A stretch of 64,000 bases of DNA, taken from NCBI GenBank assembly GCA_951406725.2, contig OX597831.1, positions 26,722,001-26,786,000 of the forward strand, written 5' to 3'. Under the pieces are notes generated by a model. The model had not been told where the DNA came from. It worked only from the letters and a program-made list of their open reading frames with translations, and did not search any database. Of the stretch, positions 1-64,000 are shown piece by piece (the first letter of the stretch is position 1; each line of letters begins with the position of its first letter). A program made the translations under genes and the position numbers. Origin of the DNA: Octopus vulgaris (Eukaryota).

Positions 1-86
1 GAATTATATTTTCTTATTAGCGCTCTATACTCATCTAACACTGTTCGATAACATACGTATATTGGGATATATACATATATGTGCAT

Positions 87-311
87 GGCGAACTGGCAGA
101 CACGTTAGCACGCCGGGCGAAATGCTTAGCGGTATTTCGTCTGTCATTACCTTCTGAGTTCAAATTCCGCCGAGGTCGACTTTGTCTTTCATCCTTTCGA
201 GGTCGATAAATTAAGTACCAGTTTCGCACTGGGGTCGATGTAATTAACTTAATCCGTTTGTCTGTCCTTGTTTGTCCCTTCTATGTTTAGCCCCTTGTGG
301 GCAATAAAGAA
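87..311 (+). mobile_element. tRNA-derived SINE, family A (Tx1-like tail variant), full length with 20-bp target-site duplication
   Basis: A/B-box-like head (ggcgaactggcaga...gagttcaaattcc), conserved body ..cgataaattaagtaccag.., tail ..ccccttgtgggcaataaagaa. ATATATACATATATGTGCAT is repeated at 67-86 and 312-331. About 15 related copies in the window. Confidence 0.9.
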
Positions 312-648
312 ATATATACATATATGTGCATACGTAATTGGGGTATATACATGTAAATATATCAAGCCTGTAAGTTCATGAAGCGGGGGTTTTTTCCGCG
401 TCTCCAAGAACCTTTGGGCTAACTGCACAAGTTTCCCCCGTAAATGGGGGGGGGGTCAATCCGTCGCGGTGGTAGGAGTAACACACAGCTACCGCTGGTA
501 CTCTTTTCTTTCAAACGAATGGAGAATCGAACTCACGACTGAATGATCGTAAGCCTAACACCCAAATTGCAAGGTCATACGTCTTCATTTGAAACTGTAT
601 ATATTTATGTTTTTGTATGTATATGTATACATAAACATGCTTATTTAT

Positions 649-681
<33 letters not shown>

Positions 682-682
682 C

Positions 683-731
<49 letters not shown>

Positions 732-765
732 TAGATAAGATAGATAGATAGATATATACATACAT

Positions 766-809
<44 letters not shown>

Positions 810-1083
810 TCACAGTACATATATACACCCTTCAATTACCATCAAGTCACATATCACCATCTTGTTTGATAATATATCCGGCCGGAAGTTAAACACAACT
901 TCCGCTTAGTCGCACTAAATAGCTAATTTTTTTTTGCCTTGTTATATATATATTTTCGTTCATGTATTTATTATAGATTGTTGTTGTTTCTATATTTTTG
1001 TTGTTTTTATATATTGTTGATATTGTTGTTTGTATCTATTATTGTTGTGATTATATATTGTTGCATGTATGTGCGTTTGTTTA

Positions 1084-1114
<31 letters not shown>

Positions 1115-1159
1115 CTATATCTATATATATGTATATATATAACTATATAAATATATATA

Positions 1160-1216
<57 letters not shown>

Positions 1217-1238
1217 CTATATAAATATATATATATAC

Positions 1239-1393
<155 letters not shown>

Positions 1394-1727
1394 TATATGC
1401 GCAATTATTACATGTGAGTTTAGTCGCCAATTCTCTGTGTTTCTTTGAAACCTTATATTTTTTACAAGGCTCAATTAGGGGAAGAAGGACCAACGCCCAT
1501 GAACTTTTCAGGGTCTCAGCATGTGGTAAGAGGAAGGAAGATATTCCCAAACAAGAACCCTGGCTCCAAAGAGCTTGCAACGGACTGAAACTGGACTCCC
1601 TTAAAGGCACCATGACACACAATGACCAGATGGTGGTGGCAGTGGTGGTGGTGGTGGTGGTGGTGGTCGTGGTGGTGCTGGTAAATGTGGATCACAGTGG
1701 CGTTCGTGGCTGTGATAGTGGTGATGA

Positions 1728-1758
<31 letters not shown>

Positions 1759-1773
1759 GGCGGTGGCGGTGGT

Positions 1774-2310
1774 GATGATGATGGTGGTAATGGTGATGAT
1801 AGCGATGATGGTGATGATGGTTGCGGTAATAGATGGTGAGGGTACTGGTAGTATTGGTAGTAGTAGTGGTGGTGGTGGTGATGGTGTTTGTGATATTGTT
1901 GATGGTGGTGATGGTGGCGGCGGTGGTGATGATGATGGTGGTAATGGTGATGATGGCGATGATGGTGATGATGGTTGTGGTAATAGATGGTGAGGGTAAT
2001 GGTAGTATTGGTGGTAGTAGTGGTGGTGGTGGTGGTGATGGTGTTTGCGATATTGTTGATGGTGGTGGAGGTGGGGGGCGGTGGTGGTGATGATGATGAT
2101 GATGGTGGTAATGGTGATGATAGCGATGATGGTGATGATGGTTGATGGTAATAGATGGTGAGGGTACTGGTAGTATTGGTGGTAGTAGTGGTGGTGGTGA
2201 TGGTGTTTGCGATATTGTTGATGGTGGTGGTGGCTGTGGTGATGATGATGGTGGTAATGGTGATGATGGTTGTGGTAATAGATGGTGAGGGTAATGGTAG
2301 TAGTGGTGGT
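1774..2310. repeat. Higher-order tandem repeat (about 4 units of about 130-170 bp) built from GGT/GAT/GTA microsatellite
   Basis: The marker ggtaatagatggtgagggta recurs at about 1825, 1979, 2146 and 2274. Confidence 0.8.
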
Positions 2311-2854
2311 GGTGGTAGTGGTGGCGGCGGTGGTGATGGTTTCGGTGGCAGGGGTGACGGTGCTAGTGATGGTGGTGATGGTGTTATTTGTGGTGGTAGT
2401 GGTGGTGGTATTGGTTGTAGACCGTGCGACATTATGTTTGGCCTGTTGTCAAAAACGGACATTACTTTTTTTTTTTGTAATCTAGATGACGTACTCCGCA
2501 TCGTAAATAAAATGTACAAGCGTCTACTAAGAATCGAAACCCGATCACTGTTTCCACTGGCTATACACTTTAGACTTACCAGTTTCTCTAGAGAAGTCGT
2601 CGCTGTACTCCCCCTCCCACATACACTTAGTTTTGTAATTACACACATTCCCGTAGTCCATCCTCATTCATCCTCACCTCCGTCCTTTACCCTTCGCCCC
2701 CACCCCCTCCCGCCCCTGCCCCGCCACCCAGGAATCAGTTCTATCCGGTTGTGTAGAATTTCTAGGAATGTTTCAGATGTTCTTCTGAAAGTTTGTCGAT
2801 CATTAATGAGGAGTGGAGGGGGTGGGGGCGGCACTGACATCAACAACTACAACA

Positions 2855-2893
<39 letters not shown>

Positions 2894-3099
2894 GCTACTA
2901 CTACCACTACTACTACCACCATCACCAACACAACAATCACCACCACTACTACTACCACCACCACCACCACTTCTACTACCACCACTACCACCAAAACCAC
3001 TACTACTAATACTATCGATTCTACTACTAATAGCAACAACAACAAAAATAATAATAATAACAGCATCACCAACGTAAACAACATCAGAAACATGAACAC

Positions 3100-3182
3100 A
3101 AAAATAGCAACCAAATCACCCTCAAATCACATGCTACCGTCGTAAGAAAATGAAGGATACATTGGATAATGAGATCGTAGTC

Positions 3183-3216
<34 letters not shown>

Positions 3217-3305
3217 TGTGTGAAAGAGAAAGATTGGATGGTTACGGTTCGAATACAGTTGATCATTGGCCTGTTTGATCAAATCTGTCTCGGAGTTAAA
3301 TAAAA
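3100..3305 (+). mobile_element. Old dispersed repeat (SINE/LINE tail), family F
   Basis: aaatagcaaccaaatcaccctcaaatcac...ggatacattggataat...ttgatcattggcctg; related copies at about 4135-4500, 7020-7100, 19420-19565, 26400-26575 and 28060-28230 (-). Confidence 0.6.
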
Positions 3306-3315
3306 AATTTACAAT

Positions 3316-3479
3316 AGGCGCAGGAGTGACTGTGTGGTAAGTAGCTTGCTTACCAACCACATGGTTCCGGGTTCATTCCCCACTGCGTGGCACGTTGGGC
3401 TTTTGTCTTCTACTATAGCCTCGGGCCAACCAAAGCCTTATGAGTGGATTTGGTAGACGGAAACTGAAAGAAGCCTGTC

Positions 3480-3521
<42 letters not shown>

Positions 3522-3847
3522 AAGACACCCTTCGGTCATGAATGACCATGGGATTGCACCTAGAAAGTTACCCTCCTAGACACAAGTCCGGGCAAGGTTG
3601 TTTATGGAAGGCCAGCAGTCGCCCATGCATACCAGCGTCCCCTCTCCACGCCACCAGTGTTATCCAAGGGAAAGACAAAGGTCGATACAGCTTGGCACCT
3701 GTGACGTCGCAGCTCATTTCTACAGCTGAGTGAACTGGAGCAACGTGAAATAAAGTGCCTTGCTCGAGAACACAAAACGCAGCCCGGGATTCGAGCTCAC
3801 AACCTCACGATCGTAAGATCTACGCTCTAACCACTGAGCCATGCGCC

Positions 3848-3923
<76 letters not shown>

Positions 3924-4130
3924 TGTATGTGTGTCTGTTTTTGTCCCCACCCCAACATCGCTTGACAATCGATGCTTGTGTGTTTACGTCCCCGTAACCT
4001 AGCGGTTCGGCAAAAGAGACCGATAGAATAAGTACTAGGCTTACAAAGAATAAGTCCTGGGGGCGATTTGCTCGACTAAAGGCGGTGCTCCAGCATAGCC
4101 ACAGTAAAATGACTGAAACAAGTAAAAGAG
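3316..4130 (+). mobile_element. tRNA-derived SINE, family B (CORE-like ccttgggcaagt motif, internal TA/TG microsatellite), interrupted by a family C SINE
   Basis: Head ggcgcaggagtgactgtgtggtaag..., 3' half ..ggcggtgctccagcat..gactgaaacaagtaaaagag. The two halves are separated by the insert at 3516-3850. Confidence 0.85.
3516..3850 (-). mobile_element. tRNA-derived SINE, family C, nested in the microsatellite of a family B SINE
   Basis: Reverse complement matches 8792-9125 (gaaggcgcatggctcagtggttagagc...ggtgcaatcccatggtcattcatgaccgaaggg). Confidence 0.9.
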
Positions 4131-4582
4131 TATAGTCTTTAAAAAGGAAGGACGCATGAGATAATATAACCAAATATACACTGAATGAAAAAGGCGGAAT
4201 GGTCATGGTTGTAATGGTTTTGATCATCAACACCACTGAGTCAAGGGATGTCTTGAGGTAAGTAATATCAACACCAGCCGTGTGATCTTCCAGTTGTCGT
4301 CCAGCTCGGAAGAAATAGCAGTCAACTCTCCCGCAAATCACACGCTATCATCTGAAAAGAAGTGAATGACATCGGATAACGGGATCGTAGTCACAGTGTG
4401 TTTGTAAGAAAAAGACGAGATGGACACGGCTGGAATACGTTTGGGCATTGGCTTGTTCGATCAGGTCTGTTTCAGGGCCAAGTATCAACGACAACAACAT
4501 CTAGGATAACAAGGGACCCTCTGTGAGATCTCCTTCACTTACATCTACCGTCTTAAACTGGAAGGAGACAGCGGACAGTGTA

Positions 4583-5153
4583 TTGCTAGGCGCAAGAGTG
4601 GCTGTGTAGTAAGTTGCTTGCTTACCAACCGCATGGTTCCGGGTTCAGTCCCACTGCGAGGCACCTTGGGCAAGTATCTTCTACTATAGCTCCGGGCCGA
4701 CTAAAACCTCGTGAGTGGATTTCGTAGACGGAAACTGATTGCTAGGCTCAAGAGTGGCTGTGTGGTAAGTTGCTTGCTTGCCAACCGCATGGTTCCGGGT
4801 TCAGTCCCACTGCGTGGCACCTTGGGCAAGTGTCTTCTACTATAGCTCCGGCCCGACTAAAATCTTGTGACTGGATTTCGTAAACGGAAACTGAAAGAAG
4901 CCTGTCATGTACATGAGTGTGTGTGTTAGTGTATCTATATTTGTCCCCCCCACCACCACCACCACCACTATCGCTTGACAACCGATGTTGGTATGTTTAC
5001 GTCCCCGTAATCTACCGGTTGGGCAAAAAGAGACAGATAAAATAAATACTAGGCTCGCAAAGAATACGCCCTGGGGTCGATTTGTTCGATTAAAAGGTGG
5101 TGCTCCAGCATGGACGCAATCAAACGACTGAAACAAATAAGGGAATAAAAGAA
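4583..5153 (+). mobile_element. Family B SINE with tandemly duplicated 5' head
   Basis: The head ttgctaggc(g/t)caagagtggctgtgt..cggaaactga occurs at about 4583-4737 and again from about 4739, followed by a complete tail. Confidence 0.85.
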
Positions 5154-5319
5154 TGAAGGAATATATATATTGTAACTACATGTGGATCGTTGGCGATTTT
5201 TTCCCTCCGTCTTCCTTTTCTCTTCCTCTTTCTGGAGAAGAGCGTCAGCTAATACTTTGCATTACCACGCCCTCGCGTTGTTGTTTTTTTCATGTTTTTC
5301 TTCGTTTTTTGGGGGATCA

Positions 5320-5359
<40 letters not shown>

Positions 5360-5406
5360 TATATATTATATATATATATATATATACTTATATATGTACA
5401 TATATG

Positions 5407-5480
<74 letters not shown>

Positions 5481-5508
5481 ATAAGGGTGAAAAGGAACAC
5501 ACGAGTTG

Positions 5509-5916
5509 ATATATATGAAAAAATAAGTCAAAATAGAAAATGCTAAAATAATTTTATAGTGAACATTTCAGTACCGGTTTCGGTCATTTTGAGACCTTTT
5601 CAACTGTAACGATTAAATAATTAAATTTAGAAAAATTAGAAGAAAAGTTTTTTTAAAGGAACATTTCTATAGTAGTGTTCAGATATAAGTGGCATTCTGC
5701 CTTTCTCTGACTCCCTTGTTTGCACTTGAATGCCATTTATATCTGAACACTACTATAGAAATATTCCTTTAAAAAAACTTTTCTTCTAATTTTTCTAAAT
5801 TTAATTATTTAATCGTTACAGTTGAAAAGGTCTCAAAATGACCGAAACCGGTACTGAAATGTTCACTATAAAATTATTTTAGCATTTTCTATTTTGACTT
5901 ATTTTTTCATATATAT
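5509..5916. repeat. Near-perfect inverted repeat (about 189-bp arms, 30-nt spacer) carrying a hammerhead motif in each arm; Penelope-like pLTR module
   Basis: Arms 5509-5697 and 5728-5916 are reverse complements with 2 mismatches that I could find. Confidence 0.9.
5819..5856 (+). ncRNA. Minimal type I hammerhead ribozyme, U3-A8 core variant (mirror copy 5569-5606 on -; diverged copy 6031-6064 on -)
   Basis: cag TTGAAAA GGTC tcaaaat GACC GAAA CCGG TA ctg: stem I cag/ctg, stem II GGTC/GACC, palindromic helix III CCGG, GUA triplet. Confidence 0.75.
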
Positions 5917-6189
5917 ATATACATGTGTGTGTGTGTGTGTAGAAGGTTGAAAAGAAACACGCGAGTTGTCATGTATAAGGAAAATATGACAAGGTATAAA
6001 ATGCTAAAATAATTTCATCATGAACATTTTAGTACCGGTTTCAGGCTTTGCGACTTTTTCAACTTAGAGTAGAGCATGAAAAACAATTAAATTGTGGAAA
6101 AATTAAATGTAATGTTTTTTTTTTAAATATTTCTATACTTTTCAAATGTAAGGAACATTTTCTTTTTTCCTGTCTGTCTCTATCTCCAG

Positions 6190-6249
<60 letters not shown>

Positions 6250-6250
6250 C

Positions 6251-6290
<40 letters not shown>

Positions 6291-6592
6291 TACATACTTC
6301 TAATATAGGATAAGATGTTTTCCAAAAAAATTCCGTCAACGTGACCAGCTTATTAATACCTTTAAAGGTGAAAATTATAAACAATGGCAAAAGAAAAAGA
6401 TTTCTATGCCAATATGCTGAGAATAGACTTTAATCCTATAGCAAGCTTCAGTACACGTGTGACTGTCACGAGGCTTGCTATAGGATTTTACGTTTAGATA
6501 TAACTGGGGTACTTATGTGTACACATGACTCTTGCATCTACTTTTTTTTTTTCTTGGGTGCTTGTAAGTATTTCATTTATTTCTTATCGTAT

Positions 6593-6651
6593 TCTCTACT
6601 GAAGAGGGAAAATTCCGTGGGATTAATCCCGAAATTGATTCAATATAGAGA
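6593..6651 (+). ncRNA. Canonical type I hammerhead ribozyme
   Basis: tctcta CTGAAGA GGGA..17 nt..TCCC GAAA ttg att caa TA tagaga: intact CUGANGA/GAAA/UH core and all three helices pair. Confidence 0.85.
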
Positions 6652-6809
6652 TAACGGATTTTTTAAAAGATTCTGTTCGCTTGCCTTCCTCGATTTCAGC
6701 ACGACGTGTATTCATGGTGAATGTATATTGTAATGTGGTGATTGACGATTTAAAGTCTCTTCTCAGCATATTGGCATAGAAATCTTTTTTCTTTTGCCCT
6801 TGTTCATAA

Positions 6810-7012
6810 TTGTGTGACTGCGTGAGCATCGTTGGCGATTTTCTTTCTCCGTCTTCCCTTCCTTGGACTTTTCCTTTTTCTGTTTCTGACGAGGAGCTCC
6901 GCTCGAAACGTTAAATCCTCCTTTCTTTCCTTTCCTGAGCGTCCAATAACACTATACTTGTTCCACGTCCTCGCGTTGTTGTGTTTTTTCTTTGTTCATG
7001 TTTGGATTAACT
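6810..7012 (+). mobile_element. About 200-bp hammerhead-bearing element, family E (Penelope-like pLTR or retrozyme-like); motif at 6882-6916
   Basis: gttt CTGACGA g GAGC tcc GCTC GAAA cg TT aaat; ends in (TA)n. A deleted copy lies at about 5180-5322. Confidence 0.75.
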
Positions 7013-7144
7013 ATATATATATATGACTGGAATGTCAAGGCTAGATTGCCTTTGATTATATAGTTCAATCCTTGCTGACCTGGGGTTAAATAACAAAAAT
7101 GCTAACTGCGACCCAGCTATTACGACTAAAATAACAATTATTAC

Positions 7145-7339
7145 TATAACACAAGGTCTGAAATTTTGGGGGAAAGGGCTTCTCGTTTACATCGATTCCA
7201 GTACTCAACTGGTATTTATTTTACCGAACCCCGAAAGCATGAAAGGCAAAGTCAGTCTCGGAGGCATTTGAACTCAGAATCGGAAGAACTGCCGCTAAAC
7301 ATTTCGTGTAACGTGCTAACGACTCTACCAGCTCGCCAC
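7145..7339 (-). mobile_element. Family A SINE, second tail type, diverged
   Basis: Reverse complement reads ggtggcgagctggtagagtcgttagcacg...tgagttcaaatgcc...aaaatttcagaccttgtg. Confidence 0.75.
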
Positions 7340-7419
7340 CTATAAATTATATAAAGACACGACGAATACAGATACAGCTACAACAACAGCAGCAACAACA
7401 CTGGGAAAAACATCATCAT

Positions 7420-8090
7420 CGATACGAAAGAAGTCAAACGTTGCCAAAAGATGTAAGTGAGATCTATGGAAGCCAGATGTAACCAAGAAGTGAAAATAAC
7501 ATCTGGAGAACTCAAACATGGTCAAGGTGTATAATTAAGATTTGGAAAAGTTTAACATAACCAATGGATGTAAGTAGCATCTGGAGAAGTTAGAAGCAGA
7601 CAACAGCCGTTAACATCTGTTGAAGTCAAAATAGCCCTCAGCTTTAAATAACATCTGCAGACGCTAAGAATAATCAATAGATAGATGTCAATAGATCTGA
7701 AAAGGTCAACTGTATTCAAGATGTGAGAAAAGACAAAATGGAAGAGACAAAAGCAAATTTGGAGAAGACAGATACAGTCCGGAGGTCCGAATATTTTGTA
7801 GATTAGTGAAATAAAGCCAAGCGGTGTAGATTACATCCGGATTAAATAAAGCTGAAAGTTGTAAATTACACTGGATTAGATAAAGCCAATAGCTGCAGAT
7901 TAAATCTGGATTACTGAAATTAAGTCGAGATCTGTATGTTAAAACCGGATTAAATAAAACCAAGAACCATTGATTAAATCTGGATAAATGGCATTAAGCC
8001 AAGAGCTGTAAATTCCATCTGGATTAGTGAAATAAAACCAAGAATTGTAAATTATATCTATTGAAGTGAAACAAGCTGAAATTAAAAGTA
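7420..8090. repeat. Degenerate minisatellite, 35-39 bp units
   Basis: Recurring acatctggagaagtcaaa (left part) and atctggattagtgaaataaagccaagagctgtaaatt (right part) at about 35-39 bp spacing. Confidence 0.7.
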
Positions 8091-8791
8091 AACACATTAT
8101 TTTTGCTTTTCCCACCGCATCGGGAAAAATTATATAAGCCAAACAGCAACATAATTAAAACAATATGGCCGCTAAAACTAACATCCACATTTCAAACCGG
8201 AAGTATACATGATAGAGATATGATGTGAAGCGCTTCCATATTGCAGTAATATCCTTTTAACATTTCCACTTCGTCTTCCATTTTCCTTTTTGTTGTTTTT
8301 TGTTGTTTTTTGTCCCCACCCCACATCCTCCAATTTACCGTCTGTTCATCAAATTTTTACTTTTTTATTTGAGTATTTTATAATTTTTTGTTCGTTTTAC
8401 CCCTTTTTCATTCTTTTTATTTATTACTTTCTTCTTGGACACTCTTTCCACGCTGTATTCTTCTTCCTGTAATCTATCGTTTATTTTTTCATTCTTGGTG
8501 TTATTATTGTTGTTGTTGCTTCTGTTGTTCTAATTGTTGTTGTTGTTCTTCACCTTGTTCCAGATGCCCTCAAATAAAAGGCAATCCACATATGACCATC
8601 TCGTCTGTTTTTATGTTAGAATGCACCATTGAATATGTCTCTCTTCCTTTTTGTTATTTTTTTTATTCGTAGATGATGATTGGGGGTAGGGGAGAATAGG
8701 GGCGATAGAAATGGTGGTGGAGGTGTTATGGAAGCGTTGGTAATGGTGTAGATGGTACGTATCGCACACACAAACATGTATATATATATAA

Positions 8792-9125
8792 GTGAAGGTG
8801 CATGGCTCAGTGGTTAGAGCATAGAGCTTACGATCGTGAGGTTGTGAGTTCGATTCCCGGACCGGGCTGCGTGTTGTGTGCTTGAGCAAGACACTTTATT
8901 TCACCTTGCTCCAGTTAACTCAGCTGTAGAAATGAGTTGCGACATCACTGGTACCAAACTGTATCGGCCTTTGCCTTTCCCTTGGATAACATCAGTGGTG
9001 TGGAGAGGAGAGGCTGGTATGTATGGGCGACTGCTAGCCTTCCACAATCTTGCCCTGAGTTGTGCCTAGGAGGGTAACTTTCTCGGTGCAATCCCATGGT
9101 CATTCATGACCGAAGGGGGTCTCCT
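8792..9125 (+). mobile_element. Family C SINE, full length
   Basis: tRNA-like head tggctcagtggttagagc..gagttcgattccc, then cttgagcaagacactt; matches 3516-3850 and 12568-12900. Confidence 0.9.
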
Positions 9126-9244
9126 CCTCATATATATATATATATATACGTACATGTTATATATGTTCGCATTTGTGTATACACGCATACATATGTACAC
9201 ATATATATGTATGCATGTATGTATGTGCAATCACGTATGCACAC

Positions 9245-9790
9245 ACGCACGATAGGTTTTCAGAAAAGTAACGCAGAAGGCAGCATAACTTTTATTAACT
9301 AAAATAGGTTGTTCAAATTACTTATGTTGGTAGAGTAACACTTTTTCTAAAGTGACTCTGCTGTCTGTTCTTCATTAGGGACAAATATTGGGTTCCAAGC
9401 AGAAGTATTGTGCCGTCATTGAGTTCTCGATGAAAGAGATAAGCAAACTGTCTGACATTCACAGAGGGCTACAGGTTGTTTATGAAGACGACACCATTGA
9501 CAAGAGGAATGTGCACAAATGAAGTATTTTAAAATAGGGGGGGAAAAACTCCAGTATCAATGAAAAACCTCACGTTGTGGGAGACGACCAATTGCGACCA
9601 TCGACGCGAATTCTCAGCGAGTGGGTGAACTGATTTCTGCAGACAAATGAGTCACAATCCATAAGCTTGCTCTGTAACTGATCTGTGGTCACTATTTATC
9701 AAAGGAAAGAGCGGCAGACTTTATGTATCGGTAATCCTGTACAAAGTGGGTTCTTCGGTTGTTCAGTTTGAATCATAGGAAGAAGTCGTG
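9245..9790 (+). pseudogene. Decayed mariner transposase 5' region
   Basis: Broken translation KQKYCAVIEF..DIHRGLQVVYEDDTIDKRNVHK..RVGELISADK*VT..CTKWVLRL resembles the mariner N-terminal HTH and the WVPRL motif. Confidence 0.6.
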
Positions 9791-9894
9791 CAATGTAGTC
9801 CTACGTAGACAAAACGAGATGGCTTCGGTTGAATGTTCTTTGGTCATATATCTAATCGTAGTCAATCAGGCCTGGGACGAAAAGACAGCAGCCA

Positions 9895-10085
9895 CGTGGA
9901 GGCGCAATGGCCCAGTGATTAGGGCAGTGGACCGGCGGTCGTAAGAACGCGGTTTCAATTCCCAGACCGAGCATTGTGTTTATTGAGCAAAAACACCTAA
10001 GCTCCACGTGGCTCCAGCGGGGGTGGGTGGGTGAACCCCGCTGTACTCTTTCACCACAACTTTCTCTCACTCTTTCTTCCTACTT
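9895..10085 (+). mobile_element. Family D SINE, 5' part
   Basis: gtggaggcgcaatggcccagtgattagggcag..ggtttcaattcccagacc; matches the reverse complement of 25300-25484. Confidence 0.8.
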
Positions 10086-10173
10086 CTGCCAAAAACCAGA
10101 GGAACCATAGTGTAACCCACTATGGTGTGATAAACTTTCAGATCCTAATCTAGATTGCGAATCCTCTGTACCC

Positions 10174-10405
10174 TATTTCTTTACTACCCACAAGGGGCTA
10201 AACACAGAGAGGACAAACAAGGACAGACAAACGGATTAAGTCGATTACCTTGACCCCAGTGCGTAACTGGTACTTAATTTATCGACCCCGAAAGGATGAA
10301 AGGCAAAGTGGACCTCGGCGGAATTTGAACTCAGAACGTAACGGCAGACGAAATATGGCTACGCATTTCGCCCGGCCTGCTAACGTTTCTGCCAGCTCAC
10401 CGCCT
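10174..10405 (-). mobile_element. Family A SINE with target-site duplication
   Basis: Reverse complement of the 87-311 family; ctctgtaccc flanks both sides. Confidence 0.9.
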
Positions 10406-10942
10406 AAAATACTCTGTACCCAAGGATGGTTCAGCTCTCCATCCGTTAAAAAGCCACCGTTTACGGGATGAGGATAACAACGTAGTTTTCTCGCCCGTGC
10501 AACCGCCAATCTATCGCGTGTGGTGGGTGGATGTTCACGTTGCCACACTCATTCTTAGTAGCTTAGAGTAGGCTCGAATTAGAGATTATTCTTTGTGGCT
10601 AATGGCGTGAGTCCTGATTGGAAGAAGAAGAACAACAACAACAACAGCTACTGACTGTACTGAACTCATCTAAAATGGTGTCTATTTTTAAAGGCGGCAA
10701 GCTGGCAAAATCTTGAGCGCGCTGCAAAAAAATGTTAACAGCACTTCGATAAAACAAACACTAGTTGAACACCTGCGTTGATCACATCAACTTACCCCAT
10801 CCATCGAAATTGCTAGCCTTGTGCCAAAATTTGAAACTGCTTTTATAATTATGATTATTATTTAAGACGTTGCATAGTATCCAATATCGTGACATTGATT
10901 GAAAAAATTGTGTCTACCGTTGGTTTGTACTGTCTGTCCAAG

Positions 10943-11660
10943 TCACAACAACAGTACTTTACGCAATATGTATGCTGTTTCAAGTAATGCCGACTTTTGC
11001 AATACGCTTAGATTGTAGGGTACTTCTAAAGTTTCCAGATGTTTCTTCAGATTGGATGGTATTGAACCCAATGCTCCGATGACAATAGAGATAACCTTTA
11101 TATTTGACTCTCGTAGCTGCCATATCTTGGTGATCTCAATTCTCAGGTCTCCATATTTATCGATCTTTTCTCTTTCTTTCATGATGATATGTTGATCTCC
11201 TGGCACTGCCACGTCGATTATTAGGCACTCTTGTTTGTCCCTCTTAAAAGTTACTATGTCCGGCTTTTGGTGCTCTAATACCTTGTCTGTCTGAAAGTCA
11301 AAGTCCCACAGAGTTTTTGCCTTCCCCTTTTCGTCCATTATCTTTTCTGGTGTATGTTGATACGAAACACCCATTACCACTCATCCATACTTTCGGCATA
11401 GAAGCCATTGAAGGTTCTGCGTTACCTTGTGTCTGCGCTTCTACTCTTTCTGCACAAGACTTTCACAAGCACTGACAATGTGAGCCCTCTTCCCACACAT
11501 TCTGCAGAGGTTCGTTGCACTTGTGTAGTATATATCTCATTTCACTACGTTGGTATTCAATGCCTGATCCTGGGCAGCGATGATTAGGCTTTTAGTTTTC
11601 TTTTTTAGGTCACCCTTGTTGCTGAGCCACCCCCATGATGCTTCCTGATCTTTTAAGTTG
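10943..11660 (-). pseudogene. Non-LTR retrotransposon 3' fragment, R4/Dong-type: CCHC knuckle plus restriction-like endonuclease
   Basis: IAAQDQALNT, CRMCG..HIVSAC, LWDFDFQTD..KPDIV..IIDVAVP..EKIDKY..IGALG; frameshifted. Confidence 0.85.
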
Positions 11661-11803
11661 TTATATATATATATATATGGGTACAGGACGTCACCAACTG
11701 TGCAAATAACATGAAACGCGTAAACAAACGAGGAAAAAAACGAGTGAAATACGTAAACAACGAAAAAAAATTGGAAGACTGGGCAACTAAACACAGAGAA
11801 AGG

Positions 11804-11913
11804 ACCCTTCATCAGTTGTCGGCTGTCTATCTACTGCTCATTTCGAGCATTCAATGACAATATGAGTCTTCAAAAACAGTTGCTCCCTTAAATTCTAAAA
11901 TAAAATTTAGGAT
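11804..11913 (-). ncRNA. Candidate non-circularly permuted hammerhead ribozyme, inside a dispersed element at about 11680-11980
   Basis: Minus strand: GAGCA a CTGTTT ttgaaga CTCA TA TTGTC attgaa TGCTC GAAA TGAG cagtagat AGACAG cc GACAA CTGATGA. All core nucleotides are present in a rearranged order. Confidence 0.6.
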
Positions 11914-11979
11914 TTTTGAGAACAAAAAAAAAATGACAGTAGAGACATACAAGGAAACTGAACACATTCCCAAACGTAA

Positions 11980-12190
11980 CTACATGTGGATTGTGAGCGA
12001 TTTTTTCCTCCGTCTTCCTTTTCTCTTGGACTTCCCTCTGCCTCCTGTTTCTGAAGAAGAGCTATGCTCGAAACGTAAAACACCCGTTCTTTCCTTCCCT
12101 GAGCGTCTTATTAATACTTTGCATGTGCTTTTTATCGCACGCTCACACGGACCCCTCCCCCGTCCTTCCGACTGGCTTTGGAGCACCTAG
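11980..12190 (+). mobile_element. Family E hammerhead-bearing element; best-preserved motif at 12046-12082
   Basis: tgttt CTGAAGA a GAGC tat GCTC GAAA cg TA aaaca. Confidence 0.8.
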
Positions 12191-12435
12191 TACTACCATT
12201 TCGAGTGACTCCTTTGATTGATCAATGAAAACTTTACATCTGAAAGAACCCGTTCTCGTCAGATGACCGCATAGAATTCAAATATAAAGGATACCACCAC
12301 TGCTTTAACATATTCACTTCAATAATGGAACTCAAAATATTTACATTGTTTCTGTTGTTATATCTCTAACAGAAGTGACTCAATTTAAGTACCTAAGTCA
12401 ACAGAATCCTAATTATAATTGTATGTATGTTTATG

Positions 12436-12490
<55 letters not shown>

Positions 12491-12567
12491 TTATTTATTA
12501 ATTTATTTATAGATAGATAGAGAGATTAATACATATATATATATATGCATGTATGTAAGAGGAGGAG

Positions 12568-12900
12568 GAGACCCCCTTTGGTCATGAATGACCATGGGAT
12601 TGCACCTAGAAAGTTACCCTCCCAGGCACAAGTCAGGGCAAGATTGTGGAAGGCTAGCAGTCGCCCATGCATACCAGCCTCTCCTCTCCACACCACTGAT
12701 GTTATCCAAGGGAAAGCCAAAGGCCGATACAGCTTGGCACCTGTGACGTCGCAACTCATTTCTACAGCTGAGTTAACTGGAGCAAGGTGAAATAAAGTGT
12801 CTTGCTCAAGATCACAACTCACAGACCGGTCCGGGAATCGAACTCACAATCTCACGATCGTAAGCTATACGCTCTAACCAATAAACCATGCGCCTTCACA
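12568..12900 (-). mobile_element. Family C SINE
   Basis: Reverse complement of 8792-9125. Confidence 0.9.
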
Positions 12901-12919
12901 CATATGTATATGTATGTCT

Positions 12920-13113
12920 ATGATGGACCGTTAGCTCCTACACGCATTTTTTTTCTCTCCTCTTTCTTTTCTGTATATCTTTCTGTCGAAGAGCGTAGGC
13001 TAGAAACGTAAAAGACTTGTTCTATTTCTATTCCTGAGCGCCATACTAATACATTTGCTTGTTTGTACTCCACCTGCCTTCATCTTTTGTTTATTTTCGT
13101 AAACCTTCCCGTT
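12920..13113 (+). mobile_element. Family E element, subfamily with CTGTCGA core; motif at 12978-13015
   Basis: tcttt CTGTCGA a GAGC gtag GCTA GAAA cg TA aaaga; closely similar to 37412-37602. Confidence 0.75.
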
Positions 13114-13167
13114 ATATATATATATATATATATACATACATAAAATTATTAAATTGGTTAGTTGCAA

Positions 13168-13206
<39 letters not shown>

Positions 13207-13441
13207 ATATATATTCAGATATATACAAATACACAAGCATACATGTATATACATAAATATATGCATCGCTCAATCTCTATATTTATTTAATCATACATAC
13301 ATACATACATACATACATACATACATACATACATACATACATACATACATACATACATACATACATACATACATACATACATACATACATACATACATAC
13401 ATACATACATACATACATACATACATACATACATACATACA

Positions 13442-13476
<35 letters not shown>

Positions 13477-13766
13477 TGTCCTACTATATACACTGTAACA
13501 AAGACATTATGTGTATCACAAAACTGCAAACGGGACAAACCATTACTCTGAAGGCCTCCTTTATTGATCTTCATATTATTCCCTAGCAACACATATTATT
13601 CCTTAGCAACGAAACAACACAGCTTTGTCTTCCATTTCCTCATAGAATCAAATTTCTCCTATATTCTTCCTTACAATCCTCGAAGAAGCAATTGGGTCTT
13701 TTATGAATCGATAGACGCTATTTCCAGATTTCTGCTGCGACGATTTTTTAAAAATCCATCTTGGAG

Positions 13767-13874
<108 letters not shown>

Positions 13875-14154
13875 TGTATGTGTGCTGCAGTAATAGGACC
13901 TGAATACCTCTACACGTCATTGAACATCCTTTTTGAAGTCGTACTAACGCGCACGCGAAGACATACACGCACACACACACGCACTCAGATAAATACACTC
14001 ACACGTATAACTATATATATATAAATACACTCACACGTATAACTATATATATATATGGGTCTATATACGTTGTGTCCTTGAGCAAGACACTTTATTTCAC
14101 GTTGCTCCAGTTAACTCAGCTGTAGAAATGAGTTGCAACGTCACAGGTTCCAAG

Positions 14155-14253
<99 letters not shown>

Positions 14254-14977
14254 TACCAACGATAATGGCGATGATGATGATATTGATAATGATGTGTTCT
14301 ATTATTGGCCACTTGGAAACTTGTCATGGTATAGGCATACGATAAACAGTCGATAAACAGACCTGGGACTCTTGTCGAAGACACCTTTGTTGTCACCCAT
14401 TTAACCCGGAGCCATGTGGCTGGGAATTCTCTTTTTCTCGTCTATTATATTCTTGTCTGTTTATCGGCTGTTTATTGTGTACACCTACCACGGCAAGTTT
14501 TCCACCCATTTCTCTATGGAATATTTCGTCTTTAAAGCGATGTGCGCCTCTGTGTTTTTTTCAATTCTATTTTCATATATCGTTTGCTATATTTTCATTT
14601 CGTTTTTGGATTTGGTTTGCAAGATTCTTTATGTGAGTTTGTGAGTCAAGACTTACTGAAAAGGTTTGCAAGACACAACGAAAATTTTAGGGAAATAAAA
14701 ATAAGGAATAAGTGGAAATTTTACCGGTGAGTGTGTTACATTATGAGGTGCAAAAAGAAAATGAGTCTCCCCAGACACAACAGAATATGTTTTTATTGTT
14801 GTTGACTTTCTTTTGATCGAGGTTATCCGCCATATTTTTAGTTGTATGTTGTCTTTTGAAATTGTCCTCAAAGATTTGGGTCCTTGTGGCCAATAATAGA
14901 ACTCATCATCATTAACATCATCATCATCATTATCATCATCATCATAGTTGTTGTTGTTGTTGCTGTTGTCATTAATA

Positions 14978-15196
14978 AGGCGGCAAACTGGCAGAAACGT
15001 TAGCACACCGGGAAAGATGCTTAGCGGCATTTCGTCCGTCTTCACGTTCTGAGTTCAAATTCCGCCGAGGTTCACTTTGCTTTTCATCCTTTCGGGGTCG
15101 ATAAATTAAGTACCAGTTGAACACTGGGGTCGATGTAATCGACTATCCCCCCCCCTCCCAAAATTTCAGGCCTTGTGCCTATAGTGGAAAGGATTT
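14978..15196 (+). mobile_element. Family A SINE, second tail type
   Basis: aggcggcaaactggcagaaacgttagc..., tail ccccaaaatttcaggccttgtgcctatagtggaaagg. Similar copies at 10690-10850, 16825-17035, 35339-35578, 36945-37152, 44180-44395 (-) and 55684-55905. Confidence 0.85.
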
Positions 15197-15249
15197 TCTT
15201 TTTGTTGTTGTTTTACTTCTCAGAGCGCTCGGCCTTGTTTGCTCGGGTT

Positions 15250-16200
15250 GATTTTTGTGTGAGCGGGCAGTAACCCGTTGTCAGAGGTCTCACAATTATA
15301 AGCTTTGGTACTTGGTTGTTAATTATCGTGGAAGACATTCAACATCCAAGTACCAATCTCAAAATCCTAGCTGTCACCAGCCGAGAGTCTCTTGGGCTTG
15401 CTCTGCTCTCATGTCAATTCCGATTTCCCTGACATATTTCTCGAACTTGGTTAGCTGAGTTAAGTTAAGTTAATTTTTTGGCTCAAAAAGCAAAAAGCAA
15501 GGCCATGTAGGGGGACATGGAGTTATGTACAGAGGTGTTCATGCAAAGAATTCAGGCCATTTCTGGTCAAGAGAGACTTTGAACCGAGCGGTCGTCGGCA
15601 TCTTCACTATCTCGTCCGGCAGCTTATTCCACGGATCCGCAACCCGGACGGAGAAAGCCCCTCTCCTTCAATTGAGATGAAATCGTCGCAGATAGAGCTT
15701 TTCGGAGTGACCCCGAGTGCTCCGAATGCCCCTACAACTATTGGAATGGCAGACACTCTCTTCATAGTCCACATTCTTGAAATTTCATCGTTTAATAGTC
15801 TGTACTATCTTTTCTAGTTCTTTGTCACTAATGCGTGCATCCCCAGTTATTGCAATATCTATTGGTTTCCTTTTTCCTTTCATCTACCACAACAATGTCT
15901 GGTCTTCGAGCATCATTTAAGGAATGATATTAGATTGTAAAATCCCACAGTATCTTATATTCGTTGCTCTCGGCGACTCCTTCGGGTTCGTGTTCGTACC
16001 ATTTCCTTACTCTGTCCAGGCCGTACTTCTCACAAAGCTTCCAATGACGAAACTTACCCACGTTACCGCGTTTCCTTTTGTAGTGCTTTTGAGCCAGCTT
16101 CCTAAACTCGCTCATAATATATAAGATTGTTTCGCTTTTGCTGCCACACATCCTACAAAGGGGCAATTCGCTCCTCTTGTGTATTTGAAACTTAGTGTAA
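15250..16200 (-). pseudogene. Second R4/Dong-type RLE LINE 3' fragment, split by a CR1 insertion
   Basis: LCRMCGSKSETILYIMSE..HWKLCEKYG..WYEHEPEGV..KILWDFTI..RRPDIVVV; resumes after the insert with KFEKYVREIGIDM..TARILRLVL. Confidence 0.8.
15458..15715 (-). mobile_element. CR1/L2-group LINE 3' end with (TTAAC)n tail
   Basis: GHSEKLYLRRFHLN*RRGAFSVRVADPWNKLPDEIVKMPTTARFKVSLDQKW matches the typical CR1 ORF2 C-terminus. Confidence 0.85.
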
Positions 16201-16204
16201 ATAA

Positions 16205-16806
16205 TTCCCAGAGCTTGTTCCAGAGCGATAGGACGGATCCGGCTATCAGCTGAATCCATAGTGAAGATTGCCCCGCCGACCTCCTTTAACCGGGAGGGCA
16301 AGGCAGTTTTCCTTTGCCTAGTGGCTGTAGCGAAAGAGGTTGTATGGTGGACCCGTTTGAAAGGGCTAAGGTCAGACACTTTCCTCTTTGGCCCAGGCCT
16401 CATCAACCTTTTCAAGTTTCACTTGAAAAGGAAGGTGAGAGTAGAGAGGGAAGTGCTGTCCGATAGCAAGTTTTCTGAAAGGTGGATAAATGTCGCAAGA
16501 ATGGCCAGTATGAAAGGAGCCATTCTGAGGTTACACCTGTGATTTAAAAAGGTAACATAAAAGGAAAAAGGGGCTCTCTACCCACCTTTTGACCAGGCTC
16601 CCGTAGCTTTTATGGGTTTTTTCCACCAGGAACCTTTCGAAGCGCCTCCCCCTATTGGGAGTTTTTCGTTGTTAAAATTTTTGATTGTTACACTGTTTTT
16701 ACTCGTTTTTTTCACAAACGGACAAAACCCTTTGTAACCTTCCGTCCTGTTTTGTCCCTTTATGTAATGATTGATTTTTGTCATCCCTTGTGGCCAATAA
16801 AAGAAT
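16205..16806 (+). pseudogene. L1/Tx1-like LINE 3' end (ORF2 C-terminus plus 3' UTR)
   Basis: FLCLVAVAKEVVWWTR..FKFHLKRKVRVEREVL..FSERW; T-rich UTR ending ccttgtggccaataaaagaa. Confidence 0.65.
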
Positions 16807-17413
16807 TAATTATTATTATTATTAAGGCGACGAGCTAGCAAAATGGTTAGCATGTCGGGAAAAACGCTTTGTGGCATTTCGTCCATCTTTACATCATAAG
16901 TTCAAATGCTGTTGGGATCGACTTTTGACTTTCATCCTTCCGGAATCGATAAAATAAATAACGCTGGAGTCAATGTAATCTACTTACCTACCCACTCTCC
17001 TGAAATTGCTGGCCTTGTGCCAAAATTTGAAATTATTGTTGTTGTTGTTGTTGTTGTGATGATTGCGGTGGTGGTGACGGTGGCGGTGATATCAGTAATA
17101 ACTAATAGCTTTCCATTTCCTGTTACCTTACTCCCAACCTCCGTACATCATTTTGAATGATGTCATGTGGTATTTCCTGAATTAATCATTAGTTTTCTTT
17201 GTAGGATCGCTGTTGTTGTTGTTGTTGTTGTTGTTGTTGCTGTTGTTGTTGCTAGTGTTGGTGTGTTTTGTTTGTTTCTCCCTTTTCGTTTCATCAGTAT
17301 AAATTGCTTGTCGGTATGTTTGCTTCCTTTAAAACGAGATATCTATTTATCTGTCTGTTACCTGCCCGCCTATTTGTCTATCTTGCTAGCTAGCTATCTA
17401 TGTATCTATCTGT

Positions 17414-17547
<134 letters not shown>

Positions 17548-17564
17548 ATGTATATGTATATATA

Positions 17565-17617
<53 letters not shown>

Positions 17618-17685
17618 GTCTATACATACATGCATAAATATATATTTACATTTATACACATGCATACATGTATGCATGTATGTAC

Positions 17686-17767
<82 letters not shown>

Positions 17768-17886
17768 CCCCTCTCTCTCTGTCTTTACGTGGAAATGTAA
17801 GGGTAAAATATGAAAAACCAACGAAAATGCATATTACAAATAGAAAAAGGCTCTTTATGACAGGTAGTGACAAATATATACATATA

Positions 17887-17940
<54 letters not shown>

Positions 17941-17943
<3 letters not shown>

Positions 17944-18059
17944 GAGGGGTGTATGAAAAGTTTTGAGCCTTGAAGTCTTGTACCATGTTTTGTTTTTTTA
18001 TTTTGAGGCTCAAGACTTTTCATGCACACATATACTCACACAGTACGACACACACACGA

Positions 18060-18111
<52 letters not shown>

Positions 18112-18480
18112 ACACCTGCATATCTGCTTCACATTAGATACTACTACGTTGATACAAATCACTTGACCATATGAAGTGTTTCACGTTGTATATTTTCTGA
18201 CAACATTCATTCATTCTAACCAACAATTCTCAATTCCCATTTCCGCTTGACATTCTTACACCCACGTCCTTTGAAGATGTCTGCCTTAAAAGTATTGCCT
18301 CTACAACTTTCATTTTTTTTTGAGTTCCAAAATACCAATCTATTTAGTGAGGCATCAATCATTACTTCCTCTCTCAGAGAAATTGTTTCGCAGAAATCTT
18401 GCAAGAAGCTATCGTCCGTCCACCGTATTCATTTAAATCACTGGCTGACATCAAGTCGCCATTTTAGCTTTCTAAATATA
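17941..18480 (+). mobile_element. Highly decayed mariner relic
   Basis: TA-preceded TIR-like cgaggggtgtatgaaaagttttgagcct at 17941; RPPYS-like codons near 18415-18435. Confidence 0.4.
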
Positions 18481-19098
18481 TGATTTGTGACTTTTTTCTT
18501 TTTTTTATTTCCTAGTTTCGCTATTCTATCTCAAAACCGAGAATTTGAAAAGATAGGTATATACACCCACAAATATATAATATGAACATATGTATAATAT
18601 GAATTTCTACACAAATACATGTGTGTGTGTGTATACATATATAACTCTCTTACGGGCATGGCTTTAAACTGTATCCGGTAACGTGGCCCTATTTCGGAAG
18701 TTCTAGGATTCTGAGGAGAGTAAAACCATCTCTTAGATACCATTGATTCCAGGTCTGCCCTGATTCCGAGTAAAAGCACCTATCAGTGCCCTCTCTATTG
18801 GTTATTTAGTATGTTATAGAAGAAACTCAATAATAATAATAAGCACAAACCCTCACTGCTTTTTGAATGCCTTTGGGAAAAGAAAAGGGTAAGGAGAGTT
18901 AATGTCGACAATAATTGAGGGAGTGAAGTACTCAGGCAGTCAAGTACCCTCTTTGGCACCCTTCTGACAACACCAGGGTGGGTGGAATTTTACAGCCCCG
19001 TAAAGCATTTGACTTAGAAGAAGGCTGCTCCGCCGCAAAACCTACAGCTTGATGGTCACTGTCCGAGGCCACGGATGCGAAGAAATTGCTATCGTTTT

Positions 19099-19135
<37 letters not shown>

Positions 19136-19696
19136 CGACGATGACAATGATGATGATAATGACGGTGATGATGATAACAATAATGACGATGACGACGACG
19201 ACGGTGATGATGATGTAGACAGTGTTTGTAATGTTAGTATTGACGATGATGATTACGATCATGATGATGACGACGTCGACGATGATAATGGTGATGACAA
19301 CGTTGGTGATGATGATGACGACGACGATGACGATGATGATGATGATGGGAACATCAACAAACGGGGATGACAATCACAACTGTACGACCTTCCTTGTTTT
19401 ATTAAATCAATGCGGAAACCTCAACGTGGTCGCTCGAACCTGCTTGAAACAATATCCAAATACGCCTGAAATCACGATATTGTCTTATGAAAAGAATACA
19501 TTGGATAATATTATCTCAGGTTGTTCACGGATAGAACGCCATCAATCTAAGGTTTAGTTGATCACGTGTTTGTGGTCTCTGCCAATACTAGAGCTGTTGT
19601 GTGTCATGCCTATTTTCCAGGTGTGGATGAGCAAGGACTTGCCTTAAACATTGTTTGGCGTGATTTTTTTCTTGGGGACAGTACAGTAGTGGTTTC

Positions 19697-19925
19697 TTAT
19701 TTCTTTATTACCCACAAGGGGCTAAACATAGATGGGACAAACAAGGACAGACAAAGGGATTAAGTCGATTACATCGACCCCAGTGCGTAACTGGTACTTA
19801 ATTTATCGACCCCGAAAGGATGAAAGGCAAAGTCGACCTCAGCGGAATTTGAACTCAGAGCGTAAAGACAGACGAAGTACCATTAAGCATTTCGTCCGGC
19901 GCGCTAACGTTTCTGCCAGCTCCCC
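19697..19925 (-). mobile_element. Family A SINE
   Basis: Reverse complement of the 87-311 family. Confidence 0.9.
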
Positions 19926-20413
19926 TGCTTGTCACCTACCTGCTCTCCTAAATTATGGTACAGAACCTGCTTAATCCTTAACAGGCGTATCGGTTCACGT
20001 GATATCAGGAATTGCCATACATAGTGGGTCTGTGTAACACATGTCTAAGGGTCGGCCCTCATCAGTGTCTTGGATGCCTTAATTACGGGCCCATCTTCTG
20101 CTGCTGCTGGACCTTTAACTAGGTGCTCTGACGGGTACTACCACCCTTGGATCAGAGCGGACCTGGAAGTAGTATAATGTAAAGAAGTTTTCAAAAGGAA
20201 AAAAACAATAATTTAAAAATTACATTATTAACCTTAAATTTAGTATTAATTAAAAGAAAACAGAAGTGTATTGAAAGTGTAATTGCTTTCATTGTTAAAT
20301 TCATGTGATATGACTTCATTATCGTCTCCGCGTGACATAATTTCAATATTTTAATTGACAAAAGTTGAGTAAATAAACAATTCTAAAAAATTGTTTTGTT
20401 TAGAATATACTTT

Positions 20414-20580
20414 AGGCGCAGGAGTTGCTGTGTGATAAGTAGCTTGCTTACCAACCACATGGTTCTGAGTTCATTCCCACTGCGTAGCACCTTGGGCAAG
20501 TGTCTTCTACTATAGCCTTGGGCCGACCAGAGCCTTGTGAGTGGATTTGGTAGACGGAAACTGAAAGAAGCTCGTCGTAG
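20414..20580 (+). mobile_element. Family B SINE, 5' half
   Basis: aggcgcaggagttgctgtgtgataag..caccttgggcaagtgtc..ggaaactgaaagaag. Confidence 0.85.
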
Positions 20581-20654
<74 letters not shown>

Positions 20655-20656
<2 letters not shown>

Positions 20657-20843
20657 CCTCGTGTGTACCGCTGACGATTTTTTCCTCTGTCTTCCCTTCT
20701 CTGGATCTTTCCTTCTCCTATGTTTCCGACGAAGAGCTCCGCTCGAAACGTTGAACCCTCCTTCTTTCCTGAGCGTCCAATAATACTATATTTGTTCCAC
20801 GTCCTCGCGTTGTTGTGTTTTTTTTGTGTTTTCTTGTTTGGAT

Positions 20844-20850
<7 letters not shown>
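20655..20850 (+). mobile_element. Family E element in (TA)n; motif at 20722-20756
   Basis: gttt CCGACGA a GAGC tcc GCTC GAAA cg TT gaac; (TA)n on both sides. Confidence 0.8.
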
Positions 20851-20898
<48 letters not shown>

Positions 20899-21299
20899 TT
20901 GTTTATCCAAGGGGAGGCAATAGGAGCAACAACCACAGGAATACCACAAAATTCAAAGATAGACCAAACACATGCAAATCTTATATACTAGTTTATATCT
21001 ATACAGTCCGACACATTAGAAATTTAAAATTCAGTAATATATAAGTATCATATACAAATAAGAATATAAATACAAATATAAATATAAAAAATATAAATAT
21101 AAAAATAAATATAAATATAAATTTTGCATATAACACGCTTAAAACTGTTAGAATAAGAGGAATAAATATAGTGATAATAAAATAAAAATATAGCATATCA
21201 AGACACGAGTAAAATTCCGGCGAATAGTACATAAAATATACATACAAGCTTACAAAAATATAAGATATACATATCTTATATTTTTGTAAGCTTATATTT

Positions 21300-22545
21300 T
21301 CTAAGCACTGTTGGAAAGGCCTCTGCTTGCATTATCCTGTCCAGGCTGCAACTGCTTGCTTCTCGAATTTATCCAGAATCGCAGTGTGGCTTTAGAAGAA
21401 ACATATCAACTATTGACATGATATTCTCCATACGCCAACTTCAGGAGAAGTCCAGAGAGCAAAAAATGCCATTATATATGGCCTTCATTGATCTGACAAA
21501 GGCCTTTGACTTGGTAAGTAGAAAAGGCCTCTTCATCCTGCTCCAAAAAATCGGATGTCCACCAAAGCTGCTGATGATCATTACATCTTTAAATGATGAT
21601 ATGCAAGGCACCATACAGCACAATGGTTCAACATCAGGCGCCTTCCAAATAAAAAATGGGGTAAAGCAAGGTTGTGTCCTTGCTCCTACATTATTTGGCA
21701 TCTTCTTCTCGCTGCTGCTGTCACATGCCTTTGTGACATCAGATGATGGAGTGTTTCTGCACAGAAGAATTGATGGGAAACTGTTCAATCTCTCGCGTCT
21801 GCGTGCCAAGACCAAAATCAGAAGCGTCCTGATCAAGGAGATGCTATTTGCTGATGATGCCGCTCTGGTATCACACACAGAAGAAGCCCTACAAAGGCTC
21901 ATTAACTGTTTTGAGCAAGCATGTGGCAACTTTGGCTTAGTTATCAGCCTCAAGAAGACCAACATCATGGGTCAGGCTACATCGACCATCCCAGAATCAT
22001 GTCCCCAACAAAGATGTCCTCAAGCAAGCAGGAATACCAAGCATGTTTACACTCCTCACACAAAGACGTATGAGATGGCTTCGACATGTTAGCCGTATGG
22101 AAGATGGCAGAATCCCCAAAGACATACTCAACGGAGAGCTTGCTAGGGGCACTAGGTCTGTGGGAAAACCGTTCTTACGATACAAGGATGTTTGCAAAAG
22201 GGACATGAATGCCTGCAACATGAATATTACCAACTGGGAAGCAGTTGCCAGCAACCGTGGAGATTGGCAACGTACCGTAAAAGAGGGAACACAAAGGAGT
22301 GACATAGAGGGAGAGAGGAGAAATGGTAAGACAAGAAAAGACGTCAACAAGAAAGTATGACATTACAACCAGCCAGGCAAAGTCTTCGCTTCATTTGCGG
22401 CACCTGCCAGAGGGAGTGTTTGTCCAGGATAGGACTACACAGCCACAGCAGGAGATGTATTAGGACATGAAATGTAAAAGCCGGACTAGATTATTTTATC
22501 CGCAACTCCATTGTCTCCCGAGACAAAAAGGATGCCAACAACAAT
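21300..22545 (+). pseudogene. RTE-clade LINE, 5'-truncated: reverse transcriptase, internal deletion near 21995, C-terminal Cys/His motif and 3' UTR
   Basis: PESQCGFR..TIDMIFSIRQLQEK..AFIDLTKAFD..GVKQGCVLAPTLF..LFADDAAL; RMRWLRHVSRMEDGRIPK; FICGTC..RIGLHSHSRRC; tail ggatgccaacaac. Confidence 0.92.
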
Positions 22546-22816
22546 ATATATGGATTTCGTAGACAGGAACTGAAACAAATCAATCGTATATATATGTAAG
22601 TGTACGTGTGTGTGTCTTTGTGTCTGTGTTTCGCCCTCATCACTGCTTCACAACTGCAGTTCATCTATTTACATCCACAAAACTTACTGGTTTCACAAGA
22701 ACAAACTAATAGAATAAGTACTAGGCTTATCAACATAAAAAAGCACTAGGCTGTGTCTCATAATTTTGTTTGCCCACTCAGTTGTATCTATCAATTTATC
22801 TTTGTGTGTGTGTGTG

Positions 22817-23089
<273 letters not shown>

Positions 23090-23106
<17 letters not shown>

Positions 23107-24156
23107 CACCCTAATGGGAGCCTTAACTCCCAAATTTTAGTCATTTCTTTTATGATCCAAAGCTAGGTCAAATGTACTGAATGGACCTTTATGAAATTTG
23201 GAAATTATATTCCAAGCATAAGGGCCATAACCCCCATGACAATTCATATATTTTTGCTGTTGATGAAATTTTAACCATAGATATTAGACACAAATGAAGT
23301 AATATTTATAAAATTTCATCTTCTTACAAAGTTAGAAAGACCCCTCCATGGGGACTTACCACCCACAATTTTGTCATTTTATCTAAGCAAAAACGAATAC
23401 AGTTGTGCTCTTGGAAGCTGTAGGGTTACCCGAGCATAAAAGTTGAGCATTATTTCTAATTTAATGGTACAACAGTGTAACAGTTTGCTTTGACATACAC
23501 TTACATTGTGATTTCTGCAATGTGGTGCATAAATTAAGTAAATGAGAGGCATCTTTGTCTCCACTGATTCAGTTGCAAAGTGTTGAGTAAAGTTATTTGA
23601 TTGCAGACCTCTTTTCAGTCTTTTTTATTATCACTCGGTCACACATAGTCCCCAGATGGTAACATTGATTACAAGGCCTTCCCAGATGAGTGACTGGTTA
23701 TTTTCAAAGACATTTATAGATTTTAAGTTCATTCTGTCCAGTTACGTATCAGTATAGTGGTCATTTGCAAACTCCAGATGTGACACTTTAATTTCTCCTA
23801 AGCCCTCACGTCACACAGTTGTTAATGTTGATTTCAGTTGGGTCACGCCCTTCCAATTGCTATAGATTCGTAATGCATCTTACGGCTGTGCCTGTCACCT
23901 GGATGGTGAGGAATCCTTCATTGGGAGTGGTAACGACTAGGGTAGGGTAACTGACTGCTTATTGTGATCATTCGTCTTTTGGTTTCCATGTGGCACGATT
24001 ACAATTTTTTTAGGGTGTGTAAAGAGGGAAATAACCCTCATCTGCAATTTTGATGAAATTCGAAACATAGATATTCCAGTTCATTCAGAAAATAGAACAG
24101 AAAAGTCTAATTCTTCAATTGAATGTAACCGGGCAAACGCCGGGTATCTCTGCTAG
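23090..24156 (+). mobile_element. Non-autonomous Helitron
   Basis: 3' end accgggcaaacgccgggtatctctgCTAGt is a GC-rich hairpin followed by CTAG then T. The 5' end is uncertain within the TA run. Confidence 0.6.
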
Positions 24157-24442
24157 TTACTTATAATTTACACCCTTTCCACTTATGAAATCAGCGTATG
24201 ACTTCTACGGTGATCTTATAATCTGAAGAGGGTAGTTGAGTTCGATACAAGGCGCCGGTGAGAGTTAATGGCGAGCGTTAATGTAAACGCGAAATTACTG
24301 GTGATCTGGCTATGCCCGGTACTTAGGGAACTCGCTTCCTTTGTCAGTAATTAAGACGGTGCGTAAATATGGCTATGAGATGTTTTGACTCTTATTTCTA
24401 GCAATACTGGTGCTGAATAGCGCCCTCGGCCGCTTTAGTGAA

Positions 24443-24635
<193 letters not shown>

Positions 24636-24828
24636 TGTTTGTTATTTTATAATAATTACTGGTATCCTTATGTATTACTATATTTTATATCCTATATGTA
24701 AAGCATATGTTATATGTATGTATATTATTGTAATAATCAGTTTAGTAAATAAATAAATAAATAAGTTAACATAATATAATGTCTAAAAGTTGATGAACCA
24801 CCTATTGTTCTCCTCCATTTTCTTATTG

Positions 24829-24878
<50 letters not shown>

Positions 24879-25089
24879 TTACACAAACACATATAGATAA
24901 ATAGAACAATACATACACATACGTATGGATATTTAAACAGCCGTATATATACATGTATGTGACTGCGTGCGTTTGTATGCAGGCGTGTTTGAGTGGGGCA
25001 TGTTTGGGCGGGACGAGGGCTGCGTGTGTGCGTGCGCGTGCGTGTTTCTAGTTACCAAATGTAAACCGTCTTTTACTGGTATTGTAGTG

Positions 25090-25484
25090 AATGATGTTTG
25101 GAAGCACTCCGTCGGTTACGACGACGAGGGTTCCGGTTGATCCGAATCAACGGAACAGCCTGCTCGTGAAATTAACGTGTAAGTGGCTGAGCACTCCACA
25201 GACACGTGTACCCTTAACGTAGTTCTCGGTGATATTCAGCGTGACACAGAGAGTGACAAGGCCGGCCCTTTGAAATACAGGTACAACAGAAACAGGAAGT
25301 AAGAGTGAGAGAAAGTTGTGGTGAAAGAGTACAGCAGGGATCACCACCATCCCCTGCCGGAGCCTCGTGGAGCTTTAGGTGTTTTCGCTCAATAAACACT
25401 CACAACGCCCGGTCTGGGAATCGAAATCGCGATCCTATGACCGCGAGTCCGCTGCCCTAACCACTGGGCCATTGCGCCTCCACA
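25090..25484 (-). mobile_element. Family D SINE, full length (tRNA-Arg-like head)
   Basis: Minus strand gtggaggcgcaatggcccagtggttagggcagcggactcgcggtcataggatcgcgatttcgattcccagacc. A deleted copy lies at 39515-39735 (-). Confidence 0.9.
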
Positions 25485-25794
25485 CAGTGAATGATGTAAT
25501 TTGTTTCTGAAAGACAAAAACCACTGACGTTGTCTACAAAGTGTGTTTCCAGATAGGAGAGACGAAACCTTCGTATTTTGGCTTACACCCTGAGGCATTC
25601 AATTTGTAAGTCTTTAGCCATATTCCTGTTCTGGTAGTGGTGGTGGTGAATGGGTTTAGTAGTGGTGGAGGAGGAGGTGGTCGTTGAGATGACGGAGGTG
25701 GGGGAGGTGGTGGTCGTTGAGATGATGACGGTGGAGGATGTGGGCACCGGCTAATGACGATAGAGGTGATGAAGGTGATGATGATGTTTATGAC

Positions 25795-26320
25795 ATGATG
25801 ATAATGACGATGTTGGCAATGATAACGACGATGATGATGATGACGAAGGTGATTACGATGATGATGACGATGTCGACGATGATAGTGGCGATGACAACGT
25901 TGGTGGTGGTGATGGTGATGATGATGATGACGATGTTGGCAATGATGATGATGATGATGATGACGAAGGTGATTACGATGATGATGACGATGTCGACGAT
26001 GATAGTGGCGATGACAACGTTGGTGGTGGTGATGGTGATGATGATGATGATGACGATGTTGGCAATGATGACGATGATCATGATGACGAAGGTGATTACG
26101 ATGATGATGACGATGTCGACGATGATAGTGGCGATGACAACGTTGGTGGTGGTGATGGTGATGATGATGACGATGTTGGCAATGATGACGATGATGATGA
26201 TGACGAAGGTGATTACGATGATGATGACGATATCTACGATGATAGTGGCGATGACAACGTTGGTGGTGGTGATGGTGGTGGTGGTGGTTGTGGTGGTGGT
26301 GGTGATGATGATGATGATGA
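25795..26320. repeat. About 120-bp tandem repeat, 4 units, GAT/GAC-derived
   Basis: gacgatgttggcaatgat..gacgaaggtgattacgat..gatagtggcgatgacaacgttggtgg occurs 4 times. Confidence 0.85.
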
Positions 26321-26654
26321 TAATGATGGGAACATCAAAAAAGGATGATGGCAACCACCACCGTACGACCTTCCACGTTTTATTAAATCAACGCGGTAAC
26401 CTCTAAGTGGTCGCCCGACTTGCTAGATATAACAACGAAATACGCTTGAAATCATGCTATCGTCTAATGAAAAGAATTCATTGGATAATGTAATCTTAGG
26501 TTTACTGTGTCCGTTAATTAAAAGACAGGGTGGTCACAGATGGAACGCCTCCGATCTGAGGTTTACTCGATCACGTTTCTATGGCTGTGTGTATAAGCTG
26601 TTGCGTTTGATCTGCAACAGTTGTTGTTGTCATTGTTGATGTTGTTGAAGGTTA

Positions 26655-26664
26655 ACATTACAAC

Positions 26665-26706
<42 letters not shown>

Positions 26707-28945
26707 GGTGGTGGTGGTGGTGGTGGTGGTGACGGTGCTGGTCGTCGTCGGAGTCGCGATAGTTGTGGTAGTGGTGGTAGTAGTAGTAGTTATAGTGGCG
26801 GTTGTGGTAGTGGTGATGGTGGTGGTAGTAATAGTGGTAGTGGTGGTGATGGTGGTGGTAATGGTAGTAGTGTGATGGTGGTGGTGGTGGTGGTGGTAGT
26901 AGTAGTAGTGGTGATGGTAGTGGTAGTAGTAGTAGTAGTAGAAGTAGTAGTAGTATTGGTATTGGTGGTTTTAGTGGTGGTGGTGGTGGTGGTAGTAGTA
27001 GTAGTACTGGTATTGGTGGTTATAGTGGTGGTGGTAGTAATAGTAGTAGTGGTGGTGATGGTGGTGGTAATGGTGCTAGTGCTGGTGGTGGTAATGGTAG
27101 TAGTGTGATAGTGGTGGTGGTGGTGGTGGTGGTGGTGGTAGTAGTAGTGGTGGTTGTGTTAGTGGTGGTGATGGTGGAGGTAGTAGTAGTAGAAGTATTG
27201 GTATTGGTGGTTGTAGTGGTGGTGGTGGTGGTTGTAGTAATAGTAGGTGGCGCATGTGCAGTCTCATTCATCTTTTAGCTTCATTCAGAAACAACGTGGT
27301 GGTTCACGTGATCACGTAAAAAGGTGCCGACTATCAATGGAGCCGCTTTCCCATCTAGTTGTTCGTGTTGATGGTGGTGGTGGTGGTGGTGGTGGTGGTA
27401 TTGTTAGCGGTAATGGTGACGATGATCTTGGTAGTCGTGGTGGTGGTGATGGCCGAGATGGTGGAGGTACGGTGTTGTTGTTGTTGTTGTTGTTGGTTGT
27501 TGGCGGTGGTGGTGCTGGTGGTAGTGGTGATGGTGTTCTTGTTCTTGTTGATGGCGGTGGTGGAAGTGATGATGATGGTGGAGGTGACAGTGATTGTAGT
27601 GATGGTGGTGATGGCGCTGATGGTGTAAGTGATGTTACTACTATTGGTAGTAATGGTGGTGGTGGTGGTGGTGGTGGTGGTGGTGGTAGCCTTGATGGTG
27701 GTTATGGTGTTGTTATTGTTGTTGTTGTTGTTGCTGGTAGTGGTGGTACTGGTGGTGCTGGTGCTGGTGCTGGTGGTAGTGTACGTGTTAGTAGTGGAGT
27801 GGCGGTGATAGTATGGTGGTATTGCTAATGATGTTGTTCTTGTTGTTGTGTTGATGTGATGCTGGTGGCGGTGTTAGTGTTATTGGTGTTGTGGTTGTTG
27901 TCGATGGTGGTGGCTGTGGTGATGGTGATCGTTGTATAGGCGCTGGTGGTACCAGTGGTGTTTTGTGTTGGTAGTGTAGTTATAGTTGAGTCATGGTGTT
28001 GATGGTGATGATAGTGACGACGATGGTGATGGCGGTGACGGTGGTGTTGATGTGTTTAGCCCTAGGTCATCCCTTATTCTGGGGACCTATGATCAAAGTA
28101 GGATTCAGACCATGGCCATCCTGTCGTTACAGGTGTACCTAACGACTACCTACATTTATTAAGAAATTTAGAAGTTATTCGAAGGAAATATAATTGTTAT
28201 TTCTAGCAGATGAAGGCACCACATAACGGCTCTTCTACATTGACTGGTGGTGGAGGTGGTGGTGATGGTGGCGGTTGTATTGGTATTGATGTCAGTAGTG
28301 GTAGTGGTAGTGGTGCAGGTGATGTCAGTGTTGGTGGTGGTGGTGTTATAGCGGTTGTGATGATGGTGGCGGCGGTGGAGGTGATGGTAGTAACGGTAGT
28401 AATAGCGGTGGTAATGATGGTAATGGTAGTCGTGGTGATGATAGCGATGGTGGTGATGAAGGTTCTGGTGGTGGTGGTGATGGTGAGGCAGGTTCTGGTG
28501 GTAGTGATGATGTTATTGCTGTTGTAGTTGTTATTGGTGGTGGTGGTGGTGGCGGCGGTGATGGTGATGGTGTTGCCATTGTTAGTATTGTTGGTGGTGG
28601 TGGTGGTGGAGGTGGTAGTGGTAGAGTAGTGGTATTGGTATTGGCTGTGGTGATCGTGGTGATGGTGGTGGTGGTGGTGTGGGTTTTTTTTATGGTAGTA
28701 GTGATAGTGTTGGTGGTGATGGTGAGGCAGGTTCTGGTGGTAGTGTTGATGTTATTGCTGTTGTAGTTGTTATTGGTGGTGGTGGTGGAGGTGGTAGTGG
28801 TATTGGTATTGGTTGTGGTGATGGTAGTGATGGTGGTAGTTTTGGTGGTGGCCGTCGTCGTGGTTGTAGTGGAGATGATGGTCGTCGTGGTTGTAGTGAT
28901 GGTGGTAGTTGTAGTGATGGTGGTGGTGGTGGTGGTGGTGGTGAT
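26655..28945. repeat. Long compound GGT/GTA/GAT low-complexity tract
   Basis: Directly visible; accounts for the poly-V/G/T/P ORFs. Confidence 0.9.
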
Positions 28946-29158
28946 ATTATTCTTATCGTTAGCAATTTGGTTCGTAGTAGACAAGGAGTTAGTAGAGTGT
29001 AGTAAATACATCAGCTGCTGCCGCAGTTGCTGCATTTGGTGAAGACGATGCTGCTGTTGCTGCTGCTGTTGCTACTGCTGCCGGTGATGTCAGATCACGC
29101 TACACACGGCGTGGGCGATCGTATGCAGCAGCATCTGCTTCGTACAACATCAACAAAC

Positions 29159-29193
<35 letters not shown>

Positions 29194-29651
29194 ACAACAA
29201 CAACAACAACATCGTACTACTACCAATAATAATAATAATAATAATGATAATAATAATTGTAATAATAATACTCTCATATATTGTACTCGGCCGCCATTTT
29301 TTTCTCCCGGCATGCATTGTTGTTACTGCACAAATGCACCTACCACCGCCACCACCACCACCACTAACATCGCCACCAACACCACCGGCACCACCGGCAC
29401 CACCGCCGCCGCCATGATCAGCATAATTATATTCATTCATTCATCATTAAAATCGCAGCCGCCGCCGCCGCTGCCGTCGACCACCGCTCGCCACCATCAT
29501 CATCATCATCGTCATCATCACCATCACCATTGACATCAGTTTCTTCCGACACTTCTGTTTGTTTTATACATGTGTGTGTGTTTATTACATCTACCTCTTT
29601 CTGTCTCTCTCCGTTTCTCCCCTCTCTCTCTCCCTATCTATCTATCTATCC

Positions 29652-29831
<180 letters not shown>

Positions 29832-30461
29832 ATATGTATATATATAGAGAGAGAGATAGATAGATAGATAGATAGATACCTTAGTATATGTACCCACATA
29901 CATATATATGTATATATGTATGTCTACATACAAATATATATATGTATGTGTGTATGGATTATGTATGTGCGCAATTAAGTGTATGTGTATATGTATATAT
30001 AGATATATACACTCTCTCACTCTTTCACACAGACACACACACACGCCCATATACACACATATGCATGTACACACATATGCAGGTACACACATACGCAGGT
30101 ACACACATACGCAGGTACACACATACGCAGGTACACACATACGCAGGTATACATGAACGTCCATACACACATACTACACACGATCTTTCCCCTCCACATA
30201 TACACACACATACCGTATCAGCTATACTATATACGAACACCTGTCTGTATATCTCAGCCATAATCACTCGAATACGCACTCACGCACGCACACACACACC
30301 CACATACGTACGTACGCACGCGCACACACATACACATACATCTCTTTCTTCATCCATTCATGAATTATTCCACAACGTTCCTTTGTTCATTCATATATTC
30401 TCGTATTCTTGTTTTTATCGTGCCTTCTGTCTTTCGTATTAACACATACACACGCATGCGC

Positions 30462-30492
<31 letters not shown>

Positions 30493-30545
30493 TGTATGTA
30501 TGTATGTATGTATGTATGTATGTATGTATATATATATATACTTAC

Positions 30546-30610
<65 letters not shown>

Positions 30611-30681
30611 CATATATATATATATATATGAGTGTATGTGTGTGTGTTATATATATAAATATATGTATGTATGTATGTATG

Positions 30682-30732
<51 letters not shown>

Positions 30733-30982
30733 GGTCCAGATAGATAATAGATAGGTAGATAGGTAGGTAGAGATAGGTAGGTAGGTAGGTAAATAGATAG
30801 ATTGAAAATAGGCATGTTTAGATTCTCTGGGGTTAACCACACAGCAAAGGGAAACCAACAAAACGCTCACACACACACACACATCTATATATATATTTAT
30901 ATATTTAGTAAGGTACATTAATTCTAATATCCAAAGTAGCAGAGTAAAATTAATTTATTATATGTCCTTTGATTAATTTTAA

Positions 30983-31037
<55 letters not shown>

Positions 31038-31139
31038 CAATAGGTGAATGAATTATCCTATGTTTATCGTCAGCATTTCTTGAACAGGACTCGCATCAGT
31101 ACTGTTTTCATTCAGAAATTTGATATATGAAATCTTCGG

Positions 31140-31450
31140 AAGTCGAACAAAGATGTTAACAAAATCTTTCTCGACATATGTTTCGAAGACCACATGGTTT
31201 CATTCCAAAGATATAGGTGTATGATGCCTTACAGAAAGAGAATTCCGACAACAAGACAAACAAAATTTCGATGACATGTTTACCATGGGCAGTCATCGAA
31301 ATTTTTGTTTGTCTTGTTGTCGAGAGAGGTTCCCTTTCTTTCCTGATAAGAAGATTGCATCATACACCCTATATTTCTTTGGAATGAAACCATGTGGTCT
31401 TCGAAACATATGTCGAGAGTAAAGGAATTTTGTTAACATCTTCGTTCGAC
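31140..31450. repeat. Imperfect inverted repeat with a hammerhead motif (31338-31419, +)
   Basis: Arms about 31140-31275 and 31291-31450. Motif ctttc CTGATAA gaagattgcat..atgtggtcttc GAAA catatg TC gagag. Confidence 0.75.
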
Positions 31451-31466
31451 TCCATTCTTTCATTTA

Positions 31467-31502
<36 letters not shown>

Positions 31503-31589
31503 TGGTGGTGCTCCAGCATGACCACAACCACCTGGCTGAAACATATAAAAGAATATTATATATATATATATAAAGAGAAAGAGAGGGGG

Positions 31590-31620
<31 letters not shown>

Positions 31621-31841
31621 ATTAGTTAGGCAACAAGAAAGATCGCAATCCAACACGTATCGGACATAATAAGAAACGTGGTCGATGTATTTGCCTAAAT
31701 CCATTACGACCGTACTCAAATGGCTAAAACCTGCAAATGAATAAAAGAATACATATACACACACACAAACACACACACACACATACATACATACCTACAT
31801 ACATACATAAATATGTGTGTGTGTGTGTGTGTGTATGTATT

Positions 31842-32190
31842 GGTGCAGGAGTGGCTGCCGTTATATTTCGTCTGCCGTTACGTTCTGAGTTCAAATTCCG
31901 CCGAGGTCGACTTTGCCTTTCATCCTTTCGGGGTCGATAAATTAAGTACCAGTTACGCACTGGGGTCGATGTAAGCGACTAAATACCTATGTCTGTCCTT
32001 GTTTGTCCCCTCTATGTTTAGCCCCTTGTGGGCAATAAAGAAATATGTATGATAAGAAGCTTGCTTCCCAACCACATGGTTCCGAGTTCAGTGTCCCACT
32101 GCGTGGTACCTTGGACAAGTGTTTTCTACTAACGCGTCGGGACGACCCAAGCCTGGTGAATAGGTTTGGTAGATGGAAACTGAAAGAAGG
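31842..32190 (+). mobile_element. Family B SINE head split by a 5'-truncated family A SINE (31858-32045)
   Basis: ggtgcaggagtggctg | family A | tgtatgataagaagcttgcttcccaaccacatgg. Confidence 0.8.
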
Positions 32191-32477
32191 TTATATATCT
32201 ATATATATAAAACTCGTGTGTCTGTGTGTTTAACTTCCCGGCACATCTCCTCCTAGCCAACAAATCGTAGAACCAACAAAAATGGGTCACTTAAAGTTTA
32301 GGCGAATGAAAATTGAACTGCGCTATTTCTGTTCCGAAATTCATCTCGCAAGTGCAAAAATCGATAATGTGTTTGTTTAGGCCTTATCCCATGCATTGAA
32401 TAGTGAACTTTACTCAGTCAGCTGTTTCACGTGAACTGTGTTCACCACGCGTGCAAGCATGCGTAAATTGCATGAAA

Positions 32478-32529
<52 letters not shown>

Positions 32530-32547
<18 letters not shown>

Positions 32548-32910
32548 CTGAAGTTGTCTGTGTGTGGCAGGTTTGATAGCCTTTAACTAACACTATCTCC
32601 TCCAAGACCTTGCGGCGCAAGTTGACCAAAATTGAGAGTATGGTAGAAGAAAGCTTGCTCTTCATTCTGTAGACGAAAAAATTCGATAGGACCAAAAATT
32701 ATTTACATCAAAAAAGGTGCTTTTTTTCTATGGAAATTTCTATTTTTTAAGATTTTTTGACTGCTGTGTTGCCATTTTTCGGTGTATTTAAACCAGTAAA
32801 ATGTTCACTTAAAGAGAATTACAAGCTACATAATGCAATATTTTTAATTTTCAAAAATTTCAATTCTAAAAGGTCGAAACAAAACCGAGCAATGCCGGGC
32901 GATACTGCTA

Positions 32911-32911
<1 letters not shown>
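32530..32911 (+). mobile_element. Non-autonomous Helitron; a second Helitron-like 5' end (tctatatatataaaa) lies at about 32197
   Basis: 3' end ccgagcaatgccgggcgatactgCTAGt, same layout as 24128-24156. Confidence 0.65.
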
Positions 32912-32971
<60 letters not shown>

Positions 32972-33173
32972 TATGTGTGCGTGTGTGTGTGTTTGTTATT
33001 TGTGTCTGTATGTTGGTGTGTTTACGTCCCTGTCACTAGCAGTTCGATAAAAGAGACCGATAGAATAAGTACTAGGCCTACAACGAGTAAGTCCTGGGGT
33101 CGATTTGTTCGAGAAAAGGCGGTGCTCTAGCATGGCCGCAGTCAAATGCCTGAAACAAGTACATGAATAAAAG

Positions 33174-33230
<57 letters not shown>

Positions 33231-33914
33231 GGAGTGAGAGAGAGAGAGAGAGAGAGAAGGGGAGAGAGAGAGACACTCTCCAAGTATATATATATACTTA
33301 TACGCAAATAAGTGGATGCGCATGGCTTAGTGGTTAGGGTGCTGGACTCATGATGTGGTTTCGATTCCTGGACCGAGCATTCCTGTTACGCTCATTAGCA
33401 AAACACTTCATATCACGTTGCTCCCGTCCACTCAGTTGGCCAAAATGCGCAATCCCGTCACTGACCGGTGTCCCGTCCAGCGGGTAGCAGAAACGGAGAC
33501 ATGGACGTTGTGACTCTGTATAACTCAGGAAGGAAAGTTATCTTTTGTAGGCACGTATATTATATATTTTATCTTTTACTTGTTTCAGTCATTAGACTGC
33601 GGCCATGCTGGGGTACCGCCTTGAATAACTTTTACTTGAATGAATCGACCCAAGTATATTATATATATATATATATATATATTTAAAGCCTGATTCTTAT
33701 TCTATCAGTCTCATATTTCCGAACCGCTAGGCCACGGGGATGTAAACACAACATCGGTTGTCAAGCGGTGGCGGGGGGGGGGGGGCAAACACAGATACAA
33801 TGGCACACACAGACATCCACATACACACACACACACACACACACATATATATCTATGTCTGTCTGTCTGTCTGTCTATCTTTCAATCTAGTTATCTGTCT
33901 GTCTATCTATCTAT

Positions 33915-35190
33915 TTAAATAATTGTCGCCACATTATATTTTTAATTTTGCGCATGCGCATTGTTTTTCTTTTCTCGTCTACACAGTATATTAGGGTCAG
34001 TTGGGCACCGTCTGTGAGAAAAAACAGCACCATGACGCAATTCACTCTGCCAGAAATTTTGAAATGATATGCTGTACTGCTTGGCATTCACTTCAGAAAC
34101 TCCAATACGAACATTTCAGAGTGTTTGGATGTCAATCTGAGGACAGTGCAGAGGATTCGGAAAGAGTTGGATGAGTCTAATGGTGATTACGAAAGTACGG
34201 CAGCTCGGAAAACTCACTCCGATCATTCTGAAAAGAACTCCTGGATTTGTTGGTGAGATCCAGGCCAAGATTGACAACGATCCCTCCAAGCCAATCAGGT
34301 CCATCGCCAGGGACATGGCAGTGTCTGAGTTTCTTATCAGGCAGGTAGTGCATGAAGATGTTCGGTATTCCTCATACAAGGCGAGAAAGGGCCAGTTTTT
34401 ATCGCAAGCCATCAAGGACAAGAGGAAAGACCGTGCCACGAAGCTTTTGAATAAACTCAAGCATCCCCTTCAACTGAACATGCTTTGGTTTTTCTCAGGC
34501 GAGAAAAATTTCTGCCAGGATCAGATGGTAAACACACAAGACAACCGTTGGCTTGCCGTGTCCCCATATATGTGCCAAGAGTGATAAAAATCAAACATCC
34601 AGTCAATATCAGTGGTGTTTGGAGTGATCACTCGTGATGCCAACGTTATACCTCCATTCATCTTCTCACGTGGCCTCAGACTCCATACGGAGGCCTACAT
34701 CATGTACCTGGAGGTGGGGTAGTGCTGCTCTGGATCAAGAGGCAGGCTGCTGGAAGACCCTATGTCTGGCAACAGGACTCTGCACCATACCAACACAAGC
34801 AAAGAACCCAGTCATGGCTGTCAATTTCCGCGACAACATCACCCCTAACATCTGGCCACGTAACTCCCCAGACTCCCCCTTCATTATTATGTGTGGGGTG
34901 CAGTTGGGTGAGAGACCAACAAAACTCTTTGTAACACGAAAGATAAACTGAAAGCAAAAATTATGGCAGCATTCACCAACTTAAACGAGGAGACTATCCA
35001 GAAGAGTTTCAGGAGATTCTGAAGTCGTCTGGAGGCCATGGTTGAAGCCAATGATGATTTTATAGAATAAATTTACTCTTTAGTATTTCAAAGTATTTTT
35101 ATGTAATTTTGGTAAATATATCTGTTAAAATGGGATATCAGTTTTATTTTCATTTCGCGTAATTTAGACGATAATTTATTCACCGCACCA
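33915..35190 (+). pseudogene. Tc1/mariner-superfamily DNA transposon, decayed transposase (maT/DD37D-like by motif appearance)
   Basis: IDNDPSKPIRSIARDMAVSE..WFFSGEKNF..VWQQDSAP..WPRNSPD; partial TIR match ataattgtcgcc / gacgataatttatt; frameshifts. Confidence 0.85.
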
Positions 35191-35191
35191 T

Positions 35192-35265
<74 letters not shown>

Positions 35266-35672
35266 ACACACGTATGCATGCATCTAGCTAGCTATCTGTA
35301 GCTTACACGCGTGAGTACTATTATTAATAAATATTCCAAGGCGGCGAGCTAGCAGGATCGTTAGCACGTTGGACGATATACTTAGCGATATTTCGCCAGT
35401 AGCTGCGTTCTGAGTTCAAATTCCACCGAGGTCGACTTTGCTTTCTTTCATTTCGAGGTCGATAACTTAACTACCAGTGAAACACCGGTGTTTCACTGGT
35501 ACTTAATTTAGACGTAATCGACTAGTTCTCTCCTTCACAAATGTCAGGTTTATACCTTTAGAGTAGGAAGGATTATTCATAAATATTTTATTGCATGCTC
35601 ACTGTTTAATGTGTGATCTTCTAGTTGTTGCTGCTAATCCACACACTTATATTCATGGCATATATATATCAA

Positions 35673-35746
<74 letters not shown>

Positions 35747-37411
35747 AACACACAGATATATAGATACATACATAGATATCCTCTCCCATTATATACTTTA
35801 TATAAACCTGAATTGTTTCTTCTTACTGGCAACCAAGCGGGTACCCTGTTACCTGGGGTAGAGGAATGATTTACCCTTAAAAACTTTTCAACATCTATTT
35901 AAAATATTTCTTCAAATACCTCTCATTTTTCACACTTCTACCACTTTTTGCTAATTCTGGGGTCGCTTTAGAATATATAGGAATATGTGATCACCTTAAT
36001 GGTAGCGGTGTGTAATATTGGCAAACATACCCTTAAATTATTAATCAAACAAGAAGTCAAAACTTGTGCAATAGAAACACCTCCCGCCACACACACACAC
36101 ACACCCACACACAAAATATGTGCTGATTGAAGGGTAAAATAATAAAACAGGAAATAGCACAAACAAGCAGCAATTATACCAAAAACCATCATCAGCATTT
36201 CATCATGTTTTAATTAATGTTGTAGGACTAATTGCGTGACTCGACGACTTCAGCCTATTCAAGGAAAAAGTGGTGTTGGCAAGGTATGTGACAAAAAGGA
36301 GTGCCTCCTTGCCCGATGAATATATCTGGATAAAAGTTTGGAGTAAATTATGGGCCTCTATTTTTCTAAAAACAAAGAAAAACAAAAAAAAAATGGAGCT
36401 GGGCTTCCATATAAACCCGAAAGCTTTGGTCGATGTCAAGCGGAACATATACTTAATGCAGCCCTTAAAACAGAAGGAATCAAAACAGGGTCCAGTAGAT
36501 GATAGATATTTGATAAATTCCACGTCATCGATCAATCAACAACCGGGGAGTGGAGTCAAGACTCAGCTTGGCTTAAAGGAAATTTCGGACTACCTGTTTT
36601 ACAGAAGATTATAGAGACGGTGTATGCTCAGAGTGTTTGGGGGATGCCCTAGCTCCGTGAAAATGGTGGGTGGGTTGGGGTGAGGGAGGATGATTGTATT
36701 TTTATTGATTCGTATTTATTTTATGAAACAAATATAGAAATTGTCTTAATCTACTGTATTAGGTTGTTTTGTCGCCGCTCTCCCTTAAACATGTGTGTGT
36801 ACGTGTATGTGCGTGCCTCTGTGTGTGTGTGTGTGCGCGTGCATCTGTGTGTGTGTGTCCTTATACCTCTGTTATGCATGCATGTATGTATACATGTATG
36901 TATGAGATCTTGGGGAGCAATAAAGGCAGGATCATTATTATTAACGCGGTGGGTCGACAGAATCGTTGGCACACCAGGCAAAATGTTTAACGGCATTTCG
37001 TCCGTCTTTATGTTCTGGGTTCGAATTCCATCGAGGTCGGCTTTGCCTTTCTTTCATCCTTTTGGGGTCGATAAAATAAGAGACAGTGAAGCACTGGAGT
37101 CGAAGTAATTGACCTTACCCCGTCCTACGAAATTGCTCGCCTTGTAGCAAAACTATTGTTGTTGTTAACCTCAGTCGGTTTCAAGTAAAACCCCACAGAA
37201 ATTATAACGTATTTCTAATGTCCACCTCATATGGCCCTCCCACCCCCACCGACCTGTGGCAAAAGAGATGCTGTGTGAAGAGAGTTCTGAGTGCGTTTGT
37301 GAAGGTATGCGTGTATATATGTATATGTTTAGCAGTGTGTAATCAGATGTGTGTATTATGTGCGTATCTCTCTCTCTCTCTCTGTCTCTCTCCCTTGTCC
37401 GAAGTCAGGAC

Positions 37412-37602
37412 GCCATGATAGATCGTTAGCTCCTACACGCATTTTTTTCTCTCCTTGTTTTTTTCTGTGTATCTTTCTGTCGAAGAGCGTAGGCTCGAAA
37501 TGTAAAAGACTTTTTCTATTCCTGAGCGCTATACTAATACATTTGTTTGTTTGTACTCCACCTGCCTTCGTCTTTTGTTTATTTTCATAAACTTTCCCTT
37601 CA
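37412..37602 (+). mobile_element. Family E element; motif at 37472-37509
   Basis: tcttt CTGTCGA a GAGC gtag GCTC GAAA tg TA aaaga. Confidence 0.75.
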
Positions 37603-37659
<57 letters not shown>

Positions 37660-37731
37660 GTTTCTCCCTTTCGTTTTCGCTCTATCTCTTTCTGTGCCCC
37701 AGCCTCTCTATCTCAGTCTGTGTTTGCCTCT

Positions 37732-37781
<50 letters not shown>

Positions 37782-37985
37782 CTCTGTCTATCTATTTTAC
37801 TCCTTTTCTTTATCTATTTGTCTTTGGCTCTCTGTCTCTGCCTTTCTCCCCCTCTCTCTCTCATTCTGTAACTGCGTGTGTGCAGATATGTGTATATATG
37901 TATGTGCGAGTGTGTGTGTGCATCTGTATGTTAGTGTCTGCGTGTCTGTACGTCTTGTGTATGTGTGTGCGTCTGTTTGTGCGTC

Positions 37986-38037
<52 letters not shown>

Positions 38038-38346
38038 CCGTCTGTGTGTCTTTGTGTAGGCGTGTAAGTGTATGTGAGTGCTGTTCGATAAGCGGAAAGG
38101 TCGTGAAAATTTCAGTACTCACGAACCAAATTCTCGGCTTCAGTTCAATGGGTGTGTGTGTGTGTGTGTGTGTTTGTGTGTGTGTATGTGTGTGTGTGTG
38201 TGCGTTTGTGTGTGTGTATGTGTGTGTATGTGCGTTTGTGTGTGTGTGCCTGTGTGCCTGTGTGCGTGTGTGTGCGTGTGTGCGTGTGTGTGTGTTTGTG
38301 TGTGTGTGCGTTTGTGTATGTGTGTGTGTGCGTTTGTGTGTGTGTG

Positions 38347-38401
<55 letters not shown>

Positions 38402-38925
38402 ATATGTATGTATGGATGGATGGATTGAGGAAGGCAGGTAGGCAGGGAGGGATTGATGACTGTATGGGTATTCCTGTACAATAGAGTCGGAAATTAGCTA
38501 CTACACATGAAATCACCATTTTTTTTTTTAAAAGCATCATAAATATACAAAATAAATGAATTAACAGATAAAGAAATAAAATCAGTTTTAGTTTCTTTTG
38601 AGAATGTTTTTCTTAATTGTGTTCCAAAGAACCAATGTTTATGATTCATCAGCAATTTGTGTAATTATTCTTCAGAACATGAAATGATAGAAAAATATTT
38701 CCAAACAGAAAAATACGGATCTGAACGAAGGCAATCCCCACCCTCGCAATTTTTCGTTTAGTTATCCATTTATCGATTTATTTATTGATTGTAAGAATTG
38801 TAATCCGCGTTGCATTCTGCTTGCTAGATTATTTGCGATTCTATTCTATAAGAACGCCATATCCATATTTATACAACTATCCCTCTCCCTCTCTTGCACC
38901 CTGTCACTCTCCCCTCTCTTTGAAT

Positions 38926-38929
<4 letters not shown>

Positions 38930-39005
<76 letters not shown>

Positions 39006-39058
39006 GAGTGAGAAACTTGGTATGAATCGTGTATATACACACACACACACACACACGT

Positions 39059-39136
<78 letters not shown>

Positions 39137-39255
39137 GAGTGAGAAACTTGGTATGAATCGTGTCCCTTTCTAATGATACTCGCTCTATTTTGAATATTGA
39201 GCACTCTTTACTTTCTTCTTGTTCAGCAATACATATACACACACACACACACGTA

Positions 39256-39338
<83 letters not shown>

Positions 39339-39500
39339 GAGTGAGAAACTTGGTATGAATCGTGTCACTTTCTAATGATCCTCGCTCTATTTTGAATATT
39401 GAACACTCTTTACCTTCTTCTTGTTCAGTAATACGTATACACACACACACACACGCGTACGTACGTACACACACACACACACGCGCGCGTACGTACATAC
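38930..39500. repeat. Tandem triplication of a (CA)n(TA)n(GA)n-ggagtgagaaacttggtatgaatcgtgt unit
   Basis: The marker occurs at about 39005, 39135 and 39338. Confidence 0.8.
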
Positions 39501-39842
39501 ATATATCGGGGTACTTCCACAGACATGTGTACCCTTAACGTAGTTCTCGGGGAGATTCAGCGTCACACAGTGTGTGACAAGGCTGGCCCTTTGAAATACA
39601 GGTACAACAGAAATAGGAAAAAAGAAAGTGAGAGAAAGTTGTGGTGAAAGAGTACAGCAGGGTTCACCACCACCCCCTACCAGTGTTTTCGCTCAATGAA
39701 CACTCACAACGTCCAATCTGGGAATCGAAACCGAATATATATCACGACAGTAAAGTCCATCGGTCCTGTAAGGGACAATCATCAAAAAAAGATATGACAT
39801 TCTCCATTCTTATTCCTGTTGTAATATAATTTGGATTTCAAG

Positions 39843-40415
39843 TCGGCGAGCTGGCAGAAACGCTAACACGCCGGGCGAAATGCGTAGCCGTATGTGGTCT
39901 GCCGTTACGTTCTGAGTCCCAGGTCGACTTTGCCTTTCATCCTTTCGGGGTCGGTTAAATAAGTACCAATTACGCACTGGGATCGATATAATCGGCTTGA
40001 TCCGTTTGTCTGTCCTTCTTTGTCCCCTCTATGTTTAGCCCCTTGTGGGTAATAAAGAAATAGGTATTTCGTCTGCCGCTACGTTCTGAGTTCAAAATTC
40101 CACCGAGGTCGACTTTGCCTTTCATCTTTTCGGGGCCGATTAAATGAGTACCAGTTATGCATTGAGGTCGATGTAATCAACTTAATCCATTTGTCTGTCC
40201 TTGTTTTCCTCTCTGTGTTTAGCCCCCTGTGGGTAGTAAAGAAAATAGGTACTTCGTCTGCCGCTACGTTCTGAGTTCAAATTCCGCTGAGGTTGACTTT
40301 ACTTTTTATCCTTTCGGGGTCGATAAATTAAGTACCAGTTGCGTACTGGGGCTGATCTAATCGACAGGTCCCTTTCCGCCAAAATTTCGGGGCTTGTGCC
40401 TAGAGTAGAAAAGAA
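39843..40415 (+). mobile_element. Head-to-tail array of three family A SINE bodies
   Basis: Units 39843-40041, 40042-40247 and 40248-40415. Units 2 and 3 restart at ggta(t/c)ttcgtctgccgctacg, and the last has the second tail type. Confidence 0.85.
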
Positions 40416-40652
40416 TACACTCTAGATTTCTCGAAATTCTTCTCTCGGTGTTTGTATTTCGTTATCATAGACGAGGAATTACCTTGGATGTTGATTCTAT
40501 TTGAATTTATTGGTATTTGATTGTTTGATGCAGTTAACCAAGTTCGCTTAAGACTGGGTGGTTTTTAGCTACCTGCTTGGATTTATTAACACCTTTTCCT
40601 CTCTCATATATGAATATATACAGTTACGTATGTATATGGATTTCAATATTTG

Positions 40653-40731
<79 letters not shown>

Positions 40732-40814
40732 AATAATAAGGCACTATAAGAGAACGACTCTCCCCAGACACAACAATATATATATTTGTATATAATCACA
40801 CACACACACACGCT

Positions 40815-40935
<121 letters not shown>

Positions 40936-40958
40936 GTAGATAGATAGATGGATAGATG

Positions 40959-41113
<155 letters not shown>

Positions 41114-41768
41114 GGATGGATGGATGGATGGATGGATAAGATAGATAAATAGATATGTATACTATATACACACGCGTAATATATGTATGTGTGTGTGTGT
41201 ATGGTGTGCGTATAGTACATACACACATGTATGTTGTGTATACACGTATCTGTTTTGTGTGTGAACGCATATAACGCCATCTCCCAATGACACACTGTCT
41301 TCGATCTAATAACAACAGCACCACCAACCCCGTCGCCATACAACACTACAGTTATTTCTGAATCTCATTCATGATTTCCCTCGGTTACCTCCCCTCCTCA
41401 CACAACATCCCACACAGCCGTACTACATACAATATTTCTCAATCAACAGCTACAATGCAGGCATCAGCCGTACTCCTACCTCCATTCACCCCGTCTCCTC
41501 CTCCTACTTCTACTATCAATTCATTCATACATTGCATGTTCACACAGCGCGATTACATACATGAAGAGTTGTATGTACGCATGCATGCATGTATGTATGT
41601 ATGTACGCATGCATGCATGTATGTATGTATGTATGTATGCGTGTGTGTGTTGGTCTATTTGTGTTTGACATGTGTGTATTTGTGTGTGCGTACAATATAC
41701 ATTCATATATACGTATGCATGTGCATGTTCATATGTATATCTACTTATCTATCTATCTATCTATTTAT

Positions 41769-41963
<195 letters not shown>

Positions 41964-42043
41964 TACACACGCACACACTCTCACACAATAAAAGAAGCAT
42001 GAATACATACAAATATATATGCGTACATATACGTACTTACATA

Positions 42044-42105
<62 letters not shown>

Positions 42106-42744
42106 TACACACACATATACACACCTACATACGTTCTAACAGAGTTCCACAATCGATCATTCTACGGTTGAGACAACTACAGAACGTCCCACATACATAT
42201 GTGTACGTGTCTACCTATACGTGTATGTGTGCATGTATATATGAGTCTGTGTGTATGTGTGTGCGTGTGCCTGTCTGTCACTGTGTGTCTATATGTGCCT
42301 GTGTGTGTGTATGTATGTGTATATACACCAACCACCAAACTTTGCAGTTTTATCTGTTCAATATGAAAATATCAATCATTAACTGACTTTGGTTCTTCTG
42401 TACTCCATGCATCAAATTAACATTTTATTTTTCTTCTTTGTAATCAATTAGAAATCATCAATTTTTAATAATTGATATTGTTGAGTGATTAGCCGTCGTC
42501 TAACGGTTGAGGAAACCGACAAAACCGGTTCCCGCGATTTTGGAGTAGTTTTTCGGACAAACGGGTCAGACGGACCCGGTGGTACAGATTATATTGTTAG
42601 CACTCAACTTTAGGAATGGAAAACATACATATATACATAAACATATTTACGTGTGTGAGTGTGTGTATATGTATGTATATATGTTAATATGCACATACAC
42701 ACACACCCATATACACAGAGAGATGCATGTATATATATATATAC

Positions 42745-43132
42745 TCTTACTCTTTTACTTGTTTCAGTCATTTGCCTGCGGCCATGCTGGAGCACCGCCT
42801 TTAGTCGAGCAAATCGACCCCGGGACTTATTCTTTGCAAGCCCAATACTTATTCTATCGGTCTCTTTTGCCGAACCGCTTGCTGACGGGGACGTAAACAC
42901 ACCAGCATCGGTTGTCAAGCAATGCTAGGAGGACAAACACAGACACACAAACATATACACACACATACATATATATATTCGACAGGCTTCTTTCGGTTTC
43001 TGTCTACCAAATCCACTCACAAGGCATTGGTCGGCCCGGGGTTATAGCAGAAGACACTTGCCCAAGATGCCACGCAGTGGGACTGAACCCGGAACCATGT
43101 GGTTGGTAAGCAGGCTACTTACCACACAGCCA
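42745..43132 (-). mobile_element. Family B SINE, near full length
   Basis: Reverse complement of family B. Other copies at 32990-33175, 33565-33810 (-), 46330-46670 (-), 51905-52305 (-) and 53835-54200. Confidence 0.9.
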
Positions 43133-43137
43133 TACAC

Positions 43138-43357
43138 ACGAGGTGCTGCTGAAAAGTTCCTTGCTTTGGATAAAAGAAAATGGAGGAGGATCAGTTAATT
43201 GTGATTTTATTCAATGTATTCCGCTCTCAGATTCACACAGTTATAGCCGTGGTCCTTCGGTTTTTCTAAGCTATGTGAAAGGACTCGGACGGTTGGGCCT
43301 CCAACCAGGCCTTTCGTGACACCCTTAAAGCCAGGAACTTTTCAGCACCCCCTCGTA
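43138..43357. mobile_element. Mariner-type MITE, about 220 bp
   Basis: TIRs acgaggtgctgctgaaaagttccttgcttt / aaagccaggaacttttcagcaccccctcgta; TA at the right end. Confidence 0.8.
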
Positions 43358-43568
43358 TACATACATCCATCCATACATACATACATACATACATACATAC
43401 ATACATACATACATACATACATACATACATACATACATCTGACTGCAAGTGTACGTTGCTGTATTTTTTCTCGACATATTCATACACATCATACACACAC
43501 ACTCACACACACTCACCCACAAACACCACACACCACAGATGCGCCCACATACACACACACAAGCACTC

Positions 43569-43594
<26 letters not shown>

Positions 43595-43599
<5 letters not shown>

Positions 43600-43800
43600 T
43601 AATTCAAACATGAAAGCACAAAAAAAACACAACGCGAGGACGTGGAACAAATATAGTATTATTGGACACTCAGGAAAGAAGGTAAGAAGGAGGGTTTAAC
43701 GTTTCGAGCGGAGCTCTTCGTCGGAAACATAGGAGAAGGAAAGATCCAGAGAAGGGAAGACAGAGGAAAATAAATCGCCAACGGTACACACGCGGTCACA
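43595..43800 (-). mobile_element. Family E element in (TA)n; motif at 43694-43728
   Basis: Minus strand gttt CCGACGA a GAGC tcc GCTC GAAA cg TT aaac. Confidence 0.8.
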
Positions 43801-43807
43801 ATGTATG

Positions 43808-43849
<42 letters not shown>

Positions 43850-45225
43850 TGAACCTACACCGCAACACAATAAGAGGTCCCCAGGGGGAATTCTTGGATC
43901 CTCAGAACTTTCTCATCCAAAAATCCAAATACTGCTATTCTTCTTGCCTCTGTTACTCCCTGTAATCTTCGATGGGCTTAGACCATCACATCACTTCTTA
44001 AAACATCCTTGTGTATTTTTAACGTAGTTCACTCTGTGGTAACCATTCGAGCAAGGTTTCCAGTTTCAGGAGACCCTCCTCCCTACGAACCATCCTTAGA
44101 GGTCCCATAAAGGGCGCCGTTTTTCTTAAAACAACAGCAACAACATTAGAATAGATGGGACGCACAGGGGTAATTACACATAATCCTTTCTACTAAAGGC
44201 ACAAGGCCTCGAATTTCGGGAGAAGGGACTTGTCAATTACATAAACCCCAGTGATTCACTTACTTATGTCATCGACCCCAAAAAGGTAAAAGGCAAAGGC
44301 GACCTCGGTGGAACTTGAACTCAAGATGTAAAGACGGAAGAAATGTCTCTAAGCATTTTGTCCGACGTTCTAATGACTCTGCCAGTTCGCCACCTCGGAA
44401 CAATTACTCATAGAAATAAGAGCTTGATAGGCCTTACTATGGACTCTCACACTGTATATTCTTCGATGTCATTCGTACAATGTAGACAAAATAATCTTCA
44501 GTGTTGTCCAAACGTGGTTGAAGCATCAAATTGTAAAAACCACCCAAGACTGGGACCACCATACCATTGGCGCCTTACAATAATAAAAAAAAAACTCTAA
44601 TATAACTACATAACGATACAACTAGTTTTTACCTCAACCGACCATACTCTGTACAAAGCTGTCCTGGAAGAAATCGAGGAAGAAAAATATCTTATAACTT
44701 TCGAACGGTAGCGGACAAATTCTTTCAAGAAAAACACCCGGTAAAGCACCGATGCCGAGTATATTACAAACAACAAAACCTTCCGACACCTGTAAGCTTT
44801 GGTAGCTCAAAATATCACTTAAAAGACTTCAATAGTTAGTGCTATTTGGGATAGGCATGGCCTAGGGTCCTGTTGGCCGAAACCTATCAAGTATGTATGT
44901 TTTCCATTGTACGTATGGACCTGCGCGCGTGTATGTGTGTGTGTGTATATATGTATATATACATATATATACTCATATACATATATAAATAAATAAATAT
45001 ATATATTCATACATATACATGCACACACACATACACATACATACGTATATACATATATATATTAATACGCATATACAGACACACCCACATTCATATACAA
45101 AATGTGTATATACACACAGGCATATATATATATGTGTGTGTAGGTAGGAGAATTGGTAGGTAGGTGGTATCTGGGTATCTGTCTATCTATCTATCTATTT
45201 ATCTATCTATCTATCTCTACATCTC

Positions 45226-45280
<55 letters not shown>

Positions 45281-45702
45281 TATATATATATATATATATA
45301 TGCTTCATCTGATTTTTCTATGTTAATATCCCCTACCCCCTCTCTCACTCCCCAATCATCTCGCTCCCTCCCTCCCTCCATCTCTCCCTCTACTTAGGAC
45401 CAGTGCGTGGGCCACATTATCTCTCAACATATATTGATTCATTCTTTGTCACAAGATTTTGGAATTATCATAAACCTCAACTTGTCTGGTGGGGGATGGC
45501 ATAAATGCGATTTTCTGGCACTCCAAAAAAAAGTTATACCCGTGTATGTGATCATAATACAAGCGTGGATAGAAACCGGAACCAAGAAATTCACATCGGC
45601 ACCGGAGCCCACTCTCTATATATTTCACCTGTAGCGTGTCTATATTATTGAATACATATTATACATACATTCCATTTTCTTTTATATCTATCTATCTGTC
45701 TG

Positions 45703-45768
<66 letters not shown>

Positions 45769-45782
45769 GCTCGATCTATCTG

Positions 45783-45820
<38 letters not shown>

Positions 45821-45933
45821 AATCTACCTATCTATTTATCTACCTATATCTGTCTGTCTATGTATGTGTGTATGTGTGTGTATGCGTATAGATCATACAC
45901 ACACACCACATATATATACAAACATGTATATAA

Positions 45934-45978
<45 letters not shown>

Positions 45979-46012
45979 TATACATACAGATACATATATA
46001 TACTTATATTAT

Positions 46013-46060
<48 letters not shown>

Positions 46061-46668
46061 ATATATGTTTGATGGAAGAAAAGTTTAAATACAACTTGAT
46101 GCATGAGTATATAAACTATATTAGTTTTAATCGGCAAAAGGTACAAAGTGACACAACGGGCGAATGTTTCGTGCAATACCACTTGCTTGTACGCGTGTAT
46201 AATACATACTTGTAACTTCCATGTACAGAACCCTCGGTCCACCGGGCCACTTTCGAACTTTAGTCGATTAAAAATAATAAAAATGGATAGAAAATGATTA
46301 TAGAAGTAATGTATACCTAAATACATATATTCTTTTTTATCTTCTACTTGCTTTCACTCATTTGACTACGGCCATGCTGGGAGAGAATTTTTAGTCTTGG
46401 AGAATTTTTAGTGAAATGAATCGACCTCAGTAATTTTGTCTTTGCTTGTTTATTAGCATCGAACCGCTAAGTTATTAGGACGTAAACAATCCGACACCGT
46501 TTGGCAAGCGATGGTGTGGTACAAACACAGGGCATCAAATCCACTCACAAGGCATTGGTCGGGCGTAGGTAGGTTATCGTAGAAGACAGATGACCAAAGT
46601 GGCACGCAGTGGGACTGAACCCAGGACCATGTAACTGGGAAGTAAACTTCTTTCCACACATCCACGCC

Positions 46669-46765
<97 letters not shown>

Positions 46766-47062
46766 TAAATAAATATATAATTAAAAAAGTTTTAAAAATA
46801 AATAAAAATAATAATAAATAAAAATAATAATAAAATTAAATATAATAATATATATATATATATGTATATATAAATTTATAAGTATAAATTAATATTTAAA
46901 AAATTATTTAAAATTTAACTTTAAATTTTATTAATTTAAATTTTGAATTTTATATTTTATATATTTTGTGTATTATATTAATTAATTTTATTTCTATGTT
47001 TTGGTTTATGTTTTTCACAGTTTGATTTGCCTAATAGTGGTTTTATCTCTAATTTAATATAA

Positions 47063-47102
<40 letters not shown>

Positions 47103-47409
47103 ATGTATATATGAAAGTATCTTACTCCCACGAGATTCTCTGTTGGTGGTTGGGGGAACACCGTTCTAATAGACTCTTATTATAAAAAAATTAGATCCAC
47201 TTCGACTTCCAGGTTTCACCTGATGGCTTACTCAAGCTGAATAAACCGTTCGGTTTATGCAAGCAGAATAACGCATTGTACAAAACTAATTTTAGAATTG
47301 ATACGTCCATTACAATGGGTCCGTCTGTCTACCTTCGTATCTATCTTTCTATCTATTTATTTATCTATCTATCTTTTTTCTATCTGTCTGTCTGTCCCTC
47401 CATCCATCC

Positions 47410-47505
<96 letters not shown>

Positions 47506-47575
47506 GTCTGCCTATCTGTCTATTTATCTGTCTGTCTATCTGTCTATCTATCTATCTATTTATCTAAATATATAA

Positions 47576-47610
<35 letters not shown>

Positions 47611-47823
47611 CATATATATATGTATGCGTATATATATATGTATATATATGTATATATATGTATGTATGTATATAGTTACTACAATTTTCGTGTCAATAAA
47701 GGACTCAATACATATGGTGTGTGCATTTTTCAAGCAATGTCGGACGTATGACGAAATGTCTATATCGAAATAGGTTATTGCGTACTTGTAATGTTATACT
47801 CTATCTATGTATAATTGTTCGTT

Positions 47824-47889
<66 letters not shown>

Positions 47890-48066
47890 ATGTATATAGA
47901 TTTGTATATAAAGGGAAAGAACGAGCGGTGAATAAATGTACCAGTACATACATACATGTGTGTGTATATATATATCTATAAAAACATATGTGTGTGTGTG
48001 TGTGTATACATTCAATATATATATGTAGACATTATATATATATATATATATATACCCATTATATAC

Positions 48067-48097
<31 letters not shown>

Positions 48098-48102
48098 TAT
48101 TC

Positions 48103-48148
<46 letters not shown>

Positions 48149-48157
48149 TATATACTC

Positions 48158-48231
<74 letters not shown>

Positions 48232-48730
48232 GTGTGTGTGTAATCCATATACACACCTTTACACAATATATCACAAATGTACACACATATCCACACACAA
48301 TATTGCCAGACAAATATTCAGATTAACACACATATCCACACCGAGGACATACAGACAGACACAATCATATCCACACAAACACTCACACACACACACATAC
48401 ACGGCAACCGTTCCACCACGACCACCACGGCACCATACCGATGACCTTGTACCACTAACGGTTGGCAGTGTTTTAACTCCCACACTTCTGTTCTCAGAAC
48501 GGCTGCACCAGTGCGCATGCGCACCCACCTGCGCATCTCTACGCACATACACACGCGGAGACACAAACGCATCAGTAGATGAGTGTTTTGAACGTGTATA
48601 CACACATAGATACGCACATTATAATGGACGGACACGCAAAAACACACACACATTTATGAAACACCAAATCACTCGCTAACAGAACACGAATATACATACA
48701 TTCACACACATACACACAAACACGCATAGA

Positions 48731-49112
48731 CGTATCCTACAAAAATATTAATATTCTTATAGAAACACACACACATATACAGATATAGTCACACACATAT
48801 CCTATGAAAAATATATTCTTTGAGATGCATACACACACCCTTCTTAAACACATAACTATACTTAGGCACATACTCACACACATACACACAAACATACATA
48901 CACGTATCCTACAAAAATATTAATATTCTTATAGAGACACACATACACACAAACACACACACAGACACAAACACACTCAGACGTAAAACACACACAGACA
49001 CAAACACACACATATAGACAGATATAGTCACACACATACCCTATGAAAAATATGTTCTTAGAGACGCATACACACACCCTGCTTAAACACATAACTATAC
49101 TTAGGCACATAC
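48731..49112. repeat. Local tandem duplication in a CA-rich tract
   Basis: cgtatcctacaaaaatattaatattcttatag..cttaaacacataactatacttaggcacatac occurs twice. Confidence 0.75.
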
Positions 49113-49581
49113 ACACATACATACACACACAAACACGTTTACCGTCATACACACTCACAGACACATACTGGCAAAGATACAAAACATGCATACATACTTA
49201 TAGACATAGACACACACACACACACACATCACATACACACATGTACACAGACATACTGTCTGACAGATACACACATACACACTTTAGACAGACATACAAA
49301 CACGAACTCACCGACACATACACTCACTCTTACACTACATACCCACAAACATACACACACACACACACACGCACATACACTCACACATACTTATATACAG
49401 ACATATACACATAAATATGTACACAGGGTCATACGTGCACTTACACACAGGCTCATACGCACATACACATAGACACACACACACACAAGTACGCACACAT
49501 ATACTCATATATAGACACGTATTTACTCCTACATATTACTCAGGAGTATACATTATACATATACAGAGACCAACAGAACAG

Positions 49582-49659
<78 letters not shown>

Positions 49660-49719
49660 AGAAACATACACGTACATGATTAAAAATACAGTTTGTTGAG
49701 GTTAAGAACATACACATAT

Positions 49720-51494
49720 ATATTTCTTTACTGCCCACAAGGGGCTAAACACAGAGGGGACAAACAAGGACAGACAAACGGATTAAGTCGATTACATCGA
49801 TCCCAGTGCGTAACTGGTACTTAATTTATCGACCCCGAAAGGATGAAAGGCAAAGTCGACCTCGACGGAATTTGATCTCAGAACGTAACGGCAGACGAAA
49901 TACGGCTACGCATTTCCCCCGGCGTGCAGGAGTGGCTGTGTGGTAAGTAGGTTGCTTACCAACCACATGGTTTCCGAGTTCAGTCCCACTACGTGACACC
50001 TTGGGCAAGTGTGTTCAGTCCCACTGCGTGGCACCTTGGGCAAGTGTCTTCTACTAAAGCCTCGGGTCGACCAAAGCCTTGTGAGTGGATTTGGTAGACG
50101 GAAACTGAAAGAAGCACGTCGTATATATATGTATATGAATATATATGTGTGTTTGTATGTCTATGTTTGTTCCCCCAACATCGCTTGACAACCGATGCTG
50201 GTGTGTTTACGTCCCCGTAACTTAGCGTTTCGGCAAAAGACACCGATAGAATAAGTACTAGGCTTACAAAGAATAAGTCCTGGGGTCGATTTGTTCGACT
50301 AAAAGCGGTGCTCCAGTATGGCCGCAGTTAAATGACTGAAACAAGTAAAAGAGTATACCTATAACTAAATAACAAAGGGATGGCCTCCCTTTGCAAATAC
50401 TCCAAGGACACTGATATTGTGTCTAAAGCCAGCTAGAGACGAAGATCTCTTGGGGTTAGAAAGCTACAGTAACACCCCCTCCCCAATGTGGTTAGCCATG
50501 ATAAGATAAATATCAAATTTATATACACTAACACACACAAGTCACGGAGGGAACTCTTCGTGGTCGTGTTTTTGTATGTTTTGCTTTTGTTTTTTAGAAA
50601 TAGTAGTCAGTAGTCACTCAAATGAAATTCTACGGCCTTTGAAAAGTGAAGGCTGTACGATTTTCTCAAGTGCCAACTATCTAAACTGATGGGATATCCC
50701 AGGTTGGAACGGGTTTGATCATTTGGCGTATATAGATCAACATACGCGTAGGAGTTGCTGTGTGTGGTAAGTAGCTTGCTTACCAACCACATGGTTCCGG
50801 GTTCAGTCCCACTGCGTGGCACCTTGAGCAAGTGTCTTCTGCTATAGCCTCGGGCCGACCAAAGTCTTGTGAGTGGATTTGGTAGACGGAAACTGAATGT
50901 GCGTAGATATATATATATGTATGTGTGTGTGTGTGTGTCTGTGTTCCCCCCCCCCCGACCAACATCGCTTGACAACCGATGCTGGTGTGTTTACGTCCCT
51001 GTAACTTAGCGGTTCGGCGAAAGAGACCTATAGAATAAGTGCTAGGCTTACAAAGAATAAATCCTGGGGTCGATTTGATCGACTAAAAGCGGTGCTACAG
51101 TTTATATTTCTTTACTGTCCACAAGGGGGTTAAACATAGAGGGGACAAATAAGGACAGACAAAGGGATTAAGTCGATTACATCGAACCCAATGCGAAACT
51201 GGTACTTTATTTATCGACCCCGAAAGGATGAAAGGCAAAGTCGACCTCGGCGGAATTTGAACTCAAAACGTAGCTCTCCAGCATGGCCACAATCAATATG
51301 ACTGAAACAAGTATATGAGTAAAGAGTATACAGACAGGAATGAGTGAGAAGAGAGAGAGGGGGAGACAGACCGAAGGGAAATAGACACCCGCAAATAACA
51401 CTAGTATACACATTACAAAGACGCGTATGTATTTATATGTGTGTATGCATGAGTATGTGTGTGTGTGTATGCGCGCATGTGTGTGTATACATGC

Positions 51495-51544
<50 letters not shown>

Positions 51545-51815
51545 GACGGAAACTGAAAGAAGCCCGTTGTATATATATGTATATGTATATATATGTGTGT
51601 GTGTGTGTTTGTATGTCTATGTTTGTCCTTCCAACATCGCTTGACAACCGATGCTGGTCTATTTACGTCCCCGTCACTTAGCGGTTCGGCAAAAGACACC
51701 GATAGAATAAGTACTAGGCTTACAAAGAATAAGTCCTGGGGTCAATTTGTTTGACCAAAGGCGGTGCTCCAGCATGGCCGCAGTCAAATGACTGAAGCAA
51801 GTAAAAGAGTATACC
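49720..51815. mobile_element. SINE cluster: family A (-) 49720-49924 and 51105-51272; family B (+) 49925-50353, 50745-51325 and 51540-51811
   Basis: Direct matches to the family consensus seen elsewhere in the window. The family A copy at 51105 splits the ggcggtgct|ccagcatggcc motif of family B. Confidence 0.85.
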
Positions 51816-52430
51816 TATAACTAAACATCAAATATATATACACTAACACACACAAGCCACTGAGGGAAACTCTCCGCGTTTTTGTATCTTTTTTTTTTGT
51901 TTATACATACATATTTTATCTGTTATCTTTTACTTGTTTCAGTCATTAGACTCGGGCCATGCTGGAGCACCGCCTTGCGGAATTTTAGTCGAATAAATCG
52001 ACCCCACTATTCTTTCTTTATTTTTTTGTGCCTGATATTTATTCTATCGGTTTCTTTTGCCGAATCGCTATATTACGCGGGCGTAAACACACCAACACCG
52101 GTTACAAGCGGTAGTGGGGAACAACTACTTACACAAAAGCACACACATACAAATATACATATATAATTCTAAACGAGGTCTGTCTGCCAAATCCACCCAC
52201 AAAGCTTTGGTCAGCCCGAAGTTATAATAGAAGACACATGACCATGGTATCACGCAGTAGGACCGAACACGGGACCATGTGGTTGGGAAGCAAGCTTCTT
52301 AACTCATGTATGACTAGACAATCATATACATACATATGTATATATAAAAAAGAAAACAAAAACTGGAACATAACAAACGACAACAAAACAAAAAAGGACA
52401 GGGAAAAAAACAAGGACGGGTCATTCAGAG

Positions 52431-52550
52431 CTTCCTATCCTCAGTCGAGTTCCAGATCGTCTTTGCAGTTTCGGCCGGTTACACTCGAGACTTCTCCAAT
52501 CTGGTTGACCCCAAGAAAATCTAAACTAAGAGCACTAGACTCGTTGGAAG
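52431..52550 (-). ncRNA. Second candidate non-circularly permuted hammerhead, inside an element at about 52330-52660
   Basis: Minus strand: GGTC aa CCAGATT gga GAAG TC TCGAGT gtaacc GGCC GAAA CTGC aaagac GATCTGG a ACTCGA CTGAGGA; same order and helices as 11804-11913. Confidence 0.6.
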
Positions 52551-52671
52551 AAAGCAAGCGAATATATACGAAAACAAGGACAAAAAAGAAAAACAGAGAA
52601 ATGGTACACAATCACAAATACAAACAACAGGTGTCTTTCGACTAAGGACGAATTACATATATACACATATA

Positions 52672-52706
<35 letters not shown>

Positions 52707-52708
<2 letters not shown>

Positions 52709-52835
52709 TCTCTAGTTTCAGCTCAGAGCTACGGCCATGCTGATGCACCGCCGTTTAAAAGTCAAAGGCTGCCCTTGGGATGTGAACCCACATCTCTTTT
52801 ATGCATGACTGATGTTCTACCATTGGACCAAGTGT
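52707..52835 (-). mobile_element. Mini-SINE: tRNA-like head joined directly to a family-B-like tail
   Basis: Minus strand tggtccaatggtagaacatcagtcatgc..gtgggttcacatccc, then ggcggtgcatcagcatggcc..gctgaaactagagag. Confidence 0.55.
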
Positions 52836-52869
52836 ATGTGAGTGTGTGTGTACGTAGATAAAAGTTTAA

Positions 52870-53290
52870 GTCTGAAACAATGCGAAATGGAATACAAAAC
52901 TGAACTACAAGAGTGAACAATAAAACAGTAGTTGAAGTTGTAATTTGGAACTACAAGAGTGAACAATAAAACAGTAGTTGAAGTTGTAATTTGTATTTCG
53001 ATATTTCGTTGTTAGGACTACTTCTTCAGGACATGTGGAACAATGGGAGATAGAACAACGCTGTTATTGTTGCTCAATATGCCGGGGAAGGTAGTGATGT
53101 GCACAAACTGGTGTTATAATGGCCAGTCTGCTTCACGTAGCTCCTTTCAGTCGTTTAATGCTGCTTCATGCTTTATAATTAAGATTGCCTCTTTGATTCG
53201 AAGGTTCCCTGTTTTACGTTTCATGGTCCCGCTAGATATCACAAAACCCCGGGTATGGCACTTCTATAGATATTTATGAATAGAAGTACT
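52870..53290 (-). pseudogene. Penelope-like element 3' end: GIY-YIG C-terminus plus degenerate hammerhead
   Basis: LRIKEAILIIKHEAALN on the minus strand, followed by gtc CTGAAGA a gtagt..acaac GAAA at about 53000-53035; 45-bp tandem duplication at 52902-52992. Confidence 0.55.
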
Positions 53291-53979
53291 TGTGCGTACG
53301 TACCAACATATAGAAACAAATGAACAAAGAAAAAGTACCTGATATTTTAATCTTTGTATAATGTACACGTTTTTCTGTAAGCCGATTGTCCTATTCTGTA
53401 ATGCCATCGATTCAACTCCTCAGCATTATTACCAAAAATGCAACATAAAAGAAAAGTGCATGCCTTTATATACATGACAGTACCACCATGCTCTTTTAAT
53501 AAAACAGACGACGAAGGAAGCGAGTGTGATGAAGTGGAGACTGGAAGCCTCTCAAGCCACAAGCGCCCTCAACACACACTCCGGTAGATTCTTTCGGCGG
53601 CCGTCTGTTGGATGCAAACCTACATTGTAAGGATTTTTAAACCAATATTTACACGCCATTATTTATATTTTTATCTACTTTGAGTTCCAACGTTAGAAAT
53701 GCTTTTTTTTTACCTTATTACATGTCTCACGAGGTTTCTAAATTTTTATGATGTAAACATCTATCTATCCATTGAGCTCTCTCTCTTTCTCTCCTTCTCT
53801 CTCCACCCCTCTCTCTCTCTCTCTCTTTCTCTCTGGGTTGTGTGGTAAGAAACTTGCTTCCCAACCACAAGCGTCAGTCCCACTGCATGGCACCTTGGGC
53901 AAGTGTCTTCTACTATAAACTTGGGCCGACCAAAGTCTTGTGAGTGGATTCGGTAGACGGAAACTGAAAGAAGCCCATC

Positions 53980-54039
<60 letters not shown>

Positions 54040-54482
54040 ATATGTGTGTGTATGTACATATCTGCCTATATCTGTATATATATATGTATTTGCGTATCTG
54101 TGTTTGTCCGCCACCATCGCTTGACAACCGACGTTGCTGTGTTTACATTTACACCCCCGTAACTTAGCGGCTCAGCACAAGACTCCGATAGAATAAGTAC
54201 TTGTATACTATAGCGACCTTTTAATTTTTTTTACTTAATGCAAAAGACATAACTTCATTTAACTTGGGCGATTTCTGCCATAAATTTCATTACGTTTTAT
54301 ATAAGCAGCCGTAAACCGGATGTGACATTTTTAGGCTTCCAATATATGGCAATGTGTTCATGCTATACTATTTCTTTCAGTTATTTCTGATGATCGCTTC
54401 TCCACTTCTGGTATGAAACCAACTGGCAATTTGGCTATTATAAGACTATACGAGTATAGTTGTATTGAATGTATTATTATTA

Positions 54483-54544
<62 letters not shown>

Positions 54545-55127
54545 GAGGTTTAGAGGAAAGTATCATACAGAAGAATTCCTTTACCTCAGGCGCCTACATA
54601 ATCTGTAAAAGTGAGGTTTTTTGCTCGTACCTTCATGAGCGTAGATGTACCTTAGCAAAGTAAACAGCCGCGCAATAAATATAAACATCAGACGTCATCC
54701 CCATCCGTGTTTTCCCTTTCTGAATCCAGATTAAATTGATAAATGCAAGCTCATATCCGCAAGCATGTACGCGATCACTCATAATTTAGAATTAACCCTA
54801 CCGCGTAATCCTTCGAACCTTCTCCCTACCCCTACACCTCTCTCTTACCTGGCCATCCCCCACCCCTAGCTTCTGCTCCCTGATCAGAGATGCACATATC
54901 TTGTCAGCCACTATAGGGACATGCTCAACTGGTTACGGTCAAACAACTGACAAGCATAATCATGGTATTGAGCAGAATATTTGCTGTAGCCATAAATTTC
55001 ATTACGTTTTATACCAAGACAAAACAACGTGTGACATTTTTAGGCTTCCAATGGCAATGTTAAGATCAGAAGCCATGAGAGTTATTATTATTATTATTAT
55101 TATCATTATTATTATTATTATTGAAAC

Positions 55128-55200
<73 letters not shown>

Positions 55201-55203
<3 letters not shown>

Positions 55204-55578
55204 TAGTTTTATTTTTATAGCGTGCTTTCACTTCACTACCGAGCGCAGCTCTGTGTGCCTTAGGTATGTGCTGTGATTTGTTGTGATGCTCTGATGGTTA
55301 TTGTATGGAAAGCGTTCTGCGTAGGATGTGTACAGTGCCTAGTAGTGCAATTTTCTGTATGTTATATGTGTTTGTAAGTCCTGGTGTTTTTGTTATGTAT
55401 TTGTCTGAATATTTTTTTATTATGCCTAATGCACCTATTATGATAGGAATTGTTTCTGTTTTTAGATTCCACATTCTGGTTACCTTTATTTCCAGGTCTT
55501 TGTATTTTGAAAGTTTCTCCATTTCTTTTAGAGACACGTTGTCATCCGCTGGTATTGATACATCAATTAGGAAACATA

Positions 55579-55580
<2 letters not shown>
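55201..55580 (-). pseudogene. R4/Dong-type RLE LINE 3' end inserted in (TAA)n
   Basis: CFLIDVSIPADDNVSLKEMEKLSKYKDLEI..IPIIIGALG..IQKIALLGTVHILRRTL*; (ATT)n on both sides. Confidence 0.88.
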
Positions 55581-55654
<74 letters not shown>

Positions 55655-56256
55655 GATCATTATTATTACTGTTATTATTATTAAGGCGGCGAGCTGACAG
55701 AATCGTTAGCATGCCTGGTTAAAAGCTTATCGGTAATTCGCCCGTCGCTACGTTCTGAGTTCAAATTCTGCTGGGGTCTACTTTGCCTTTCATCCTTTCA
55801 GGGTCGATAAATTAAGTACCAGTGAAACATTGGGGGTCAATGTAATCGAATATCCCACCTCCTCGGCAATTTCAAGCCTTATGCCTATCGTATAAAAGAT
55901 TGCTATTATTTTTGTTTTTCTTTTTGTGTATATGTGTGGTCCGTGTGTGTGTCCGTGTGTGCTGTAACCCATCCTTCGATAATGTCCTCCATGTCTTGGG
56001 CCCTTGTGGCCAATAAAAGAAATCATTATTATCATTGTTGTTGTTGATGATGATGATGATCATCATCATCATCGTCATCATCATCATCATCATCATGGTG
56101 GTGGTGGTGGTGGTGGTGGTGATGATGATCATGGTGATGGTGCTGACGATGATTTATTGGCACTATTACCTAATATGAGTGCCTACTTTTTCTGACTCAT
56201 TGACGTTTAGAAAACTATACACACGCACATGTACGTGTGTATATATAAATATATAC

Positions 56257-56374
<118 letters not shown>

Positions 56375-56594
56375 TATATATATACACATATACGTATGTG
56401 TCCATATATATATAGAGAGAGACATGTTACCTTTGTCAGCAAGCGCCAAGGCAGAGATTGTTTGAAATGTATTCGTTGATGACGTAATGAGTTGATGATT
56501 TATTTAATAAACAAAACCGAAAGGCCGTAAACATCGAAAGATTTAATGTTTCACTCCCCGCCTCTTTCCACCCAATTCTCTCGCTTTCTGTGTA

Positions 56595-56626
<32 letters not shown>

Positions 56627-56778
56627 TATGTGTGTATGTGTGTATGTGTGTGTGTGTGTGTGTACGTGCGTTTTTTTCTGTTTGCATGAGGCTGTATATG
56701 TATATACGGATGTATGTCTATCTATTTATTTATCTCTCCACCTATCTAGTTATCTATCTATTTGTCTTTACATCTCAT

Positions 56779-56826
<48 letters not shown>

Positions 56827-56841
56827 GATAGATAGATAGAT

Positions 56842-57162
<321 letters not shown>

Positions 57163-57336
57163 CACACACATACATTTATGTGTGCATGTATATAGAAATT
57201 AGGTACAAATGAAAAAAAGCACTCAATAAATTGTGCGGCATGTCCCCAACCCACTCCTTAAACAATGGATTATTTATTTTTCATGATGTGCTGAGTCCCG
57301 TTGAAACTGAGTTGTTTTAGCACTTGCTGATTTATA

Positions 57337-57385
57337 TATTTCCTGAAGAGAAGACAATTATCTCCGAAACAAACCTATAAAATGT
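57337..57385 (+). ncRNA. Degenerate hammerhead motif
   Basis: CTGAAGA gaaga caatta tctcc GAAA; stems I and III no longer pair well. Confidence 0.4.
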
Positions 57386-58374
57386 TTCTGTGCATATCTG
57401 AATGGCATGTCATTATTTGCTACGCTTTCAAGTGGCAAGTCGATATTTGCCCTTATGCAACACGGTGAAACCTGAGGATTTGAGAGCTTCGCTGTTGTGT
57501 TTTGCAATATTTTGAAGATTTTGAACTTCATTATATGATGTTACCATACAATAAAATTCTTTAAAGAAACGATTGTAGCGATACCTTATAATCCATTCGT
57601 TTTCTTTTATCGCTCTATGTATGTATATGTTATGCAAATTGTGCTATGATTTGAGCGATTTCTCTTGATAGAAAAGGGAATGCGCATTTGATGATTAGAG
57701 AGAGAGAGAGAGTGACCATTTTGAATAAAATACGTTGAATCGAAATTAGTTTCTCTGAATCAGGAGGTCATACATAACAATCAAAGAAACTGACTTCGAA
57801 ATCTTGAAGAAGTTGTTGCATAATCTGTAGAGAAAGAAATTAATGAAAAGACGAGTACGAATTGGGAAGGATACCATATATGGAAAGATACGTGAAACCG
57901 GACAGATTGAATGCCGACCCAAACTCCACAAATGCTAACAAGACTTTTAATCATTAGTTTAGAACTTTCACCAGCTTTATAGACTCACTACCAGGGCAGG
58001 ATGGTAAGATTATCGATAAACTCAATCTTTTGATTAATTGTGTGGAACCGAATGCATACGAATTCATCAGTGAAGTTAAGAACTATGAACAAGCTGTAAA
58101 TACACTGAAGAGTGTGTATATTAAACCAAAGAGCGTCATAAAAGCATGCCATCTTTTGGCCACAAGAAAACAGAAATCCGGAGAATCTCTAGACCAGTTC
58201 TTAAACGAACTCAAAATATGACGCAACAGAGTTCAAGTGTCTTTTCAAACTCTGAGTGTGCCAACTTCAGTCCAACGGCACCGTTCGTAAGCCAAGCCAA
58301 TTGATTCCCCAAAGCCGGAAAAAGAACGCTCTGCTGAGTCGTTGTCCTGCGCGGAAAGCAGTCTGTCACAAATG

Positions 58375-58376
<2 letters not shown>

Positions 58377-58438
<62 letters not shown>

Positions 58439-58622
58439 CGGAGTAAACACATAAATGTGAAACAAGGTGGAAAAAGAGTACTCAAATACCAGTGGTAGAG
58501 TAATATGCTTTATTTTAAGCAGAGAAAATTCAACAAAATCTGTTACCGATTTCTCGTTGCCGTTCAACGAACGGCAACGAGAAACTAGAGTATTTTGTTG
58601 AATTTTCTGCTGCTTAAAATAA

Positions 58623-58681
<59 letters not shown>
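58377..58681. mobile_element. (TA)n-flanked fold-back insert (Penelope-like end) inside the gag zinc knuckle
   Basis: Inverted arms 58510-58565 and 58569-58622, centred on ttctcgttgccgttc aac gaacggcaacgagaa. Confidence 0.65.
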
Positions 58682-58682
<1 letters not shown>

Positions 58683-60742
58683 GGCATTTTGGAAAACTTT
58701 GTCGGAGCAATGCAGTAACTGTGACACACAAAAATGATAAATACGATGTACATTTGACAGTATCAGCATCAGCAGGTTCACCATTCCGAGTAACCTCCAT
58801 GGTTATTCTGAACAATACTTGCAAAACCGAAGCATTAATTGATTGCGGTAGCACTGAGTAGAGTTTCATCAGTGAGAAGCTAGTGAACATACTCAATATC
58901 AAAACAGTCAAATCGAAGAACATCATTGGTATGACTTCTGCATCTCTTTCTGTGGAAACCAAGGGATACTGCACTGTTTCACTAACCCAGGATAATCAGA
59001 TGTACTATAATGTGACACTGTACGTCCTCAGAAACTTGTGCACTGACCTAATTCTGGGAACTGACTTCCAAGAACAGCATGAAAGTATTACCATACAATG
59101 CGGAGGACAGACACTACCATTAATGTTTACTGCGCTAACAGCTATGAAAATTGATCCCCCAAAGCTATTCGCACATCTCCAGAAGGACTGTAAGCCTATT
59201 GCTGCCAAATTGCGAAAATACTTGGAACGTGATCGAGAGTTCAAGACGGAAATACGCCGCCTAGCAGATGCGAAGATTATTGAGCCCAGTAATTCTCCTT
59301 GGAAATCACAAGTGCTAGTTGTTCGAGAAAAAATCTAAGCGAAGAATGGTGATTGTCTATTCAGAGACAATTAACAAATATACACAGCTTGATGCCTACC
59401 CTTTTCCTAAAATCGATGAGTTAGTAAACACTATTACCCAATATATCGTCTACAGTACTATAAACTTACGTTCAGTATACCATCAAATTCCTCTATCAGA
59501 GAAGGATCTTCAATACACTGCCTTTGAAACTGATGGTAAATTATGGCAGTATACCAGGATGCCATTCGGAGTAACTAACGACATGTTTCCAACGTTTAAT
59601 AGATGACTTTGTGAGTAAATACAAGCTGCGAGATACGTTCCCATTCATAGACAATTTAACTATATGTGAGAAAGATCAAAATGACCTCGATAAGAATTTA
59701 TAAAAATTTGAAATGGCAGCAAAAGGTGAAGAGATTACCATGAATGAAGAGAAATGCGTTTACTCAACGACTCTAGATTTTCTTGGATACCGTGTCTCAT
59801 ACAATACCCTCAGCCCTGACCCAGAAAGGCTTGCTCCACTCCTCAATCTTCTTACACCAAACAACCAGAAATCATTAAAACGTATATTCGGTATGTTTTC
59901 TTATTATGCTAAGTGAATCTCCAAATTTTCTGACAAAATATATCCTCTCAATAACGTATCAAAAATTTCCTCAAACAGCCAACGAGTAAAAGCATTTGAG
60001 TCATTGAAGATAGAAATAAGTACTGATGCTGTTATTCAAACGGTAGATGAGAATATTCCATTTTCTGTTGAGACGGATGCTTCGGACTTTGCTATATCTG
60101 CAACACTAAATCAAGATGGAAGACCAGTCGCGTTCCTTTCTCGCACGCTACAAGGTAACGAACAATACCACTCCTCTGTTGAAAAGGAACCCAAGCAATT
60201 ATCGAATCAATTCATCATTGGAGACACTTTCTTCTAGGTAGACATTTTTACATTAATTACTGATCAACGTTCTGTTGCATTCACTTATAATTGTAAAGCA
60301 ACGAGCAAAATTAAAAATGATAAAATCACAAGATGGCGCATTGCGTTATCTCCATACGCATATGATAATCACTATCGCCCAGGATCTAATAACATCGCTC
60401 CGGATGCATTCACTAGGGTACGCTGTTCAGCAATCAGTTCACATTCACTTAGTCATCCTGGTGTAGTACCCTTCGTCATTCTGATCGTGGAACTGCCTTT
60501 AAGCCTACACAATTGAGAAGATGGCTCCTTAATAAGGGCATTGCAAGAAGGAGGACAACAACGTACAATCTCACTGGGAACAGTCAAGTTGAAAGATATA
60601 ACGGTACTCTTTGGTAATCAGTACTACTCTCTTTGAAAACTCGTGCCTTCCAATATCTTCTTGGGAAACAGTTCTTCCAGATGCGCTGCATTCAATCAGA
60701 TCTCTGCTTTGTACGTCCAACAACGCTTCTCCTCATGAATGT

Positions 60743-61048
60743 GGAGGCACATGTCCTAGTGGTTAGAGCAGCGGACTCGCGGTCGAAGGATCACGGCTTC
60801 GAATCTCAGACTGGGCGATGTGTGTATTTATGAGCAAAACACCTAAACTCCATGCGGCTCCGGTAGAAGGTAATGGCGAACTTCTGCTGACTCTTCCGCC
60901 ACAACTTTCTCTCCCTCTTTCCTCCTGCATCTTGCAGCTCACCTGCGACGGACCGGCGTCCCGTCCAGGTGGGGAAACTATACGCCAAGGAAACTAGGAA
61001 ACCAGCCCTTCTAAGCCAGGCATGCCTCGAGAAAGAACAAAACAACAA
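60743..61048 (+). mobile_element. Family D-headed SINE with an alternative tail, (AAC)n end and 14-bp TSD, inserted in integrase
   Basis: CTCCTCATGAATGT at 60729-60742 and 61049-61062. Confidence 0.92.
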
Positions 61049-61654
61049 CTCCTCATGAATGTCGCTTTAACCATCAAAGACGTTCAGCTGCAGGAACATC
61101 TATGCCATCATGGCTTCTCAACCCAGGACCTATGCTTGTGCAAAAGAACAATCACACTAGCAAGTATGACCCTATCGTTGACCAAGTTGATTTAATCGAA
61201 GCAAACCCCCTACACGCTCAAGTTCGTTACCCAGACTGTCGCGAAACAATTGGCATCAGCGGGAAAAAATTAACCCTGACATTTGTCGTCCATCAAGAGT
61301 CAGACAGAGATCTAATTGACATGTCTTCACTTCCTAGACATAAACCTCTAAAACAACATGAAGAATCCCCTCAACTGCGTCGATCTCAAAGAATTCGGAA
61401 AGCCCCCGGAATCTATAAATTCTTTTTCTTTTTAAAGTGGGAGTAAATGGTATTCAAATTGTGCTATGATTTGAGTGATTTTCCCTTGATATAAAGGGAA
61501 TGTGTATTTGATGATCAGAGAGAGAAAGAGTGACCGTTTTGAATAACATAGGTTGAATCAAGAATTTTGTGAATAAGGCTATGACGCTTTACAGTTTTGG
61601 ACTATGACTGGAAATTAGTTTCTTTGAACCAGGAATTACTATTCATACATAACA

Positions 61655-61725
<71 letters not shown>

Positions 61726-61764
61726 TGAGTGTGTACGCGTAGGTGTTTGCGTGTGTATGTGGGG

Positions 61765-62000
61765 GTGGCTGGTTTATTGGTTAGGATGTTGCACTCGTGA
61801 TCGTAAGAGTGTGGTTTCGATTCTTGGACGGGGAAATGCTTTGTGCAAAACACACCATTTCACGTTCTTCCAATCGTCTCGGCTGGTAAGAATGAGTAAA
61901 TCCTGTGACGGACCGGCGTCCAATTCAGTCATGTTAGGGAATTTATATACTTCATAGAATGATGGAAACTTGTATTATCAGCCCAAGGCTAAAAAGGGAC
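61765..62000 (+). mobile_element. Old tRNA-headed SINE sharing the cctg(c/t)gacggaccggcgtcc segment; similar copy at 33312-33545
   Basis: ggtttcgattc B-box; the central motif is shared with 60940-60970. Confidence 0.65.
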
Positions 62001-62024
62001 CTCCGGCCCGTTCATATATAATGC

Positions 62025-62057
<33 letters not shown>

Positions 62058-62177
62058 TGTATGTATGTATGTATGTATGTATGTATATGTATGTGTATAG
62101 ATATATACAAACATATGTACAAATATACGTACACAAACACACGCGCATATATATATACACACACACACACACATATG

Positions 62178-62210
<33 letters not shown>

Positions 62211-62277
62211 GTATACATACATGAGTGTATCTATATGTATGTTTGTGTTTGAATATATATATATTTTCCTTTTTTAC

Positions 62278-62381
<104 letters not shown>

Positions 62382-62555
62382 TTATATATATAAATATATT
62401 TATATATATATATAGATATAGATATATAATATAATGTAAAAAAGAAAAAAATGAGTGGCGGAGTGTGTGAAATAGGTAGAGTCCGATTTATAGATAAATT
62501 TAATAGAGAAAGACACACACATGAAAGTAATATTACGTCGCAGAGAAATTGCAAA

Positions 62556-62590
<35 letters not shown>

Positions 62591-62815
62591 TGTGTGCGTG
62601 CGTGCGTATGGGTGTGTGTGTGTGTGGAGAGAGAAAAGAGGAAGTGATGAGAAGTGGGGAATGATGTCACACCCACGCCGGTATAAAATCAGGTGAGTGA
62701 TTCAAAATAACTCCACGCTTCTTCATCAACCTCCCCATACTCTACAGTCAAACACACAGACATACATAGATCTATAGACATACATATATACATACACATT
62801 GACAAACTCACGCAC

Positions 62816-62868
<53 letters not shown>

Positions 62869-63084
62869 CATCTGAATATACATATATATATATCTATATA
62901 TATATATATATATATATATACAACAGTATTGATCACATTGTTGTTCATATACATAATGTAAAATGGGATGTTTTTGCAAATAATGATGTAATGCATGACT
63001 TCTGTAGGTGTTAGTGTGTCTCCATATATATATATGTGTGTATTATATATATATATGTGTATGTGCGTGTATTATTTATATGTT

Positions 63085-63136
<52 letters not shown>

Positions 63137-63294
63137 TACATACACACATACACCCACACACATATATATAAATGAATAGAAAATGAAATTATACAATTTT
63201 CAATTAAAAAATAAAAATTTATTAACATATATTATATTCTTATTTTAATATAATATAATATAATAAAGGATAAAAATTAAATAAAAATTGTATG

Positions 63295-63339
<45 letters not shown>

Positions 63340-63501
63340 TGTGTGTGTGTATATATATATGTATATATGTATGTATGTATGTATGTATCTATATGAACAT
63401 ATTTATGTTTCTATATATCGTATATATTCATATATACGATATATATGATTTATATATGTGTGTGTATATGTACATATAAAAATTCATACCTATATCTACA
63501 G

Positions 63502-63532
<31 letters not shown>

Positions 63533-63594
63533 CATATGTATATATGTATGTATATATATATATACATATTTATATATGTATATATACATATATG

Positions 63595-63648
<54 letters not shown>

Positions 63649-63856
63649 GACATATATTCTTATATATCAGTGTATGGAAAGAGAGAAAGCGGGAGATAGA
63701 AACATCCACAAATGCATAGACATTCGTGCATTAATACGTACATACACACACACACACATATATATATATAGATAGATAGATACATACATACAAACATATA
63801 TATATGTATGTATATGTGTGTATGTTCGTTTACATATATACATATATATGTGCCTG

Positions 63857-63904
<48 letters not shown>

Positions 63905-64000
63905 CATACATACATACATACATACATACATAAATGCAGTCACACAGATACATACATACATACATACATACATACATACATACATACATACATACATGCA

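Follow-up and report, generated by a model that had tools for sequence, protein, structure and literature searches.

A short repeat family with minimal hammerhead motifs, probably a terminal module of Penelope-like elements

The window analysed here, a stretch of DNA of 64,000 nucleotides, contains eight copies of a short repeat, family E, seven of which have a hammerhead-shaped core. Our best explanation, to which we assign a probability of roughly 0.8, is that family E represents the terminal module (pLTR or 3' end) of endonuclease-bearing Penelope-like elements (PLEs), most likely of the Neptune type, in the form of short stand-alone copies. It is based on the anatomy of the copies, on three subfamilies with 5' starts of their own, on (TA)n at the 3' end, on high abundance and on the occurrence of this core in other animals, downstream of genes for PLE endonucleases, while a PLE partner of family E in its own host is presumed. 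Against this explanation, five of the seven cores deviate from the consensus, and the anchor copy, at 12046, has neither the 3' end nor the (TA)n. The family is real, but the type of motif is already known from the PLEs of many animals.

Seven hammerhead cores

A preliminary description of this DNA had listed seven hammerhead-shaped cores, and all seven are present where it had placed them, starting at 6882, 12046, 12978, 20722, 37472, 43694 (minus strand) and 56992. Copies are named here after the position of C3, which is 6886, 12051, 12983, 20726, 37477, 43724 (minus strand) and 56997, respectively. Each copy bears out the claimed order of stem I, a 7-nt core box, an extra purine, GAGC-loop-GCUC, GAAA, CG, U, H and stem I'. 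In the anchor copy, the parts are arranged as follows:

12046-12082, forward strand: anchor minimal hammerhead with a canonical core, cut predicted after 12077 (GUA)
12046-12050 and 12078-12082, forward strand: stem I
12051-12057, forward strand: core box CUGAAGA
12058, forward strand: extra A
12059-12062 and 12066-12069, forward strand: stem II
12070-12073, forward strand: GAAA
12074-12077, forward strand: CG-U-A

A relaxed structure scan of both strands of the window recovered six of the seven motifs and no others; copy 12983 was missed because G10.1-C11.1, the pair that opens stem II and is intact in the other six cores, is broken. The same scan yielded a mean of 0.05 matches in block-shuffled windows (n = 20), and an IUPAC pattern for the form with a three-nucleotide loop gave 4 matches in the window versus 0 in 100 shuffles. 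No ninth copy was detected when a profile of the eight copies was run on the window, the next match having an E value of 3.3.

The extra nucleotide that separates position 9 from 10.1 is A in six cores and G in one. The palindrome at 15.2-16.2, which has no loop III, reads ACGU in six cores and AUGU in one, and the claim that helix III consists only of the ACGU palindrome holds for the former. Stem I is 4-5 bp long in all seven cores, with one two-sided change, and the covariation claimed for this stem comes down to a G-C to C-G swap in subfamily B versus subfamilies A and C, the only pair that covaries. There are no compensatory changes in stem II in the 7-row alignment, in which 94.8% of the 77 stem cells are paired, compared to 19-43% when the partners are slid; the observed level was matched by 10 of 500 shuffles. 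Folding of whole elements gave probabilities of 0-0.15 for stem I and 0-0.69 for stem II, values that are not used as support, and a dimer cannot be modelled.

A search of the window against Rfam yielded microsatellite matches, with the hammerhead family absent among the matches listed (150 of 426), and the segment 11950-12430 gave four weak matches, none of them to a hammerhead. The Rfam result is neutral, neither for nor against a hammerhead motif. The motif pattern had no match in viral contigs. GACG of the core box can also pair with CGUU at the cleavage site, giving an alternative monomer hairpin at 6886-6912, 20726-20752 and 43698-43724, and local folding suggests that this pairing would further block the monomer in subfamily A. 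In the related metagenome loci described below, the coral-type motif can form a longer hairpin, CUGACG/CGUCAG.

Anatomy of the elements

The copies fall into three subfamilies: A (6886, 20726, 43724), B (12983, 37477, 56997) and C (12051 and the deleted copy at 5171). Their extents in the window are:

5171-5322, forward strand: subfamily C-like deleted copy, remnant CUGGAGA-A-GAGC at 5232-5243, (TA)n on both sides
6813-7013, forward strand: subfamily A element with a canonical core (CUGACGA, at 6886) and an extra G, ends at a short (TA)n
11975-12122, forward strand: subfamily C element with the anchor motif, 3' part divergent or missing, without a (TA)n end
12920-13112, forward strand: subfamily B element with an A6U core (CUGUCGA, at 12983) and A in place of C11.1, (TA)n at the 3' end
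20654-20848, forward strand: subfamily A element with a U4C core (CCGACGA, at 20726), embedded in (TA)n
37415-37602, forward strand: subfamily B element with an A6U core (at 37477) and U in place of C15.2, (TA)n at the 3' end, 5' flank unique
43597-43800, minus strand: subfamily A element, U4C core at 43724, 3' (TA)n, TA-rich 5' flank
56950-57125, forward strand: subfamily B-like element with an A6U core (CUGUGGA, at 56997), flanked by (GATA)n and (TA)n

The six full copies are 176-201 bp long with the motif near the middle. The deleted copy, which had been suspected at about 5180, is real: it spans 152 bp and has lost 42 nt relative to copy 12051 between two GAGC words. In the anchor copy, the match to the family extends over only about 147 bp and is followed by divergent sequence. 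The segment beyond this point (12123-12438) ends at a (TA)n array; no other match to 12121-12420 was found in the window, nor any Rfam match of note up to 12430, and the segment could be either a longer subfamily or flanking DNA.

Starts at the 5' end are shared within subfamilies (3 of 3 copies in A, 2 of 3 in B and 2 of 2 in C). In the six copies that have both a full start and an intact core region, C3 follows the start after 61-75 nt. That most copies abut (TA)n was borne out, since the 3' end does so in seven of the eight (chance per position 0.011), the exception being the anchor copy. Three copies have (TA)n or something close to it as their 5' flank, two have a different simple repeat, and in three the 5' flank is unique sequence. 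Microsatellite targeting, as proposed earlier, is plausible, with (TA)n at most 3' ends and a pure or near-pure (TA)n 5' flank in only three of the eight copies. No target-site duplication was seen next to the ends of the seven copies examined. Identity between subfamilies is 81% in the core and 51% in the flanks (Fisher P = 0.003 for one independent A-B pair), a contrast that is inflated because the copies were chosen by their core. Runs of at least four T occur 2-5 times per aligned copy, the first of them upstream of the core. All eight copies are single, and the window contains no tandem E units.

Copy 6886 is adjoined by a 439-bp MITE-like segment (6373-6811) whose 62-bp terminal inverted repeats agree at 93.5% and which has an 18-bp hairpin inside (6432-6487); the segment is present once in the window and has no PLE coding match. 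An inverted, truncated PLE copy was considered for this place and rejected, the inverted repeat there being without E sequence, and no PLE remnant was detected at 6297-6812 by six-frame translation and the PLE profile described below.

Association with Penelope-like elements

Metagenome contigs were scanned for exact matches to the core, which gave 98 loci, apparently of animal DNA, with long flanks available for 80. The scan pattern fixed the core and stem II, and their conservation in the 98 loci is therefore by construction. For stem I, which lies outside the pattern, 28 of the 56 distinct contexts have at least 3 bp, 17 have two and 11 have fewer. One locus, L019, contains a near-intact open reading frame for a PLE reverse transcriptase with a GIY-YIG domain in two frames (1375-3627, minus strand), the closest named homologs of which are from fishes. 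We built a PLE profile from homologs of this product, of which 74 were found and 62 were of suitable length and used; 42 of these 62 have a CX2-5CXXC linker. The products of L019 and of a second locus, L052, both from other animals, combine the linker with a GIY-YIG region. This linker is a feature that Nematis shares with Neptune.

The PLE profile matched 9 of the 98 loci, and in eight of the nine the match is on the same strand as the core and upstream of it; its end lies 79-266 nt away from the core in seven loci and 659 nt away in L019. Two of the eight (L010 and L030) look like one locus, which leaves about seven independent positives, and in the ninth the match is about 4 kb away on the opposite strand. 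The other 89 core-bearing loci had no match to the profile. Similarity between the elements in the window and the metagenome loci is confined to the core, and no PLE coding sequence was found in the 64-kb window (best domain E value 0.058; tblastn empty at E 0.01). There is good support for the proposal that the element depends on Penelope and has a hammerhead of the dimer type, with the reservation that the link to PLEs comes from other animals and that the window itself lacks PLE coding sequence. PMC8557442 cites the hypothesis that insertion of Neptune PLEs is biased by their linker to microsatellites or (TA)n, and integration of family E at or near (TA)n would fit it.

Core variants and abundance

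Only two of the seven cores (6886 and 12051) have a canonical CUGANGA box, while each of the other five has one change. The preliminary description had noted CCGACGA (U4C) twice and CUGUCGA twice, which is correct as far as it goes but undercounts A6U, which is present in all three B copies, once as CUGUGGA. Public data with the sequence of copy 20726 came from 4 organisms and 8 studies; none of the data sets was listed as RNA, and run X1 is RNA only by conjecture. Assembled contigs from four public runs were used, of which 20,233, 6,013, 3,412 and 3,159 fell on this subfamily A copy. The family is clearly very abundant, although the depth is not a copy number. With copy 20726 as the reference, the U4 allele accounted for 22-27% of the depth in all four runs and C4 for about three quarters, whereas C-to-T or G-to-A changes at the four neighbouring CpG positions tabulated made up 1-6%, indicating that both alleles are at the level of subfamilies and that C4 predominates in sequences with at least 80% similarity to copy 20726. 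The G at 20753 is private to copy 20726 (A in 98-99.7%) and restores a Watson-Crick first pair of stem I. A search of the contigs for head-to-tail joints listed none apart from one backward joint in one contig and is uninformative, since the 3' 40 nt of the copy were skipped as repeat.

The U4C and A6U changes of the subfamilies are the only feature of family E that goes beyond the published consensus. They may represent a simple loss of constraint in non-autonomous copies. A more speculative reading, which we think rather unlikely, is that the hammerhead fold serves SINE-like parasites of PLEs as a handle by which the Penelope reverse transcriptase recognises them, and that cleavage has been selected against; on this reading the most successful subfamilies would have fixed changes that weaken catalysis, U4C (most A copies) and A6U (B), while both stems, the extra purine and GAAACGU are kept. 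If true, this reading would amount to a direct test of hammerhead function in PLEs. High-copy subfamilies that consist of the pLTR only and have natural core variants would be a convenient set for asking whether cleavage or the fold matters in mobilisation.

Alternative explanations

Still within the PLE reading, the copies could be heavily 5'-truncated inserts or solo pLTRs for which full-length PLE RNA was the source and synthesis stopped at a favoured point, and not a separate non-autonomous family. We consider this possible though doubtful: most solo motifs are taken as truncated PLEs in PMC4209133, and four independent related loci have only 79-89 nt between the end of the endonuclease match and the core, near the 61-75 nt start of the full E copies, but random truncation would scatter the 5' ends, which coincide within subfamilies, and none of the eight copies retains upstream coding sequence. 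It is improbable that the copies are monomers of non-LTR retrozymes that spread via self-cut circular RNA from tandem arrays. Retrozymes are described as PLE-derived, with solo monomers included (bioRxiv 10.64898/2026.07.22.740005), and the size is of the right order; yet every copy in the window is single, the ends are fixed and not permuted, lying away from the cut site, and most E cores are weakened.

Far less probable still is an origin as a Pol III SINE, or as a passenger of a microsatellite-targeting LINE, in which a B-box-like word mimics the hammerhead. The word in question, GCTCGAAAC, is one letter off what we take to be the B-box consensus, and a remnant that we presume to be Dong/R4-like (10943-11830) adjoins the anchor copy. 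These points are opposed by the T runs, which would stop Pol III and begin before the core, by the lack of tRNA genes in an ARAGORN search, by the lack of any match between LINE remnants and E copies among the BLAST matches listed, and by the full hammerhead geometry, which is not expected by chance at 0.05 matches per shuffled window. The same segment at 10943-11830, together with 15930-16418 and 55298-55705 (minus strand), presumably represents Dong/R4-type LINE fragments with a restriction-like endonuclease.

Other repeats in the window include a LINE reverse-transcriptase remnant at 21235-22362, about 400 bp downstream of copy 20726, which has homologs with PF00078 and which we take to be RTE-like. 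The best matches to a LINE reverse transcriptase of the window were 58-73% identical, and the repeat landscape presumably resembles that of octopus genomes. Broken pol fragments at 58589-61446 (protease, reverse transcriptase and RNase H-like stretches) are presumably LTR-retrotransposon-like, and we assume that the fragments at 34141-34951 come from a Tc1/mariner-like transposase. Repeats other than family E are duplicated head to tail at 4582-4894 and 39921-40348 (periods of 156 and 185), and neither duplication contained a motif by the relaxed hammerhead scan.

Proposed route of mobilisation

If family E is a PLE terminal module, its RNA would come from Pol II or from read-through, since Pol III is ruled out on the ribozyme strand by the T runs inside the element. 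An autonomous PLE would supply a reverse transcriptase/GIY-YIG protein that binds this RNA, nicks at or near (TA)n and copies the RNA from its 3' end; alternatively, the (TA)n could be a tail added during insertion. The inserts have fixed ends and span the cut site, reaching about 75-100 nt to its upstream side and about 85-100 nt to its downstream side, which suggests that the template RNA was uncut. Because helix III (ACGU) forms only between two motifs, solo copies should be nearly inactive, and cleavage, if any, would take place in tandem PLE transcripts.

Comparison with published hammerheads

The preliminary description had framed the motif as unusual, which is not supported. In Cervera & De la Peña 2014 (PMC4209133), one more nucleotide after A9 (before 10.1), a helix III that is palindromic and lacks a loop, and abundant solo copies are standard features of the minimal hammerheads (min-HHRs) of PLEs. 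The G10.1-C11.1 pair of these is conserved and their 15.2-16.2 palindromic, and they sit in PLE terminal repeats and in many solo copies in many animals. The earlier comparison with the CChMVd viroid is thereby superfluous. The consensus in the supplement consists of a U-rich flank, CUGANGAH, G...C, GAAAN and NUH, and the examples include molluscs and a Neptune element of Acropora digitifera, GCU CUGACGAA GGGC UAAC GCUC (GAAA) CGUC AGC, which is nearly the motif seen here, with 4 differences from copy 6886 between C3 and U16.1, loop length apart. The same source reports no cleavage of a monomer and low cleavage of dimers and trimers, and a review (PMC6765202, citing Lünse, Weinberg & Breaker, RNA Biol 14:1499) states that small PLE hammerhead variants cleave as dimers.

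As to precedents for U4C and A6U, text matches to CCGA (2) and CUGU (3) in the accessible text of supplementary file 2 of PMC4209133 do not lie in a core. No published hammerhead family of this type in octopus or other cephalopods was found in a partial literature collection; for octopus, if that is the host, 31 recently active Penelope-like families are described in PMC13282606, in the accessible text of which the word ribozyme is absent. By itself, the result matters little, as a further case of an animal in which minimal hammerheads of PLEs are abundant. The role of hammerheads in endonuclease-bearing PLEs is described as unclear in PMC8557442.

Among known systems, the CChMVd (+) hammerhead has a known extra A in the core, and in a viroid U4C is a natural variant that is weaker but tolerated, while A6C is reported as slow, according to PMC3376415 and PMC3088659 (the latter for U4C and A6C); unlike the viroid ribozymes, which belong to infectious plant RNAs, family E has no loop III and is found in animal DNA. 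With non-LTR retrozymes it shares a non-coding, short sequence, a type I hammerhead and a probable PLE derivation, whereas retrozymes are defined by tandem units, which are absent from the window, and the ends of family E are fixed off the cut site. The very short palindromic stem III, the probable PLE association and the predicted dimer requirement liken it to the dimer-cleaving PLE variants as summarised in PMC6765202. The closest resemblance in published detail is to the PLE min-HHR, likewise type I and mostly solo, with a U-rich 5' flank, CUGANGA plus an extra nucleotide, GAAA-CG-U-H and a stem I of 4-5 bp, and its 4-bp stem II is like that of the Acropora example; compared with the min-HHRs in the accessible part of PMC4209133, family E is set apart by U4C and A6U at the level of subfamilies, by the absence of an ORF-linked copy from the window, by fixed 5' boundaries and by (TA)n at the 3' end.

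What the first reader, a model, noticed from the sequence alone, without database searches (positions are those of the whole stretch)
52431..52550. Second, sequence-divergent RNA with the same permuted hammerhead architecture
Seen: minus strand GGUC aa CCAGAUU gga GAAG UC UCGAGU guaacc GGCC GAAA CUGC aaagac GAUCUGG a ACUCGA CUGAGGA. Segment order matches copy 1, the linker between Ia and IIb is 6 nt in both, and GAAA-to-CUGA spacing is 24 vs 25 nt. Helix sequences differ completely yet still pair (I: UCGAGU/ACUCGA; II: GGUC/GGCC; X: CCAGAUU/GAUCUGG; outer CUUCC/GGAAG plus a hairpin). Helix III has one mismatch and the triplet is GUC. Inference: the same structure in two dissimilar repeat families argues for selection on the fold rather than chance.
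Basis: partly seen in the sequence, partly recalled or inferred. Interest (0 to 1): 0.88.

Follow-up and report, generated by a model that had tools for sequence, protein, structure and literature searches.

The report
Knotted hammerhead ribozyme in jumping repeats
This stretch is a worn copy of a short dispersed repeat whose sequence carries the parts of a hammerhead, predicted to be a self-cutting RNA, in an unusual knotted order that I did not find in print, and the same layout ends Naiad retrotransposons that were reported to lack a standard hammerhead; cutting is untested.

Summary
Window 52430-52555 (-) is a decayed copy of a dispersed, (TA)n-flanked, non-coding repeat (family B). Seven families in this genome carry one fold: P0 strand, hairpin, IIa, X, IIIb-UH-Ib, IIb-GAAA-IIIa, X', Ia-CUGANGA, P0 strand. 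Helices I, II and III pair fully in one copy from each family, with 2-4 pair types at 11 of 12 positions. The wiring is that of the non-circularly permuted SGC/CSG hammerheads (Eckert 2023), but the chain opens between A9 and G10.1, which that paper assumed cannot be split; two extra helices flank the break. One family lies 3' of broken Naiad reverse-transcriptase frames. By eye, 11 of 47 published Naiad 3' ends show this form and 6 show type CSG, although Naiads were reported to lack canonical hammerheads. Not shown: cleavage, transcription, or the autonomous element that moved family B. The window copy has a private helix III mismatch. This scan has noted the same fold before on other DNA (48 unchecked notes); my reading was written down before I looked.

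The parts
52324..52658 (-). 5'-truncated copy of repeat family B (full unit about 760-810 nt), between TA-rich runs
   Evidence: extent of alignment to 29 other loci; unit length from tandem spacing
52549..52555 (-). P0, 5' strand (GCUUUCU)
   Evidence: helix 1: 90.7% of cells paired
52511..52547 (-). hairpin Ph; its last base abuts G10.1
   Evidence: helices 2 and 3: 94-95% paired
52507..52510 (-). helix II strand starting at G10.1 (GGUC here, GGCC in most copies), placed upstream instead of after CUGANGA
52497..52504 (-). helix X, 5' strand (joins the far ends of helices I and II)
   Evidence: 92.4% paired
52489..52494 (-). helix III strand (GAAG, private mismatch at 52493) and GUC triplet; predicted cut between 52489 and 52488
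   Evidence: cut site inferred by analogy with hammerheads
52483..52488 (-). helix I strand after the cut (UCGAGU)
   Evidence: 95.6% paired, 4 of 6 pairs with changes on both sides
52465..52476 (-). helix II partner GGCC, conserved GAAA (52472-52469), helix III partner CUGC
52452..52459 (-). helix X, 3' strand
52438..52450 (-). helix I partner ACUCGA and conserved CUGAGGA (52444-52438)
52430..52436 (-). P0, 3' strand (AGGAAGC), 1 nt after A9
11662..11963 (-). copy 1: truncated copy of repeat family A with the same fold (core at 11815-11809); this copy has lost the P0 5' strand that the family has

Best explanation
The stretch is a decayed copy of a non-coding repeat, likely a non-autonomous Penelope-like (Naiad-type) retroelement, whose 3' part is predicted to fold into a non-circularly permuted hammerhead ribozyme with the backbone opened between A9 and G10.1. 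SHOWN: strand order, conserved core, six helices with compensatory changes between families, dispersed 5'-truncated copies ending in dinucleotide runs, partial head-to-tail tandems, and the same fold 3' of Naiad RT frames. INFERRED: helices I-III build the ordinary hammerhead core; helix X clamps helices I and II as in types SGC and CSG; P0 and the hairpin stack end to end as one nicked helix whose two nick ends are A9 and G10.1, so they stand in for the missing backbone link. Because P0's 3' strand is transcribed last, the core would close only after the whole motif is made. Cutting after the NUH triplet would trim read-through or tandem transcripts to unit length (about 680-850 nt), which a Penelope-class RT and GIY-YIG enzyme supplied in trans would insert at TA repeats. 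The window copy is probably weak or dead (helix III mismatch, single ribozyme, truncated). Odds: fold real 0.95; intact copies cleave 0.75; family B Naiad-derived 0.6; this copy cleaves 0.35.
For: Descriptor versus shuffles. Structure count on 34 distinct B/C/E-lineage rows: 93.7% of 1224 cells paired, 16 of 36 pairs with changes on both sides, 0 of 500 shuffles as high, slid controls 23-46% paired. One copy from each of 7 families pairs fully in helices I (5/5), II (4/4) and III (3/3); swapping strands between families gives full pairing in only 5, 6 and 4 of 42 swaps; G10.1-C11.1 is invariant. The hairpin ends 0 nt before IIa in A-E, and P0 starts 0-2 nt after A9 in A, B, D, E, F where the script found it. 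The strand after CUGANGA cannot form helix II in B, C, E, F (at most 2 of 4 pairs). A dinucleotide run lies within 260 nt 3' in 115 of 125 loci against 605 of 2000 random windows; same-strand tandem copies occur in 23 of 125 loci. Family N core lies downstream of the RT match, same strand, in 16 of 50 RT loci; GIY-YIG precedes RT in 2 of 14 extended loci and RT precedes the ribozyme in 8 of 14. Published Naiad tails read by eye. SGC and CSG types cleave in vitro (PMC10085705).
Against: No cleavage or transcription data. I found no published hammerhead opened between A9 and G10.1, so tolerance of the break is unproven. Helix X is imperfect in the young families C (one mismatch) and E (3 contiguous pairs), and P0 is weak in N; the helix script also mis-picked P0 or the hairpin in several copies. 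In A and D the strand after the core can form a classic helix II with 2 Watson-Crick and 2 G-U pairs. The pseudoknot-free minimum-energy fold of the window copy pairs G8 and A9 into the outer helix. No sequence link between families A-F and a Naiad ORF, and no intact Naiad frame among 150 and 144 scored candidates (longest open frame 308 aa), although C, D and E are young (97-100% identical top hits). No single locus showed GIY-YIG, RT and ribozyme together. The shuffle control ignores relatedness, and the structure was derived from these sequences. In a lizard Penelope element, hammerhead mutants did not impair insertion in vitro (PMC11167929, passages).
Confidence: 0.72

Rival explanations
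1. It is an ordinary type-SGC hammerhead: helix II forms with the strand just after CUGANGA, and the upstream strand, P0 and hairpin are an off-state or incidental.
For: In A and D that strand gives 4 pairs (2 Watson-Crick, 2 G-U) after one extra base; published SGC descriptors allow one extra U there.
Against: Impossible in B (this finding), C, E and F, and weak in N. The upstream strand is complementary in all 7 families and covaries with IIb.
Confidence: 0.07
2. The fold is real but is kept as a protein-binding or RT-recognition signal, or cuts only with help from the element's protein; unaided self-cleavage is negligible.
For: A lizard Penelope hammerhead was protein-assisted and dispensable for insertion in vitro (PMC11167929). 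Helix X is imperfect in young, recently spreading families. SGC and CSG types are slow, 0.004-0.19 per min.
Against: All catalytic-core bases, G10.1-C11.1 and a U-H triplet (GUC, AUC, AUA, GUA) are kept while helix sequences turn over.
Confidence: 0.15
3. The ribozyme is real but families A-F are free retrozyme-like RNAs moved by a different Penelope clade (for example the active C-terminal-endonuclease family in this genome), not Naiad derivatives. This is compatible with the fold in the best explanation and rivals only its origin.
For: All Naiad frames found are broken, while an intact 727-aa Penelope frame is abundant. No sequence shared between A-F and Naiad ORF loci.
Against: That active family carries a classic-order core near its 5' end, not this fold, and shares only short matches at TA-rich ends with the units. 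The fold is found in Naiad tails of three phyla.
Confidence: 0.35
4. Chance pairing inherited by repeat copies.
For: The descriptor was written from the two window copies; copies within a family are not independent.
Against: five further families were found afterwards, and the fold recurs in published Naiad tails.
Confidence: 0.02

Closest known systems
Type-SGC hammerhead (HRIMA-1 and variants), Eckert et al. 2023, PMC10085705 (seen: abstract, methods, part 3 of 8 of the text, sections 15 and 18, passages, searches in the supplement)
   Same: Order S-G-C of the three core blocks; short linker from helix I to helix II; helix X joining the far ends of I and II; same conserved bases.
   Different: There helix II follows CUGAUGA directly (descriptors require CUGAUGAG or CUGAUGAUG) and the paper assumes this block cannot be interrupted. 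Here that strand is at the 5' end, with P0 and a hairpin at the break. Theirs came from metatranscriptomes, none from a known organism's genome except one bacterial GCS candidate.
Type-CSG hammerhead, same paper (two metagenomic sequences)
   Same: Same cyclic wiring, opened between helix III and X. Six nematode Naiad tails fit it by eye.
   Different: Core block intact; no P0 or hairpin.
Naiad Penelope-like elements, Craig et al. 2021, PMC8557442 (seen: passages, metadata rows, last ~400 nt of 47 consensus sequences)
   Same: (TA)n insertion bias, partial tandems, inverted copies; family N matches the Naiad_Ovul and Naiad_Obim tails by eye; several entries are flagged HHR_core or HHR_half_core.
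   Different: The paper reports no canonical hammerhead and describes no structure. Families A-F are non-coding and not linked to a Naiad ORF by sequence.
Animal non-LTR retrozymes (PMC7229834, search listing only; bioRxiv 10.64898/2026.07.22.740005, part 1 of 5 and a term search)
   Same: Non-autonomous, ribozyme-bearing tandem units thought to depend on Penelope-like elements.
   Different: They carry classic type I hammerheads; the preprint searched only with type I models and does not mention octopus, SGC or pseudoknots.

Membership tests
Hammerhead ribozyme | Core CUGANGA, GAAA, UH | tested here: met
   core positions other than N7 conserved in 28-33 of 33 family B copies
Hammerhead ribozyme | Helices I, II and III adjoining the core with covariation | tested here: met
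   helix II adjoins GAAA but its other strand is not attached to A9
Hammerhead ribozyme | Site-specific self-cleavage after H17 | not testable with these tools
   needs a bench assay
Classic types I-III | Cyclic order C-G-S, three-way junction without pseudoknots | tested here: not met
   order is S-G-C; no Rfam hammerhead match at E up to 10
Type-SGC hammerhead | Block order S, G, C and helix joining I and II | tested here: met
Type-SGC hammerhead | Helix II strand directly after CUGANGA (intact block C) | tested here: not met
   at most 2 of 4 pairs in B, C, E, F; wobble alternative only in A and D
Non-autonomous Penelope-like element / retrozyme | Non-coding, 5'-truncated, partial tandem and inverted copies, microsatellite insertion | tested here: met
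Non-autonomous Penelope-like element / retrozyme | Unit-length or circular RNA | tested here: inconclusive
   only assembled contigs were available
Naiad clade (family B) | Shared 3' end with an ORF that has N-terminal GIY-YIG and C-terminal RT | tested here: inconclusive
   no link found for A-F among 50 RT loci; searches score only the best candidates
Naiad clade (family N) | GIY-YIG before RT, ribozyme fold in the 3' tail | tested here: met
   GIY-YIG before RT in 2 of 14 loci, RT before ribozyme in 8 of 14, never all three in one locus; tail matches Naiad_Ovul by eye

The most novel reading that the evidence does not exclude
The hammerhead core has a fourth natural break point, between A9 and G10.1, bridged by a nicked coaxial helix. 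This breaks the three-block, six-permutation scheme. The non-circular wiring is an old, animal-wide feature of Naiad retrotransposons, in two circular permutations (core-opened in a ctenophore, cnidarians and cephalopods; CSG in nematodes), and it is the hammerhead that Naiads were thought to lack. It is present in tens of thousands of copies in this genome.
Probability: 0.6. Interest if true: 0.87.

Novelty: new variant of a known kind. Interest (0 to 1): 0.78.

Why it matters
If intact copies cut, a ribozyme studied for decades has a natural wiring that its latest classification ruled out, and non-circular permutations move from environmental contigs into animal genomes at high copy number (about 60,000 places by extrapolation from 13 in 600 kb; Poisson range 32,000-104,000). 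It also gives a structure to the unexplained HHR_core and HHR_half_core entries of Naiads and makes the question of whether Penelope-like elements need a ribozyme testable in that clade. The extra helices offer a natural entry point for engineering switches into the core.

Tried and rejected
Rfam: whole window gave only microsatellite-driven miRNA matches among the 150 of 426 rows shown; the 201-nt region gave 3 chance matches. ORFs around families A-E: none shared between loci. Pfam on four RT fragments: 0 families. Active 727-aa Penelope family as carrier of this fold: not found in its 30 loci apart from 2 neighbouring E copies. Intact Naiad ORF: none among scored candidates. Expression: no RNA holder listed; 17 runs guessed to be RNA hold 0.15-0.37 of the words. 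Contigs of 4 such runs cover the family C ribozyme, with depth highest around and just after the predicted cut, but contigs cannot show ends or levels and truncated genomic copies pile up in the same place, so I do not use this; no DNA-run control was obtained. The strict descriptor is brittle: it hits 9 of 30 B, 14 of 30 A, 20 of 25 D, 1 of 20 C and 0 of 20 E loci. Literature searches for prior description; none listed a paper on this form, but subscription journals are missing, bioRxiv supplements were closed, and I searched rather than read the two PMC supplements, so a mention may have been missed. By eye, 30 of 47 Naiad tails showed neither form in the ~400 nt seen.

Full report
Observation. 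The quoted segments are on the minus strand at 52431-52550. A scan for GAAA followed by CUGANGA finds this site and copy 1 at 11844-11809 among 7 raw matches. A descriptor that demands helices I, II, III and X returns only these two in the window, against 5 hits in 2248 shuffles. It was written from them, so I tested it on 60 other 10-kb stretches (4 of them flank the window): 2 strict hits against 6 in 179 shuffles, 4 relaxed hits against 41. Rfam has no model for it.

It is a repeat. The stretch has 3180 first-look candidates in the genome and copy 1 has 3037 (not copy numbers). The window copy spans about 52658-52324 and is 87-92% identical to its best full-length relatives. Among 33 aligned copies the helix III mismatch is private (C in 30), and so is the helix II wobble (C in 27). 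The outer helix is GCUUUCU/AG(G or A)AAGC; a long hairpin lies between its 5' strand and helix II.

More families. The sample gave C and E (related to B), D and F (related to A). Top hits of C, D and E are 97-100% identical, so they spread recently. Thirteen places in 600 kb match one of the cores, about 60,000 in the genome (Poisson 32,000-104,000, fragments included; the C, D and E queries derive from this same sample). Copies are 5'-truncated and end in dinucleotide runs in 115 of 125 loci, against 605 of 2000 random windows. In 23 of 125 loci a second ribozyme lies on the same strand, mostly 680-850 nt away, and 8 have an inverted copy (overlapping loci count twice). A GTAAGT next to the TA run in B and C looks like a splice donor (recalled motif, untested). 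These are the features that Craig et al. list for Penelope-like elements.

The fold. On 34 distinct B/C/E rows, 93.7% of cells pair, 16 of 36 pairs change on both sides, and slid controls fall to 23-46% (this control ignores relatedness). With one genomic copy per family, helices I, II and III pair fully in all seven, G10.1-C11.1 never changes, and strands swapped between families pair fully in only 4-6 of 42 cases (the copies were chosen by me, and the script picks the best-pairing register). Against this: X has a mismatch in C and only 3 contiguous pairs in E, P0 is weak in N, and the script mis-picked outer helices in some copies.

Comparison. Eckert et al. (PMC10085705) split the hammerhead into blocks C, G and S, assumed that blocks cannot be interrupted, and showed that types SGC and CSG cleave. 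The present RNA has the same cyclic wiring but is opened inside block C: the helix II strand that should follow A9 is at the 5' end. The strand after CUGANGA cannot replace it in B, C, E or F; in A and D it could, with two G-U pairs. Their descriptors require CUGAUGAG or CUGAUGAUG followed by helix II and would miss this form. In A and D there is no spare base between A9 and P0, P0 and the hairpin, or the hairpin and G10.1. I infer that P0 and the hairpin stack as a nicked helix that holds A9 beside G10.1.

Naiad link. Craig et al. (PMC8557442) report that Naiads insert in (TA)n and lack canonical hammerheads, and flag some as HHR_core or HHR_half_core, including Naiad_Ovul. I read the last ~400 nt of 47 of their consensus sequences by eye (the last few entries were not seen). 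Eleven show the opened form: Bfor (helix I only 2 pairs), Chem-3, Amil, Aacu (mismatches), Anas, Movir-2, Plae, EuTe, Obim, Ovul, Esco (imperfect helix II); P0 and hairpin were within view in 8. Six (Nbra-1, -2, -3, Hcon, Hpol, Asuum) fit type CSG. A short motif from the octopus tail has 375 exact matches in this genome and 0 for the reversed control. This family N follows broken RT frames on the same strand in 16 of 50 loci; GIY-YIG lies about 2 kb before RT in 2 of 14 extended loci. The host is therefore likely an octopus (inference).

What is missing. No Naiad frame longer than 308 aa was found, and families A-F share no sequence with Naiad ORF loci beyond neighbouring insertions and simple repeats. 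An abundant intact Penelope family with a C-terminal endonuclease carries a classic-order core instead. The driver of the young families is unknown. RNA data were contigs only and are not used. A lizard Penelope hammerhead proved dispensable for insertion in vitro (PMC11167929, passages), so a role in mobility is open even if the RNA cuts.

Earlier notes. After stating my reading I searched the scan's notes: 48 hold the same words, and the 8 shown reach the same conclusion on other DNA. They are unchecked and add no weight.

Verdict. A real, conserved fold; it works like an SGC/CSG hammerhead but fails one defining feature of SGC. New variant of a known kind, not found in the searches named above. 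Interest 0.78; the copy in the window is itself probably impaired.

Noticed in passing
window 6886-6908 (+) and 12051-12073 (+): Two related minimal classic-order hammerhead cores with a 4-bp helix II, one extra base after A9 and a palindromic stub for helix III, typical (recalled) of dimer-forming Penelope hammerheads.
   Followed up: partly
window 53004-53230 (-): Broken C-terminal end of what looks like a Penelope GIY-YIG frame followed by a degenerate minimal hammerhead at 53029-53004; a separate element 350 nt upstream of the finding. Another degenerate core at 57343-57369 (+).
   Followed up: partly
window 11400-11660 (-): Broken frame resembling the C-terminal part of a restriction-like-endonuclease non-LTR retrotransposon (recalled motifs), directly after copy 1.
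   Followed up: no
L281-L310 (G000): Very young, abundant Penelope family with intact 727-aa frames, C-terminal GIY-YIG and many inverted pairs; 150 of 150 scored hits are 98-100% identical. A candidate trans-acting driver.
   Followed up: partly
PMC8557442 supplement, Naiad tails: Chem-4, Movir-1, Mgal, Bpla, Mphi, Scon and Mmer tails contain what look like twister ribozymes (recalled consensus, by eye only), suggesting that Naiads swap ribozyme classes.
   Followed up: no
PMC8557442 supplement, Naiad tails: CGi, Sglo, Olur, Tgra, Pmar, Chem-1 and Chem-2 share another conserved motif at the ribozyme position (ACGGG-like start, GCUUACUC-like middle, CACCUG-like end); and Ptep, Smim and Dst tails have CCCCUGANGA with different surroundings. 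Both could be further structured RNAs.
   Followed up: no
L132, L133, L236 (G000): Families D and F sit tail to head in inverted orientation in two loci, and an F copy is inserted in a Naiad remnant.
   Followed up: no
window 26001-28000 and 48001-50000: Strong GC and AT skew (0.64 and -0.41), probably simple-repeat arrays.
   Followed up: no
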